A stretch of 63,973 bases of DNA, counting the filler, from Reticulomyxa filosa (Eukaryota; Protista; Foraminifera): the NCBI GenBank assembly GCA_000512085.1. It is 25 parts of 25 records of this genome, joined end to end, with 100 filler letters (N's around TTAATTAATTAA, not from the genome) between each part and the next. Parts side by side here need not be neighbours in the genome. Positions count along the whole stretch, not along the records: positions 13,293 to 16,419 come from ASPP01027853.1; 24 more parts are not named here. One strand, written 5' to 3'. Below are positions 1 through 63,973 of the stretch, in pieces. Position 1 is the first letter of the stretch. Every line of letters begins with the position of its first letter. The notes below the pieces were generated by a model. The model made no database searches, was not told the DNA's origin, and saw only the letters and a program-made list of their open reading frames with translations. The position numbers and the translations under genes are program-made.

Positions 1-662
1 CCCGCCTGCTTCAGGAGGGTCTTGCCGGTCACCCAGGGTTCCCCACAGCGTGATGCCGCATGAAGGATACGAATCGCCGAACGCTGGATCTCGCCCGTGA
101 AAAGGTACGGCTCGCCGTTCAACGATACCTGCGAGTAGTCCGGTGAATGCCAGAAGCGTCCCGGCGGCCCTTGTCGTACGAGTTGCCCTGCCGCCTCGTG
201 AGTACGCGCCTCGCACTGCATGTGGTCGGCGCGGCCCGCCTTCTCCAACGTCTGCCCGATCAGGCCGATCACGTCCTGACCCTGCGTACCGAGCGGCTTC
301 ACGATGAACTCGTCGATGCCGTGCCTGTACGCGCCGATGATGTTGAACGGCTCCTTGCCGTGCCCGCTGACGACGATCACCGGCAGCAGGTGCGTGCCCT
401 CCGCGCCATGCACCGGGAAGCGCTGACGAATCTCGCGCAGCAACGACATGCCTGATTCGACACGGGGCTTGATCGACTGGCTGTCGGCCTTGATCTGCAG
501 GTCGAGCAGCACGTAGCAGAAGCCGCCCTGGTCAAGGCACGCCCGGGCGTCGGCCAGCGTCTCGACATGAATGTGACCGTGGCCGAACGATCGCAGCAGA
601 TCGGCGATCTCGGCGGCCATCTCCGGCTCGTCCTCGACGATGAGTGCGGTATGGTATGGCAT
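1..662 (-). CDS. Bacterial response regulator (receiver domain plus C-terminal output region), 3'-truncated by the window edge; absent from the ORF track
   Basis: Manual translation from ATG at 662: MPYHTALIVEDEPEMAAEIADLLRSFG...YVLLDLQI...LPVIVVSGHG...GIDEFIVKP. It shows the receiver acidic pair (ED), the phospho-Asp (LLD), the S/T switch and the KP motif. The start overlaps the kinase stop (TGATG). Confidence 0.9.
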   Translation of the reverse strand, partial: MPYHTALIVEDEPEMAAEIADLLRSFGHGHIHVETLADARACLDQGGFCYVLLDLQIKADSQSIKPRVESGMSLLREIRQRFPVHGAEGTHLLPVIVVSGHGKEPFNIIGAYRHGIDEFIVKPLGTQGQDVIGLIGQTLEKAGRADHMQCEARTHEAAGQLVRQGPPGRFWHSPDYSQVSLNGEPYLFTGEIQRSAIRILHAASRCGEPWVTGKTLLKQA

Positions 663-1027
663 CACGAAGCCTGTTCCTCGCAGATCGCCTGATCGACGGG
701 CAGCACGAGTGTCACGACGGTGCCTGCGCCCATGTGGCTATCGATCGACAGCGTTCCGTGGTGGTCGATCTCGATGATCTTCTTGGCGAGCGGCAGGCCG
801 AAGCCCATGCCGCCTGGCTTGCCGGAGCTATAGAGAAGGACGCAGTCGCGGAGCGCCTCCTCGCTCATGCCACAGCCGTTGTCGCCGATGGTGATCCGCA
901 CATGCGTCTCGCCCTCGGCGGCGGCTGAGATGGTCAGCATCGCCTGACGGCCCAGGTGGACACAGGACTCGACAGCGTTGACCACGATATTGATGAGCGC
1001 CTGCAGGAGACGCGACCGGTTGGCGTC
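662..1027 (-). CDS. Bacterial sensor histidine kinase, C-terminal HATPase_c domain (5'-truncated)
   Basis: N box (LINIVVNAVES), G1 box (IGDNGCGM), G2 box (GGMGFGL), and a typical terminal GTVVTLVLP strand. High-GC, intron-less. Confidence 0.93.
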   Translation of the reverse strand, partial: DANRSRLLQALINIVVNAVESCVHLGRQAMLTISAAAEGETHVRITIGDNGCGMSEEALRDCVLLYSSGKPGGMGFGLPLAKKIIEIDHHGTLSIDSHMGAGTVVTLVLPVDQAICEEQAS

Positions 1028-1127
1028 NNNNNNNNNNNNNNNNNNNNNNNNNNNNNNNNNNNNNNNNNNNNTTAATTAATTAANNNNNNNNNNNNNNNNN
1101 NNNNNNNNNNNNNNNNNNNNNNNNNNN
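1028..1127. other. Artificial contig spacer N44-TTAATTAATTAA-N44 (first of 24)
   Basis: The same 100-nt spacer starts at 1028, 2632, 6393, 9826, 13193, 16420, 17557, 19199, 20609, 22408, 23508, 30354, 32376, 37725, 40492, 42293, 44974, 46079, 51035, 52295, 56955, 60176, 61672 and 62874. TTAATTAATTAA gives stops in all six frames. Confidence 0.99.
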
Positions 1128-1622
1128 TACCTGTTTGTCATGATATCAAACCATTCAATAGATATGCATATATGTGTATCAACGATGTTATCTTGTTCTT
1201 TGGTGGAATTAGTGATGTTGTTTCAAAATCAGTGCACAAGTATTCAATTCGAGAAAACAAATGGATGACATTTCAAAACACTTTACCCAGTCCACTATGG
1301 AATTGTGTTGCAATATTGAATGAAGAAGATAATGATATACATATCATTGGAGGACTCGATGATAAAAATATAAAAGTATCAACTCATATGAAGACAAAAG
1401 TGCGTGTATGGGATCCTTCACAGTTGGTAATGATTTACTTATTTATTTTGATGAACACAAATAGATTATGTTACATAAAACTGACTAACAAATAATAATA
1501 ATGAACAGTCAAAAAAGGAAATGAAGTTTATTATTCAATATTGGACTCAAGCTTCAAAAATAAAATTAGGATGGATCGATGATTTTGATCAAATTATTAT
1601 GAAATACAGTGGAATGAAATAA
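1128..1622 (+). CDS. Kelch-repeat protein, 3' part; intron 1427-1508; last exon encodes the KIKLGWI module
   Basis: Kelch blades ILFFGG...VHKYSIRENKW...LPSPL...IHIIGG. After a GT..AG phase-0 intron, exon 1509-1622 reads SKKEMKFIIQYWTQASKIKLGWIDDFDQIIMKYSGMK*. Confidence 0.8.
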
Positions 1623-2414
1623 AGTTTAACATATAGATATAATTGATTTTTGAATAAGAAATATCTATAAATTAAGTCATCATTAAATATATTTTTGTAA
1701 ATTTTTTTAAAAAATTACTAATTTGAGTATGTTCAAAAAAATATTATTAAAAAGACAAAAATAGTTATAAATATCTTTTTTTGCAAATTCTTTGGTTTCA
1801 ATGAAATAAATTATATTCGTGATAAGACTTGGCTCGACATTATATTATAGTTGTTGGCATTTTTATTGCGATAATACTTTCTCTTTCATTTCCTTAAATT
1901 TACCATTTTGATTTTAGTCTTTCGAAATTTTTTCAAAAAATTTAATTTTTTTTATTAACCTCTTTTTGCAAATTTAAGCCGCAAAGCGTTTTGTGATTAT
2001 AAAGAAAAAAATGTCACTTTTTATAAACGAAAAAACATCAAAATATCTAACATTTAAACTTGTAAAACTTTTAATTAAATGCTTATTGTTTCAAATACAA
2101 TTACATCAAACCGTTTTTATTAAAACAGAATGATCATTGCAAAACATGGCACAAAAAGAAAATTCAAAAAAAAAACTTTCGCAAGGTATTTTTCAAAAAT
2201 GCTTAAAAATTGTCAAATTTCATGACTACGAGAAAAACATGATTGTCAAAAATTTCAAAAAATCAAATGAAAGATTCAAATTTTTGGAAAAATTTCGAAA
2301 GATAAAAAACTAAAACGATATTTAAAAACTACACAATTCGTAGATATTTTTTTCAATAAAAAGAGTTATTCAAATAAGAAAACTCAGTGAATGAAACTAA
2401 TGATAATAACAAGA

Positions 2415-2631
2415 CTGTGATTGGTGGAAATGGATATACAATTTGTTCTGGATCATGGGATAATACCATTCGAATATGGGATATTGAAACAACAAAACAA
2501 TTGAATGTATTCAAAAGATATGAAGGTGTATTAAAAGTATAAAATATGGATCAAATGAATTAATGAATACAATATTATTCGGATCATCTGATAAAAGTGT
2601 TTGTTTGTGGGATATTCGATCTGGTGAACAA
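2415..2631 (+). pseudogene. WD40-repeat gene fragment, degenerate
   Basis: VIGGNGYTICSGSWDNTIRIWDIETTKQLNVFK, followed by frame disruptions. Closely resembles 58950-59170. No upstream exons in this contig. Confidence 0.8.
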
Positions 2632-3072
2632 NNNNNNNNNNNNNNNNNNNNNNNNNNNNNNNNNNNNNNNNNNNNTTAATTAATTAANNNNNNNNNNNNN
2701 NNNNNNNNNNNNNNNNNNNNNNNNNNNNNNNCTGTTCACTCTATTGAACGTAAATCGTTTTTTTCGTATTTTAGCAACACTCTTATGGCTCAATGTTAGA
2801 AAACTAGTTTTTTATGGCCCAAATATATTTGTGTGCCATCTAATTTGATCTTTTGCTGTGTGATTTTGCATTGCTTCTCTTATACAAACTCAAATTTCAT
2901 ATCACGTTTAACAAAAATTCCTATCATGAGACGATGGATTCACAAAATATTGAAGTTGGGACTTTTCAAATTAGAAAGCAAAATAAAAATGCTTTGGTGA
3001 GCATAAACAGGAGTTTACATAAGCAGCAACGCCCAAAGTAAAGAAGGGCGAATAAGGTTTTTTTTACAACTC

Positions 3073-3833
3073 ATGGCTTCAAATTTTTGGCTTTTGGTAT
3101 TTTGTGGCATCTGTTTGTTACTTCCATTTGCTCAAGGATATTGCTATGGCACGTGCAGCGACTGCGATTATTATACAGGTCAATGTCAATATGGCTACAA
3201 CTGTTCCACTGGCGTTGGATATACTTGTCTAGTTTGTGAGCAGATTGACTGTTACTCGTGCGAATGCCAAGATTCCACTTACAGTCCGACATCAAGCATA
3301 GATGTGATCATTGTCGTTGCCATAGTCGCCAGTTGTTTTTTGGTGTTTATCACTTGCGTTTGCTGTTGTTGTCGAGTTGAATACTCCGAATATGCCAAAA
3401 CAAATGACACCCCACAAATATACGCATATACGTGTACACATATATAAGTATATGTACATACGCACATATTGAATATCAAATCGGATTGAGATGCATCAGA
3501 ATGCTCAAACAAAACAAAACAAAAAAGTGTGCTCAAAGAGCAAGTAGCCGGTATAAATACAATGAGCATCAACCACTGCGTGTATATACAACTCAACAGA
3601 ACTTTCAAACAAGAGTAGACTACCATCAGCCCTCTAGACCAGTGATGTATCAGCCTCAATCTGTTTATAAAGACCCACTGCTGCAGCAATCCTTCGCAAA
3701 TCCTCCACCTTATAACCCTCAATATTACGTGCAAACACAAAATACGAATACCACTTGGCTTGACTCATGCGAAGGTTCAAATCCACCGCCAATGGCGTTC
3801 AATCCTGAAATCTACCAACTCGAGGGCCAATAA
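3073..3833 (+). CDS. Single-pass membrane protein: signal peptide, Cys-rich ectodomain, TM helix, Cys cluster, Pro/Gln/Tyr-rich tail with a PPPY motif (Shisa/WBP1-like layout); predicted intron 3376-3527
   Basis: ORFs 3073+ and 3432+ join in phase 0 (CCCCR|CAQR) through GT..AG. The tail contains NPPPYNP. Confidence 0.6.
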
Positions 3834-4187
3834 ACTTTTTTTTTTTTACCTTTTTACAATAAATTTTTAGAATATACTTATTGTGGCTTTAACAACGTCT
3901 AAAAAAATGTGGAAAAACAAGCGAATGGAACGAAACGAATAAACAATGTTTGTCTGTGTTTTTCCACACCAATTTTTAAATGGATTACTTTCGTTGACTT
4001 TACTATAAACAACACATTTTTTTGGAGAACGAGTGGAAAAAAAAAAAACAATTAATAAAATTAAAGATGAAGCCTATTTTTTAAAAAAGAAAAGGCAAAG
4101 TCTAAAAATGTGTAGCCCCCAACGAGAGGCTTTTCTTAATTCGCCCTCTCTTGGCTTTTTTTGCAACAGCAGAGACAAAAGAAAAAA

Positions 4188-5252
4188 ATGGCAAATACCA
4201 TGGAAAAAAACAAGGGAAGAAAAATGTTGCGTGATCTTAGTATATTAGTCTACGCCTTGTACCAGGACTGTGGTTTCGAACACATAACCGACGACATAGT
4301 GAATCTAGTGATTTTTTTTTACGGTCTGAACATAGTGCAATTTACAAAGCACAGATTGTGTCAAACAGCGGAGTTAATAGACAACAGTACAGTGTCATTT
4401 CAGGCGTTAGGTAGACTTCAAATCCAGGAATTGTTTGGCCCGTATCAACGTGACAAGAATAGTAACCAGGACATTTTTGCAAGAGGTATGTTTTTTTTGA
4501 AAAAAAAAAAAAATTTTTGAAACAAAAGGGGGCAAAAAAAATTTATGAAAAAAAAAAAAGTGGCAGTAGCATCCTATGGACTGAATAAAAATGAAATGAG
4601 GAAGTTTGATGAACAAGAAACAGTGAGTTGTGATTTCATAATTCACTATTCACATTATTGTTATTGTATGATTGGTTTTTTGGATATGGACACATTTGAG
4701 CAGCTGAAGCATGATGATTTTTTTATGCATCGATTCGAACACGCTTCAAAAGCTACGACAACTAAGCATTGGGGTGGTCACTGATCGCGATATATTCTAT
4801 TATGACAAGCGTCAGTTGCAATCTTTGCTCAATCCTTTTCCTTTCTCTTCTTTGTCTTCGACTTCTGTTAGTTCTTTTGATCTCTTTGTTGAGGCTCAGT
4901 GTTGGTTTGCCGTCACTCCATCGTCCCCTTTGCAAAGTCTTCCTCGCAAAAAAATCGTCGCAACAAATGCAACGAAAACTTACTCAAACCAAATGCTACT
5001 ATTACGCTGCACGTCGATACTAAGCACAACATGCTTCATGTGTCCTTGGTCAACGTCGATGCATTCGATACTCTCGTCAATGCCTCCAATCTTGTCACGT
5101 ACTCCTGTCAACATGCTTTCAAGTTTGCTCATCTTCCTCAATATATTATCCCTTTTGTCGCTATTGGCCCAACTACCATCGGATGCTGTGCCAAAGTCTC
5201 CATTTCCGTACCCGGATCATTGGATACGGAGAACAAAAGAAAAATCTTTTAA
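4188..5252 (+). CDS. Probable SPRY/B30.2-like protein with an N-terminal helical motif; intron 4486-4560; two apparent frameshifts
   Basis: N-terminal ILVYALYQ...ITDDIVNLVIFFY. C-terminal ITLHVDTKHNMLHVSL...AFKFAHLPQYIIPFVAI resembles the last SPRY strands. Frame changes fall near short homopolymers (~4770, ~4930). Confidence 0.45.
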
Positions 5253-5565
5253 ATCTTTTCTCTTCTCTATCTCTTAATTCACTGTTTATTGCTTTTCATT
5301 AGTTCCTTTTCTTGCATATTCGTGAAACAAATATGACTGTCCTGTTTGTTTTTGTTTGTTTTTTTCTTGATTATTCGAACACATTTTTTTTTCAGTTTAT
5401 AAAATTTTAAAACAACAGAGCATTTAATATTTTTTTTAATTCTCAAAAAAAAAAAATTTAAAATGCTTCCAATAATAAAAATAATTCGTCAAATTAAAAG
5501 ATCAAGCGTTGACATTTTTAAAAAAAATCAAAAGAAGAAAAGCACGAAATTCACTCTATTTCCTC

Positions 5566-6330
5566 ATGTTCCATGTTAAAATAAGTGAAACGACCACGTG
5601 GATTTTGTTTATTTTTAATCTCATTTTAAGTATATTTGCAACATGGGGGGCCGGTTACTTTTCACGTCATCTGTCCAAGCATGTAGAAAAGAAGTGGTTT
5701 GTCAAAAGGTGTGATTCTTTGGAAAGAAAGTGGGGAAGGGAGAGTGAAAGGAATATGCAAAGAGAGGAGAGAACCTAAACCTGCATAAAGTAAAGTTGTA
5801 AGCGTATGCATCAACGACAGGAAAAAAAAAACGTATTTACCTTATCGCAATATGCATGGCTATATATATATCTCCTTTTATAAACATGAAACTAGGTACG
5901 GCAATGAACTTTTATTGATGGGACGGGTTTTAACAATCTGTGGAATTGGAACGATTTTGACGACAGCAATGGATACATTTCCGCCATTTTTGGATGAAGA
6001 CGGATGGACGACAAGACCATCACGATTAACAAAAGAATGGTGGTTTAAGGCATTGGATATCCTGGATATACTGTTCGTGTCTCCATTGATAATAATTGCC
6101 GAAGCTTTGCTGCTGTACCGTGTATGGCTGGGGTACTTTCACATTAAGTATACGTACCAAGTCTCGTTGAACTCGTACCATTCCATTATCGATCCGCAAA
6201 GTTATGCGTCAAGCAACAGTTTTTTCGTGAGAGAGTTCAAAAGATTTGGCAACGCACACTACTTAAAGTGGAAGTTTGTGGTGGTATTTGGGGTGTTGGC
6301 GGTGTTCCGATTTATCACAGTTACTTTGGG
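5566..6330 (+). CDS. Multi-pass membrane protein (GPCR/7TM-like), 3'-truncated; intron ~5709-5895
   Basis: Four hydrophobic helices across ORFs 5509+ and 5852+, joined WFVKR|YGNE by GT..AG. Confidence 0.5.
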
Positions 6331-6492
6331 GTATGCACCAACTTTTTTAAAAAAAAAAAAAAAAAAAATTGAAAAAAAAAAAAAAAAAAAAANNNNNNNN
6401 NNNNNNNNNNNNNNNNNNNNNNNNNNNNNNNNNNNNTTAATTAATTAANNNNNNNNNNNNNNNNNNNNNNNNNNNNNNNNNNNNNNNNNNNN

Positions 6493-6528
<36 letters not shown>

Positions 6529-6579
6529 AAATAAAATAAATCAATATATTATTTGTTTATCTGTTTTGTAAAAAAAAAA

Positions 6580-7020
6580 ATGCAAATAGAAATGGCACAA
6601 AAAAAGAAAACGGAAACAAGCACGTCCTTTGCTGCGGGAACGGTACCGAGTTTGAGGAACTTGGCTGCTGTTGCTTCATCTGCACCTACTCGAAATGAAG
6701 GTTGTTTTTTTAAATCTTTTTTTTCAACTTTGAAATTTATTTATTTTTTTCTTTTTTGGGAAAAAAAAAAAGAAATAGAAGAACCACCAATATCTCCTTT
6801 GCACGTAAAGTACAATGAATTGTCAGTGTCATTTTCATCGCAGTATTTTCTTATGGATTTATTCGAACGCTGTGGCGAAGTCTTGGATTTCATCTTTCTG
6901 GATTTTGAAAACATTACTACTGCAACGCATTATCGCAATCTGCTTGGACACAAACATGAAAGTGCAAACAGTGCAGGAGGAAGTGTCCCTGTTGATAGTA
7001 ATGAAAATAAAACTAATAAA

Positions 7021-7055
<35 letters not shown>

Positions 7056-8744
7056 TAATAATAATAATAATACAACAATGAGTAATAATGATGTACCAAT
7101 GAATGAAACCAATCTCCCTCCACCAATCCAAATGCTTGTATTATATCAAAAAGATCCAACATGGAGTGGACGTGTCCCTGTCAAGTACAAAAATATCGGG
7201 GTGATGGGCATTGTGCTAAACGTGATGACAAACACGTGGCAAGTGCTATTCGATCTTCCCAACTATCTACCATATGAGTTTTTCAAGTTGGTCCCCGTCC
7301 CTGGGTTTTTGAAGTCGAGCTACAACGTGCACGTATTGAACTCGGATATTAATCCCATTTTATCGCACCAAAAGCAAGGCTTGGGAGGGGCATTCATTGT
7401 GTCTCCGCACGCTCTGCTGCATTTTAATGAGCGAAGCGTAGACTTTGGCATCAGCTTGAACGAGCATGGAGACGATTACATTGCCGACTTCCCAGTCATT
7501 CGCAAATGGACTGAAAAGTTGACATCATTGGAAGAATGTCCGATTACACCATTGCTAACGCATCCCGATCATTTCCTACTTTCGGATGGACATGGCAATA
7601 TTTATCTACTGTCATTAGAGCATCGTCGTATGGACATGACGTGGGTCGCACATGCGTCAATCATGACTTGTATCACCACTTTGAATCAAGGATATGTATT
7701 CTTTGGCAGTCGATTGGGAGACTCCTTGTTATTGCGTTGTCAAACCAAGTCTTGTGATACTTTATTATCATCATCATCACTACAGCTACAGTCAACAACA
7801 ATGATGATGGTGGGTCTTAATGATACTGCAAATACAAACACAAATACAAATACAAATGCAATTGAAAATCAAACACTTGTAACAACACAAACGATTAAAA
7901 CTGAAGACGCAGACATGAAAAACAATACGTCAATTGACTTGTTTCGATCATTGTTTTTAAGTGACGCCACTGTTGGGAAGAAAAGAAACCTATCCGAAAT
8001 GACTGCTATTGATATCACTACAACACTTTCTCATGGTTGATCTCTATCTCTTTTTATTTTTATTTTTATTTTTAAAAATTGAATCAATATTATTTGTCTG
8101 TTTGTTTGTTTTGGATAGTGCAGGATGGTAAAGCGATTGATCACCATTCGACATCGGAGTTGCACACGAAGCGACGCCGTGTTGTGAAATCCACGAAAGA
8201 CGAGGAGGAGGAGGAGGAGGAGGAGGGGGGGAAGGAACACGACAGCGCCACTTGGCAGTCGTTTGTCGATATGACTGGTATCGAGTGCTGGCAAGAACGC
8301 AAGTGGCTATTATCCCCAGAGGAAAAGGATTTGAATCGGAGTCAGTACGCACAATATGCCAACGCCGAACACAAGCTGAAACAAACGTATACATTTGACG
8401 CAGCCGATGTTGTCAGGTCTTGCGCTCCTATCACTGCAATTACATCTGCCATTGAGTGTGTATGTATTATATATCAATTATTTATGTACAAAAATTCAAA
8501 CAATAAATACATAAATAAATAAGTAAATATATAAATATATATATGTACATATATACATATACATACATATATGTATGTATATAGGATCCAAGATATGATC
8601 GAATGCGTTTTGTAAATTTTTTTGCTGCAAATGGATATGGACTGAGTTCCAGAATATCAGTAATTCAAAGTGGAATAAGGCCACAGATTTTGACAGAATC
8701 AGATCGAATTCCAATTTGCATGTTTCGTTGCACTTGTGATACAA

Positions 8745-8777
<33 letters not shown>

Positions 8778-9768
8778 GGTTTTTTGTTTTGCTTGTTTAA
8801 TCTAGTGTGGTGGATTGTTACTATTTACGACGACATACAAAATTAGTGGCTGCTGGGCAGTGAAGACAAAGCGACACGGTAACAGCACACATGCGAACAA
8901 CAACGAAACGGAAGGTGTTCTAGTCGCCTCGTCGTGTAGGGAAACGTTGTTGTACTCATTGTCGGCACCCATGGCTCCTCTATTCCAACAGCACAGACAT
9001 GCGACGGGCAAAGCGCACTCAGACGCGTGTGGGTTTCGCTGCGACGTAAGGACGCTGCAGTGCTGCAACCTTTGGAACAAAGCAAAGGCTGTTGAGCGTA
9101 TCTTGCAGATACACGAGTACGGCGTGCGAATCATCGACTACAATGTCGATCTTATGTTCCCTTTACTATTCGAACATGAAATTAAAGAAGAGGATACCAA
9201 TGAAAACGTCGAAGAAGAAGAAGAAGAAGAAGAAGAGGAAGGGGAAGAAGAAAATGGGCAAGAGGAAGCAAATGAGCAAGAGGAAGCAAATGAGCAAGAG
9301 GAAGCAAATGAGCGCAGACACGAACGCGAAAGTGATGTAGATGACCTCGACGATATGCGCGCAATCTTCGAAGAAGAACAACAACAACCAAACTTTGTAA
9401 AGGGACAAAACGAAGAACACGGAAAAGATGAACGTGATAACAAAATCATTGATAATAATAATAATAATAATAATAATGAAGATACTGTTGCCAATGGAAA
9501 TGCGAACAAGATAGAAGATATGAATGTGGATAAGAATAAACATGTCAATGCAGCTATAACGAGTGACAATGATAGAGGACATCGAACGATAGACGCGGAG
9601 ACCACCAAGCCAGCCAAAGTCAGGAAGCGTCGCATTCGAATTGAAGAGGCTCACGTGGTGGATCCTTATGTTCTCATTCGGTTGTCGAACGATCAAGTCC
9701 AAGTGTTAATTTATCGCCACCATTTCGATGACTTTTATGTTCATCCTTTGCTATTGCAAGACAAACAG
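6580..9768 (+). CDS. CPSF1: Cleavage and polyadenylation specificity factor subunit 1 (CPSF160), internal multi-exon fragment with poly-Asn/poly-Glu insertions
   Basis: VLDFIFL, MLVLYQKDPTWSGRV, LPYEFFKLVPVP, GGAFIV..ALLHFN, GYVFFGSRLGDSLLL and GYGLSSRISVIQSGIRP match CPSF160 motifs in order. Confidence 0.88.
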
Positions 9769-10714
9769 GTTTTTTTTTTTGTTTTTTTTTTTTTAATTAA
9801 CATCATACATACATATACACACACANNNNNNNNNNNNNNNNNNNNNNNNNNNNNNNNNNNNNNNNNNNNTTAATTAATTAANNNNNNNNNNNNNNNNNNN
9901 NNNNNNNNNNNNNNNNNNNNNNNNNTTAGCTAAAAAATAAAAAAAAATTACAAAAATTAACAGAGCACAATATTAATGTTGTAAAAAATGATAAAAATGT
10001 TTTAATTGACAAAAAATTATAGAAAAAAATGAAATGCATTTTAAAACGTTAATGATATCGATTGTATTTTTAGAACTGCTTTTTAAAAATATCTACGAAT
10101 CTTCATGTTCTGTTGAAACTTATCTTTAATTTTTTGTATATAAAATTGTAGAAAAAAAAATAAAAATCTGTTCAACACTCCTTTGTGGAGTCAATATAAG
10201 GAGCAAGCTTGTAGTTCGATTATATTCGTGTTGTTATGAACATGCGAAAGAATTCGCTCCATCATAAAAAACTCCAAAATCAATCCTTTTACCCACAAAA
10301 AAGACAACAACATAAAAAAAAAAATTGAAAAAGAAGCTTACATCAAAGAACATGAAACAAGATTGGTAAAAAAAAACCAGTGCGAAGAACATACGAAAGT
10401 TATCATAAAAATCAGAGCACATTATCAAGAAACAAAAATTATGTCTCGCAACTTTTTCCACAATTTGAAAAAACAATCAATATAATAATAACAAAAAACC
10501 AAATATAAAACAGTACTCTGTTTTCCATCAAGTAATGTTTTTTTAAAAAATTCTTGTTTCTCCCTTCCTTTTGTTTTTATAAATTCCTCCCCTTATATAA
10601 CATTATAGAGGATTGAGCGAAAAGGAAAACACTTTTTTAGTCCAATTTTTTTTAAAAAAAGCAAATGTACACGTAGTACATCCCCCCCCTCCAAGGAAAA
10701 AAAAGAAAAGGTGT

Positions 10715-12354
10715 TTACGCAAAAATTCGGACAATATAATCCCAACTGCCGGTAGACAAAGCGTAACCAGCAGGATGGACACGAAGACAAGGAGCTCGAA
10801 TTGGGTGTTCAAGCGAAAATTCCTTTTCTGCGGCGAGTGTATTCCAGGCGACACAAAATGGCTCTTCATCATAAGCAGCAAACAAAGTGGAACCACTCTT
10901 AGTAAAGTCCAAGTCCGCCACAACCGATCCTACTTTATTTTTGAGGTCATCATATTGATTGATTTGCCTTCGTGACCCAACATCCCACAGACGAATGGTC
11001 GAGTCATCAGAACCCGATGCAATACAACTACCACTTGGAAAGTATCGTACGCTATTTTTATCAATTATTTTTTTTGGATTCGGATATATTTCACATATCA
11101 ACAAAATGACAACATATATAAAAACAGAAGAGAGAGAGGCCAATTTTTTAATGCAATGACATAACACATTGACGTCTGAAGAATGAGCACGAAAAGTTTG
11201 AATGCATTTGTTTGTACGCAAATCCCATAATCGCACCGTGGCATCAGTACTTCCAGTTGCAAAGACATTTTGGTCCAAAGGATTCAAATCCACACTCATC
11301 ACATCGCCTATTGCATTTCATATTTCATAACATATAAAATAAACCTTCAAAATTTTTTTTTTTTGCAAGCTGTGAAGAAAGGGGGGAGAGGAGGTGGGGA
11401 AAAAAAAGGGGGGGACACAATAGTTTTTTTCTATCGACCGTTTTCCAACATTTTTTAAAAATTTTTTTCATTCTCTCTTCTTTTTATTTTCGTTAAAGTA
11501 GTTGGTTTACCCGATTTGTATGCGTGTTATGTAAAAAAAAAAAAATGTACCTGTATGATCTTTGAAGATTTCCAAGGGATGTTTTGAATTTAAATCCCAC
11601 AAAATAATTGTGGAATCTCCACTGGTGGTGAGTATTTTGTTATCATTAATGAATCGGTTGTCGGACACGTAGGCTTCATGTTGTCTCAACTCGACCGACG
11701 GTGTTCTCGTATCCCATCCAACGCTTTCGTCAGTTATGTGAAATACACTACACACATTATCCAATCCACCACTTGCAATGTAATGACCACTGGGGGCATA
11801 ATCCAATGCCATCACCCATCCTGTGTGCAATGATATTGCCAATCTTTTGTTCGTCGTTCGAGAATTCCACAACTAAAAATTTTTTTTTTTTAAATTTAAA
11901 AAAAAAAAATTCTTACGTATACTTTTTTTTTTCTTCTTAAATCCAATTTTTTTTAATTAAAAAAAAAAATTAACAATAATTTTGCCATCTTGTGAAGCGG
12001 ACACCAAATGTGTCCCATCATTACTCCATGCGAGACCATAGATCTTGCCAAAGTGTCCTTTCAACATCTTCCTTTGTCGCAACAACGGAGGAACTGGAAC
12101 AGTTGCCGAAGTGTTTGATTCACTGAATATCCGGCTCAATGCGCGTGCATCTTTTTTTAATCAAAAAAAAAAACAAAGGAGGGGGAGGGCTAAATAACTT
12201 TTTAGGTTGACTAGTTTTTTTTTTATCTTCCAGTACCTTTGGCCAATTTCGTCTTTAATGTTTCTTGCAATGTCTTGATCTGTTCCTCACATTCAGTACA
12301 TTCTTCCTCGAATTTGGATGATTCCTTGGCTCTTGAACCGAGTAATTTATCCAT
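10715..12354 (-). CDS. GNB: Heterotrimeric G-protein beta subunit, 5 exons (approx. 12354-12237, 12150-11975, 11872-11551, 11307-11167, 11051-10715)
   Basis: N-terminal coiled coil; LKGHFGKIYGLAWS..LVSASQDGKII; WVMALDYAPSG..ASGGLDNVCSVF; TSGDSTIILWDL; ALSTGSWDYIVRIF. Confidence 0.95.
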
Positions 12355-13574
12355 TTCTCCTTTGGTAACCACACAAACAGACAAACAGAAAATCGGAATA
12401 TTCTTTCTTCAACCCAAAGTCAGGTGGTCTTCGCGTCACAAAGGGGCACATACTTTTGTAGAAGTTAATTAAAATAAACCAATAGCTTTAAAGTAAAATT
12501 CCAAATTAACAAATAATTTCAGATTTTTTTCTGAAAAAAAAAACAAGCTGTTGTGAACCTTTAGTGTTAAGCAACAAAAAAAGCTAAACTTTTGTGTAAA
12601 CCTATTTCCAGTGTAATAAGCTTTTCTAAAACACGTTTTAATTTGAGTAATCTCTGTACTATACCCTCTAACAACAAAGAAAAAAAGGGGAAGGGAAAAT
12701 TCATATAAGATGTCGAGTGAAAAACTATCATGATTTTTTTAGGGTGCTATTCCTCTTGGACTGTAGAAAGTGAAAGATTGACTTGGATAAAATCGTGGCA
12801 AGTATGAGTACATACGATACAAATCTGTTTACCTACGAAATGAAAGCACAATGAAAACAAGAGAAAGAGAAGAAAAATGAAAGCAGAGTGAAAAGTAAAG
12901 AAAATGGATTGGATGACGCAGCAAAAACTTTGGGGTGAAGTGTCGATTTTAAAAATGTGTCATTAATAGTTCTGTTTGCCAGTCTATGCGATTTGTCTGA
13001 ACAATCACACCACAACGGATAAAAATCATGCAAAAAAGAAGATAACATGGACTCACTTTGGATTAGCTGTTGTTTGTGGGTTGTACATTAAATGATATTT
13101 GATTTGGTCACGTCTTGTTTGTTGTGTTTTTATACAATACTTGTGCTAATAAACACGAAAACTTAATTAATTACTTCTTCTTGCAATTGTGANNNNNNNN
13201 NNNNNNNNNNNNNNNNNNNNNNNNNNNNNNNNNNNNTTAATTAATTAANNNNNNNNNNNNNNNNNNNNNNNNNNNNNNNNNNNNNNNNNNNNTTAAAATA
13301 ATTTTTTAAAGATGTTTTCGTGTAAACTTTTTTTTTATAAATGTGGCTCTCAATCCAACAACATCTTGAAAACAAAAAAGCGGTTGATCAATCAATAGAA
13401 ACAAACAAAAAAAATCTGTCAATTAACCAATAAAAAAAAGTAATCAGTCTATCAATCAATTCGTCAATGAATAGCAACAAAAAAATACTACGCATAAATA
13501 CAACGTATAAAACTAGTAAAAACAAAAATTAAAAATGCATCAATCACTTTAATCGATTGAATAGAGAAAAAAAA

Positions 13575-13755
13575 TTGAGGCAGCCCTAAGGCTTCCCGGT
13601 CCATTTCTTGCAAAACCTGGTACTGGAGACTCAAGTACCGCCCGGACCAAGCCTTCCCAACCCAAACGATACCCAGTATGCAACTACCAATGTTTCACAA
13701 GATGTCCCTAGCTCATCCTCACTTCCACTTTAGTGTTCGAGGTAGAGCTTACCAT
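13575..13755 (-). ncRNA. Candidate structured Pol III RNA with 5S rRNA-like three-way junction, about 180 nt
   Basis: GC-rich island in AT-rich DNA. The ends pair (GGUAAGCUCU/AGGGCUGCC). Nested stems AAGGCUU/AAGCCUU, GGUCC/GGACC, GGUACU/AGUACC and a GCAA-capped hairpin. A T8 run follows directly. Confidence 0.55.
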
Positions 13756-16170
13756 TATAATTCTACACTTCTTTTAATTTTTAAAAAAATAAATTAAAAT
13801 TAATAACAAATGGCATTAATAATGATGCAATAACTAATTCATATCTACAACCAACAAGGAGGATTGAAATAATATTTTGTATAATCCCAAATAATTTAAT
13901 GTCAATCAATTTAATGATACATTTTTCCACATAATAATTTTATGATAAAATTGTGATCACAATGTTCTTGATGACCATATAAGTTATGATTATTATCGTC
14001 GATCAATACTTTGTTACGTGTAAATTGACTCTTTTGAATATATACATTTTGTATTGGTTTCCTTGGATTTTTCAAAGATGTAATATCTTTGAGAGTTTTG
14101 AATACATGTCTCTATGCTGGAGAGTCTTCGATAAACGACAGCATCTTTATCCAAGGGCAAGCAAGACATGATTGATTTGTAAAAGCAAGCGCACATCGCA
14201 AGCAAACATGGCATTGTCAATCTTATCGGTATCCACACACAGAGATAGTCATATATTTGACTATGATGTACGTGGACGTAGCCCATAAGTAAGTTGATTA
14301 CATGTTCTTCAATGAACTTTGGAGTTAAATTATCTATCATGTGATCTTCCAAATATTTTATTGAGATCAAAAACGGGTCCAAGTAATACAGCAGTACATC
14401 ATTAAAATAATATATCTTCACTTTATGTGGCAGTAGACAATGATTATTTCTCAATGGTATCACAAATGATTTTAGCTGTATTTATTTAATAAATATAATT
14501 ATTTTTATTTTTATTTTATTTAATTTGATTGTAAATATAAAAAATAAACTATTTGGAAGATGATTTAAAATTGACGTCAACAAACCCTAGGAATCGGCGC
14601 TTGTCTTGATGAATGTATAAAAATGTATCGTATTTGCATATTTGATCGAATTTTCCAATGGAATGATAACTTATCTGGTTTGTATTTTGTATATGAACTG
14701 AAGTGCTCTATTGTTGACGATGGGTTCATGATCTTGGAAAATGATGTTAGTGTGTGTCCCCCTGGGATGGAAGAACAGACTCACAATATCGCGACGGATG
14801 AGTATTCGAAGAGGATAATACCATGGCAGATTCAGTTCTAACAACCACAACATGACCTTTTCATACGGATTGCGAAGACGGAACAAATAACGCAAATGGA
14901 GGACACAGTTATAGAGACATATGCATAATATACCATGACTTATCAAAAGATTCTCCTTCGCTATCATTGCATAGTCCTGCTGACGCATCTCAGTAATACT
15001 GACATAACCATTGTCCTGGATCTGTGATTCAGTTTAAACTGTGATTCCATTCCTTCCACATTTGACATACATTTTTATTTATGTTTATCTCATTTTTTAT
15101 TTTTAAACACTTCTGAAAAAATTCAAAGACTTTGGGATGGCTCCGCGTTACAAATCACCATCGTCGATATTTCACCAGGGTTAGTGCATACTTTTTTTCA
15201 ACTTCGTTTTTTTTTTCCCTTACTTTTTTGTTGTTGAAATAGAAAAATACAAGCAACACGGCAAGAAATGACAAAAAAGGCTGAGCAGTTACTACAAACT
15301 GATTGATTCGATAATTAAAAAGTTATGCGAATTAAAAAAAAATGTTTCAGTGTCAACATAAGATCAATGTTTTAAAAATTTTTCGTTACGTAATATTTAT
15401 TTCTTGTCAATCTTTATTCATTTATACACACATGTTTTTATCTTTTTTTGTTTATGTAGAAAATTTTAATAATAACTTAAAACAAAAGTGTAGCCAATTC
15501 AACAAACCTTGTGTGGATACAAACAAAATATGCAAGCACTGGCAATATTTTTTGTTGGAATTTTAAAACAACTTAATAAATTGAATATGTTAGAAAATGA
15601 AGGAATTTAATTGTGACGATATGTACTTAATCTAAATAGTGTAAAGCATTCAAATGAGCCACTAAATGTTTGCATTTTTAGAGGGTCCATTTGTTCGAAA
15701 ACGCTAAGCGGTCTGTTTATTTGAAATGAAATTAAATTGAAAGTAATTTGGATATTATATTTTCAAATATCATTAAAAGATAAATGATGACTACAAGGTT
15801 TTGTGTCTTGTCAAGTTAAACCCCTTTAGAAAAAATAGTTTTTAAATTCTTCCAAGTAAGAATGTTGGCATCAGGTAAACTTGCTCTTTTCTTTTGATAC
15901 ACTGAATTTTACTTTCTTTGACTTGAATACTAACAATAAAGCCATTGCCAATAACGTTTTGTCGGTCTCTGACTTGCGGTTAACCGAAGACAACGTTAAA
16001 AATTTGAAGCTGTTAATTTTCGCATTTAATATAAACTCTGAAAAAAATGAAAAGAACAATACTTGTAATTTAGAGAACGATATTGTTTTCCATATCGACA
16101 TAGTTTATATTCTTCTCGGACTTATCGTAGATTTGGAGGGCGATCCCATCTTGATCGAAAGACAATCTCA

Positions 16171-16419
16171 ATGATATGGCTGATGTTTGTGACTTATTTC
16201 TTTGGTCCATTGTATTTGCTTGGCCGACTTTTCACTCCATTCTATCCATTTGCATGTGTCATCTATTATTCCATTGTCTTTGGAAGTATTTCTGAAATCA
16301 ATACTTTGCAATTATTATTGACTGGTCTATACGGTCTTCTCATTTTTTTATTAGTCTTTGTTGTCTCTCCCAACACGTTTTGGTGGATGTGGTTATCTTG
16401 GCATGTTCTACCAGGTTTG
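16171..16419 (+). CDS. Hydrophobic membrane-protein fragment, truncated by spacer
   Basis: Open frame with 2-3 hydrophobic segments; family not recognised. Confidence 0.35.
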
Positions 16420-16779
16420 NNNNNNNNNNNNNNNNNNNNNNNNNNNNNNNNNNNNNNNNNNNNTTAATTAATTAANNNNNNNNNNNNNNNNNNNNNNNNN
16501 NNNNNNNNNNNNNNNNNNNGATGGACTCACTCCATACATATTGAATATCATCGAAGACCCTCAATCAAAACGAGATTCAAATTCGATTTTTTGGGAAAAG
16601 ATTCGACAAGACCATAGTTTGCAAAAAAAAAAAAAAAAAAAAAACCAAACACAAGGAGAGGAGGAAGAAAAAAAAAAAAGTTGTGATACCAATACAACAA
16701 TATATATATATATATATATGTATACGTATATGCGCATGTGTATATTTGCTGTATTGCATGAACATGCTGGCAAAAAAAA

Positions 16780-17273
16780 GACATCCGAGTGATCGACGTA
16801 TGCGGCAGCACAATGAAAACTGCAGAAATAAGTCTGGAGCTAACATATTGGACAGGAGAAGATGGGAGAGTGGAGGAATCTGCTTTACAACAAATGTATC
16901 AAAAAATAGCACGTGCATGCTGTAATACGTATTGCCACAACCGAATTGTGAGGAGTCAGTGCGCGCTAATGTCAAAAAGTTACAAGAAATGGAAGATCAC
17001 GCTGGGGATTTTGCCACTATACATGGATGACTCCAAATTGAGGTCATGGATTATTCGTCAAGCGCAGATTACAGAAAAACGAGCCACTGATTCGTTACGC
17101 GTGCGAATTGAAACAAGTTCATTACGTCCAAGTGGATATGTGCAACTCTTCTTTCGAAATGAAAAAAATATGAAAAAGGCCGAAGCTACACTCCAGGATT
17201 TGAAACAGAAAAACAATGTGTTGCCTCCAAACTTTATACGTGTTGAACCCGCTCAAATTTTATCTCTCGTCCA
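16780..17273 (+). CDS. Exon of an uncharacterised protein with a possible divergent RRM
   Basis: KITLGILP (RNP2-like), GYVQLFFRN (RNP1-like), then a helix; flanked by intron-like homopolymer tracts. Confidence 0.35.
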
Positions 17274-17703
17274 CGTTACATTGTGTTTTTTTTTTTTTTT
17301 TCAATTTTTATTATTTAATTTAATAATAATAAATAAATGAAAACAATAATAACAAAAAACGTAGGCGATCCGACGCACTACGCAAGAACTATCACAATAT
17401 GGAAACGTATACCAAGAGATTATCTCAAGGCACACAAAAGAGTCCAAATCCAAGAAGAAGAAAAAAAAAGAAGAAAAAGATAGCAAACATCACAAATTAG
17501 CTGATCCCCCCAAAAGGTTATTTCTTTGAGGCTCTTTTTTTTTTTTTTTTTTTTGGNNNNNNNNNNNNNNNNNNNNNNNNNNNNNNNNNNNNNNNNNNNN
17601 TTAATTAATTAANNNNNNNNNNNNNNNNNNNNNNNNNNNNNNNNNNNNNNNNNNNNTATGTATACATATATTATTTATTATTATTATTATTTATTAAAAT
17701 CAG

Positions 17704-18281
17704 CTTCACACAGACTCTTCCAATGGCTCAATGATATCAAACGCTTTCGTTGTGAAGGGTTTGTTTTGAATGCATTTCCTCAAGGTATGGTTGGTAGTTC
17801 TTTGAATTGTGCAGGAGCCTTGCCCATGCTCAAATTTATTGCGACTCACAAAGTGCCTTTTGTTGCATTGGACATGCCTTACGTCTTACATCAGAGCTTG
17901 GTTTCCTTCTCTTTGTACTTGGATCGCTTTCACTGGCTACTTTTAAATGAAGCCGCCCGACAAAATCAACTTCGTGATCCCACTGCCACTTCCACCATCC
18001 CCTCCTCCGAAATCTTTTCTTCTCCTCACATCGCCATGGTTAGGAATTATCGGAGCGATTACTTTGCTCTTGGAATCAACGAGTCCGACCCCGGTCAATC
18101 TCGCAAAGTCTTGGCGTTAATGGGCAGTGCACATGTGTCCGAAGTGGTTCAGCGCTTGACAAACCAATGGAATCTGTCCAATCCTATCAAACATATCAGT
18201 GGCAATTGTGTGACTTTGCAATGGAATGGACTTGGACCGCTGTCTTCTGTTCGTGATCGGCAAGATTTACTCTTAATTTAA
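17704..18281 (+). CDS. TraB/GumN-family protein, C-terminal exon
   Basis: RNYRSDYFA followed by KVLALMGSAHVSEV resembles the TraB ERDxx / VVAVVGAxH motifs. Confidence 0.5.
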
Positions 18282-18751
18282 CTTATCTGCGTTCCCACAG
18301 CAACATCTTTCTTTTTTTTTTCTTGGCCTGGACTGGTGTTGTCAGTATTGAATCTCTTTATCAATGCAAATGTAGTCATTTGCAGTTGTTCATCTCACGA
18401 GTATATTAAAAAAAAAAACACATTCACTTGACATTAATAAGTTCACTTTTCAATACCTCTTTTTTTACTTTGATACAAATGACATTTTTTAAAAAATTGT
18501 CATTGCAATAAGAATCTCAAAAGATGGTCTACCCGTTACAACTCTGATCTTTGCTGTTGGCAGTAAAAAGCATCCCCTTATTGAATACAATTTAAACGAA
18601 ATAAACTACTAGTGTTTGTGGTGGGGCTTCCTTGGAACAGAGGGACGGGGAAAAAGAGTGTTTGGACATTTTGTTTTTCGTGAGGTGTATCATCCATCAA
18701 TTTTTTTTTTTGAGCACTGATACAAATAAAAAGCATTAAATCTTGGACAAG

Positions 18752-19126
18752 ATGTCTCAATCAGCAAGTATAGCAAAGAGGATCACAGGCTTGAAATCGA
18801 AAATGGTTTGTTGTGTTTTTTGAAGAGGGACGAAAAGTAAAGGAAAGCAAAGTAACGCAGCACTTAGTAGGATAAAAAGATAGACAGAATAAAATGTGTC
18901 GAAAACAAATTGTATACACAGACAATAAATGGAGCATTTGCTCAATTTGCAAACCAAGCATTGGGACGAACAACTTACAAACCAGTCGGATTGCATGAAA
19001 AATATCCTGGTGTACAGGAAATTCCTCCACAACAATATGAACCCGTAGTAACAACTGTCTCCACATTGTCAAACGGCATTCGAGTAGTCTCCAGAAATAC
19101 ACAAGATCCCATTTGCAACGTCGGGG
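18752..19126 (+). CDS. Mitochondrial processing peptidase alpha subunit (M16 family), N-terminus; intron ~18806-18920
   Basis: Basic presequence MSQSASIAKRITGLKSKM, then VGLHEKYPGV..TTVSTLSNGIRVVS....CNVG, the MPP-alpha pattern. Confidence 0.75.
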
Positions 19127-19298
19127 TAAGTTATTTTTGTTACTTTTGGAGATTTTCTCTTTCCATAAAAAAAAAAGGGATGGGAATGAATGACTGGGNN
19201 NNNNNNNNNNNNNNNNNNNNNNNNNNNNNNNNNNNNNNNNNNTTAATTAATTAANNNNNNNNNNNNNNNNNNNNNNNNNNNNNNNNNNNNNNNNNNNN

Positions 19299-20038
19299 GA
19301 AACTAGCCGATATAAAACCTGCCAAGGTTTTGTGGTAAAGTGGATCTTTGTTACGATATCTTCGCAACAAACATAAAATGGACTTGTAAGTGAATGACAT
19401 TAGGCCAACAAAGACCGAGAATCGAATGGCATCTTCCCCAAAGTAAATTCGCTTCAATCGGTCAGCCACTTGACCTTTCACAAAAATTTTCCCACCAAAC
19501 AGCTTTGTTACCAATGTCACTGTTGTCTTGAATATGTAACCCGCTGCAAATGTGCGAAAAAAGCCTTTGAAAAAGGCATTCTTTTTTATTTGTTTATTTG
19601 ACATATACACATATATATAATTCTCTTTATTCTTCTCTTCTGCGATGCATGACAGATATAAAGGAAACATTTTTTTTTTTTTTTTTTATATAGTGCTTTG
19701 ACTTGTAAGCAGTGATGCGGGTGGGGACATAATGGAAAATCATTGGTTGAAAATGGAATGTCAGCTTTTAAGACGTCATATACCGTCATTGGACGTCCTA
19801 TTATCGCAATTTCGTCTGGGCTTAGATTCACATTTTCATCTACTTTGCGGTGCAATGTTCTAAAGTCAGGCGTTGAGGTTGATGTTGGCAACACAGGCAA
19901 AATCGCTCCTTTCTTCACCGAAGAGCGCGACACTTTTCGTAATTTCTTTCTTGTTGGTTTTGGAGAGGAATCATCTGCCGGTTGGTCTTCAAGAGGGACA
20001 GTGTAGCCATCATTCTGATGAGATGTTTGTGGGTTCAT
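19299..20038 (-). CDS. TMEM135/PXMP4-like membrane protein, 3'-truncated; one intron
   Basis: CPHPHHCLQ|NAF.KGFFRTFAAGY...DAIRFSVFVG...YKSILCLLRRYRNKD....LAGFIS. Confidence 0.75.
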
Positions 20039-20491
20039 CTACTGCTTTTTCTATTTCTTTCCCCCAACAAGTTGTATAAATTCAATTCATGCAAATAGTT
20101 ACATTATGTAAGCAATTGCAATAATGAGCAACTATGATATATTTTAATTAATAGAGCTAAGGCTCAGCTGCACATATGATATATATACTTGCGTTTTCGT
20201 GCCGTCAATTTACTGTTCGTTTGTATTATGTCATATTGAATAATTGATAGCATCTTTTGATATATTGTCTATGCAAATATCTTACTTGTTTCCTTTTATA
20301 GTCACGTATTTGGTTAACAGAAACATTTACCAAAATGGAATTGCAAGCATTTTTTTTTGAAATTTTTTTGTAAACTTCAAATAATAATATATTTTACAAG
20401 ACTAAATAAGTGAGAAGTGATTTGTACATAAAGTGGATCATTTTTGACAATTCGAAAAAAAGACTGTAAGATTTCTGATATTTTTCTACAG

Positions 20492-20608
20492 TAGGTTGCA
20501 AAGAAAACTGAACGCCTAAAACATATCTTATGATGATAATTGATTTTCCATGAAGAAAATCAATTATCATCATAAGATATCGTTTTAGGCGTTCAGTTTT
20601 CTTTGCAA
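20492..20608. mobile_element. Palindromic MITE-like element (arms ~54 bp, 6-nt spacer), Tc1/mariner-like end
   Basis: TTGCAAAGAAAACTGAACGCCTAAAAC(G)ATATCTTATGATGATAATTGATTTTC-CATGAA-reverse complement, with one indel between arms. Begins TAGGTTG. Confidence 0.7.
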
Positions 20609-20783
20609 NNNNNNNNNNNNNNNNNNNNNNNNNNNNNNNNNNNNNNNNNNNNTTAATTAATTAANNNNNNNNNNNNNNNNNNNNNNNNNNNNNNNNNNNN
20701 NNNNNNNNGAACCAAGAGAAAAAGAAAAAGAAAAAGAAAAAGAAAAAGAAGAAGAAGAAGAAAGTAATGGAGGAGAAGAGATA

Positions 20784-22264
20784 ATGTATCAATCCAAAAA
20801 AACACTGGAAGAAGGCAATCCAATAAAGGCCAAGAAAAGTGTCATTGCAAAAAAACAACCTGTTGTCTTTTCGGTAGAAACGTCATTGGTGACGAAACAT
20901 CATGCAAGCGCACATGCAAGCTCACATCCCAGTCCACAGCCACATGACAATGACAAGATCGGATGGAATGGCAGATCCTCCCCGCAGTCACAGTTCAAAC
21001 AGCGCACGGGTGCTATGAACACGACGTCAATCACGCCGCTGCCCAATTTGACCAAAGTGATGGTGGCGACCAAACACAGTCGCAGAAAACGGTCCAAGAC
21101 GGTTGCCAATCATCAAAAAGACAACCCTTTGCATCTCTCCATCAATAGGGACTTGAAACATTTGAAAAACACCTTTGCGCTTAATCAACCGCATCCTGTG
21201 CCTGCCTTTGTTCCACTGGTCCAGTCCAATGATCCAAAAGAATCTCTCTCCCAATCGCCACAACACAAACAGCATAAAACCAGTTGTTTTTTTATTTTGT
21301 CTCTTTTCTCTTGCTTTTGTGCTTGTTTATACATAAATAAATAAGTATGTGTATACATATATGCGCATGCATTTTTTTTTTTTGGGGGGGGGGGGTTTCA
21401 AACATTTGCAGACGTTCGAAACCAAAGCGATGTGGTTTGTTTATATTTTGAGGAAGAGAGAGAGAGGTGAGAGGAGTAAATGAAATAATAATAATAATAA
21501 TAACAAATTACAATAATAAGTTTGAGGGAAGTTGTCTATTGAAAGAATTGTGATATACTGTGGGCATGTGCATATAGTATATGTCCATTGCATCACTACT
21601 TCATTATTGTTGTGTAAACCTATGCACACATATGTACATATACACAAACAAATATATGCATATTATGAATATATGTGGATATACATGTATAATATCAAAT
21701 CAGACCAACAAGTTTTTAAAGGCGAAATTAACCGAATCGAATACTTCTGAAACAGGTCGGTGCAACCAATTTTTTTAAAACATTGTTGTATCTATGCGAG
21801 AATGTAACATTTATATATGTGTGTGTGTGTGGTGTGTACGTGCGTCGGGGACAATGCAGACGCAGGTATGACGCCAGCAGAACTGGACGACTCACGGATT
21901 TCAAAGACGGCAATGCGAGTGCAGACGCGGACGGCGACGCGGAGGTGGATGCAGACGCAGACGCAGATGACTCGATCAACGACGAAGTGATCGACATCGA
22001 AGCAAGCGGGAAGAGCGACAATATCGAGGACATCCGATCGTGGATCGCACTCCGCGCGTCCTCTGCGCCAGCACCAGCGCCGGCGTTGACGTTGAGAGAG
22101 TTTGACACAGAAACAGAGACGGAGACCGAAGCCGACGCTGACGCAGATGCCGATACCGACACTTTGCAAAACAGCGCCGACGATTTGTCCTTTGCCGACA
22201 TTATCCACGCACAAACTGCGTTCAAAAACAAAAACCCACCAATTGTGAAAAAAGGAAAATCAGG
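20784..22264 (+). CDS. Exons of an uncharacterised low-complexity protein (DA/ET dipeptide repeats)
   Basis: GC-richer open frames 20784-21280 and ~21866-22264, separated by AT/TA-repeat intron-like DNA. Confidence 0.4.
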
Positions 22265-22354
22265 TATGGGATAACGAGAAAAGGATGAACAAATAATGGA
22301 GTAAGTGTAACCCTTACTTATGTACACAAATGAATAAATGAATAAATAAATAAA

Positions 22355-22391
<37 letters not shown>

Positions 22392-22507
22392 TATTTATTT
22401 ATTTATTNNNNNNNNNNNNNNNNNNNNNNNNNNNNNNNNNNNNNNNNNNNNTTAATTAATTAANNNNNNNNNNNNNNNNNNNNNNNNNNNNNNNNNNNNN
22501 NNNNNNN

Positions 22508-22965
22508 ACCCTCGATTGAGGATTAATTTTGGTGAGGAATTGTTCGGGAATTGGAATTTCAACATTGTCCGCCTTATCATCAACATCGGGTACAAACTTT
22601 TTTCAAGGCTTGCACAAATGCCTTTGTCTTGTCGTCCTTGGCTTCCTTCAACAAATCATCGCAAGCTTTTACTGCTGCTGCTGCTGCTGCTGCAACATCC
22701 GTTTGCACAAATTTCGTGTATTCGGACACATAAGGAGGTGGGCCCACTTGCCTCATCGTCTCCTCCATCACCACCGCCTAATTTACGCGTGACGTTTTCA
22801 AGTCTTGTCACAGCCTAGGTTTTTTTTTTTTTTTTGTTGTTAACTCTTGGTTCGACGGCTTCTTTTGCAAAACATGTTAATATTATTAGATTGGGTGAAC
22901 GACACACCAAAGTAAACACAGATCTATTTAACTGCTTCCAATCGAGATACAAGTGCTTCGGTCAT
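22508..22965 (-). CDS. CAP: Adenylyl cyclase-associated protein (CAP/Srv2) N-terminus; intron 22932-22815; apparent frameshifts
   Basis: The spliced start MTEALVSRLEA|AVTRLENV carries the tandem RLE motif. PPYVSEY follows after a one-base shift at ~22740. Confidence 0.7.
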
Positions 22966-23607
22966 ATCTATATCTAATCTAAATGAATTTTTGATCTAGA
23001 ACAAAAGATTAGCAACAAACACGTGCACAATTTTATTTGCTGTTGGGAGTGTAAAATCTGAATTATTTTTCATTTTAGTTATTTAGCCAACAATAAAGCA
23101 AAATTAAGCGAAGAAACGCATTATTGTACAAAAATTAGCGTAGTGTACTATTTCTTTTTAAAAATAAGTTTTTTGTCAAATAAGATTTGTTCTTTTCTCA
23201 AAGAACTGATGATAAAAATTTTCCTATTCTTCACGATGATCACGAATCCGATTTTGGAAAACATGATGATAGTAGTGATTGACTAATTTTTTTTTTCTGT
23301 ACAACTTTTTTATTTATTTATGTTTTTTTTTTTTTACAGTTTTATTTTTAAATTGTTTGTTACTTTTGGTGTGTAATATTTAAAAAAAGCAATTGTAAAC
23401 TGTTGAAAGGAAAATAAAAACATTGAACAAATTACTTTTAAAATTTCTTTTACAAAACTCATTTTTTATTCGTCAACTTTCACTTTAAAACATTATGTGT
23501 TTTTTTTNNNNNNNNNNNNNNNNNNNNNNNNNNNNNNNNNNNNNNNNNNNNTTAATTAATTAANNNNNNNNNNNNNNNNNNNNNNNNNNNNNNNNNNNNN
23601 NNNNNNN

Positions 23608-23642
<35 letters not shown>

Positions 23643-23649
23643 ATATACA

Positions 23650-24365
23650 AACAAACCCGAGTTTTGCAAGTAAATAACAGGGATCCTCCCCGTAGCCAAA
23701 TGATAACCAACTCCGACCGACACGGCGTTGCCTTCGTTTGGGGTGATGATATGCTGCGTGGAGGGTACGTGATCGGTCACGTAAGCGCAAAAGTCTTTGA
23801 GCAGTGAGTCCGGGACGCCGCAGTAAAACTCGTGTCCGTGATGCTTCAATTGCTCAAACAATACGCTTGGTCGCACAAAGTCGCGCACCAATTCCGTCAA
23901 CGGCAGCTCGCCTGGGTTCGTTTGGCTTGTCTTCCCTACGCGGTCTTTCTCGTATTCGTGCAACTTCACTGTGCCGCCTTCTTCGCTGCTTGTTGATGGC
24001 CCGTCTGGCAACTTTGCTCGTCCTTCTGCTTCGTTGCTGCTCTCTGTGCCTTGCCTCACACTCACTTTCGTCGTTGCTGACTTATGATATACACTGTGGC
24101 GATTGCAACTTATCATCGACCCATGTCCTTTTTTTTTTTTTTTTTTTTTTTGTGAAGGGGGCACTTCGATTTTAAAGGTCTTCTCGAAGAGCTTTTTTTC
24201 CCCAAATCTTCATTTTGTATACAAGTACACCGTACATGTATATATGTATGTATAGTGCTTGCATAGTATACCAGGCTGGGTCATGGTCAATGAACTTCTC
24301 CCAACGGTTGGAGCGACATACAGATATCGATTGGCTCTTGAAATACTTCTCCCAAATCCATGCAT
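23650..24365 (-). CDS. aepY: Phosphonopyruvate decarboxylase (TPP-dependent), N-terminal part; intron 24271-24128
   Basis: FYCGVPDSLLKDFCAYV, HIITPNEGNAVSVGVGYHLATG and PVIYLQNSGL are Ppd/AepY signatures. Upstream exon MHGFGRSISRANRYLYVAPTVGRSSLTMTQP joins in phase 1. Confidence 0.9.
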
Positions 24366-26899
24366 TGTCGCGAAATGCTTACAATTTATTGCTGAAGAGA
24401 AACAATTAATCCGCGATACAAATGCGTATAATTAAGAAGCGCTTTAACACTATAGAGCTCCTTGCCAGCACAAAAATAAACTCCACCAACCAAAAACGAA
24501 TTTTTTTTAAAAATATGCTGCGTCAACAAGAGAAAATAAAAAAGAAAAAGACATTTTTCAAATTAAATGGAGTCAAAGAGTTAAAAGAATAATTTTAAAT
24601 TTAATGTTATTCATAAACAGCATCTGAAGATTGTAAGATATAATGACTAGTTCAGGCAATATTTTTATGTTTTTAAACTTACTATTTTTCAATATTCGAA
24701 TGCATACCAATTCATGCAAGTATTTTCTTTCCAGAACTGATACTAATGGCTTTTTGTTGATAAGTTGCTTTATACCCTTGATGAAAAAAAATAAATCATT
24801 GTTACATCTTCTAAAGCAAAGCTTCAAAAGCTAGTTGCTTGAGAAAAGTTGAACAGTATATCGACGAACATCATGGCATAATAATGTTAAGTTTTTTGGA
24901 CTTTCATAACAATATTAAAACAACAGACTAGTTGGAAGGAATGACATCACAAGAAAGCACGAATTCGATCAAAGAAGAAATTTCAGATTATACAATGACG
25001 TAGATGCATCAAGCTGTTCTCAAAGACCTTTTTCATAAGATTTCATTTGAATTTTTTTGTTATGAAATTTTTGAAGATTTTTGAGATAGTAGCTAGTTAA
25101 CCATTAACAAATTTTTTAATTGATCTTTTAACTATGGGTTAATTTTAAGAAAAAAAGGAAAAATGTTTAATTGCTGTCAGTATTTGTTCTTTTTAAAAAC
25201 TTTTTCAATTTATTTATGTTTTGTGACTGGGCTATGCCACTTTGGGGCGAGGTCATGTAACAATCACTATAAAAAAAAATACATTATCACAAAGAAAAAT
25301 TATCTAATTAATTTAGTTTTGTTTCCATTTTTCTTTTCAAGTGCCTTGGAACTGCCATCTGTCCTTGTGCTGCAAAACAAATCCTTTTGCAAATTGTTTA
25401 ATTCTTGCTTTGGAAGGACCGTTCACTAACTCGGAGCTAACAGACCAAGAGCAGAGGCAGCTCCTGAAAACAAACATCAATTGTAAATCTCTCAGGGCTT
25501 ATATCACAAGTTGAATCTTTTACATTGTTATCTTCAATTATTTTGGATATACCCTATTCAGCACCAATACGTATTGTTTTAATAATGCAGATTCACCCTA
25601 GATCCAGCTAGTCTCCAAAACCAACAACTATTGCTCCTGCAGCTGTTAATAAGCTATTTATTCCTTTGCAGAGGCTCTCTTTGCGTGCTCTTCGTTTCCG
25701 GCGATGGCATGAACAGCAGATACTCCATAAGCAACAACTGGAACTGATTCAAGTACAGTATAATGCAAAAGAAAGTTGACACATAAAATGGCACCTTATA
25801 AAGATGATTGATCTTCTTCATGAAAAAACAACAGCACTTCAATCTATCAAAATACAATTGCCATTTCACAATAAAAAACGACTGATGATATTATAAAAAT
25901 GAGACTGTATATGATATTAATAAAGCAATATTTATTAAAGGACAGAGTTTGACTTTAAAGTTCATTCAATTATATTTTAAAAAAATGTTTTGGAATTATG
26001 CTAAGTAGTTGTTAAACACAGCATCATTTTAATGCACTTCATCATTGTCAGGATCTTGCCCCAATAATTTCCAAAAACACAAAGGGAGAACAAACATTCA
26101 GTGCATTTTTTACTTTATATAATCATCAACCTCATAGTTTGAAAGGCATTGCTTTCAAGACCTTTTTTCTTTTAAAACGCGATTCAGTAAAGAAAATCTC
26201 TTGCTTTGTTCTTTTCCTTTGTCAATCAAAACGTGCGAAAGAAAGTAACTTTTGATTTGTTTGTATTTATAACAAGTATTCAAGATATATTGCAAATGTT
26301 TATTTCGAGATTTAATAAGTAGAAATTTTAAAAAATTCTGCATGACTATTTTTGGTTGAAGTATATGACTCTGACAAAGGAAACAAGATGAAAGAGTTTG
26401 ATGTTTTATTTTATATTTTATAATGTTCACATTAGCATTTTTGAATAATAGAAAAGGAGAAACTTTGTATTCTGTTATTTATGTTTTGATAGATAATGAC
26501 AAATGGTAATTGTATACAGGAATTCCATTTGAAGTATTTTTATATTGCTATTCAAATAGTAACACACATGATCATATAAAACAAATAAGGTGCGTAATGA
26601 ATCAAATGAAACAAGTCAATAAAGAGATAATGAATGATATTCGTAAAAATATTTCATTTGTGTTTATTTTGGATAATAATGAAAGATATTTTTTCAATTT
26701 AAATGAATGGGGAATGCAAAAATAATATAAAATTGAAAAATTATCCAAATTTAAATAAAATAATGGAAGAACAATCGTTGCTTCAAATGATATTGACTGT
26801 GTTAAAGTCATTAATGCAACAATATCAAAATCACAAATGTGTAAAGCATTCAGTAAACAATAAATTGATATTTATGTTAAAAACATTTCAAATAAATTA

Positions 26900-27290
26900 T
26901 CTGTATTTCAATAATATTGTCAAAATTTGGCACTTGGAAATGTTTATTCAAGGAAATCAAGCTGAAACAGAAAATAATTCAGACATTTGAAGGGCGTCAC
27001 AACCTTCATCAGGTGATTCCTAAATTTGTATCATAACACAGTTCGAGTGTATGTATTGACTGGAAAACCAATTTAAATATTAATGATATTCCAATGATAT
27101 GCGAAGAATACAAATTTCATCAGATGGTCCCAAAGTTATTTCATATTCAAAGACAAAACCATTCGAATATGGGATGTATCTTTAGGAAAATAAATTCAAA
27201 TACTAGAAGGATACAATGGAGTTATTAATTACTTTCATTTTTCATCCGATGATTTAAAATTAGTGTTATGTTCTAGTGATACAGAAAAAT
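26900..27290 (+). pseudogene. Degenerate WD40-repeat gene (second subfamily)
   Basis: Remnants KFSSDG..ISYSKD.TIRIWDVSLGK*IQILEGY...FSSDD, with stops and frameshifts. Confidence 0.65.
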
Positions 27291-29568
27291 TATTATTTGT
27301 TTACAAAGAATACGATTATTGATTAGCAATTGATGCCAATCTATTTTATCTAATGCTATCCAAATATTCTATAAAAGAAAGATGAATGTGTATAAAACAA
27401 AATCAATACTGTTTTGACATATTCAAATATTTCATATTTATATAAATTGATTTCATTGTTGAACTATCAGATAAAATGATAAATGGGCATATGACATAAT
27501 TTCATTTTTACAAACAAGCAGATTACAGATCTTTTAGATGCGTTTGCATAATTTTGTTTTAGAATAATCGCTGTAAATATGCTTAATTTTTTAAAAACTG
27601 TGTTTGATTCAAAAAAAAGATGCAGAATCCTTAATTTTTTTATTTTCGGGAAACATCATCCCATCTTCACACAAAGATTTTTTAAAGAGTTTTCAATTTA
27701 CAATAGACTCTGAAAAAGGGATGAAATTTTGTTATCATGCATACTAACATATTTCTTGTTTATTGTTGATTTTTGAAATTATGGACAAATAAATTTAGAA
27801 AAATTCTCTGCAAGTAGATAGCTCGTTTTCTAATCTAATTTTATCCTTTCCTAACAAAATCCATTCCAGAAAAAAACTAGATTAAAACTAAAACAAGAGA
27901 TTGTATATTTAATCATATTAATGTCGCAAAAAGCCTCTTTACAATGACCTCTACTTACAAATTATCACATCCCAAGTTGTGTTATCATCTAAAGAAATAT
28001 CAATCCACACTTTGTGCGTCAAATGTCTTTTAAACATATCATTTATGTAATCTATAAAATTTATGTTTTCACAGTTTTAATGTAATAATCAACTTGAAAA
28101 CAAGAAACAAACACATGTAAGTTTAGAAAAGTTGTGTTAAATTACACTTATTGTTTTAACGTCGAAGTTCCTTTTTTGATTTAAAGTTTTTGTTGAAAAC
28201 CTTTTGGAAAAAAAAACTGTAATATATTTGCATACTAATTTTGGATAAATTCTTTTTTAAAATTTTTTTTCTCTTCATTGAAAAAAAATTACATGATTGT
28301 AAAAACCCATTTTTCATATTACCAAAAATTTTTTTGAAAATTCCTTCATTACCATTGGAATATACATTCATTACTGTTGAGGAAAGGACACACTATAAAT
28401 ACATCAACACTGGAATGTGATAGTTTAAAGAAGACAATTGCTTCAAAATTTTAGTGGAAACGTGTTTGAATATATTATGGAACATTTTGAAATATCCTAA
28501 ACATATCAAATTAGAAATAAGAGTTTGTACAACAGCAATCCAAATGCAATCACTTAAGTGGAAATGTGAATATAATATTTGAAGACACGATATATCATTT
28601 ACACAATTTGGATTTAAAATAAAAGATGACAATATTTAGTATTATCCAAATGACGATATGAAATTATTACAGCGTGGATCAATAAATATTTTTAATGTGT
28701 GTTTGTTTTGTTATAACAAAACAAAATGATGTAAATATACATACTTGAAAACGTTTATTTTGTCAATAAAAAATTAAAAATAAATGATGCCTGTGTGTTA
28801 ATACACGATATTTACAAACATTTTCCGCATTATTACACATAATTATTTTGTTTAAATGAAATTTATTTTAACCTGGATTTGATGTTTTTCAAAAACATAT
28901 TTGTATGAACAAAGAATAGATAATTGATAAATTAACTCACATATGCGGAATAATTTACTTTTCTTTTTACAAAATGTTGGTGAACACGGATTAAAGTTCA
29001 TATCTTTATAAAAAGCTTTTGAACAAAAAACCTAGTGGAAAACATCATTAAAAACTCCAATCATTGTATAATGCAAGAAAAAAGAAAAGGATGAATGGAT
29101 AAATTTGTTTAAGATATCATAAAGCCCTGTTTTTTTTAATCTCACTAAAAGAATTTGTTTGCAAGTCTTAGCACAAGGATTTTGTATGAACAAAAACTAA
29201 ATATGAATACAATTTAAAGCTACAAAGTGTAAGCTATTTCAAGATTCTTAATAATTGATTTTTATCTGTCATTTTTTAAGGAAACAAGTTAATTCAAAAA
29301 GAAAGGTACAACGTTCGTGTTTCCGGTACTTTCGTTGTTTCAAGAAAAACACAAGACTATCACAAACAATGTTTGACAAATGGTATTACTTTTTCACTGA
29401 AAGTTCTAGATACATATATTTCAATTTTCATTGGCCAAATTATGTGCAATTGTTTTGTTTCATTAACCAAATAAAAAATATCCATATAAAATATTTTTTG
29501 TTTTCTCAAAAAGGGTCATGTCACAGCCCCTTTTTTAAACTTAAAAAAACTTCCTCAACATTAACAAC

Positions 29569-30353
29569 ATGGCCAAGCAAACTACAACACAAAAATCTCA
29601 TGAAAGAGAAACTGAACAAACTCAACAGCTTAATACTCACTTTCAAGCTTTGAAGGAGTTACCCATTTCACTAAGAGATTCTCAATGTGTGTTACATAAA
29701 CACGAACTCATCATTTGTGGAGGTCTTGGACAAAGAGCTTGTTATTCTTATCATACACTCAAAAATGAATACAAGTTTATCTGTGCGTATCCAAGTCATG
29801 TTAAATTATGGGGACACTGTGCAGTGAAACTGGTAGATAACAACAACAAACACAGAAATCAAATCACTTTGTTGTCTTTTGGTGGATTCAATAAACATAC
29901 ATTGGTGATGAAATATGTAAGTATTTGGGGTGATGACAACAATAGTAATAATGAAAATAAAAATGAAAATGTAATGAATGAATCAAGGGAATTAAATGAA
30001 TCAAATCAAACAAATCAAACAATTACAATCAATGGATTTCTTTCACGGACAATCGCAATCATCCGATTATCATTGGAAGGGATGATGACGATTATCGAGG
30101 AGTGCGTGCAGTGATTGGTGGAATCAACAATCATTTGTTATTCATCACTTATCTTGATGATAATATTAGTGTGTTTGATTTAAATACATTTCAATTTATT
30201 AAACATGATACTTTATCAGCTAATAATTTTATATGGTCTCATTGCTTTGTATCAAATTCAGAAAATGGACAAGGACAAGAAATGAAAACAAATAAACAAA
30301 ATTATCAAGTGCTGTTATTTAAACAGGATACAGGATTATCAATTGAATATGAT
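29569..30353 (+). CDS. Kelch-repeat protein, 5' part, frameshifted near 30015 (pseudogene or sequencing error)
   Basis: LPISLRDSQCVLHKHELIICGG...ACYSYHTLKNEY...GHCAV; RAVIGGINNHLLFITY continues in the shifted frame. Confidence 0.75.
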
Positions 30354-32324
30354 NNNNNNNNNNNNNNNNNNNNNNNNNNNNNNNNNNNNNNNNNNNNTTA
30401 ATTAATTAANNNNNNNNNNNNNNNNNNNNNNNNNNNNNNNNNNNNNNNNNNNNTTTTTACTTGAGTAAGTATTAATTTTTTGCTTGTATATTTGATTGGA
30501 AATGACCACATTGAGATCAGTGAAATTTTTTCAGTATACGTAAGAGGACGACAGCTTTGTTTTTATTTCTATGCTGTTCAATTTGTAATTTTGTCACTTT
30601 TTTAAACCTAAACTATAAACGTTTTTCTCACATAAGAAAAATAAACAATTTTATTTTTCGAAATATTTGCTTTCATTTTTGACTTATAAATTGTTGCACA
30701 TAATGCTACGTCATATTCAAGCATTCTGCATTGAATTGTACATGACAAACTGGAATTATATTGTCTCAAATATTTGAAATACACAACGAATTCAATCATT
30801 TCTTCGGTCTCAAAAAATATTTTTACCTCTTCTTTCGGTCAATTGATTAAAAAATCAATAGCATAAAGTGGTAACCTTTATGTTTTCATTTACACTTTGT
30901 AAAGGAAATGAAATACAATTAAAATTGAAATCATTAAAAATATTTTATTCTTTAGTGGAAGATCTTATATGATGAATTAAAAATATTAACAGAAATGTGT
31001 TTGATGATTGTTAATTTGTTTTAAAATATGCAATATGCATACACCATAAAATCTGGATTGTTCATATGAATTGAAAGTAAATAAAATAAGACAATACGCA
31101 ATGAATAGCATTGAAATTAAGCTTTTAGTGATAGAGATGTAAAAATACAAAATCACAGTTGTGACCATCAAGTTTAAAAGGAAGTGAAAGATCATTGGAA
31201 AAAGATTCAAGTAGATTATGGTAGTGATATTAATCAAGTACTTGATATTGTTGCAATCATGTGGGAAAAAGCAGAACAATTCAATTTTGATTGTATCTGA
31301 AGATAAAGACTTCCTTGATAAACAATCATAATATTAGATTATATGTTCAAAACACAATGTATATATTGAAATGCAAGTAATATTGAAGAATTTTACAACA
31401 TTGGAAGGATATACTGTCATTAAAAATTCAAAATTAAATCATTTATTCTATATACATGTACTGGCATGAAACTTAATAATCAAATAGAAGAAAAAGAAGT
31501 AAAACAAGCAAGCAATAAAACATTGACCAAAATCAATGATATAGTCTGTGAATGAACTGATGCAAAAGAAATCAAAAAAACTTCAAATTGTCATAAATCA
31601 CATTCTGAAATTTGGGTATTGAAACTGCCACAATTAAAAGGAGTAAGTAAAGAATAAATCAAGCCAAAAATGATATCAAATCAAAGCTGATTAAATTTGT
31701 GTATGATCAACTTTGTGAATTAAATTCAAAGGAAAAGCTATTTATGCAAATTTTATTTGAATATTTCAAGAAATATGTTAAATATATTCAACAATTATCT
31801 ATCAATTGCAAATTATTAAATGAAGAATTGTGATACTTTAATTTTTTCTGTTTTAATGCTATTCATCAAATCTAATTTGATATGAAAACATTATATATTG
31901 GAACACAATGAACGAGGTTTCAGGTTGGCCTTTTATTCAATTCTCTCTGTCCAATGTCAATTGTAATAGTCAAAAACTGGAATCGAAAAATTTTTTTAAA
32001 AAACATAACAGCTATTGAATATGCGACATCTTATACTGTAAACAATGGATTACCTTTTGTTGAAAGAAACAAAGTATTGTAGACAGAACACAAAAAAAAA
32101 TTAACTTAATAAACGCTTTCTTTTCATGATTTATTTTAAAAATAGTTGCTATATTTGTAATCAAAAATCTACTTGTTAACTCAAAAACAATAATGCAAAA
32201 AAGTGATAAATACAAATGATATAATATTTGTTTTAGTGAATTTCAAAATATATAATGACCTACAATTGCATAAAATAATCATTTATGTTTTGAAAATATA
32301 TTTATGTTATAAATCTATCAAAGC

Positions 32325-32375
32325 TAGGGCTTAGGGCTTAGGGCTTAGGGCTTAGGGCTTAGGGCTTAGGGCTTA
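32325..32375 (+). repeat. Telomere-like tandem repeat (TTAGGGC)n at contig end
   Basis: Six perfect TTAGGGC units plus partial flanking units; the G-rich strand runs 5'->3' into the contig end. Confidence 0.85.
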
Positions 32376-32475
32376 NNNNNNNNNNNNNNNNNNNNNNNNN
32401 NNNNNNNNNNNNNNNNNNNTTAATTAATTAANNNNNNNNNNNNNNNNNNNNNNNNNNNNNNNNNNNNNNNNNNNN

Positions 32476-35400
32476 TTTCTATCATCGATCAGATGTTGCA
32501 AAGCGGTGTTCTGCAACAGCAATTGGAAGCATTTTTGAGACGCTTGTTCGATTTCATCAGCGCTTTCTTCTTGCTTTTTTTCGTTGGGTTCATCGTGATG
32601 ATGAGTTTTGGAGACGTCATGTCGTCGTCGTCGTCGTCACTTCATTCATTAATAAACTAATATACGTATACCTTTCGACGAATCCCACAAAAGGAGATTG
32701 CTTTTTGAATTGCAAGTAATCCGCAAAGCGAAGAGTGACAAGTCTTTGTAACTTGTCGAATTTAAGTTTCCACAAAGGATCGAAGCTGAATTGCTCCATC
32801 AAATTGGGGTCCAAAAAGAACTTTTCAAAGCGACTTAAAAATGCGACAGGGGTATGGAGATCACTATTTTTGCATTCATGGAATGCTTCTTCCCTTGGTA
32901 CCACCACAATGCATCGGAATGTCTTTGCAATGCGACAACGAATGGATTCACCTCCAATGCAAATGCGACAAAACTTTTGTCCATCGACGGCTTGATATCT
33001 TTGATTGAGAACGTCGTACAAAGAGTCGTACAATTGTTCGAGTTTTAATAAGATACACAGTTTGCCATTGCTCATTGCATTTCTCACTCTTTCAATCGTG
33101 CGATACAAATAGATGGTCGAATGCATATCTCCTGAAAACTTGCTTCCGAATATCACTTCCGTTGACTCCATTGCCGCAATTCCAGAGTCGAATAAAATCT
33201 TCCACATCACCGGCGATTCCGTGATCAACATGATATTTCTCATATCTGGTCTTTGCAAGTCTCGAGTCTGCTCAATGTTGTTTCGAATCAAATGCAACGG
33301 CGAAAACTTGTTCCAAATGATTTCGGACTTTGGCAGAGCCCCTCCATAACAAAACCGAGCCAGTTTGGGGAACAAAAAGGATTCGGTTTGGTGTTGGGTC
33401 ATGCCTCCAAAGTTTCGCATTACGGCCTCCACGAGCAAATCATTGGTGAGTTCATTATGCACAGTGCAGGAATACTTTAAGGAACTGGCCAATGAATAGA
33501 AATCTCGATACCCATAAAAGTCGAATTCGAAAGGAGAAGTCTGTCTGTCTTTCATAATATTCTGATATAAATCAGTAATTTTGAGAACAGCGACGGATAA
33601 CTCCCGATTCAATTTGCTATCGTTACTACTTTCGCTGATGATTGCCTCTGCAGTTTTAAGCAACTCCTCGTCGTTGGGTTGCGTGACTTGGTGCAAGACC
33701 ATGCGATTCATCTTTGCAGCGTCCAATCTCCAATTGCTCAGTCCGATAAAGCCAATTTTCCTGTCTTTTTCTTCTTCCAATAGTCGGTGAAGCACTTTCA
33801 ATGGCCGATGAGGACTTTGTTCGGCAAGTCCCACTTCGTCTAACCATAGCACGACACTTCGATTCACTTTTATCGACATTTCTCCTGACGCCTTCTTTTC
33901 ATCGTCACACTCTCTGCCATTGCCATTGCCACTTGTCGCTGTACGCTTCAACTTTCTTGGAATGCAACCGCGTTGTCCCATCGCTTTTGGATCAAATCTG
34001 CCGTTGTCAACTTTGAACATTGAAACGACATGACAAAGAAGTCCTCGAATCCCAACTCTGTCAGTCGCTTGTTTTTGCTTGACGAAGACAAGTTGCTTTG
34101 GACTATCGCCATGGCAAGGGTCTTCGAAGAGCCAGGTCGTCCCACTACGATTGTCGGTGTCTTTGTGGCCAATCCAACCATCATTACAAATAGATTTTCT
34201 GAAAATGCTCGATTTTTTGCTATTCCTGGAGGAATCTCCAATGTCCTTATATATCTTTATTTTATTATATATGTATATATATATTTTTTTTGTTTTGTTT
34301 AAAATGTACTTTAAAAAAAAAAGTACCTTTTTTTTTTTAACCTTTGGAGCTCCATGTTAATAACATGATCAAACTCGATATCTCCTTGCAACGTCGTAAT
34401 ATGTTTGCTTATCAATTGGTTGTAAGCGGTCCTTTGCTGTTGGTTCAGACGATAATAATAGCACTGTGCAAGAGACAAAATAATGGCCTCCACGATGCTC
34501 AATCGACTCCCTTTTCCTTCACGGTTTCCGAAAAACCACGAAAACAGCATGTTTGTTCTTCGAACGTCACGCAATGAACAGACACTTCGATCTTTCAATT
34601 GCTCTCTGAATTTGTGTATGTATTTTTATTTATTTATTTTTTTTTTTTTAAAAAAAAAAATGAGATACGTATAACAATAGAAAAGCATACCTGACAAAGC
34701 ATTGAGAAGTGAAAATGAGCTGAATGAAGGCGAGTTTGAGTTGATCAAACTGTTCAATCGGGATACGAGCCGTCTCAACGAACGACTTTTGTGACCAAGT
34801 GGTGGTGGTCATTACTGCAATATACTGCTGTTCATCTGGGGCGGACAAAGAGCCAAAGTTCCATACATACGTTTGCAACGATTTGGGAAGTGGGAATACA
34901 CGATACACCAATTGACACATTTCCTTATCCAAATCGTCGGCATAATACTTTTTTACATTCCTTTCCTCCTCTTTGTCCTCCGCAATGTCACTTGCAGTTC
35001 TGTGTCGTCTTCGAAATGGATTCAAGGCGGCAATGATCACCACATTGTCTGGAAATGCCTTTCCTTTCAAACTGTGATCACACACCACTTCTTTAAACGC
35101 ACCAATTTCCGGACTCGTGTTGATTTCATCCAAAAATATCAAATAGGTTTGGTCTTTGTGTTGTTGTGCCTCCTTCAAAGGCTTCTCCAAATCCTTTTGC
35201 AAATGTTCGGCAGTGTACCCCCCATGAACGTCAATCGACGTCATATTGATGTTCAAAGCACTTGCCATGAATTTTAACAGTTTGGTCTTTCCACACCCTG
35301 TTTCACCCATGATCAATACCGGTATTCCCGATTTGATTCGGAAAAAGATGGCCACAATTTTTAAAAGATTATCAAAAGTTAATGCATAATCTTGATGCTC

Positions 35401-37724
35401 TTGCAATAATCTCTTCACTTGTTGCTTTCGTTTGGTTTCATCTGGACTTTCAAATCCACCGCAGATTTGCAATAGCAAATGCATTTTGATCGACTGGTCT
35501 TCTCTCTTCTCGTGATACACTCCATCTCTTTGCACCATGTCCGCCTTCTTTTTGAAGTCTTCTTCAAAGTTGTAAATATCCCATTTGTGCTGCGCTTGCA
35601 CCAATTTCCACTCCACCGCGTGGGGATGCACATTTTTGCTTAGATTCATCGACAGCAAAGACAAGGAATGTTCGATTTGAGCTTGTTGCAAGTCTTGTTG
35701 TAACGTGATCAGACTGTTCATACAAATTTGGATTGACTTTGCAATGGGGGTTTGATTGAGCAATACAATTGGAGGATCGGCCGTTTTCCACATTTGCACG
35801 AGGAAGAATTCTTCAATACCTTTAGATTCTTCTGCTTCTTCTTCTTTTTCTGTTTCTTTTTCTTCTTTTATCTCTTCTCTAAAGTCAATAGCAGTCGTAG
35901 GCTCATTGATCAAATACGAATTGCATGCAATGTCTTGGGCCGATTGGACCAACGAAAACACAACCATTTCGTGCAAAGGAATAACGTGCCTGTTCTTATT
36001 AGTCATTGGTACGTATTCGTTTTTAATGTACAAAAAGTTGTATACTTGCAGCAATTGTCTGTACATGAATTGCAAAAATGACTTGAATTGGACCAAGCTG
36101 TTCCACGCCTTTGGCGAATATTTGACAAGCAGTTGTTTGATTCTTTGTGTATCGACCGGTGGTGGATGTTGCGTGTGATCCCAATCCTTTCTGATTTGCG
36201 AATTGCTTAACAATCCTTTGTCCAATGCGTCCAAATATTTCAATACAAAGTACTCTTTTTCGGACAATGCCAATTGGTTATGCGTAGCGTGTTCCGGAGG
36301 ATTGGCATTTGGCACCGTCCTTAGATCGTCGATGACTTCAGAAAAAGGAATGGCCAAATCTTTGATTCGATCGCCAAAGAAATAGAACCAATTGAACACA
36401 TCCGACAGACGAGTCTTGACATGGGTGCTGGACAATTGTGTGGGCAGCTCTACCAAAAAGGCATGATTTTTACGTACACTGAAGCTTTCTCCATTGGCTT
36501 TGGTGATATAGCGTAGCACGAGCAATTGGAACATCATCGTGTTTACGTCTTTGCCAGCTTGACTGGAGATGTTGATATGGAACACGGTCAAATCGTCCGT
36601 GACGGGGGCACTGGACAGTCGATCGACAATAAAGTCGGTGTCAACCACACTCGTGTTGATAGGCACGTGAACAAAATACCCATCTTTTAAATTCAGACTT
36701 TTGGCTTTTTGTGCAATCACGTACGACTTGCCCACACAAGAATTTTGAGAAAAGTACACAATGACAAAGGGAGCATCGTTCTCCTTCTTCTGACGGAAAG
36801 CATCAAAGTCCGCGCACAAAACAGTGGTGTAAAAATCCTTGCTCTCGTTTTGATCCAAAATGGGAGGGTTGGTATCTCGGAATGCACTTAATGTCTGAGC
36901 CACCAAACATTGACTATTGGTGGTGATCACGGCCAATAAAGAATGAGACTTGGTCATGTAATTGGGCAAAATGCGAATCAGTCCTTGTTGCACTGGTCGA
37001 GTCAACAGCTCCGGCAATACCAGACAATGCAAAGCAATAGTGGCCGTGTCATGATTCACACTCCGAATCAAAAAGCACTCCAATTGTTCGATCGATGTGG
37101 AGTGATCACAAAACAGCACTCGACTGGCAATGGGGATTTGTCCTTGCGATAAATACAGTTTCACCACGTGCGACAATATCTGACTGTCTTGACAAATGTA
37201 TAAACGCGGCTGTCCTGGAAGCAGATATTTCACTGTCTTTTCATCTCCCACACTCTTTCCCGAGGGCTTTGTCACCGCTCCGAAACTTTCCAATGTCTTT
37301 CCCAATTCCTCCAGCATGTTTTTGTCTTCCCAATTCCAATTGCGTTTCGAGTCCACGTTGGCTTGGATTTGGGCTATCGTGATATCCGGATAAATCAACG
37401 AGATCTTCGACGCAATGGCGCCTATCGGGCCTCGCTTGTTCGATTCGACATACGCACGCAAACGCTCACATAAGAAACGCATGTCATTTACCGTGTAAAA
37501 TGAAAGTAATGGATATCTTTGTCTAAGCTTTAATTGTTATTATTTTTTATTTATTATTTATTGTATTTTTTTTTTTTTTTTTTGCAAATAATTAACATGT
37601 ACACATACATACCTCGGAGACATCGGATATCCACTTTTTCAAACACAAAGTCCATTGATTGTCAACGGCCTCAAACTTATCAATGCCATTAGAAAACTCA
37701 ATCATTCTTTCGATCTCCAACTCT
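32476..37724 (-). CDS. RNF213/mysterin-like giant AAA+ ATPase, internal fragment with introns; one-base frameshift near 33953
   Basis: LTFDNLLKI..IPVLIMGETGCGKT, FLDEINT, LVYRVFPLP, SLRDV, ENLFVM..VVGRPGSSKTLA, LDEVGLAEQSP..PLKVLH, IGLSNWRLDAAKMNR, FYGYRDFYSL, LYDVLNQ: RNF213 AAA-core motifs in the expected order. Confidence 0.92.
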
Positions 37725-37919
37725 NNNNNNNNNNNNNNNNNNNNNNNNNNNNNNNNNNNNNNNNNNNNTTAATTAATTAANNNNNNNNNNNNNNNNNNNN
37801 NNNNNNNNNNNNNNNNNNNNNNNNAAAAAAAAAAAAACTGACGTTCAGTTGTACCCTTTCAAAGGTTCATTGTCATATTTGTTGAAACACTGCACACAAA
37901 ACATGAGATCCACTTAACA

Positions 37920-38212
37920 CGTTTGGGTTCAGTTCTTCCTTCGCTTTTTTCATCAGTTCGTTTCGGAAGTTTTCACAGTGAAATACGTAAATGTATCGGA
38001 ATTGGTCCACCAAGTCTCGTACTTTCTCCATGTGTACTCGTTTCAAGTCTTTTGTTTTCTTCTTTGTTTTTGAAAAGGTTGGATGAACTGTTAGTTGTTT
38101 TTTTTTTTGTGCAAGTGGTTCCATGTCTCAGATTTGATAGTGATTATTTCGAAATATATTCATTTATCAGATTCTCTTTTCACTAACTATGCTTTTTTGA
38201 ACGGCGAGGCAT
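37920..38212 (-). CDS. MRT4: Ribosome assembly factor Mrt4 (uL10 paralog), N-terminus
   Basis: MPRRSKKH|IHPTFSKTKKKTKDLK..MEKVRDLVDQFRYIYVFHCENFRN matches the Mrt4 N-terminus. Confidence 0.85.
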
Positions 38213-38705
38213 AATTGATATTTGCTGGCTTTGCTGATTACAAAATGACTGGGGAGAAAAATTTTTTTCGAAAATGGGCTAGCTTTCGGTAGTCTGTCTT
38301 TTTGATTGCAGTTTTGTTTTTACACTTTTCCACTGATCTTACATTCCATTAATTTATAAATCGAATTTCCGATGAGTTTTTTCAAATAAATGTATCGAGT
38401 TTGTCTTTGTTAGTGGAAAACGGCGCTGCTATTTATTAGGGCTAGAATGTTTCAAGCTGATTACACATATTTGTTATCACGTAACAAAAAAATAACTTAA
38501 ATGCTGTGAGAAATTTTGTGCATTCAAAACAAAGAGCTTTTTAAAACTACTATTATTTTAAGAGAACACCGGTAAAGAAAAAAAAGAAACAGAGGACAAC
38601 AGCACCTTGGGACGTTTTTTTAGTTTGGTTAATTGTGAAAACTTTTTTGGTGATTCTGCAATCAAATTTTTGCCAAAAAAAGAAAATAACCTAATACTAT
38701 CGAAG

Positions 38706-39448
38706 ATGAGATTGTGAGTTGATTAATTTGTATTTCACTGTTTGTTTGTCTCTGTGTTAACAAAGAACAAAACACAACAATAACAAAGTTTGAAACGAGG
38801 CCGCGTAGTAGTGGTCTTACAAGGCAAATATGCAGGACGCAAAGCAGTGGTCATAAACGATTTTCCAAAATCGAAAAGGCATCCATTTCCACATTGCGTT
38901 GTAGCAGGAATTGCAAAGTTTGTTAAAAAAATCGATATTTTTTATCACTTTTTTTTGCCCCACATTGAACGAAATATCGCATTTAATGAAAAAAATTTGG
39001 AAATGATTACATAGACCGCCTCGTCCAATCGCGAGTACAATGCCAAAAAAAAAAATTTACCAAAGATCGCAAATAGGAACATTTGTGAAAGTTGTTAATT
39101 CTTCCCATGTGCTGCCCACTCGTTATATCTATCCCAGAGTAGTTGGTAAGCAAACGACATCGGCTGCAAAATTGAATCCTAAAGAAGGACACAAAAAGAA
39201 ATTGCGAGCAGCAATTCGAAAAAACTTTGAAAAAGCGTATTTCAAAGACCCCAGCCCAAAACACCGATGGTTAGTTCTTCTTTAAATTATTTTTGTTTTT
39301 ACTCTCCTCTTTTGACTGTTCTTTCATTTTTAACATTTTTCACGCATTGTCAACTGCGAATGTTATTACCCTAAAAAATTACACTTTTTTAAAATTTTTG
39401 CTTGGCGTTTGTTGCGTTTGTAGGTTCTTCAGAAAATTGAACTTCTAA
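38706..39448 (+). CDS. RPL27: 60S ribosomal protein eL27, 4 exons
   Basis: MRFLKRGRVVVVLQGKYAGRKAVV (KOW), HCVVAGI, RSQIGTFVKVVN..HVLPTRY, and C-terminal WFFRKLNF*. Confidence 0.95.
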
Positions 39449-40420
39449 ACGAGAAGAAGATAAAAGTGCTTTGCTCCAGTTCCAAATGTTTTATTGATCA
39501 ACCGCTTGAATATTTGCTTTTGTAAAGGGGAAAAAAACAGAAACAAAACAGATTACAAGACAATGTCAACATCCCATCTTTGGTTTTTTCTTTTTGTTTT
39601 GTCAGTTAGTTTTGTTGCATTATTTCAATGAAGTCAAAGTCTGCACTCCCAAAACTAAACTTTTCTTGAATTGCATTCATTGCGTTGGTGAAACAATCAC
39701 CCTATTTGATTTTTCTAAATAATTTTGAACTAACAATATCGAATGTCTCATCCAAATCATTGTAATATTTACAAAAAGTTGTTTATGGCATTCTTGTGAA
39801 ATCACGAATTTTCGGGCAATTTGTATTCTTTTCAAACAGGCATTGAATAAAGGACTCATCAGTCAGTGATGATCAATAAAATTCTTTTCCCGGTTTAAAT
39901 TCATCAAAACCTCATAATAACATAAAATATCAATACAAAACAGTCGCCTTTATGATTTATTATTCGCTTAAATTAGCATTCTTTTGCATCTATTGTATGT
40001 AACAGAAAGTACAAATACAAATCGTTTTAATTTTGAAAATACAAATTTTTCACTATCTTCGTAACTATGTCCATAATCCAAACTTGAATTTTTTCACGAA
40101 ATGATATTGAAAAATGTAGTTTAAGTCTTATCAGTTGCAGTGCTTATATTCATTTAAAAAATCATATTGTAGATAGATGCAAGAAAGATAGCTAAGCTAA
40201 ACTAAAACGTACAAGAAAATTGAGAATAAATAGAATGAATGTTTTATGAGTTGAGTTATTAAAGCTCTGGAGTCAGTTATGACTCATGTATCACTACAAT
40301 ATTATAAAAAGTGTGATTTATGTTTGTATAATTCAGTAGTATAATTAAAAAGAAAGTTAAGTTTATTTGGTAAAAATATCACCAATTGTTGCACAAGCCA
40401 AGGGCATTCGATTAATATAC

Positions 40421-40491
40421 ATTAGGTTGTAAAGAAAACTGAATGCATAAAACGATATCATATGACGATAATTGATTTTCTCAATGAAAAA
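40421..40491. mobile_element. Second, diverged copy (one arm) of the palindromic MITE
   Basis: TAGGTTGTAAAGAAAACTGAATGCATAAAACGATATCATATGACGATAATTGATTTTC aligns with 20492-20548 with a few substitutions; also at a contig end. Confidence 0.75.
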
Positions 40492-40744
40492 NNNNNNNNN
40501 NNNNNNNNNNNNNNNNNNNNNNNNNNNNNNNNNNNTTAATTAATTAANNNNNNNNNNNNNNNNNNNNNNNNNNNNNNNNNNNNNNNNNNNNTTTTTTTTT
40601 TTTTTTTTTTTTTAAATAAACAAACAAACAAACAAACAAAAAAATATGTACATATATACACATATGACATAATAACACAAATAGGCAAATAAATACAAAT
40701 ATGAATTTACATATTTTATTCATATAAACGAAATAAATTTTATA

Positions 40745-41544
40745 ATGGAAGGACATTGGACGCCAACATTCTTAAATCTATCGCGGTCCGCGGCGGAAAA
40801 CGAAAATGAAATGGCTGGTACGAATGAGAGCGAGGATGCAAATAATAACAACAACGACCCCACCACGATTGGGGAAGAGTTTTTCCATCGCGGTAAATCC
40901 TTCAGCATCGTGACGAACACTTACAAAACCTTTGAACTGATTTGCTTTCATCCCCCTACCATGAGCCAAATTGTTAAGACGTTGCGAGGCGTCATCTATC
41001 AATCCTCCATGCAGGCCAAATCCTTGGCGATTTACGCCAAAGCCAATCGCAAATATATGTTCTCTCAACAGCAGAAACGGAGAATCGGAAATAAAAATAC
41101 CTTAGATGATTTTAAATTTGACACTTTTGTTGCAGTTTACTTTATCTTTTTTACTTTCTTGCTTGTCATCATATTAGTAAACAATTGTTCATTCTATTAA
41201 TATTCTTATTAACTCTTATTAGATCAATGGATATGGTGGATTGACAATTACTTAGTCAAATGGATGCAAGACAATATCTTACTTTCTATGATACGATATT
41301 CATACTATTCAAAATCGAGATCCCAAAACCTTTTTCTGTTTGATGTTTTTTTCTGTTTTCATCACATATATCTTTTTTTTTATTATATTTACAAAAAAAA
41401 AAAAGAAAAAGATAGTCAGAGAAACTAGTCGAACTTATGACAGATATTCTTTGGCAACTGATGACAACTATGCTTTATTGAAAATATCAATGAAATCGCT
41501 GTTGACAGCCCCACTGATCCACATCATAATGTCGATGTTATAAA
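40745..41544 (+). CDS. 3' exons of an uncharacterised protein
   Basis: Coding-like exon 40745-41134 plus two short downstream exon-like blocks; no motif recognised. Confidence 0.3.
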
Positions 41545-42403
41545 CATTGACACTGATGACTTTATCTTCATGTAAATCATATTATTTCATTTAGTTATTG
41601 CTTTTTTTTTAGACATGAAGTATCCTAGACTATGTATCATTAAAAAAATAAAAAAAAACTGAAACATAACAACGAACAAGAATGTAAATAAACTCTTTTT
41701 TGTTAAAACTTTGTAAATATTTGGCTCGTTGTCACTGTTTTCTTTTTTTTTGCATAGTATTTTTGCATTGCATTTTGTTGTTAACGTTTTGAAATATGCC
41801 AACGGTAAGTAAATTTCATTATATTTTCTGAAGAAAAAATATGTCATTTTAGTAATCAAGAACTTGACCAACTTGCAAATGCTTTTGATATTCTTTTATT
41901 GTTGTCTTTTTTCTGTCGACTGCAACAAAATATATTTTTAAAATTGTGATAATACAGTATGTTGCAGAAAAACTAATACTATAAAATGCCACATTATGAA
42001 TATGATCATTTTCTAAATTAAAAAACAAACATTTAAACATAATTTTTAAAATGTATACGTTAACTGAAGATTCCTAAAAAGAACAAAGATTTAAAAGTTT
42101 CGTGGTGCGAATACAGTTCGATTTATATGCATTCTTGGAAAATTTTAAAAACATATTGAAAAATATACTTTTATTCAACATTAAAAAAAAAGTTATTAAA
42201 AGACTGATTTCACATTTAAAAACTACTGTACTAGTATACATTGTAGGGCAAGTCACTACTATAGATTACTGAACTCTGAAAGAGTTTAGGGGNNNNNNNN
42301 NNNNNNNNNNNNNNNNNNNNNNNNNNNNNNNNNNNNTTAATTAATTAANNNNNNNNNNNNNNNNNNNNNNNNNNNNNNNNNNNNNNNNNNNNTTTTTTAT
42401 TTT

Positions 42404-42436
<33 letters not shown>

Positions 42437-42479
42437 CCTCATCCCTCTTTCCAAAAAACAACAATAATATAAAACATAC

Positions 42480-44915
42480 TGCATATTTGGCAAATTAGTC
42501 CATCTATTTTCCTCTAAATCAAAAATATCAACTCGCGAGCATGGACTTTTAAGCAACGCTCCTCCTGCGCGGATGGCCACCAATCGACAATCGCCCATCG
42601 AACCACTGTCGTCACGGAATCTTGCGCCTTTGCCTTGAGAATTGACTTTCACAGACCCTGTGTCGGTGTTGGCGGCCCCGGCGAAATCTCCGACAGGCAG
42701 AGAGGCCACACATAAGGCCGGTAAGTTGTAGTTGTCTCCAGGCACGCCTTGCGAGAGCACAGTGATGGTCTTATCTTCCACGACTGGTACTGGACGTCTC
42801 AAATGCTTTGGTTTGGGCTTATCAATTGCCCCAGTATTGAAAGCAATGAAACGTAAGGAACGATCAGAATACACTGCAAGAATTCCATAGATTTCTTCTG
42901 GGTCTGTTTTTTTATTATGATACGTTGTTTTTTTTTTTAAAAAAATTCCTTTTTTGAAAACAAAGCCGATCAAAATCAAACCTGGAGGTGGTTTAGTGAT
43001 TTCATAATTAACTTTGTATGGAATTGAAAACTCGCTTTGCGCGACGAGAATCTCATCAAGTTTTCCGCTGCTGGATTCGTGTTGTTGTACGTCTTCGATC
43101 AAGTCATTGTCAGGTCCGTGGAGCGAAAGTGGTTGAATTTGTTTTTTGAGGTTTCGTTTGGCCAGTTTGGCTTTCAATTTCATCAGTTTCATCTGCTTTT
43201 CTTCCTGTTTCTTTGCTCTTCTGCTTTGTCTTTGCTTTTTTTTATCTTCCTTTGCTGAGGCTACGACTTTGCCATCCTCTGCTTGATCCTGGTCTTGATC
43301 TTGCTCGTCGTTTTCAGCATTGCCATCACTATCGCTGGAATGTTCCGATGTCAGGCTGGAATAGGCAGACGAAGAAGAAGAAGAGGACGAAGCCGACCCG
43401 GCGGATTTTTCCTCCCAAGTTTCGGTATTGGTTTTGTCAGGCTCATTTTGTCCCTTTATTGCTTCGGCGTTGCCGTTTTTGCGTTTTGTTTTTTTTTTTT
43501 TTTTGGAATCGGCTGCTTTCAAAGGATTCTTCGTATGTTCAAACTGTCCGTCCTTTTTGTTGAACAAGTCATCGACGTCCTCTTTCACGTCGTCCAAAAA
43601 CTCACAGCGAAGACGGTCTCGCACACGCGCTCGTATTAGCAAATCACGAATTATGTCTTCATCACTCCCTGGGATATACACGTCTCCATCCGTCTCATTT
43701 GTCACTTGCTCGACTTTTTTTTCATTTGCAAAGGAGCTTTCTTCTTGACTTTTCGCTTGCTCGACTTCGGTGGTTTCATTTCTTTGTTCGACTAATTACG
43801 AGTAACAAGTCCATTTTTTTTTTTTTACAATTTTTTTAAAGAAAAAAGAGGTTGAGACGTGGTATATCAATTTTGTAATATCTTTTGAAATGTTCAATGG
43901 AAAACAAAACAAAACAAACAAACAACAACAACAACAAAAACATAACAACCCATATTGTACCATCCAGTGATTTTAAAGGCCATTCGGATAAGTTAATCTT
44001 TTGCCTTAGTCTTTGGCGAATAGAATTCCACCACGTGTCTTCAAAGTCAATGACAATGGTGGGTGGAAATTCCTTTTCATTGGCTGCATATTCCGCCTCG
44101 TCAATGCACTTTCGTTCCACCTCTCTCCAAGACAGGGATTGCCATTCCAGCAAATTCATGTCGATTGCTTTCAGATACTCTTCTTCCTTGCTTAGTTCCT
44201 CTTCTTCTTTTGCATCTGCGTCACTGTCGGTCGACAAATCTGAGCCACTTTCTGGCTGTTTCTCTTTTTTGTTACGTCGTCCAATCTTCTTTGGATCATT
44301 GATACATCACGCGTATTTCACAGGGGGGGGGGGGGGGAACAACAAACAAATAAACAAATGAAAAAGTAGTTTTTATCTCTTTTCATTTGTAAGGCCACAA
44401 AATAAAGAAGGAACCTTTTTTTAATGTTTGTGTGGGAATGATAGGACAGCGAGCAATTTGGATTTCGACGTCACGAATGCGGGTACTTCGGATAGGTAGA
44501 TCTTGTTTTATTTCATAAAAATGAGATTCTGCAGCATAGCCTTCGTGCTTGCCACGAACCAAATGTAACTGTTGAACACCAATCAATCAATTAATCAATC
44601 AATCAATCAACTAATTAATAAACGAATGAATACAAATGTTGTTTGTTCAACGCATATACATATATGTGTTGCGTAAAAAAAAGCAACCTGAATACTGAGT
44701 GTACGCAAGAACAACAAGTTATCTTCCGCATCTTCAGCAGCTGGTCTTTCTTGAATTTTTTCAACTTGAACTTTGTAAGAAGCGTGTTGGATTTTTGGTT
44801 TCAAAGTGCAGCTTTGCTGCGGTATAAGACTACTCACATGCTTAAACAACATATGCATTTGTTGGCCGACACAACTTTCAATATCACATATTTCACCAAA
44901 CGTTTTAATCATCTT
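42480..44915 (-). CDS. Multi-exon uncharacterised protein with acidic/basic low-complexity segments and a Kelch-like blade at the truncated 3' end
   Basis: Long open exons; LVAIRAGG...RVDIFDLEENRWTNLPNM is a Kelch-type repeat. Confidence 0.5.
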
Positions 44916-45372
44916 TCGTGCATACATACACATTTTTTTTTTTTTATTTTAAAAAAAAAAAAAAAAAAAAAAANNNNNNNNNNNNNNNNNNNNNNNNNNN
45001 NNNNNNNNNNNNNNNNNTTAATTAATTAANNNNNNNNNNNNNNNNNNNNNNNNNNNNNNNNNNNNNNNNNNNNGTGTTGTTGTTTTTTTTTTCTTTTGTT
45101 CCCGTCGCACCTTTTCAAAAAAGATAGAAAGAAGAAAAACGAAGGCAACGAAAGGAAAGGAAAAAAAAAAGAAATCAACAACAAAAGCAACATACAAACA
45201 AATCAGCAAAAAATAAATGTATATATACACACGCATTCATTTCCATATATAAAAGTAGCAACACGAGATATCTTGGGGGGGGGGGGGGGAAAATCAAAAA
45301 AAAAAAAAAAAAAAGGGAGCTAATAATGAAACGCATTTTATGATAATGAATAATAATAATAATAAAAAGTGA

Positions 45373-46024
45373 TCATTGTTGTCCGTCGTATTTTTGTTCC
45401 GACACATCTTCGGCATTAGCATCGGCATCGGCTTCGTCATCAGCATCATCAGCAAATAGATCCTGCTTTTCAATCGGTATCCTTTCAAAAGTGAATCCAT
45501 AAAAGTGATTTTGCTCGGATTTGATCGAAAGCATGGCCCCATCGACAGCCGCTTTTCCGTGGCCTTCGGTCGCAATTCCGTCGACCCCTTTCGGATCGAT
45601 ATTATTGAAGGAAGACGGCTTTTTATTGCGCGGCGAAGGAGGGGAATGACCCTTTGGCTTGCTCTCTACACTCCACATGTCTCTTTCACTATCCACATCC
45701 TTCTTTTCATTTGTTATTGCTGCCGCTGCTGCTGCCGCTGCTGCTGCCTCTGCTGCTGAGTCAGGCTCCACCGGCGAGTCGATCGCCAAGTCCACATCCT
45801 TCACCTTGTCAAAGTATCGAGTGTCCGCGTCATGCGATATCACCGGCTTAAACGGAGGCTGCATCAACCGCAAGTCGTGCCAAGGCACCGCTTTGAAAAA
45901 CGCGTGTTTCTTTAATTGATTGAAGTTCATGCGCTTGTCACGCGCACATATCAGTCGAAAGATGCAATCTTTCGCTTCTTTCGACAAGTTGCAGTGTTTG
46001 GGAATACGTAAGTATTCGCGATAT
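45373..46024 (-). CDS. NDR/LATS-family AGC kinase, C-terminal exon
   Basis: LSKEAKDCIFRLIC...LKKHAFFKAVPW..LR...PPFKP.....DTRYFD and the hydrophobic motif HFYGFTFER. Confidence 0.88.
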
Positions 46025-46030
46025 CTATAT

Positions 46031-46076
<46 letters not shown>

Positions 46077-46634
46077 TTNNNNNNNNNNNNNNNNNNNNNN
46101 NNNNNNNNNNNNNNNNNNNNNNTTAATTAATTAANNNNNNNNNNNNNNNNNNNNNNNNNNNNNNNNNNNNNNNNNNNNTGATATTTAAAAACTACACGAT
46201 TCGTAGATATTTTTTTAAAAAATTTTGATTAAATGTTGTTTTTTCATGGAGAAACACAATCATCTCTATAAGGTGGCATTTTAGGTGTCAACTTTCTTTT
46301 TTATCTTACTGTATTTGCAATATAAAAACGACAATGCTAACATTGAGTACATTACAATCAAGATCCAAACAGTACCAAAATTTTTGAGTCTTTCAAAACT
46401 TAATTATTTCGATCCATTTTCTTAAAACATGATCATAAAACTTCCCTTTTGCAAACAGCAAGATATAAAAACAAAACAGTAAAATTAGAAATGCTAAAAA
46501 AAAATAAAAATGAAGTGTGTTATTTTGTAGAAAGAGAAAATTATCAATTAAATATAATGAAGATATTAATTTTGATATTCATAAATCATAGAACGTTTGG
46601 ACAATTATCAAGTAATTAGAAAAGATGATTTAAA

Positions 46635-47030
46635 GAACACATGTGTTGTATACAAACAAGAGCTCCTTATTCGTGGAGGTTTTGATCAAATAATATGCTA
46701 TTCTTATCTAAATAATGTGAAATTAGAAGGACATTGTGTACGTGCAGTGATTAGTAGAAATAATAATTTATCACTTATTATCAAACAAAATTAGTGTATT
46801 TAATTTAAATACATTTCAATTTATTAACTATTTTAATTTCAAAGTTCCTGATTATCCACATTTTCATTGCTTTATGCTATTAAAGACAGAAAATGAAAAA
46901 AAATAATAAACAAAAATAAAATGGTAAAACATGTTTATCAATTAAATATAATGAAAGTCAAAATATTTTTCAATTTAATACATTACCTATATGTAATTCT
47001 ATTTCACGACTATATCATTATGGATATGTA
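46635..47030 (+). pseudogene. Heavily deleted Kelch-family pseudogene
   Basis: CVVYKQELLIRGG..CYSY..VKLEGHCVRAVI, collinear with 29569-30353 but with internal deletions and stops. Confidence 0.7.
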
Positions 47031-47383
47031 TGAAAACAAAGAACGGTAATAATTGAAGAAGGATAATTGAACATCGAAAAAAATCTATTGAACGTGAAAG
47101 AATTAACATATATATTAAAGATTATCTTACTGACAATGTTTTATTGTTTTATTATTTAATATTGAAAATATACTTTGTTAAATAGAACAACAAAAAAGAA
47201 AAATATAATTATCAGATCCACTTTAGTGTTTGATTTTGAAAATTCTATTACATTTCATTCAAACAGAACAATTAAATGCATTCTTTATGTTTTTTATAAA
47301 AAAAAGATTCAAACTTAATTAAAGTATTGCTCTATTAAAAAATTTAATTAAGTAATAACAAAATATAATAATCACTTTTATAA

Positions 47384-47463
47384 TACAGTATCTGGGATTC
47401 GAACCCAGTCTTCTAAAAAGAAGTTGCGAAAAAATCGCATTGCCACCAAATGGCAAATACTGT
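47384..47463 (-). tRNA. Aberrant tRNA-like cloverleaf with long variable arm and U-rich anticodon loop; identity undetermined
   Basis: Acceptor ACAGUAU/AUACUGU; D arm UGCCA/UGGCA; anticodon arm UGCGA-UUUUU-UCGCA; variable arm CUUCU/AGAAG; T arm CUGGG-UUCGAAU-CCCAG. Confidence 0.65.
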
Positions 47464-48185
47464 CCGGAGAAATAAAGTATTACTTATATTTCTCGTCGTT
47501 ACTTAATAATATTTTTTTTGTAATAGATTAAACATAAATAAAAAATAAATGAAATAAAATCACATAACACATTACTTAAATGACTTCAAATGCCATCAAA
47601 ACTATCCAATTAAAAAGCCGTCATACTGCAAGCTCGAAATGCTTTCACTACTTTCTAAATACAATGCATCCATATTTAACTAAATATAACATTAAATACT
47701 CATAATACAACCACATTCACAACATCAATAAATCCCAACCCAACCGCAAATAACATTTATACTACACCACTATCACCACCACAAATCGCAAAATATTTAT
47801 ATCACACCACAATACCTCATATTTCCATTTCATATATCCACCTGCACATACACCTACACCTTTATATCACCCATATTTCCATTTCATATATCCAGCCGAC
47901 CTTCTCCTCCCCCCCCCCCTCTTCGCTAGATATTATTTTTTTAATAACTCATTTTGTGTTTTCCTTTGGTTTTTTTTTGTTTCAATTTTCTTTGAATGCA
48001 ATGAAACTTGGAGTCCTATAGAAGCGTGTCACTTAGCACATTTGTGTTTGAAAAAATTTTGTAATATAATTGTAGCATAATTGCATTATAAAAGAAAGGG
48101 CAAAGATAAATAAGTTCGCCATTATAGTATATTTAAGTATTTTTTGTGTGTTGATACTATTGCTTGGTGTTTATTTTTGTCGTTG

Positions 48186-48845
48186 TTAGTTGAATTGCTT
48201 TAGTAAATTCTATTCATTCATTACCAACATTAAAAATACTGTACCATTTTCGCATAAATGCATCACCCAAGATCCATATTAAGCCTAGTAAACATACATA
48301 ATGTTTACACTATGTTATTAGCGATCATTGAAAATGTGTTCATACACGTATATGTATATTTATATAATTAACAAATCAATTCCATTCGAGTCATTAATAT
48401 TTTCAGCAGTCATTGCCAAATAACAAATATCTTGAAAGTTCAAAATATAGCTCTACGAAAAAACAGCACGAAATATTGAATGTGTGGAATTGCTAAGTAT
48501 AAAATTGACAGTAGTTGTACATTTTTGAAAAAGTAATCGCCATAGCTATCAGATCTCGCGCCCATTGCTGAAGGAATTCTTGACAAATCACTTGGAGGTC
48601 CAGTGATGAAACTGGTCCCACTATCAATGATTGCTTTCACTGCCGATTTATAAGTGGAGCTTCCATAACTATTTTTTTTTATTTATTGTGCGTTTTATGA
48701 TTAACAAATCTTGTTAATACAGTTATGCTGATGTTTCTTTTCCATTTCCAATACTTGTCGTTCTCCAACTTCCTTTGTTTTTTCTCTTATTGAAGTTTCT
48801 TTGACTGTAATACATGTATGATAAACAGTTTTGAACTTTTTTATC
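48186..48845 (-). pseudogene. Pepsin-like (A1) aspartic protease pseudogene fragments
   Basis: KAIIDSGTSFITGP (second catalytic motif) and WILGDAFMRKWYSIFNVGNE*IEF with an in-frame TGA; most of the N-lobe is missing. Confidence 0.85.
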
Positions 48846-48879
48846 TCAAGACTATTGCAAAAAAAAAAAGCATACCACA

Positions 48880-49525
48880 GCACTTTTGTTCTGTTTGATC
48901 TGATTTTGTTTGAACATTTGCTGGCCTTGCTATTGGACTCGTTAAATATTGCGTCGATATCAAAGGCCTTACCAAATTGTTGAACAAATTGCACTTGCGT
49001 ATTAGTCTCAATAATTGCAGTTGGAGTTACATAATAAGCAATCTTACCAACGTTCCAATCTTGCAAAATCCTTTCCTTGCAACGTCGGGTATACCTTATT
49101 ATTTTCAATATCACTTGCATTATTTGGAAAAAATATATACATATGCGTGTACATGTATACATAAAGTGGACATCCATGCTTAATATGCTTCAATTTTTGG
49201 CTCAAAATAAATAAAAATGTTTCAGAGCTAGGAATCATTTCATCGGGAGTGGATTAATTGGGTTGCTCTGCTTGTGAATTCTTTTCATCGATGTTGAGCT
49301 CATTTTGGAGAAACTGCCTTTGCAAGTACTGCTTAATCCTCGATTGAATCGACCGCCTGGATTTTCAAGGCATTGCGCAACACCAAGCGTGTTTCTATTT
49401 CATGTTGGTTTAAGATCACTCCCTGGCGAATCTATTAACTTAACGCTGCTATCCAGTTTCACCTCCTTCAATTGGGTCTTAAATCCAGGCACCAACAGCT
49501 TGCGTGCGTTTCAGTGAATTGATTA
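48880..49525 (-). pseudogene. Nucleostemin/Nug1 (GNL3-like) circularly permuted GTPase pseudogene fragment
   Basis: Across shifted frames: LKRTQAVG..PGFKTQLKEVKLDSSVKLIDSPG..RLVLRNALKI, ILQDWNVGKIAYY, FGKAFDID. Confidence 0.8.
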
Positions 49526-50385
49526 CCTATGATTTTCCAGTGTTTGGATATCCAATGAACTATAAGTTAAATATATTAAATAAATAAATGTATATATGTA
49601 TATGTGTACATGTGTGTAGACTGCCTTGACGCAAAGAATTTGGATAGAAAAAAAAAAAAGAACATGACAACATTCAATGAGAGAAATGAAGATAAACAAA
49701 ATAACAATCTTTTTAAACAAATATATCCACAAATATCAATTATTATTGCAAAAAAGGCTTTCCTTAGAACTTTTATAGCAACTTCAAACGGAAAAAAACC
49801 CACTCAAAAAAATTTTTTTAGAATTCTGTTCATAAAAAAGTTATAATTGCGTCTAATATGATTGAATTTACATATAATGACAAAGCATTGAAGATTTCAT
49901 TGTAACTTTTTGGAGTCAGTGCTGATCTTATTGTACACTAGTATCACAATATTGGAGATATCCATTGTAATAAGGTATAGTGTGTAAAAACAAGTGGGGG
50001 TTATGAGAATAGGGCAACATTGCATTCAAATGCTAAAAGACAGTGGAAACCAAACCGTGTATTTTTCTCTTGGCCTTACAACAATCTAGTGTATACTTAT
50101 TATGAAACAGCAATGGGGTTTTTATTAATATGAATGTGGCAATATGACTTGTAAACAGTAAAAGAATTGAATATTAAGAATTTCGACTAAAAAAAAAAGG
50201 CTAGAGAGTGGGTAAAAACTTATAAACGGTTGTTATAATTTAGTCTTGATTGTTGGGACGTTCTTTACATTTGTTTTTTTTTTATCATGTGCAGAAACAA
50301 AAAAACTGCTCCGTTTTTTTTTTTTTGGAGAAAAAAAGGGGAGTGATAGAAGAATTTCTTAAAAGCTAATTGTATACTTGTAAAC

Positions 50386-50940
50386 ATGACACAATCAAGT
50401 GGGTCGTTATTTGTGAAATCGAAAGATGGGACTACTTCAGAGCTGACATTTGATTGCTTTGAGGATACGACCTTGAAAGAAGTACAGAAAGAGGTTTACA
50501 GTAAAAATCCATCTTTATAGGAGTCATTCGGACAAGATTTGATCTTCAAACAAAAAGTGTTGCCACGATCAAATGGTAAGCTGTCAGATTACGGCATAAA
50601 GCCAAAAGATGTGATTGAAATGAGGAATTGCAACGATAGCAAAGATAAGAGTGTGGAAATTGTGATTAAACGTTTGCATGGAGAAAAAGTACAAAATATA
50701 TCATTGAATGTGAAATTATCTTGTAATTCAATTTTATCTGTCAAAAGATTGATTGAGGATAATGTGGGCGTTCCCCAAGCGCAACAAAAATTGGAGTTTG
50801 ATGATCAGCAATTGGACAATTGGAATACGTTATCTGACTATCACATTCAAAAAGGCTCCGAATTAAATTTGGTGTCACTTTTTAGAGGAGGGTCATCTAA
50901 TTTACTTAATCGCTCTATCATTGCGCCCGATGTGGGATGA
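50386..50940 (+). pseudogene. Tandem two-domain ubiquitin-like protein ending FRGG plus extension; in-frame TAG at 50518-50520
   Basis: Ubl1: LFVK...TTLKEV...LIFK...KLSDYGI. Ubl2: VKRLIEDNVGVPQAQQKLEF...TLSDYHIQKGSELNLVSLFRGG. ATG 50386 is in frame with the 50539 ORF. Confidence 0.75.
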
Positions 50941-50996
50941 CGAAGATTTGAAGAAACTGGTATAAATTACCTTAATCTTTGTTCTTGCACTTTCCC

Positions 50997-51034
<38 letters not shown>

Positions 51035-52394
51035 NNNNNNNNNNNNNNNNNNNNNNNNNNNNNNNNNNNNNNNNNNNNTTAATTAATTAANNNNNNNNNN
51101 NNNNNNNNNNNNNNNNNNNNNNNNNNNNNNNNNNTGAGTTCAATTTCTTAAATATGATCATATTATTCAATACAGATATTGCTGATTTAACACAATTTGA
51201 CAAGATGTAGGAGTAGTGAGATGACTAAGTGTAATACGAAAGGAAATTAAATTGACAAAAAATAACTTCAAAATGAATTAGAATCACAATATCAGGATAA
51301 CCATGTTTTAATCATTCATTTATATTAGTATTGAAATAACAACAAATGACGAATAAGTTTTTTTAATTTCGATTTTATTTGAAAAATTGTAAATTTCCAC
51401 AATTATAAAAAAGAATAATCTGGAATATGTTTTCAATATGACAAAAACAAATTTACTATTTTACTGTTTAACTAAATTTTTTAAAAAAGTTAATGTTTAT
51501 GAGATCGAATTTTTAAATATTGTAAATGAATTGTATATTCAAAGCATTAATTATTAATGTATCTGAAAAGATTTCAAACTATGGTGTCGTAAACTTTTAA
51601 AAGCAAGTTCCGATCTTCTTGCCTGCCTCAAGATATTTTTTTTTTTCTCATAATATAATCATGAGTGAAACACTTACAACTACTTCTGCCACATCAGTTA
51701 ACGACTGTAGTCTAAAGTAGTACACCTTCCTTTAGTGTCCAAATCGTCGATTTCTTCTCCAATCTATTCAAAGAGGTATTGTGGATATAATATTGATTTA
51801 TTTTTAGATTCAGAGCAAGCAAAATCATATTTATGTTCCATTTGTCACCGCGTCCGTCCGACAGTCCTGTGTTTTTCAAATAAAAACGTATAAATTCTTC
51901 TTTGCTCAAACTTTGAGTTTCCAATTTATTTAGTTAGTTTGTAAGTGTTTTAAAATGGATTGTATTCTGTGAAGTAGATGATAATGTTTGAAATTTCTTG
52001 AAATGTAAGTGTCTTTAAAAAAAAAGAAGCGAATAAGCAAAATTCGTAGTGCAAAAGCAATTAACTTCAAAAAAAATACTTTGCACCAAACAAATAATAA
52101 AATTATGATTATTTGAATGATTGTACTTTTAATCTTGTGACTCCCTCAAGATTGGGAACAAAATCGGAGATACAACCAGACTCGAAATCAGATACAAATG
52201 TGTCACTATAAAGTATAGTCATTGTAAAAAGAAAGATTTACTATATTTTTGTGTATGTTTGTAGCACTTAACTCCAAAGACAGCAATTTATTTTNNNNNN
52301 NNNNNNNNNNNNNNNNNNNNNNNNNNNNNNNNNNNNNNTTAATTAATTAANNNNNNNNNNNNNNNNNNNNNNNNNNNNNNNNNNNNNNNNNNNN

Positions 52395-52893
52395 CCCGAA
52401 TCGTCTCTCGGCTGGCCCATGTGGAAGCTAAAGTCTGTGTCGTTCCAAAAGTGTGGTTGTTGTGATGTACCCCTTTGATGAGGGGAGCGAGGGTCGTCTC
52501 CGCTACTGACGCCACTGTTGTTGCACTCCTGGTATTGGGGGTGTGAATGTACTTCGTGGAAATTAAAGTTCTCTTCTCCGCCAAAGCTGGTCCAAGTCTT
52601 GTTACTTGCACTTGCACTTGCACTTGCACTTGCATGTACGTCTGCATGTGCATGTGCATGTGCATGTGCGTGTGCATGTGCATTTTTCATTGGGACATCG
52701 TCGTTGGCTTCTGACAAGTAATGGAATGGCTCCTTCCAAGGGTAGTCCATTTCGTCTTCGTTGCTTTTGAATGCATTGCCCATTTGCTCAAACGTCGGTC
52801 CAAACTGTATGTTTGGATCATTGACATCAAATGACGACGATGACGACGATGACGACGATGATGTTCCGTTCGATCCCCAATTATTAATATTAA

Positions 52894-52926
<33 letters not shown>

Positions 52927-53434
52927 CATTCCCTTGCTTTGATGTGTCTGTTCTCATTTGTTCAGATGTTGCTTGCCAATGTGTTGTAAACACATCTTCA
53001 TTAGAATCACTTCTTTCAAATCCAAATGCTGCTGCTTCTCCTTCTTCTTCTTCTTCTTCTTCTTCTTCTTCAATTTTTTCAACCTCTTCTTCTTCCACTT
53101 GCTTGGGCTTTTTATGTTGATGCTCATGCTCGTCGGACTCGGCCCAATTTCTCTGCCTTCGTTTTTGTGCTGACTCAGCTTTTTGTGGGCCACTCCTTGT
53201 AGTGTCTTCAAAGTATCCCTTCATGTTGCTCCCTTTTACAATAGGCTCTTTCGGCGCTCGTTTCATCATGTCGTCAAATGACACTTCTCCAAACCTCATC
53301 TCCGGAAAATTACCGTTTCTATTACCATAGCAAGCGCTTGGACGAATACGCTTTTTCTTCTTTATATTAGAATCAACACGAGTTGAAGAAGACGCAAATT
53401 GATCAAAATGTTCTGAAACTGAAAAAAAATCCAT
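52395..53434 (-). CDS. N-terminus of a low-complexity uncharacterised protein (poly-E, poly-N, poly-S, HA and SA repeats)
   Basis: Open frame of about 350 codons running into the spacer. Confidence 0.55.
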
Positions 53435-54739
53435 TGCCCTTGTCCAAATATTTTACTTTTTTTAACAGACCGGATGAAGGATAAACACCCCTTCTTTTTT
53501 TTTTTTGTTTTTTTTGAGAAACCGAAAAGTTTCGTTTTTTTGTTGAATATGATCCAAAAATCACAGTTGAGTCTTTTTTTTTAATAAATGAGATCAGTGT
53601 AATACAAACTATTTTGCTATTTTAAACAAATTGTAATGAACACAAATTATTAAATAAAATTAAAAAAAGTAATGAGTGACTGGCTAAAAAAGTGAAGTGA
53701 CGAAGTTTTAGAAAAAAATATACTTTAAGCTATCTTGGAGTCTTTTGCCAATAGTAGAGATTATCCTACAGACAAATAAATTATATTATCTCAAAATAGA
53801 CAAATCTTCGTTTTTTTTTTTAATGAGGATAAAGGACGTCGCTACAAATAAGCGCGATAGATTACAAAAAGTTCATGAAAAATCGTTACTCAAATAAACA
53901 ATCGTTTTTTGTTCGCAATAAGGCACAGAATCAAATTTGTTAATTCTCAAATGTACAAATACAATGCGAAATATGCTCCGGCTATGAAAGACTATGTCTC
54001 AAAGCATACAAAAAATCAAGGACAATATTTGTTCTTTTTTGAACATTCGATAAGTTTTCATATAATGATATTGGAAATTAAGTAAAAACGACATAATCCA
54101 ATCAAGGAAATGTCATATCAATATTTGAAGGGAATGACATCAATTATTGATTTAACAAACTATTGACAAATATCATTTTTGCCTTTTTAACTTTTAATAG
54201 GGCACATTTAGCTGGTATGCACATATAAATACAAATTACTTAAGAAAATAATGAAGTGATATTTTAAATTTTTTGTAAACTAATATGCAAACCAGCAATA
54301 CAAAAGCCTAGTTTTCAAAAACTGCCAAAGATACAAGGATAAATTTAAATATTCTGAAAAACAGCAAAGAAAAATTGAAATTTACGATACAAATTTTTTT
54401 CTAAGTGTTTTTGTTTTGCTTTTTAACACCAAAGATCTACTTCTTTTGTACGTTTTGAAAGATTTTTAAGTCCAGTATTGAAAAATTTTATTATCTCTTT
54501 TTTGCTTTGCGCGATATAGATTAAGTGGAAAAACAAAGAAAATAGAAGTATTGCAAAAAGGGGACCGACTACATGTTGTAATTTTTGTTTAAGAAATTCG
54601 ATTCACTGAACAACTTCGTTATGCGATTTTTTGATTTTGTCCTTTTTTTTTTTTTTTTTGTATAAAGAATAAAGAATAAGCAATAAAAAATAATGAATTG
54701 ATTTTTTGAATAATAATAAAAAAAAACACATGTGTAAAT

Positions 54740-55787
54740 TTGATAGATTTGTTGCCCGCGGTAGTAAGATCTTCAATAATTTTTCTTTGTTGTTGTTTAG
54801 ACAAAGAAGAAGAAGAATGATGTGGCAAAATGATTTGTCCAGAAGCAATGACATCATCTTTGTGTTGATACCCTTTGAATTGTGACGGAGACCCTGTTTT
54901 GATGCGATGTTCACTGAACCTTTTCAAAGCAGGACCCTGTCTTTGAGTATCATATTTGCATTGATTTGCGAGTTTTCCGATTTTATTCTTTGTTCACTTT
55001 TCACACTCACATTTGTATTTGTATTTATACTCACATTGTTATGGTCCAAATGTTTGAGTGGAATGAATCAAAGGAATATTATTATTATTATTGTTTGATC
55101 GCATTCGAACATCTGTGACAGGATTACCAAAAATATATATGTCTTTGTGGTGGCAATGAATCGAAGTTGAAGCTGATGGCATTCCGTTTTGACAATCTCT
55201 GTCGAACACTTCCTCTTTCATTTTTTTGCTGTCATTGTCATTGTCATCGTCCATTTCCCATTGGCTTTGATTCGAATACTCCTCTTTCAATTTCATTGGT
55301 GTGTCTGCTTTGTAACTGTTGCGTCAGCTCATTGTCACCACCACCCTCATTTCCTACTATCCCTTCCTCTTCTTCAATTTCAATTAATTCCCATTCTTCA
55401 TGTGCCTTATTGTTCATTCGATGATACAACTCTTTCAATCAACTCTTTCTAATTTCAAAAAAAAAAAAAGGGGGATCACACTGTTACATTCATTTTTTAA
55501 ACAATAAAAACAAAACTGGAAGACTATGACATTGTGTGCAACGATCAAATATGGTAACATTGGTTGTCGTTGTTGTTTTGATCGTTGTCAAATATTATCA
55601 ACATTTGAGATATGTCATTGCATTTGAAATATAACTGCTTGTTAAATGTTTTCTGTGTTTCGATTATGCAAGGCAAGTCATGCAATATCCCCTTGTAGAC
55701 TTCGCCATCAAATTGTATATTAAATTCTCGTGTTTGTTGTATAGCACTGCTTGCACTTGTTGAAACTGGATCAAATATCATCGTCAA
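54740..55787 (-). CDS. TAF7: TFIID subunit 7 (TAFII55_N domain) fragment, disrupted downstream; possibly a pseudogene
   Basis: YKGILHDLPCIIETQKTFNKQLYFKCNDISQMLII matches the TAF7 LxDLPC..E..KT.D....YK..DI.QML signature. The 5' part is not found. Confidence 0.75.
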
Positions 55788-57708
55788 TTAAATGCAAGTT
55801 TAAAAATCACTTACAAAGATTGATAATATCGAAAATAAGAAGCTCAAAGTAACTGTCTGAATAATAGTCATGTCCCCAAAAACAAAAACAAAAAAAATTT
55901 GAAGGGAAAAGAATATGGTATGGAAGAATATCGCAAAAAATTTTATCGCGACATTGTCGATAAATAAAACGCAACCCGAATTTGAAACAGAAGAAGAGGT
56001 ACATGCACGGTGGCGTCGTCATCAAGTATCACAAGAGACTGTGTCTAAATGGAGAAACAGAGTCAAACATAATAGGTCTTTTTCCTCTTGGGAAGAAAAT
56101 TTTCAGGATCAATTCATGCAACAATACTCTACCGACTCTCTCAAATATAAATGTATCAAATGTTTTTTTTTCTCTTGTCTCTTGGTTGTTCAATCACTTT
56201 TTTTTGGGATTTTTTTTTTCTAATGTTAACAACAGTCATACCAAATCTAGTTTTAGTAGATTTATTCTCTCCAAAATAATATTCTTTTCTGCAATTGTGA
56301 TACTTTCATATTATCTCAACGTTATTTCAAAATAAATTCAAGAGAGAAATATTCTTGAAGATAACACATAATGAAACAAGCATTATAGCCGTAACTTTTT
56401 TTAAGTGTGCAAAAAAAAAAAGATTATAACAGCCGAATAGTTTTTTCAAATACTATTTCTATAAACTGTACAGACAAGTGAGGTTGCTATAACTTCATAA
56501 ATATCTGCAATGATGTCAAATTGTTTTGTGAAACAAGAAAACAAATACACTCGAAATGTCCCTTTTTCATGTGCAATAATCAAGTAACAAGTACAATAGA
56601 ATTTCTTTTATACGAAACATATAACACTTTTCTTAATTGACCAAGACCAAACTTGATAAAAAAACACAGATGCTTTTGTAATTGCTTCTACGTCCAAATT
56701 TGTGCGCATTGACTTCACCATTACTTGCTTCACTTTGCGTACAGCTCCATGACAGAAAAAAAAATAAAAAAAATGGAACTACGTTCCCCCTTGTCACTTG
56801 TTGATTTAATTGATTTTTGGATATATTTTTGATTTGACAAAAACAGATGAATAGCACAATAACTGACTTAACTAGTGAACATTTGATTAAAAAAAACATT
56901 TTTTGATTTATTTAAATAAAACTGGGTCATTTTTAAAAACAGGCTCAAAAAAAANNNNNNNNNNNNNNNNNNNNNNNNNNNNNNNNNNNNNNNNNNNNTT
57001 AATTAATTAANNNNNNNNNNNNNNNNNNNNNNNNNNNNNNNNNNNNNNNNNNNNGGCGTAACTGAGACCAGTTTGGTGAATTATGTTTGGAAAGTATGTA
57101 CTCAAAGTGGTTTATCAATGAAAGAAAGTATTTGGAAGGATGCAAATGGCTTGGAAGAGAACAAAAAATGCTTGTGAAACAACATGGTTGAATATTTAAT
57201 ATTTTTTTTTACTTGTGCAAATTTAATAAAGAAAATAAAATTTCACTATTCACAAAAATTGTAATAAATTAAAAAAATTTCATGGCAGAAAGTCATCAAT
57301 ATTAAATCTTTACTTAAAGATTTAGTTTAAAAAACATGCATATAATATTAATAAATAATTTATTATTTAACCTTTTTTATATTTGAAAATTCTAAATTTC
57401 ATGATTATAAAATAAAACCAAAAACAAAACCATATTCAAAAATAGCATGTTTAACAAATATTTCAATTTCATCTACTATATTTCATAATAATCCTGTCAA
57501 AATCATAAATCCAATTTTATTTTTTGAATTCTTCAAAAAATTTTGAACGCTGCTTTTTCAATTTTTTTAAACAACAAAGTAAGATAAACACATCTTTCAA
57601 TATTTATATTCAATCAAATCAAATAAGCTAAATATCATCTTACTTTTCTTTTAATCAAACTTTTCAAACAAAAACACTTTCATTTCTTATTTGACAAAAA
57701 GTAAATTA

Positions 57709-58020
57709 TCTCCAAATACGAACGGGACCATTGAATGAACCATAACACAAATTCAAATCATATTTGACATTATTTGTCTTATCTTTCTTTTTCAATACAA
57801 TAAATTAAAACAATTTTCCTTTATCTTCTTTTCATCTCCTTTGATCATATACAATTCATTCTTATTTGATCGAATATCCCAAAAGCGAATTGTATTATCC
57901 CATGCTCCAGAACATATCACATTTAAATTATCAATACTATCATTTATTACAAATGGTGAATATTCAACAGCACATACCCCATTTGTATGTGCATTGAACA
58001 CTTGGATCTGTTTACCAGAT
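57709..58020 (-). pseudogene. 3' fragment of a WD40 gene, inverted relative to its neighbour
   Basis: SGKQIQVFNAHTNG...CSGAWDNTIRFWDIRSNKNELY...LCYGSFNGPVRIW; paralogous to 59158-59473. Confidence 0.85.
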
Positions 58021-58097
58021 TTTTGAAAACCCCTTTCATCACCCTTGAAAAAAAAAAGTTCAATATCTCATCAAAAACATTCTAAAGAAAAAAACAA

Positions 58098-59473
58098 ATG
58101 ATAACTCTTAGCAATGAGAAACAAACTTCAACACAAATAGTATTAGTAAGCTTTATTACAAGTTTTCAGAAAATTTGTTATTTTTTTTGTTGTTTTATTT
58201 ATCATATGTAGTTGTGATTAAATAGTCTGAAGAAGAAAAGATTCAAGTAATCGTACAACATTGGATTCGAATATTGAAAATTAAATTAGGATGGATTCAT
58301 GAGTTTGACAAACTTGTTGTCAATTATGTTAGTCCATTTGTTCATTTTTTTTTTAAACACTAACAAAAATATTCAAATGTTTATTTAACATAGATATATA
58401 CTGTCTTCATGTTTGACATATTTCGTTCAGCATCTAAATTAATCAATACATTTGCTGGACATACAAACATTGTGCGGAGTATTGATTATTCAACATTTGA
58501 TAATTGTCAATTCATTTGTTCTGGATCATATGATAATACAGTTCGTGTATGTGATGTTGATAACAACAAACAAATTCAATCATCCAATGGATATTTATAT
58601 TCTGTGAGATTTGTGAAATTTTCATCATATCATTATCATAACCGTCGTCAAAATGTCATTTGTTTTTCATCAAATGACAATACCATTCGTTTTTGGGATT
58701 TCAAACATAATAAGCAATTACAAATATTCAATGAACACACTGATGGTGTTAATGGAATTGAATTTTCATCATTTAATGGTGATAGATATTTGTGTTCTGG
58801 ATCATTTGATAACACAATTCGTTTATGGGATGTTGAAACATCAAAATCATTACATGTTTTCAATGGACATAAATATAGTATTGAGTGTGTTGATATTTCA
58901 CCATTACAAAGCAATAACAAAAATAATAATAATAATAAAATGAATAATATTGGTGTGATTGGTGGAAATGGATATACAATTTGTTCTGGATCATCGGATA
59001 AAACCATTCGAATATTGGATATTGAAACAACCAAACAGTTCAATGTATTCAAAGGACATGACAATTATGTGATTAGTGTAAAATATGGATCAAATGAATT
59101 ATTAAATACAATATTATCTGGATCATCTGATAAAAGTGTTCGTCTGTAGGATATTCGATCTGGTAAACAAATTCAATTATTCTATAGACATACATCGCAA
59201 GTATGGTTTGTTGAATATTCACCATTTGTAATAAAGGATAGTATTGTTAATTCGAATGTGATATGTTCTGGATCAAATGATAATACAATTCGTTTTTGGG
59301 ATATTCGATCAAATAAGAATGAATTGTATATGATCAAAGGAGACGAAGAAGATAATGGAATAATTTGTCTTAAATTTATTGTATTGAAAAAGAAAGAGAA
59401 GAAAAAGAATGTCAAATATAATTTGAATTTGTGTTATGGTTCACGCAAAGGTCCCGTTCGTATTTGGGGGTAA
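58098..59473 (+). pseudogene. WD40-repeat gene, 3 exons, with N-terminal KIKLGWI module; premature TAG at 59147-59149 and a later frameshift
   Basis: Exon 1 MITLSNEKQTSTQIVL; exon 2 58226-58327; exon 3 has multiple GH..CSGS.D.T.R.WD repeats. The TAG sits at an expected Trp codon (SVRL*DIRS). Confidence 0.88.
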
Positions 59474-60275
59474 TTTACTTTTGTTGAAGTGTTTTTTTTT
59501 GAAAAGTTTGGTTAAGTTGATAATAAACTTGTTTGGTTTGATTGAATGTAAGCATTGAAAGTGTGTTTTATCTACTTTGTTGTTTAAAAAGATTTGAAAA
59601 TGCTTCATTCAATGTTTTTTAGAGACACAAACACGAAATCCTCATTTGTGGAAGTTGTAACAACAATAGTTGCTATTCTTATGGTTTTTTAGATTATTGG
59701 TGGCAGATGAACAAAATTGAATATTCAACAGTATACGCAATTTGTGTGTTCAGTGAATGTTTTAAGTAGTTGTCATTTTCAACTTTTTTGTGCATAAGGC
59801 CTTCTTTGATATAAAAGAAAAATGATTGAGTTTTTTTTTTATCAAGAATAACGAAATGTGTTTTCAAAAATATTTTAGTAATATGTAATTACATAAATTA
59901 TATGTTTTGATCAATTAACTTGAAATAGTTTAATTACTTTATTGTAAAAAGAAATTTGATTCACAAAGTGTGGATTGATATCTCTTTAGATTATTACATA
60001 ACTTGTAATTAGAAATCATTGCAAAGAGAATTTATCATCTAAACTAATGACAAAGTTTTTACTTTTAAACATAACATATGATAAAACTATATCCCTTTTT
60101 CAGTGTTTATTGAAAATTCCTTTATGTCATCTTACTTTTACGAAATACTAAATCTGAAATTAATTTATAATAAACNNNNNNNNNNNNNNNNNNNNNNNNN
60201 NNNNNNNNNNNNNNNNNNNTTAATTAATTAANNNNNNNNNNNNNNNNNNNNNNNNNNNNNNNNNNNNNNNNNNNN

Positions 60276-61496
60276 GGCCTGTGATTCTTGTAAATGCTGT
60301 GATCTCGATCTGGTTAGGAATTGGAACAATGTTTGCCATCTTCCATGATTTTGGCATGTATCTAATGGAATAACTCCAATCAAATAACAACACCAGAGAG
60401 TCGATCATACTCTGTCCACCTTGTGCCTTTGAGATGAAATGTGTCTCATTGCTTCAATCACTTCTTCTTCTGTGATTTCACCTTGATGCATCTCAAACAC
60501 ACCAGGATATTCACTCATTTCTGTTTCTCAATTGCTGATGCAATCACATCTTCCACATATTCATAATGTCCATCCATTTCTTCAGAATGATCTGGTGGTT
60601 TTGGAGGTTGAGCGAACCGTGACATCAATAATTCTGAATTCAGAATATTCAAATTGTTGTTTCTGTAGAAACTGCAAAACATGATCGATTTCTTTTGTCC
60701 TGGACAGCTAATCTCCACCCAACACGACTCGTATCCTGCGATCTGGAACTTGTCTTGCTGATTGTTGAAGGAATGTTGTTTGGCATGCAAATCTCGACGG
60801 CATAGGATACATTTCGCTCCAGAATTGATTGTACCAATCTGGAACCGTTGACCTTTGATTTCTTTGTTCTCCGACCTGAAACAATCCTGAAGGAGAAATG
60901 TGTGGTTGGACTGCGTGGAGATTCTGCTCCAGCAGTTGGGCTTTCGAGTAGAAGCCGCTGATGTTGTTTTGAAGAATTACGAGATCTTCATAATCAACAT
61001 CACTGGTTTGTTCTTCTTCTTCTTGTTGTTGTTCGTATTCTTGCTGATGCTTGAACAATCGCCGGCAAATGCTCGATAGTTTCTTGCAACTGAGCAATTT
61101 GAGCTCGAAGTTGTGAAACTTTGTCTTCATTTTCTTTTCTGATTTCTCTTGTTTCTTTGTTTTAATCGGTTTCTTGGACTTGTCGATCTTTGATGTTTCT
61201 TCATTCCTTTTTGTATTTTCTTTTTGTTGTTTTTCTGGTTTCTTTTCCCATGAATTCTGCGAATTGACTGGAGTTGATTTCTTTTCGTTATATATTTCAT
61301 TTTTATTTTCAATTTTCTTCTCTTTCTTCAATTTTAAAATTGATGTGGATGATTTCAATTGCTTTCCATCCACTGGTGTCGGAGAGAATCTTTTCGTTTT
61401 CCGTGATCCAGACGATAAATCCACTGATGCATATGCATTTTTTATATCAAAATCTTGGTCGTTCATTTCATTGTTTGGATTTGGCAACTCATTCAA
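60276..61496 (-). mobile_element. Degraded non-LTR retrotransposon (APE endonuclease plus start of RT region)
   Basis: LVILQNNISGF (APE N-terminal motif), ESCWVEI....IMFCSFYR, and LVLLFDWS....MPKSWKMANIVPIP...NHRP (pre-RT PxxWK.A...PIP..RP motif); frameshifts and deletions. Confidence 0.85.
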
Positions 61497-63973
61497 CGAA
61501 GAATTCTTGATTTTTTATTGTCCAATGATGTTCTGCTTTTATCACTGCTCAAAAATTTCGTCTGTGAAAATAAATTCTTAAATTGTGACATCCCAGAAAT
61601 TTCTTCAATCCAATTATTTTTCAATCAAATTCAAATAATTTCAATCATGAGGGTAGTAATAAAATACCAAGNNNNNNNNNNNNNNNNNNNNNNNNNNNNN
61701 NNNNNNNNNNNNNNNTTAATTAATTAANNNNNNNNNNNNNNNNNNNNNNNNNNNNNNNNNNNNNNNNNNNNTTCGAATCGTCGATCCAATTATTGACTGG
61801 CACGATGTTGTTTTTATAGCAAATGCGCAACAACATTAGCTTTTCCGTGCACATCAAATCAAACCGTGGAATATAGCATCAGCATCCAAATATTGGAACA
61901 ATTGACAAGTGAGTAAACGAGGACATGGACTGCGTTTTGTCGTCATCATTATAAACATCACTGGCGCCGCGCTTGACATTTATACCGAGAAAGAAGCTTC
62001 TATGAAGCGCACTATGAAATTAGTCCATGCAAGAGTGCGCAAAGCCGCCATTTGCAGGTGTGAAGTGGCTTACTCGACCGCCAGTGCGATTTGTTTATTT
62101 TCTGCAACGTCCGCGTCCTCTTATTGGTTGTTTTCTATTTCTTCTACCAATCTAGTTGATGTTGTTGCGATACCACAATATAAATATAGTATACATTTTG
62201 CGTGATATTATCAAATCTTTTTTTTTTCTTTTTTCTTGACAAGCTCGCCTCATAGCTGGACAGCACCAAGGTCTAGATCGTCGGCAATTGAACTGTGAGA
62301 ACTTTTTTCCAACTGTTTCAATACCATCATATAATTGATATTTTCTAAAATACCAAATTCATTCGCTATAGCCACCCTTGTAATGAGATTACACAATTTG
62401 GCCTTGGATAACTGTTGTTATTGGAAATTCTCGTATCCATTACCATACGTTCATTCAATAACTTTTGGATTGACGGCCAGATTATGTGAGGATATTGTTT
62501 GTATTTCCATTTTTTAGACGTATTCGTTCTTGTTCTTCTTTCTTGCTTTCTTGATTGACATCCAACACGTCGCCCGGAACAGTTCAGCAAAGATTACAGG
62601 CGCTCTTTCACAACAAACGCAAGGCACACATTATTCATTCTCTGACTCCGTCACAAGATTTATCTATCTATTCAACAATTATCAATGCTCAATGTCGCAT
62701 GCAAACTTACAATTCCTCCAACCAGCACGCGCATCATTCAACCTCCAAATTTGAGCATATACTCACGCAACTAGTTTCGATTGTTGTCTTGGGTTTACAA
62801 AATTGGCACCATTTCGATAACGACCGAGTTTCACTTGCTCGTTGGCATCGGTATATCGCAGTTGGACACAATCNNNNNNNNNNNNNNNNNNNNNNNNNNN
62901 NNNNNNNNNNNNNNNNNTTAATTAATTAANNNNNNNNNNNNNNNNNNNNNNNNNNNNNNNNNNNNNNNNNNNNTTTTTTTTTTTTTTACAAGAATAACGA
63001 AATGTATTGTCAAAAATATTTTGGTGATATGTAATTTGTTATTCCTTTATCTAAATAAAAAATGAAATCATGAAAATAATATTTGTTATTTGTATGAGTT
63101 CCGACAATTATTGTCCAATTATTGAGATTTCTTCATTGATACAAATATCTAATTCATTATTTTCACAATGTCTTTTATATTACAAAGGACATCACAATTT
63201 TTTTCATTTGACACATTGCTACTTGAAGCAATACTATTACCATTGCTATCGTTGCAGTTTTCACTTGGCTTTGAACTGACTCTGTTGATCTTGTATTCTT
63301 TCACTTTGCGCTGCACTTTTATTACTTTTTTTTTCAAACAACATCGACCGTCATCACTACTTGTTTTTTGTTTCTTTTTTTCTTCTTTTTCTTCCTTTTC
63401 ATTCTTCTTGTCTTTATTGTGTCGATGTTTCAGTGCATTACTGACCCATCAAATGCTTCCCTTTGAAAAGTGCTAACAAAAAAACCTTTGTAAAGTCTTT
63501 GAATGTGAATAGTGCAAAATCAAGGAGATTTCCATAGGGACGTGGAACTCGACGCAAATATAATATTGGAATTGCGGGTGATGTTGTACAATTGAGTGAC
63601 GTAATAGTGGGCAATTTGATATAGAAGAAAGAAAATAGTTTTTAAAATATTTTTGCTTAATTCGTTTGTTTTGAGTTGTTTTTTGAGTTTATTTTAAATT
63701 TTATTTGCAACTTGTTAGTGCTAATTCAATGCTAAAGTTTGTTGTTAAGAATTGCAGTTTACTATAATTTTTTTGTGGTGTATTTTAAGTATTTGAAAAA
63801 CTTATGTCCACTTGTGTTTGAATACAATCGTCTAGAACTATTGAGCATGTGATATATTTTAACAATACGTGTGATTTTCCTTTCAATAAAGATAAGCAAT
63901 TTTCTAAAAATAATTTGTTCAAAACTGATTATGTAAATTCATCACAATTTTTTTTTCAAAAGGTTTTCAACAA

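Follow-up and report, generated by a model that had tools for sequence, protein, structure and literature searches.

A G+C-rich island of 176 nt in the DNA of Reticulomyxa filosa is best explained, among the readings weighed here, as an orphan gene for a small structured RNA of Pol III type, of unassigned class, and it is not a recognisable 5S rRNA. This assignment is tentative and our confidence in it stays below even: the gene is a candidate and its transcript is one that we infer from the DNA. The island lies in a window of 63,973 nt (the whole stretch analysed, in which 25 parts of this genome are joined end to end), within the piece that spans positions 13293-16419 and comes from ASPP01027853.1. 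The observations that make the gene reading the most likely one are a G+C content of 51% in a 30% background, a minus-strand fold with a z-score of -3.86 which is the best of 66 window-strands, component hairpins that reach z-scores of -4.07 and -3.11, a fold that keeps a z-score of -2.58 when G-U pairs are forbidden, a T8 run located 3 nt past the last hairpin, and the absence of coding periodicity. Against it stand the absence of a homologue, and so of covariation, in metagenome, genome and viral scans, the absence of any Rfam family, A and B boxes that do not rise above chance, an apical helix in which 9 of the 19 pairs are G-U, and the frequency of T and A runs nearby. In addition, two mutually exclusive folds are each partly supported, a situation which can also arise in a sequence without selected structure. 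A sequence-only reading of the same DNA had proposed an expanded, divergent 5S rRNA and, as a fallback, a minus-strand structured RNA that might be a new product of Pol III. The fallback agrees with the G+C island, the strand-specific fold, the T8 run and the lack of codon periodicity.

The candidate RNA body occupies 13578-13753 on the minus strand, nt 1 being the G at 13753 and nt 176 lying at 13578. A composition scan gave about 30% G+C for the piece and 51% for the 176 nt of the island, and 100-nt windows contained 44-52% G+C over the island versus 18-30% in the flanks (18-28% in those next to it), with sharp edges. In the RNA sense the island is made of 33% G, 26% U, 23% A and 18% C. A G+C island is a classical sign of structural RNA genes in A+T-rich genomes. 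As in the cases where such islands have been used for prediction, a sharp rise from 30% to 51% G+C goes together here with a fold that is significant on one strand; the island has the value of a predictor.

Immediately downstream in the minus sense, a T8 run (A8 on the plus strand) at 13567-13574 is a candidate Pol III terminator and a candidate source of a U tail. Only the three nucleotides CAA separate it (13574-13567) from the end of the 3' hairpin at 13578, and its eight residues exceed the usual minimum of 4-5 T for the 3' end of a Pol III gene, read on the coding strand. A run of at least eight A residues has a chance of about 1% of falling in any given 14-nt window, taken piece-wide. 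However, runs of at least seven A residues are clustered locally, four of the seven in the piece lying within 13407-13574 (about 170 nt, on the T8 side), and the plus strand too carries a T4 and a T5, 19-25 nt beyond the island. The T8 run, which had been taken to favour the minus strand, is present at 13567-13574, but given the local density of A runs and the T4 and T5 on the plus strand it is weaker evidence than at first appearance.

The minus strand of 13575-13755 has a minimum free energy (MFE) of -71.3 kcal/mol, compared with -54.2 ± 4.4 for 200 dinucleotide-preserving shuffles (z -3.86), and none of the 200 folded as well. The plus strand of the same interval gave -37.7 versus -36.8 for its shuffles (z -0.22). 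When 180-nt windows were folded on both strands over the whole piece, the minus strand of the island was the strongest fold of the 66 window-strands. The strand preference noticed at first sight is therefore real, and these values support both the strand call and an unusual structure. With G-U pairs forbidden the layout of three hairpins was retained at a z-score of -2.58, and one shuffle in 150 did as well. As 17 pairs of the whole-island MFE fold are G-U, the island is not an inverted repeat at the DNA level. The end of a MITE or of a Helitron was considered and rejected, since the terminal complementarity depends on G-U pairs.

These values also bear on the main rival, which we regard as possible but somewhat doubtful, namely that the island is a remnant, G+C-rich but without function, for example a piece of a decayed mobile element, a pseudogene or an old insertion. 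The quality of its fold would then reflect a composition rich in G and U together with complementarity that arose by chance, and its T run would be one of many in an A+T-rich spacer. A remnant would agree with the lack of relatives and of a family match in the searches run, with the two incompatible sets of helices, with the many G-U pairs at the apex of the central hairpin, and with the local density of A runs together with the T4 and T5 on the other strand. The neighbouring open reading frames (ORFs) are orphans as well, as expected in a repeat-rich or fast-evolving region. It is opposed by the departure from dinucleotide shuffles, which persists without G-U pairs, by the strand asymmetry of the fold, by sharp island boundaries that match the complementary ends, and by the absence of a DNA-level terminal inverted repeat and of a second copy in the piece.

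For the minus strand, the MFE and centroid structures both show three hairpins in a row, of which the middle one is imperfect and 111 nt long and the last one short, and they differ from the fold first drawn. The 5' hairpin (nt 5-44, 13710-13749 on the minus strand) has 13 pairs, one of them G-U, formed by AGCUC/GAGCU, CCUCG/UGAGG and CAC/GUG and closed by a UAAA loop; folded alone it has a z-score of -3.11, and it forms also on the plus strand and without G-U pairs. The central hairpin (nt 46-156, 13598-13708, minus strand) extends over 111 nt with about 47 pairs and, folded alone, reaches a z-score of -4.07, with none of 200 shuffles as good. Its 20 basal pairs (13702-13681 with 13625-13606) are mostly Watson-Crick and join UCUUGUGAAAC-A-UUGGUA-G-UUG to CAG-UACCAG-GUUUUGCAAGA; this basal helix takes up both the string that had been likened to loop C of 5S rRNA and the GNRA hairpin of the earlier drawing. 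In the apical helix, 9 of 19 pairs are G-U, and a G-U share that high is unusual for functional helices. The 3' hairpin (nt 157-176, 13578-13597, minus strand) pairs GGG.AGCC with GGCU.CCU around a UUAG loop and is followed by CAA and eight U residues.

The fold of the sequence-only reading is a different one, and every helix listed in it does consist of standard pairs where it was placed, including the UUUU-GCAA-GAAA hairpin, which is present at 13606-13617. Terminal helix I joins nt 1-10 to nt 167-175 (3' strand at 13579-13587 on the minus strand, pairing with 13744-13753; nine pairs, of which two are G-U, and one bulge), so that the ends of the island are complementary, and this helix competes with the 5' and 3' hairpins. 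The second helix joins nt 11-19 to nt 87-94. The third domain of this alternative fold (13588-13655, minus strand) has 22 pairs with a single G-U, contributed by AAGGCUU/AAGCCUU, GGUCC/GGACC, GGUACU/AGUACC and the UUUU-GCAA-GAAA hairpin. It and the central hairpin are mutually exclusive. The third domain is almost wholly Watson-Crick and is also adopted in the plus-strand MFE structure; folded alone, it has a z-score of -0.96, which is not significant.

With all of these helices enforced, the best energy was -46.9 kcal/mol, versus an MFE of about -71 and a shuffle mean of -54: the Y-shaped structure misses the optimum by 24 kcal/mol and is less stable than shuffled sequences are on average. 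Keeping helix I and the third domain gave -50.7 kcal/mol at best. The pair probabilities of the enforced pairs were mostly at or below 0.001, with a maximum of 0.045 for the outer pairs of helix I, and the 66-nt arm that would be helix III has no convincing structure. The three-domain, 5S-like fold can thus be drawn and is not preferred, as its energy and the z-score of its third domain indicate. Two points favour the earlier drawing, namely the nearly complete Watson-Crick character of the third domain and the complementarity of the island ends. By rough estimate, the 20-pair basal helix and the 12-nt inverted repeat, which has a 3-nt bulge, would each arise by chance with a probability of 1e-2 to 1e-3; the two exclude each other. 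A pseudoknot that would join both folds was rejected, as no more than 3 nt would be available to bridge the 20 pairs of the helix. Thermodynamics and co-transcriptional order would favour the three hairpins in series.

If the gene reading is right, the island would make up the body of a single-copy gene, transcribed on its own from the minus strand into a small non-coding RNA of about 180 nt. Pol III, or another polymerase that halts at T runs, would start near 13753 and stop within the T8 run (13574-13567), and the transcript would so acquire a U tail such as La-type proteins bind. The RNA alone would fold into a well-formed 5' hairpin, a G-U-rich imperfect hairpin of 111 nt and a short G+C-rich 3' hairpin beside the U tail, and it might serve as a protein-binding scaffold of a lineage-specific ribonucleoprotein (RNP).

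To look for known RNA families, Rfam 15 (4227 models, including 5S_rRNA (RF00001), SRP, RNase P/MRP, snRNAs and Y RNA) was searched with a threshold of E<=10 in four nested ranges: the whole piece, 221 nt around the island, its 3' half and its 5' half, the filters being laxest for the short inputs. The 5S covariance model gave no match at E<=10 in any of the four ranges. The sole match in the 221 nt around the island was a chance miRNA (E 3.9), and each half gave zero matches. The Infernal-type check that had been suggested against the 5S, SRP, RNase P/MRP and snRNA models therefore came out empty at E<=10.

That the island encodes a divergent 5S rRNA, expanded to about 176 nt by extra sequence in both the helix III and the helix IV/V arms, appears to us very improbable. 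The island does share with 5S rRNA genes the small size of the RNA, a T run after the gene (here the T8), 5' and 3' ends that can pair, and a possible three-armed drawing in which standard pairs make up the terminal and second helices as well as the branched third domain. It differs from them in that the covariance model gives no match, the conserved core is missing, none of loops A, C and E shows its signature, and the three-armed fold is disfavoured. A conserved loop A strand lies between helices I and II of 5S rRNA, whereas 0 nt separate these helices in the proposed model, so that no loop A residue is found there. Nor did we find, on reading the island RNA against the 5S consensus, the AGUA/GAA motif of loop E: between AAGGC/GCCUU and GGUCC/GGACC the sequence offers either a 2 x 5 loop (UU versus GGGAA) or a GGG bulge, and AGUA is absent.

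The likenesses to loops E and C that had been pointed out consist of short strings. Although GGGUUGGG, GGGAAG, GUACUUG and CGAAC recall 5S motifs, the matches fit at least two incompatible alignments to 5S, with either UUGGUCC or GGUACUUG placed against UAGUACUUG, and the 5S covariance model missed all of them; about one 7-mer match is expected by chance between sequences of such lengths. 5S genes are usually multi-copy and often arranged in tandem arrays, and they are dispersed in some eukaryotes; no second or tandem copy of the island was seen in the 3.1-kb piece. To our knowledge, expanded 5S rRNA has been reported only from bacteria and archaea. The existence of such forms speaks for the idea, with 89 expanded 5S rRNAs in 51 bacterial and archaeal genomes carrying insertions of 13-109 nt and reaching lengths of 130-290 nt, for example in Halococcus and Thermoanaerobacterales (PMC7812874). 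All the known ones, however, retain the conserved core, which is also what led to their detection (Stepanov and Fox 2021, PMC7812874). Here, 176 nt compare with about 120 nt for 5S, and no conserved core was detectable in the Rfam ranges. Our literature search on foraminiferal 5S returned nothing that bears on the island. The expanded 5S rRNA proposal thus finds no support in the Rfam search, in the energy of its fold, in the loop A and loop E signs or in the core. Were the island nevertheless the 5S rRNA of this organism, it would provide the first case of expansion segments in a eukaryotic 5S, with consequences for our view of how the central protuberance is built; the results obtained here point the other way. 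The lesson of this case is that a likeness of short strings to 5S loops, together with helices that can merely be drawn, is insufficient: the 5S layout failed against the covariance model as well as in the comparison of energies.

Membership in a family other than 5S, as a very divergent SRP, RNase MRP/P, spliceosomal snRNA or Y- or vault-like RNA of a fast-evolving protist that has drifted beyond the reach of Rfam, is unlikely in our estimate. Size and T run would suit Pol III RNAs, the ends can be paired as in Y, vault and 5S RNAs, and two likenesses serve as leads only: GGCUUGGUCCG resembles the 5' end of Y RNAs, and the GCAA-capped branched domain is similar to the SRP S domain. However, neither SRP, RNase P/MRP, snRNA and Y RNA nor any other Rfam family gave a relevant match at E<=10 in the four ranges, even in sub-windows of 103-221 nt. 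The Ro-binding helix of Y RNA, GGUC(C)GA/UUGACC, has a bulged C and lies at the RNA ends. In the island, GGCUUGGUCCG is internal, the GGUCC at 13644-13648 is fully paired with GGACC, so that the C that must bulge in Y RNAs is paired, and RF00019 gave no match at E<=10. Y, vault and adenoviral VA RNAs are like the island in their length of about 100-180 nt, their high hairpin content, their 3' U run, their pairable ends and their independent genes in spacers. They differ from it in several respects: the island matches no Rfam model, shows A- or B-box-like sites at no more than chance level, lacks the Ro helix with its bulged C, and prefers three hairpins in series to one closed rod.

Helix 8 of SRP RNA combines a GNRA loop with a conserved symmetric loop that has an AGCA strand. 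The first-drawn fold is like the SRP S domain in that a stem leads to a junction with two hairpins, one of them GNRA-capped (GCAA). Unlike SRP RNA, the island has no Alu domain, is too short for a eukaryotic SRP RNA and gave no match at E<=10, and the string AGCA is absent from its RNA. Reading of the island also revealed no C/D or H/ACA boxes, no P4-forming CR-I/CR-V of RNase P/MRP and none of the snRNA recognition sequences (ACUUACCU, GUAGUA, ACAGAGA, U5 loop). A scan for tRNA and tmRNA returned none. No B box was detected in the island at up to two mismatches, and a single A-box-like site was at chance level; the DNA upstream of the island is uniformly A+T-rich, which masks any promoter of TATA/PSE type. 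Further candidates were rejected on sequence reading, namely hammerhead, C/D and H/ACA snoRNAs, U1, U2, U4, U5, U6 and spliced-leader RNA. Telomerase RNA was discarded on the plus strand, where CCCAACCCAAAC and one CCCUAA occur but there is no fold (z -0.2) and no template of 1.5 repeats, and on the minus strand, which has no C-rich single strand.

Homologues of the island were sought in several collections. Zero matches were obtained in viral contigs, either with a mixed pattern of the island RNA or with an island 21-mer. In metagenomes the mixed pattern returned 18 loci, all of them attributable to chance, on contigs of 55-74% G+C and with no likeness outside the pattern; as this pattern fixed G and C positions, it was biased towards G+C-rich bacteria. 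The 21-mer had one exact match in bacterial and archaeal genomes, TTGGTCCGGGCGGTACTTGAG in an uncultured Kordiimonas sp. (CANNDZ010000001.1, locus L019, 2942-2962), which we consider a chance match, as it lies inside an apparent coding region, has no flanking similarity and belongs to no RNA family. Nothing similar to the piece was found in plasmid and phage collections, and a literature search returned no occurrence of an island 19-mer. It is conceivable, though we would not count on it, that the island represents a small-RNA family not described before, whose members would be about 180 nt long, contain an extended G-U-rich hairpin, end at a terminator of Pol III type and be specific to the A+T-rich eukaryotic lineage of the source. 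If transcribed, the island would yield a small RNA of no assigned class for an A+T-rich eukaryote that has been little studied, and an entry point to the Pol III transcriptome and the RNPs of this lineage.

It remained to consider whether the island belongs to a protein-coding transcript, either as an exon (plus strand, 13579-13794) or as a structure in the 3' untranslated region (UTR) of the minus-strand ORF ending at 14017; we judge this improbable. A plus-strand frame at 13579-13794 is open for 72 codons and crosses the entire island, and two signals are splice-like, the GGUAAG at the 5' edge of the island and, downstream, an AG preceded by a pyrimidine tract. In the other sense, the island is co-oriented with, and near to, two upstream ORF blocks (15033-14674 and 14481-14017), and it starts about 260 nt past the ORF stop at 14017 in the same orientation, which makes a 3' UTR element a minor rival. 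Yet codon-position periodicity is absent, G+C by codon position being flat in the island (0.47/0.52/0.55) whereas the neighbouring ORFs dip at position 2. An open frame of 72 codons among six frames at 50% G+C is expected about once in five (an estimate), the strand that folds well is opposite to the open frame, and the putative downstream exon meets a stop at once. Translations across the island had no protein relatives, no Pfam-like features and no exact protein record.

The upstream blocks (minus strand, 15033-14674 and 14481-14017) are stop-free and in the same frame, and they are separated by a spacer of about 190 nt with 12-21% G+C, which is intron-like. Both display a codon-like periodicity, with the position-2 dip in G+C of real coding sequence. 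Searched separately, neither block had a Pfam match, a relative in word searches or an exact record, and an Atlas search with the neighbouring ORFs gave weak, unrelated leads only. A 19-nt inverted repeat (14344-14362 and 14543-14561, 95% complementary) brackets the end of an ORF block and the A+T-rich spacer, and the window 14193-14372 folds with a z-score of about -2.8 on both strands. Farther away, 117 codons on the plus strand (16069-16419) form a frame that is still open where the piece ends; its translation is hydrophobic and resembles a membrane protein, and it had no usable Atlas match.

On the other side of the island, right after the T8 run, an A+U-rich hairpin of six pairs (UCAAUC ... 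GAUUGA, with a 9-nt loop) can form on the minus strand at 13540-13560, and beyond it the same strand reads T5 AA T5 at 13523-13534. Were the T8 read through, a hairpin would come after a U-rich site, which is the order seen in snRNAs; in such A+T-rich DNA this arrangement is insignificant. Farther downstream in the minus sense, at 13369-13485, a 28-nt A-rich unit occurs three times, 29-35 nt apart, each copy ending in TCAATCAAT, together with related TCAATGAATAGCAAC strings; these repeats lie close to the island and may represent either repetitive spacer DNA or an array with a regulatory role.
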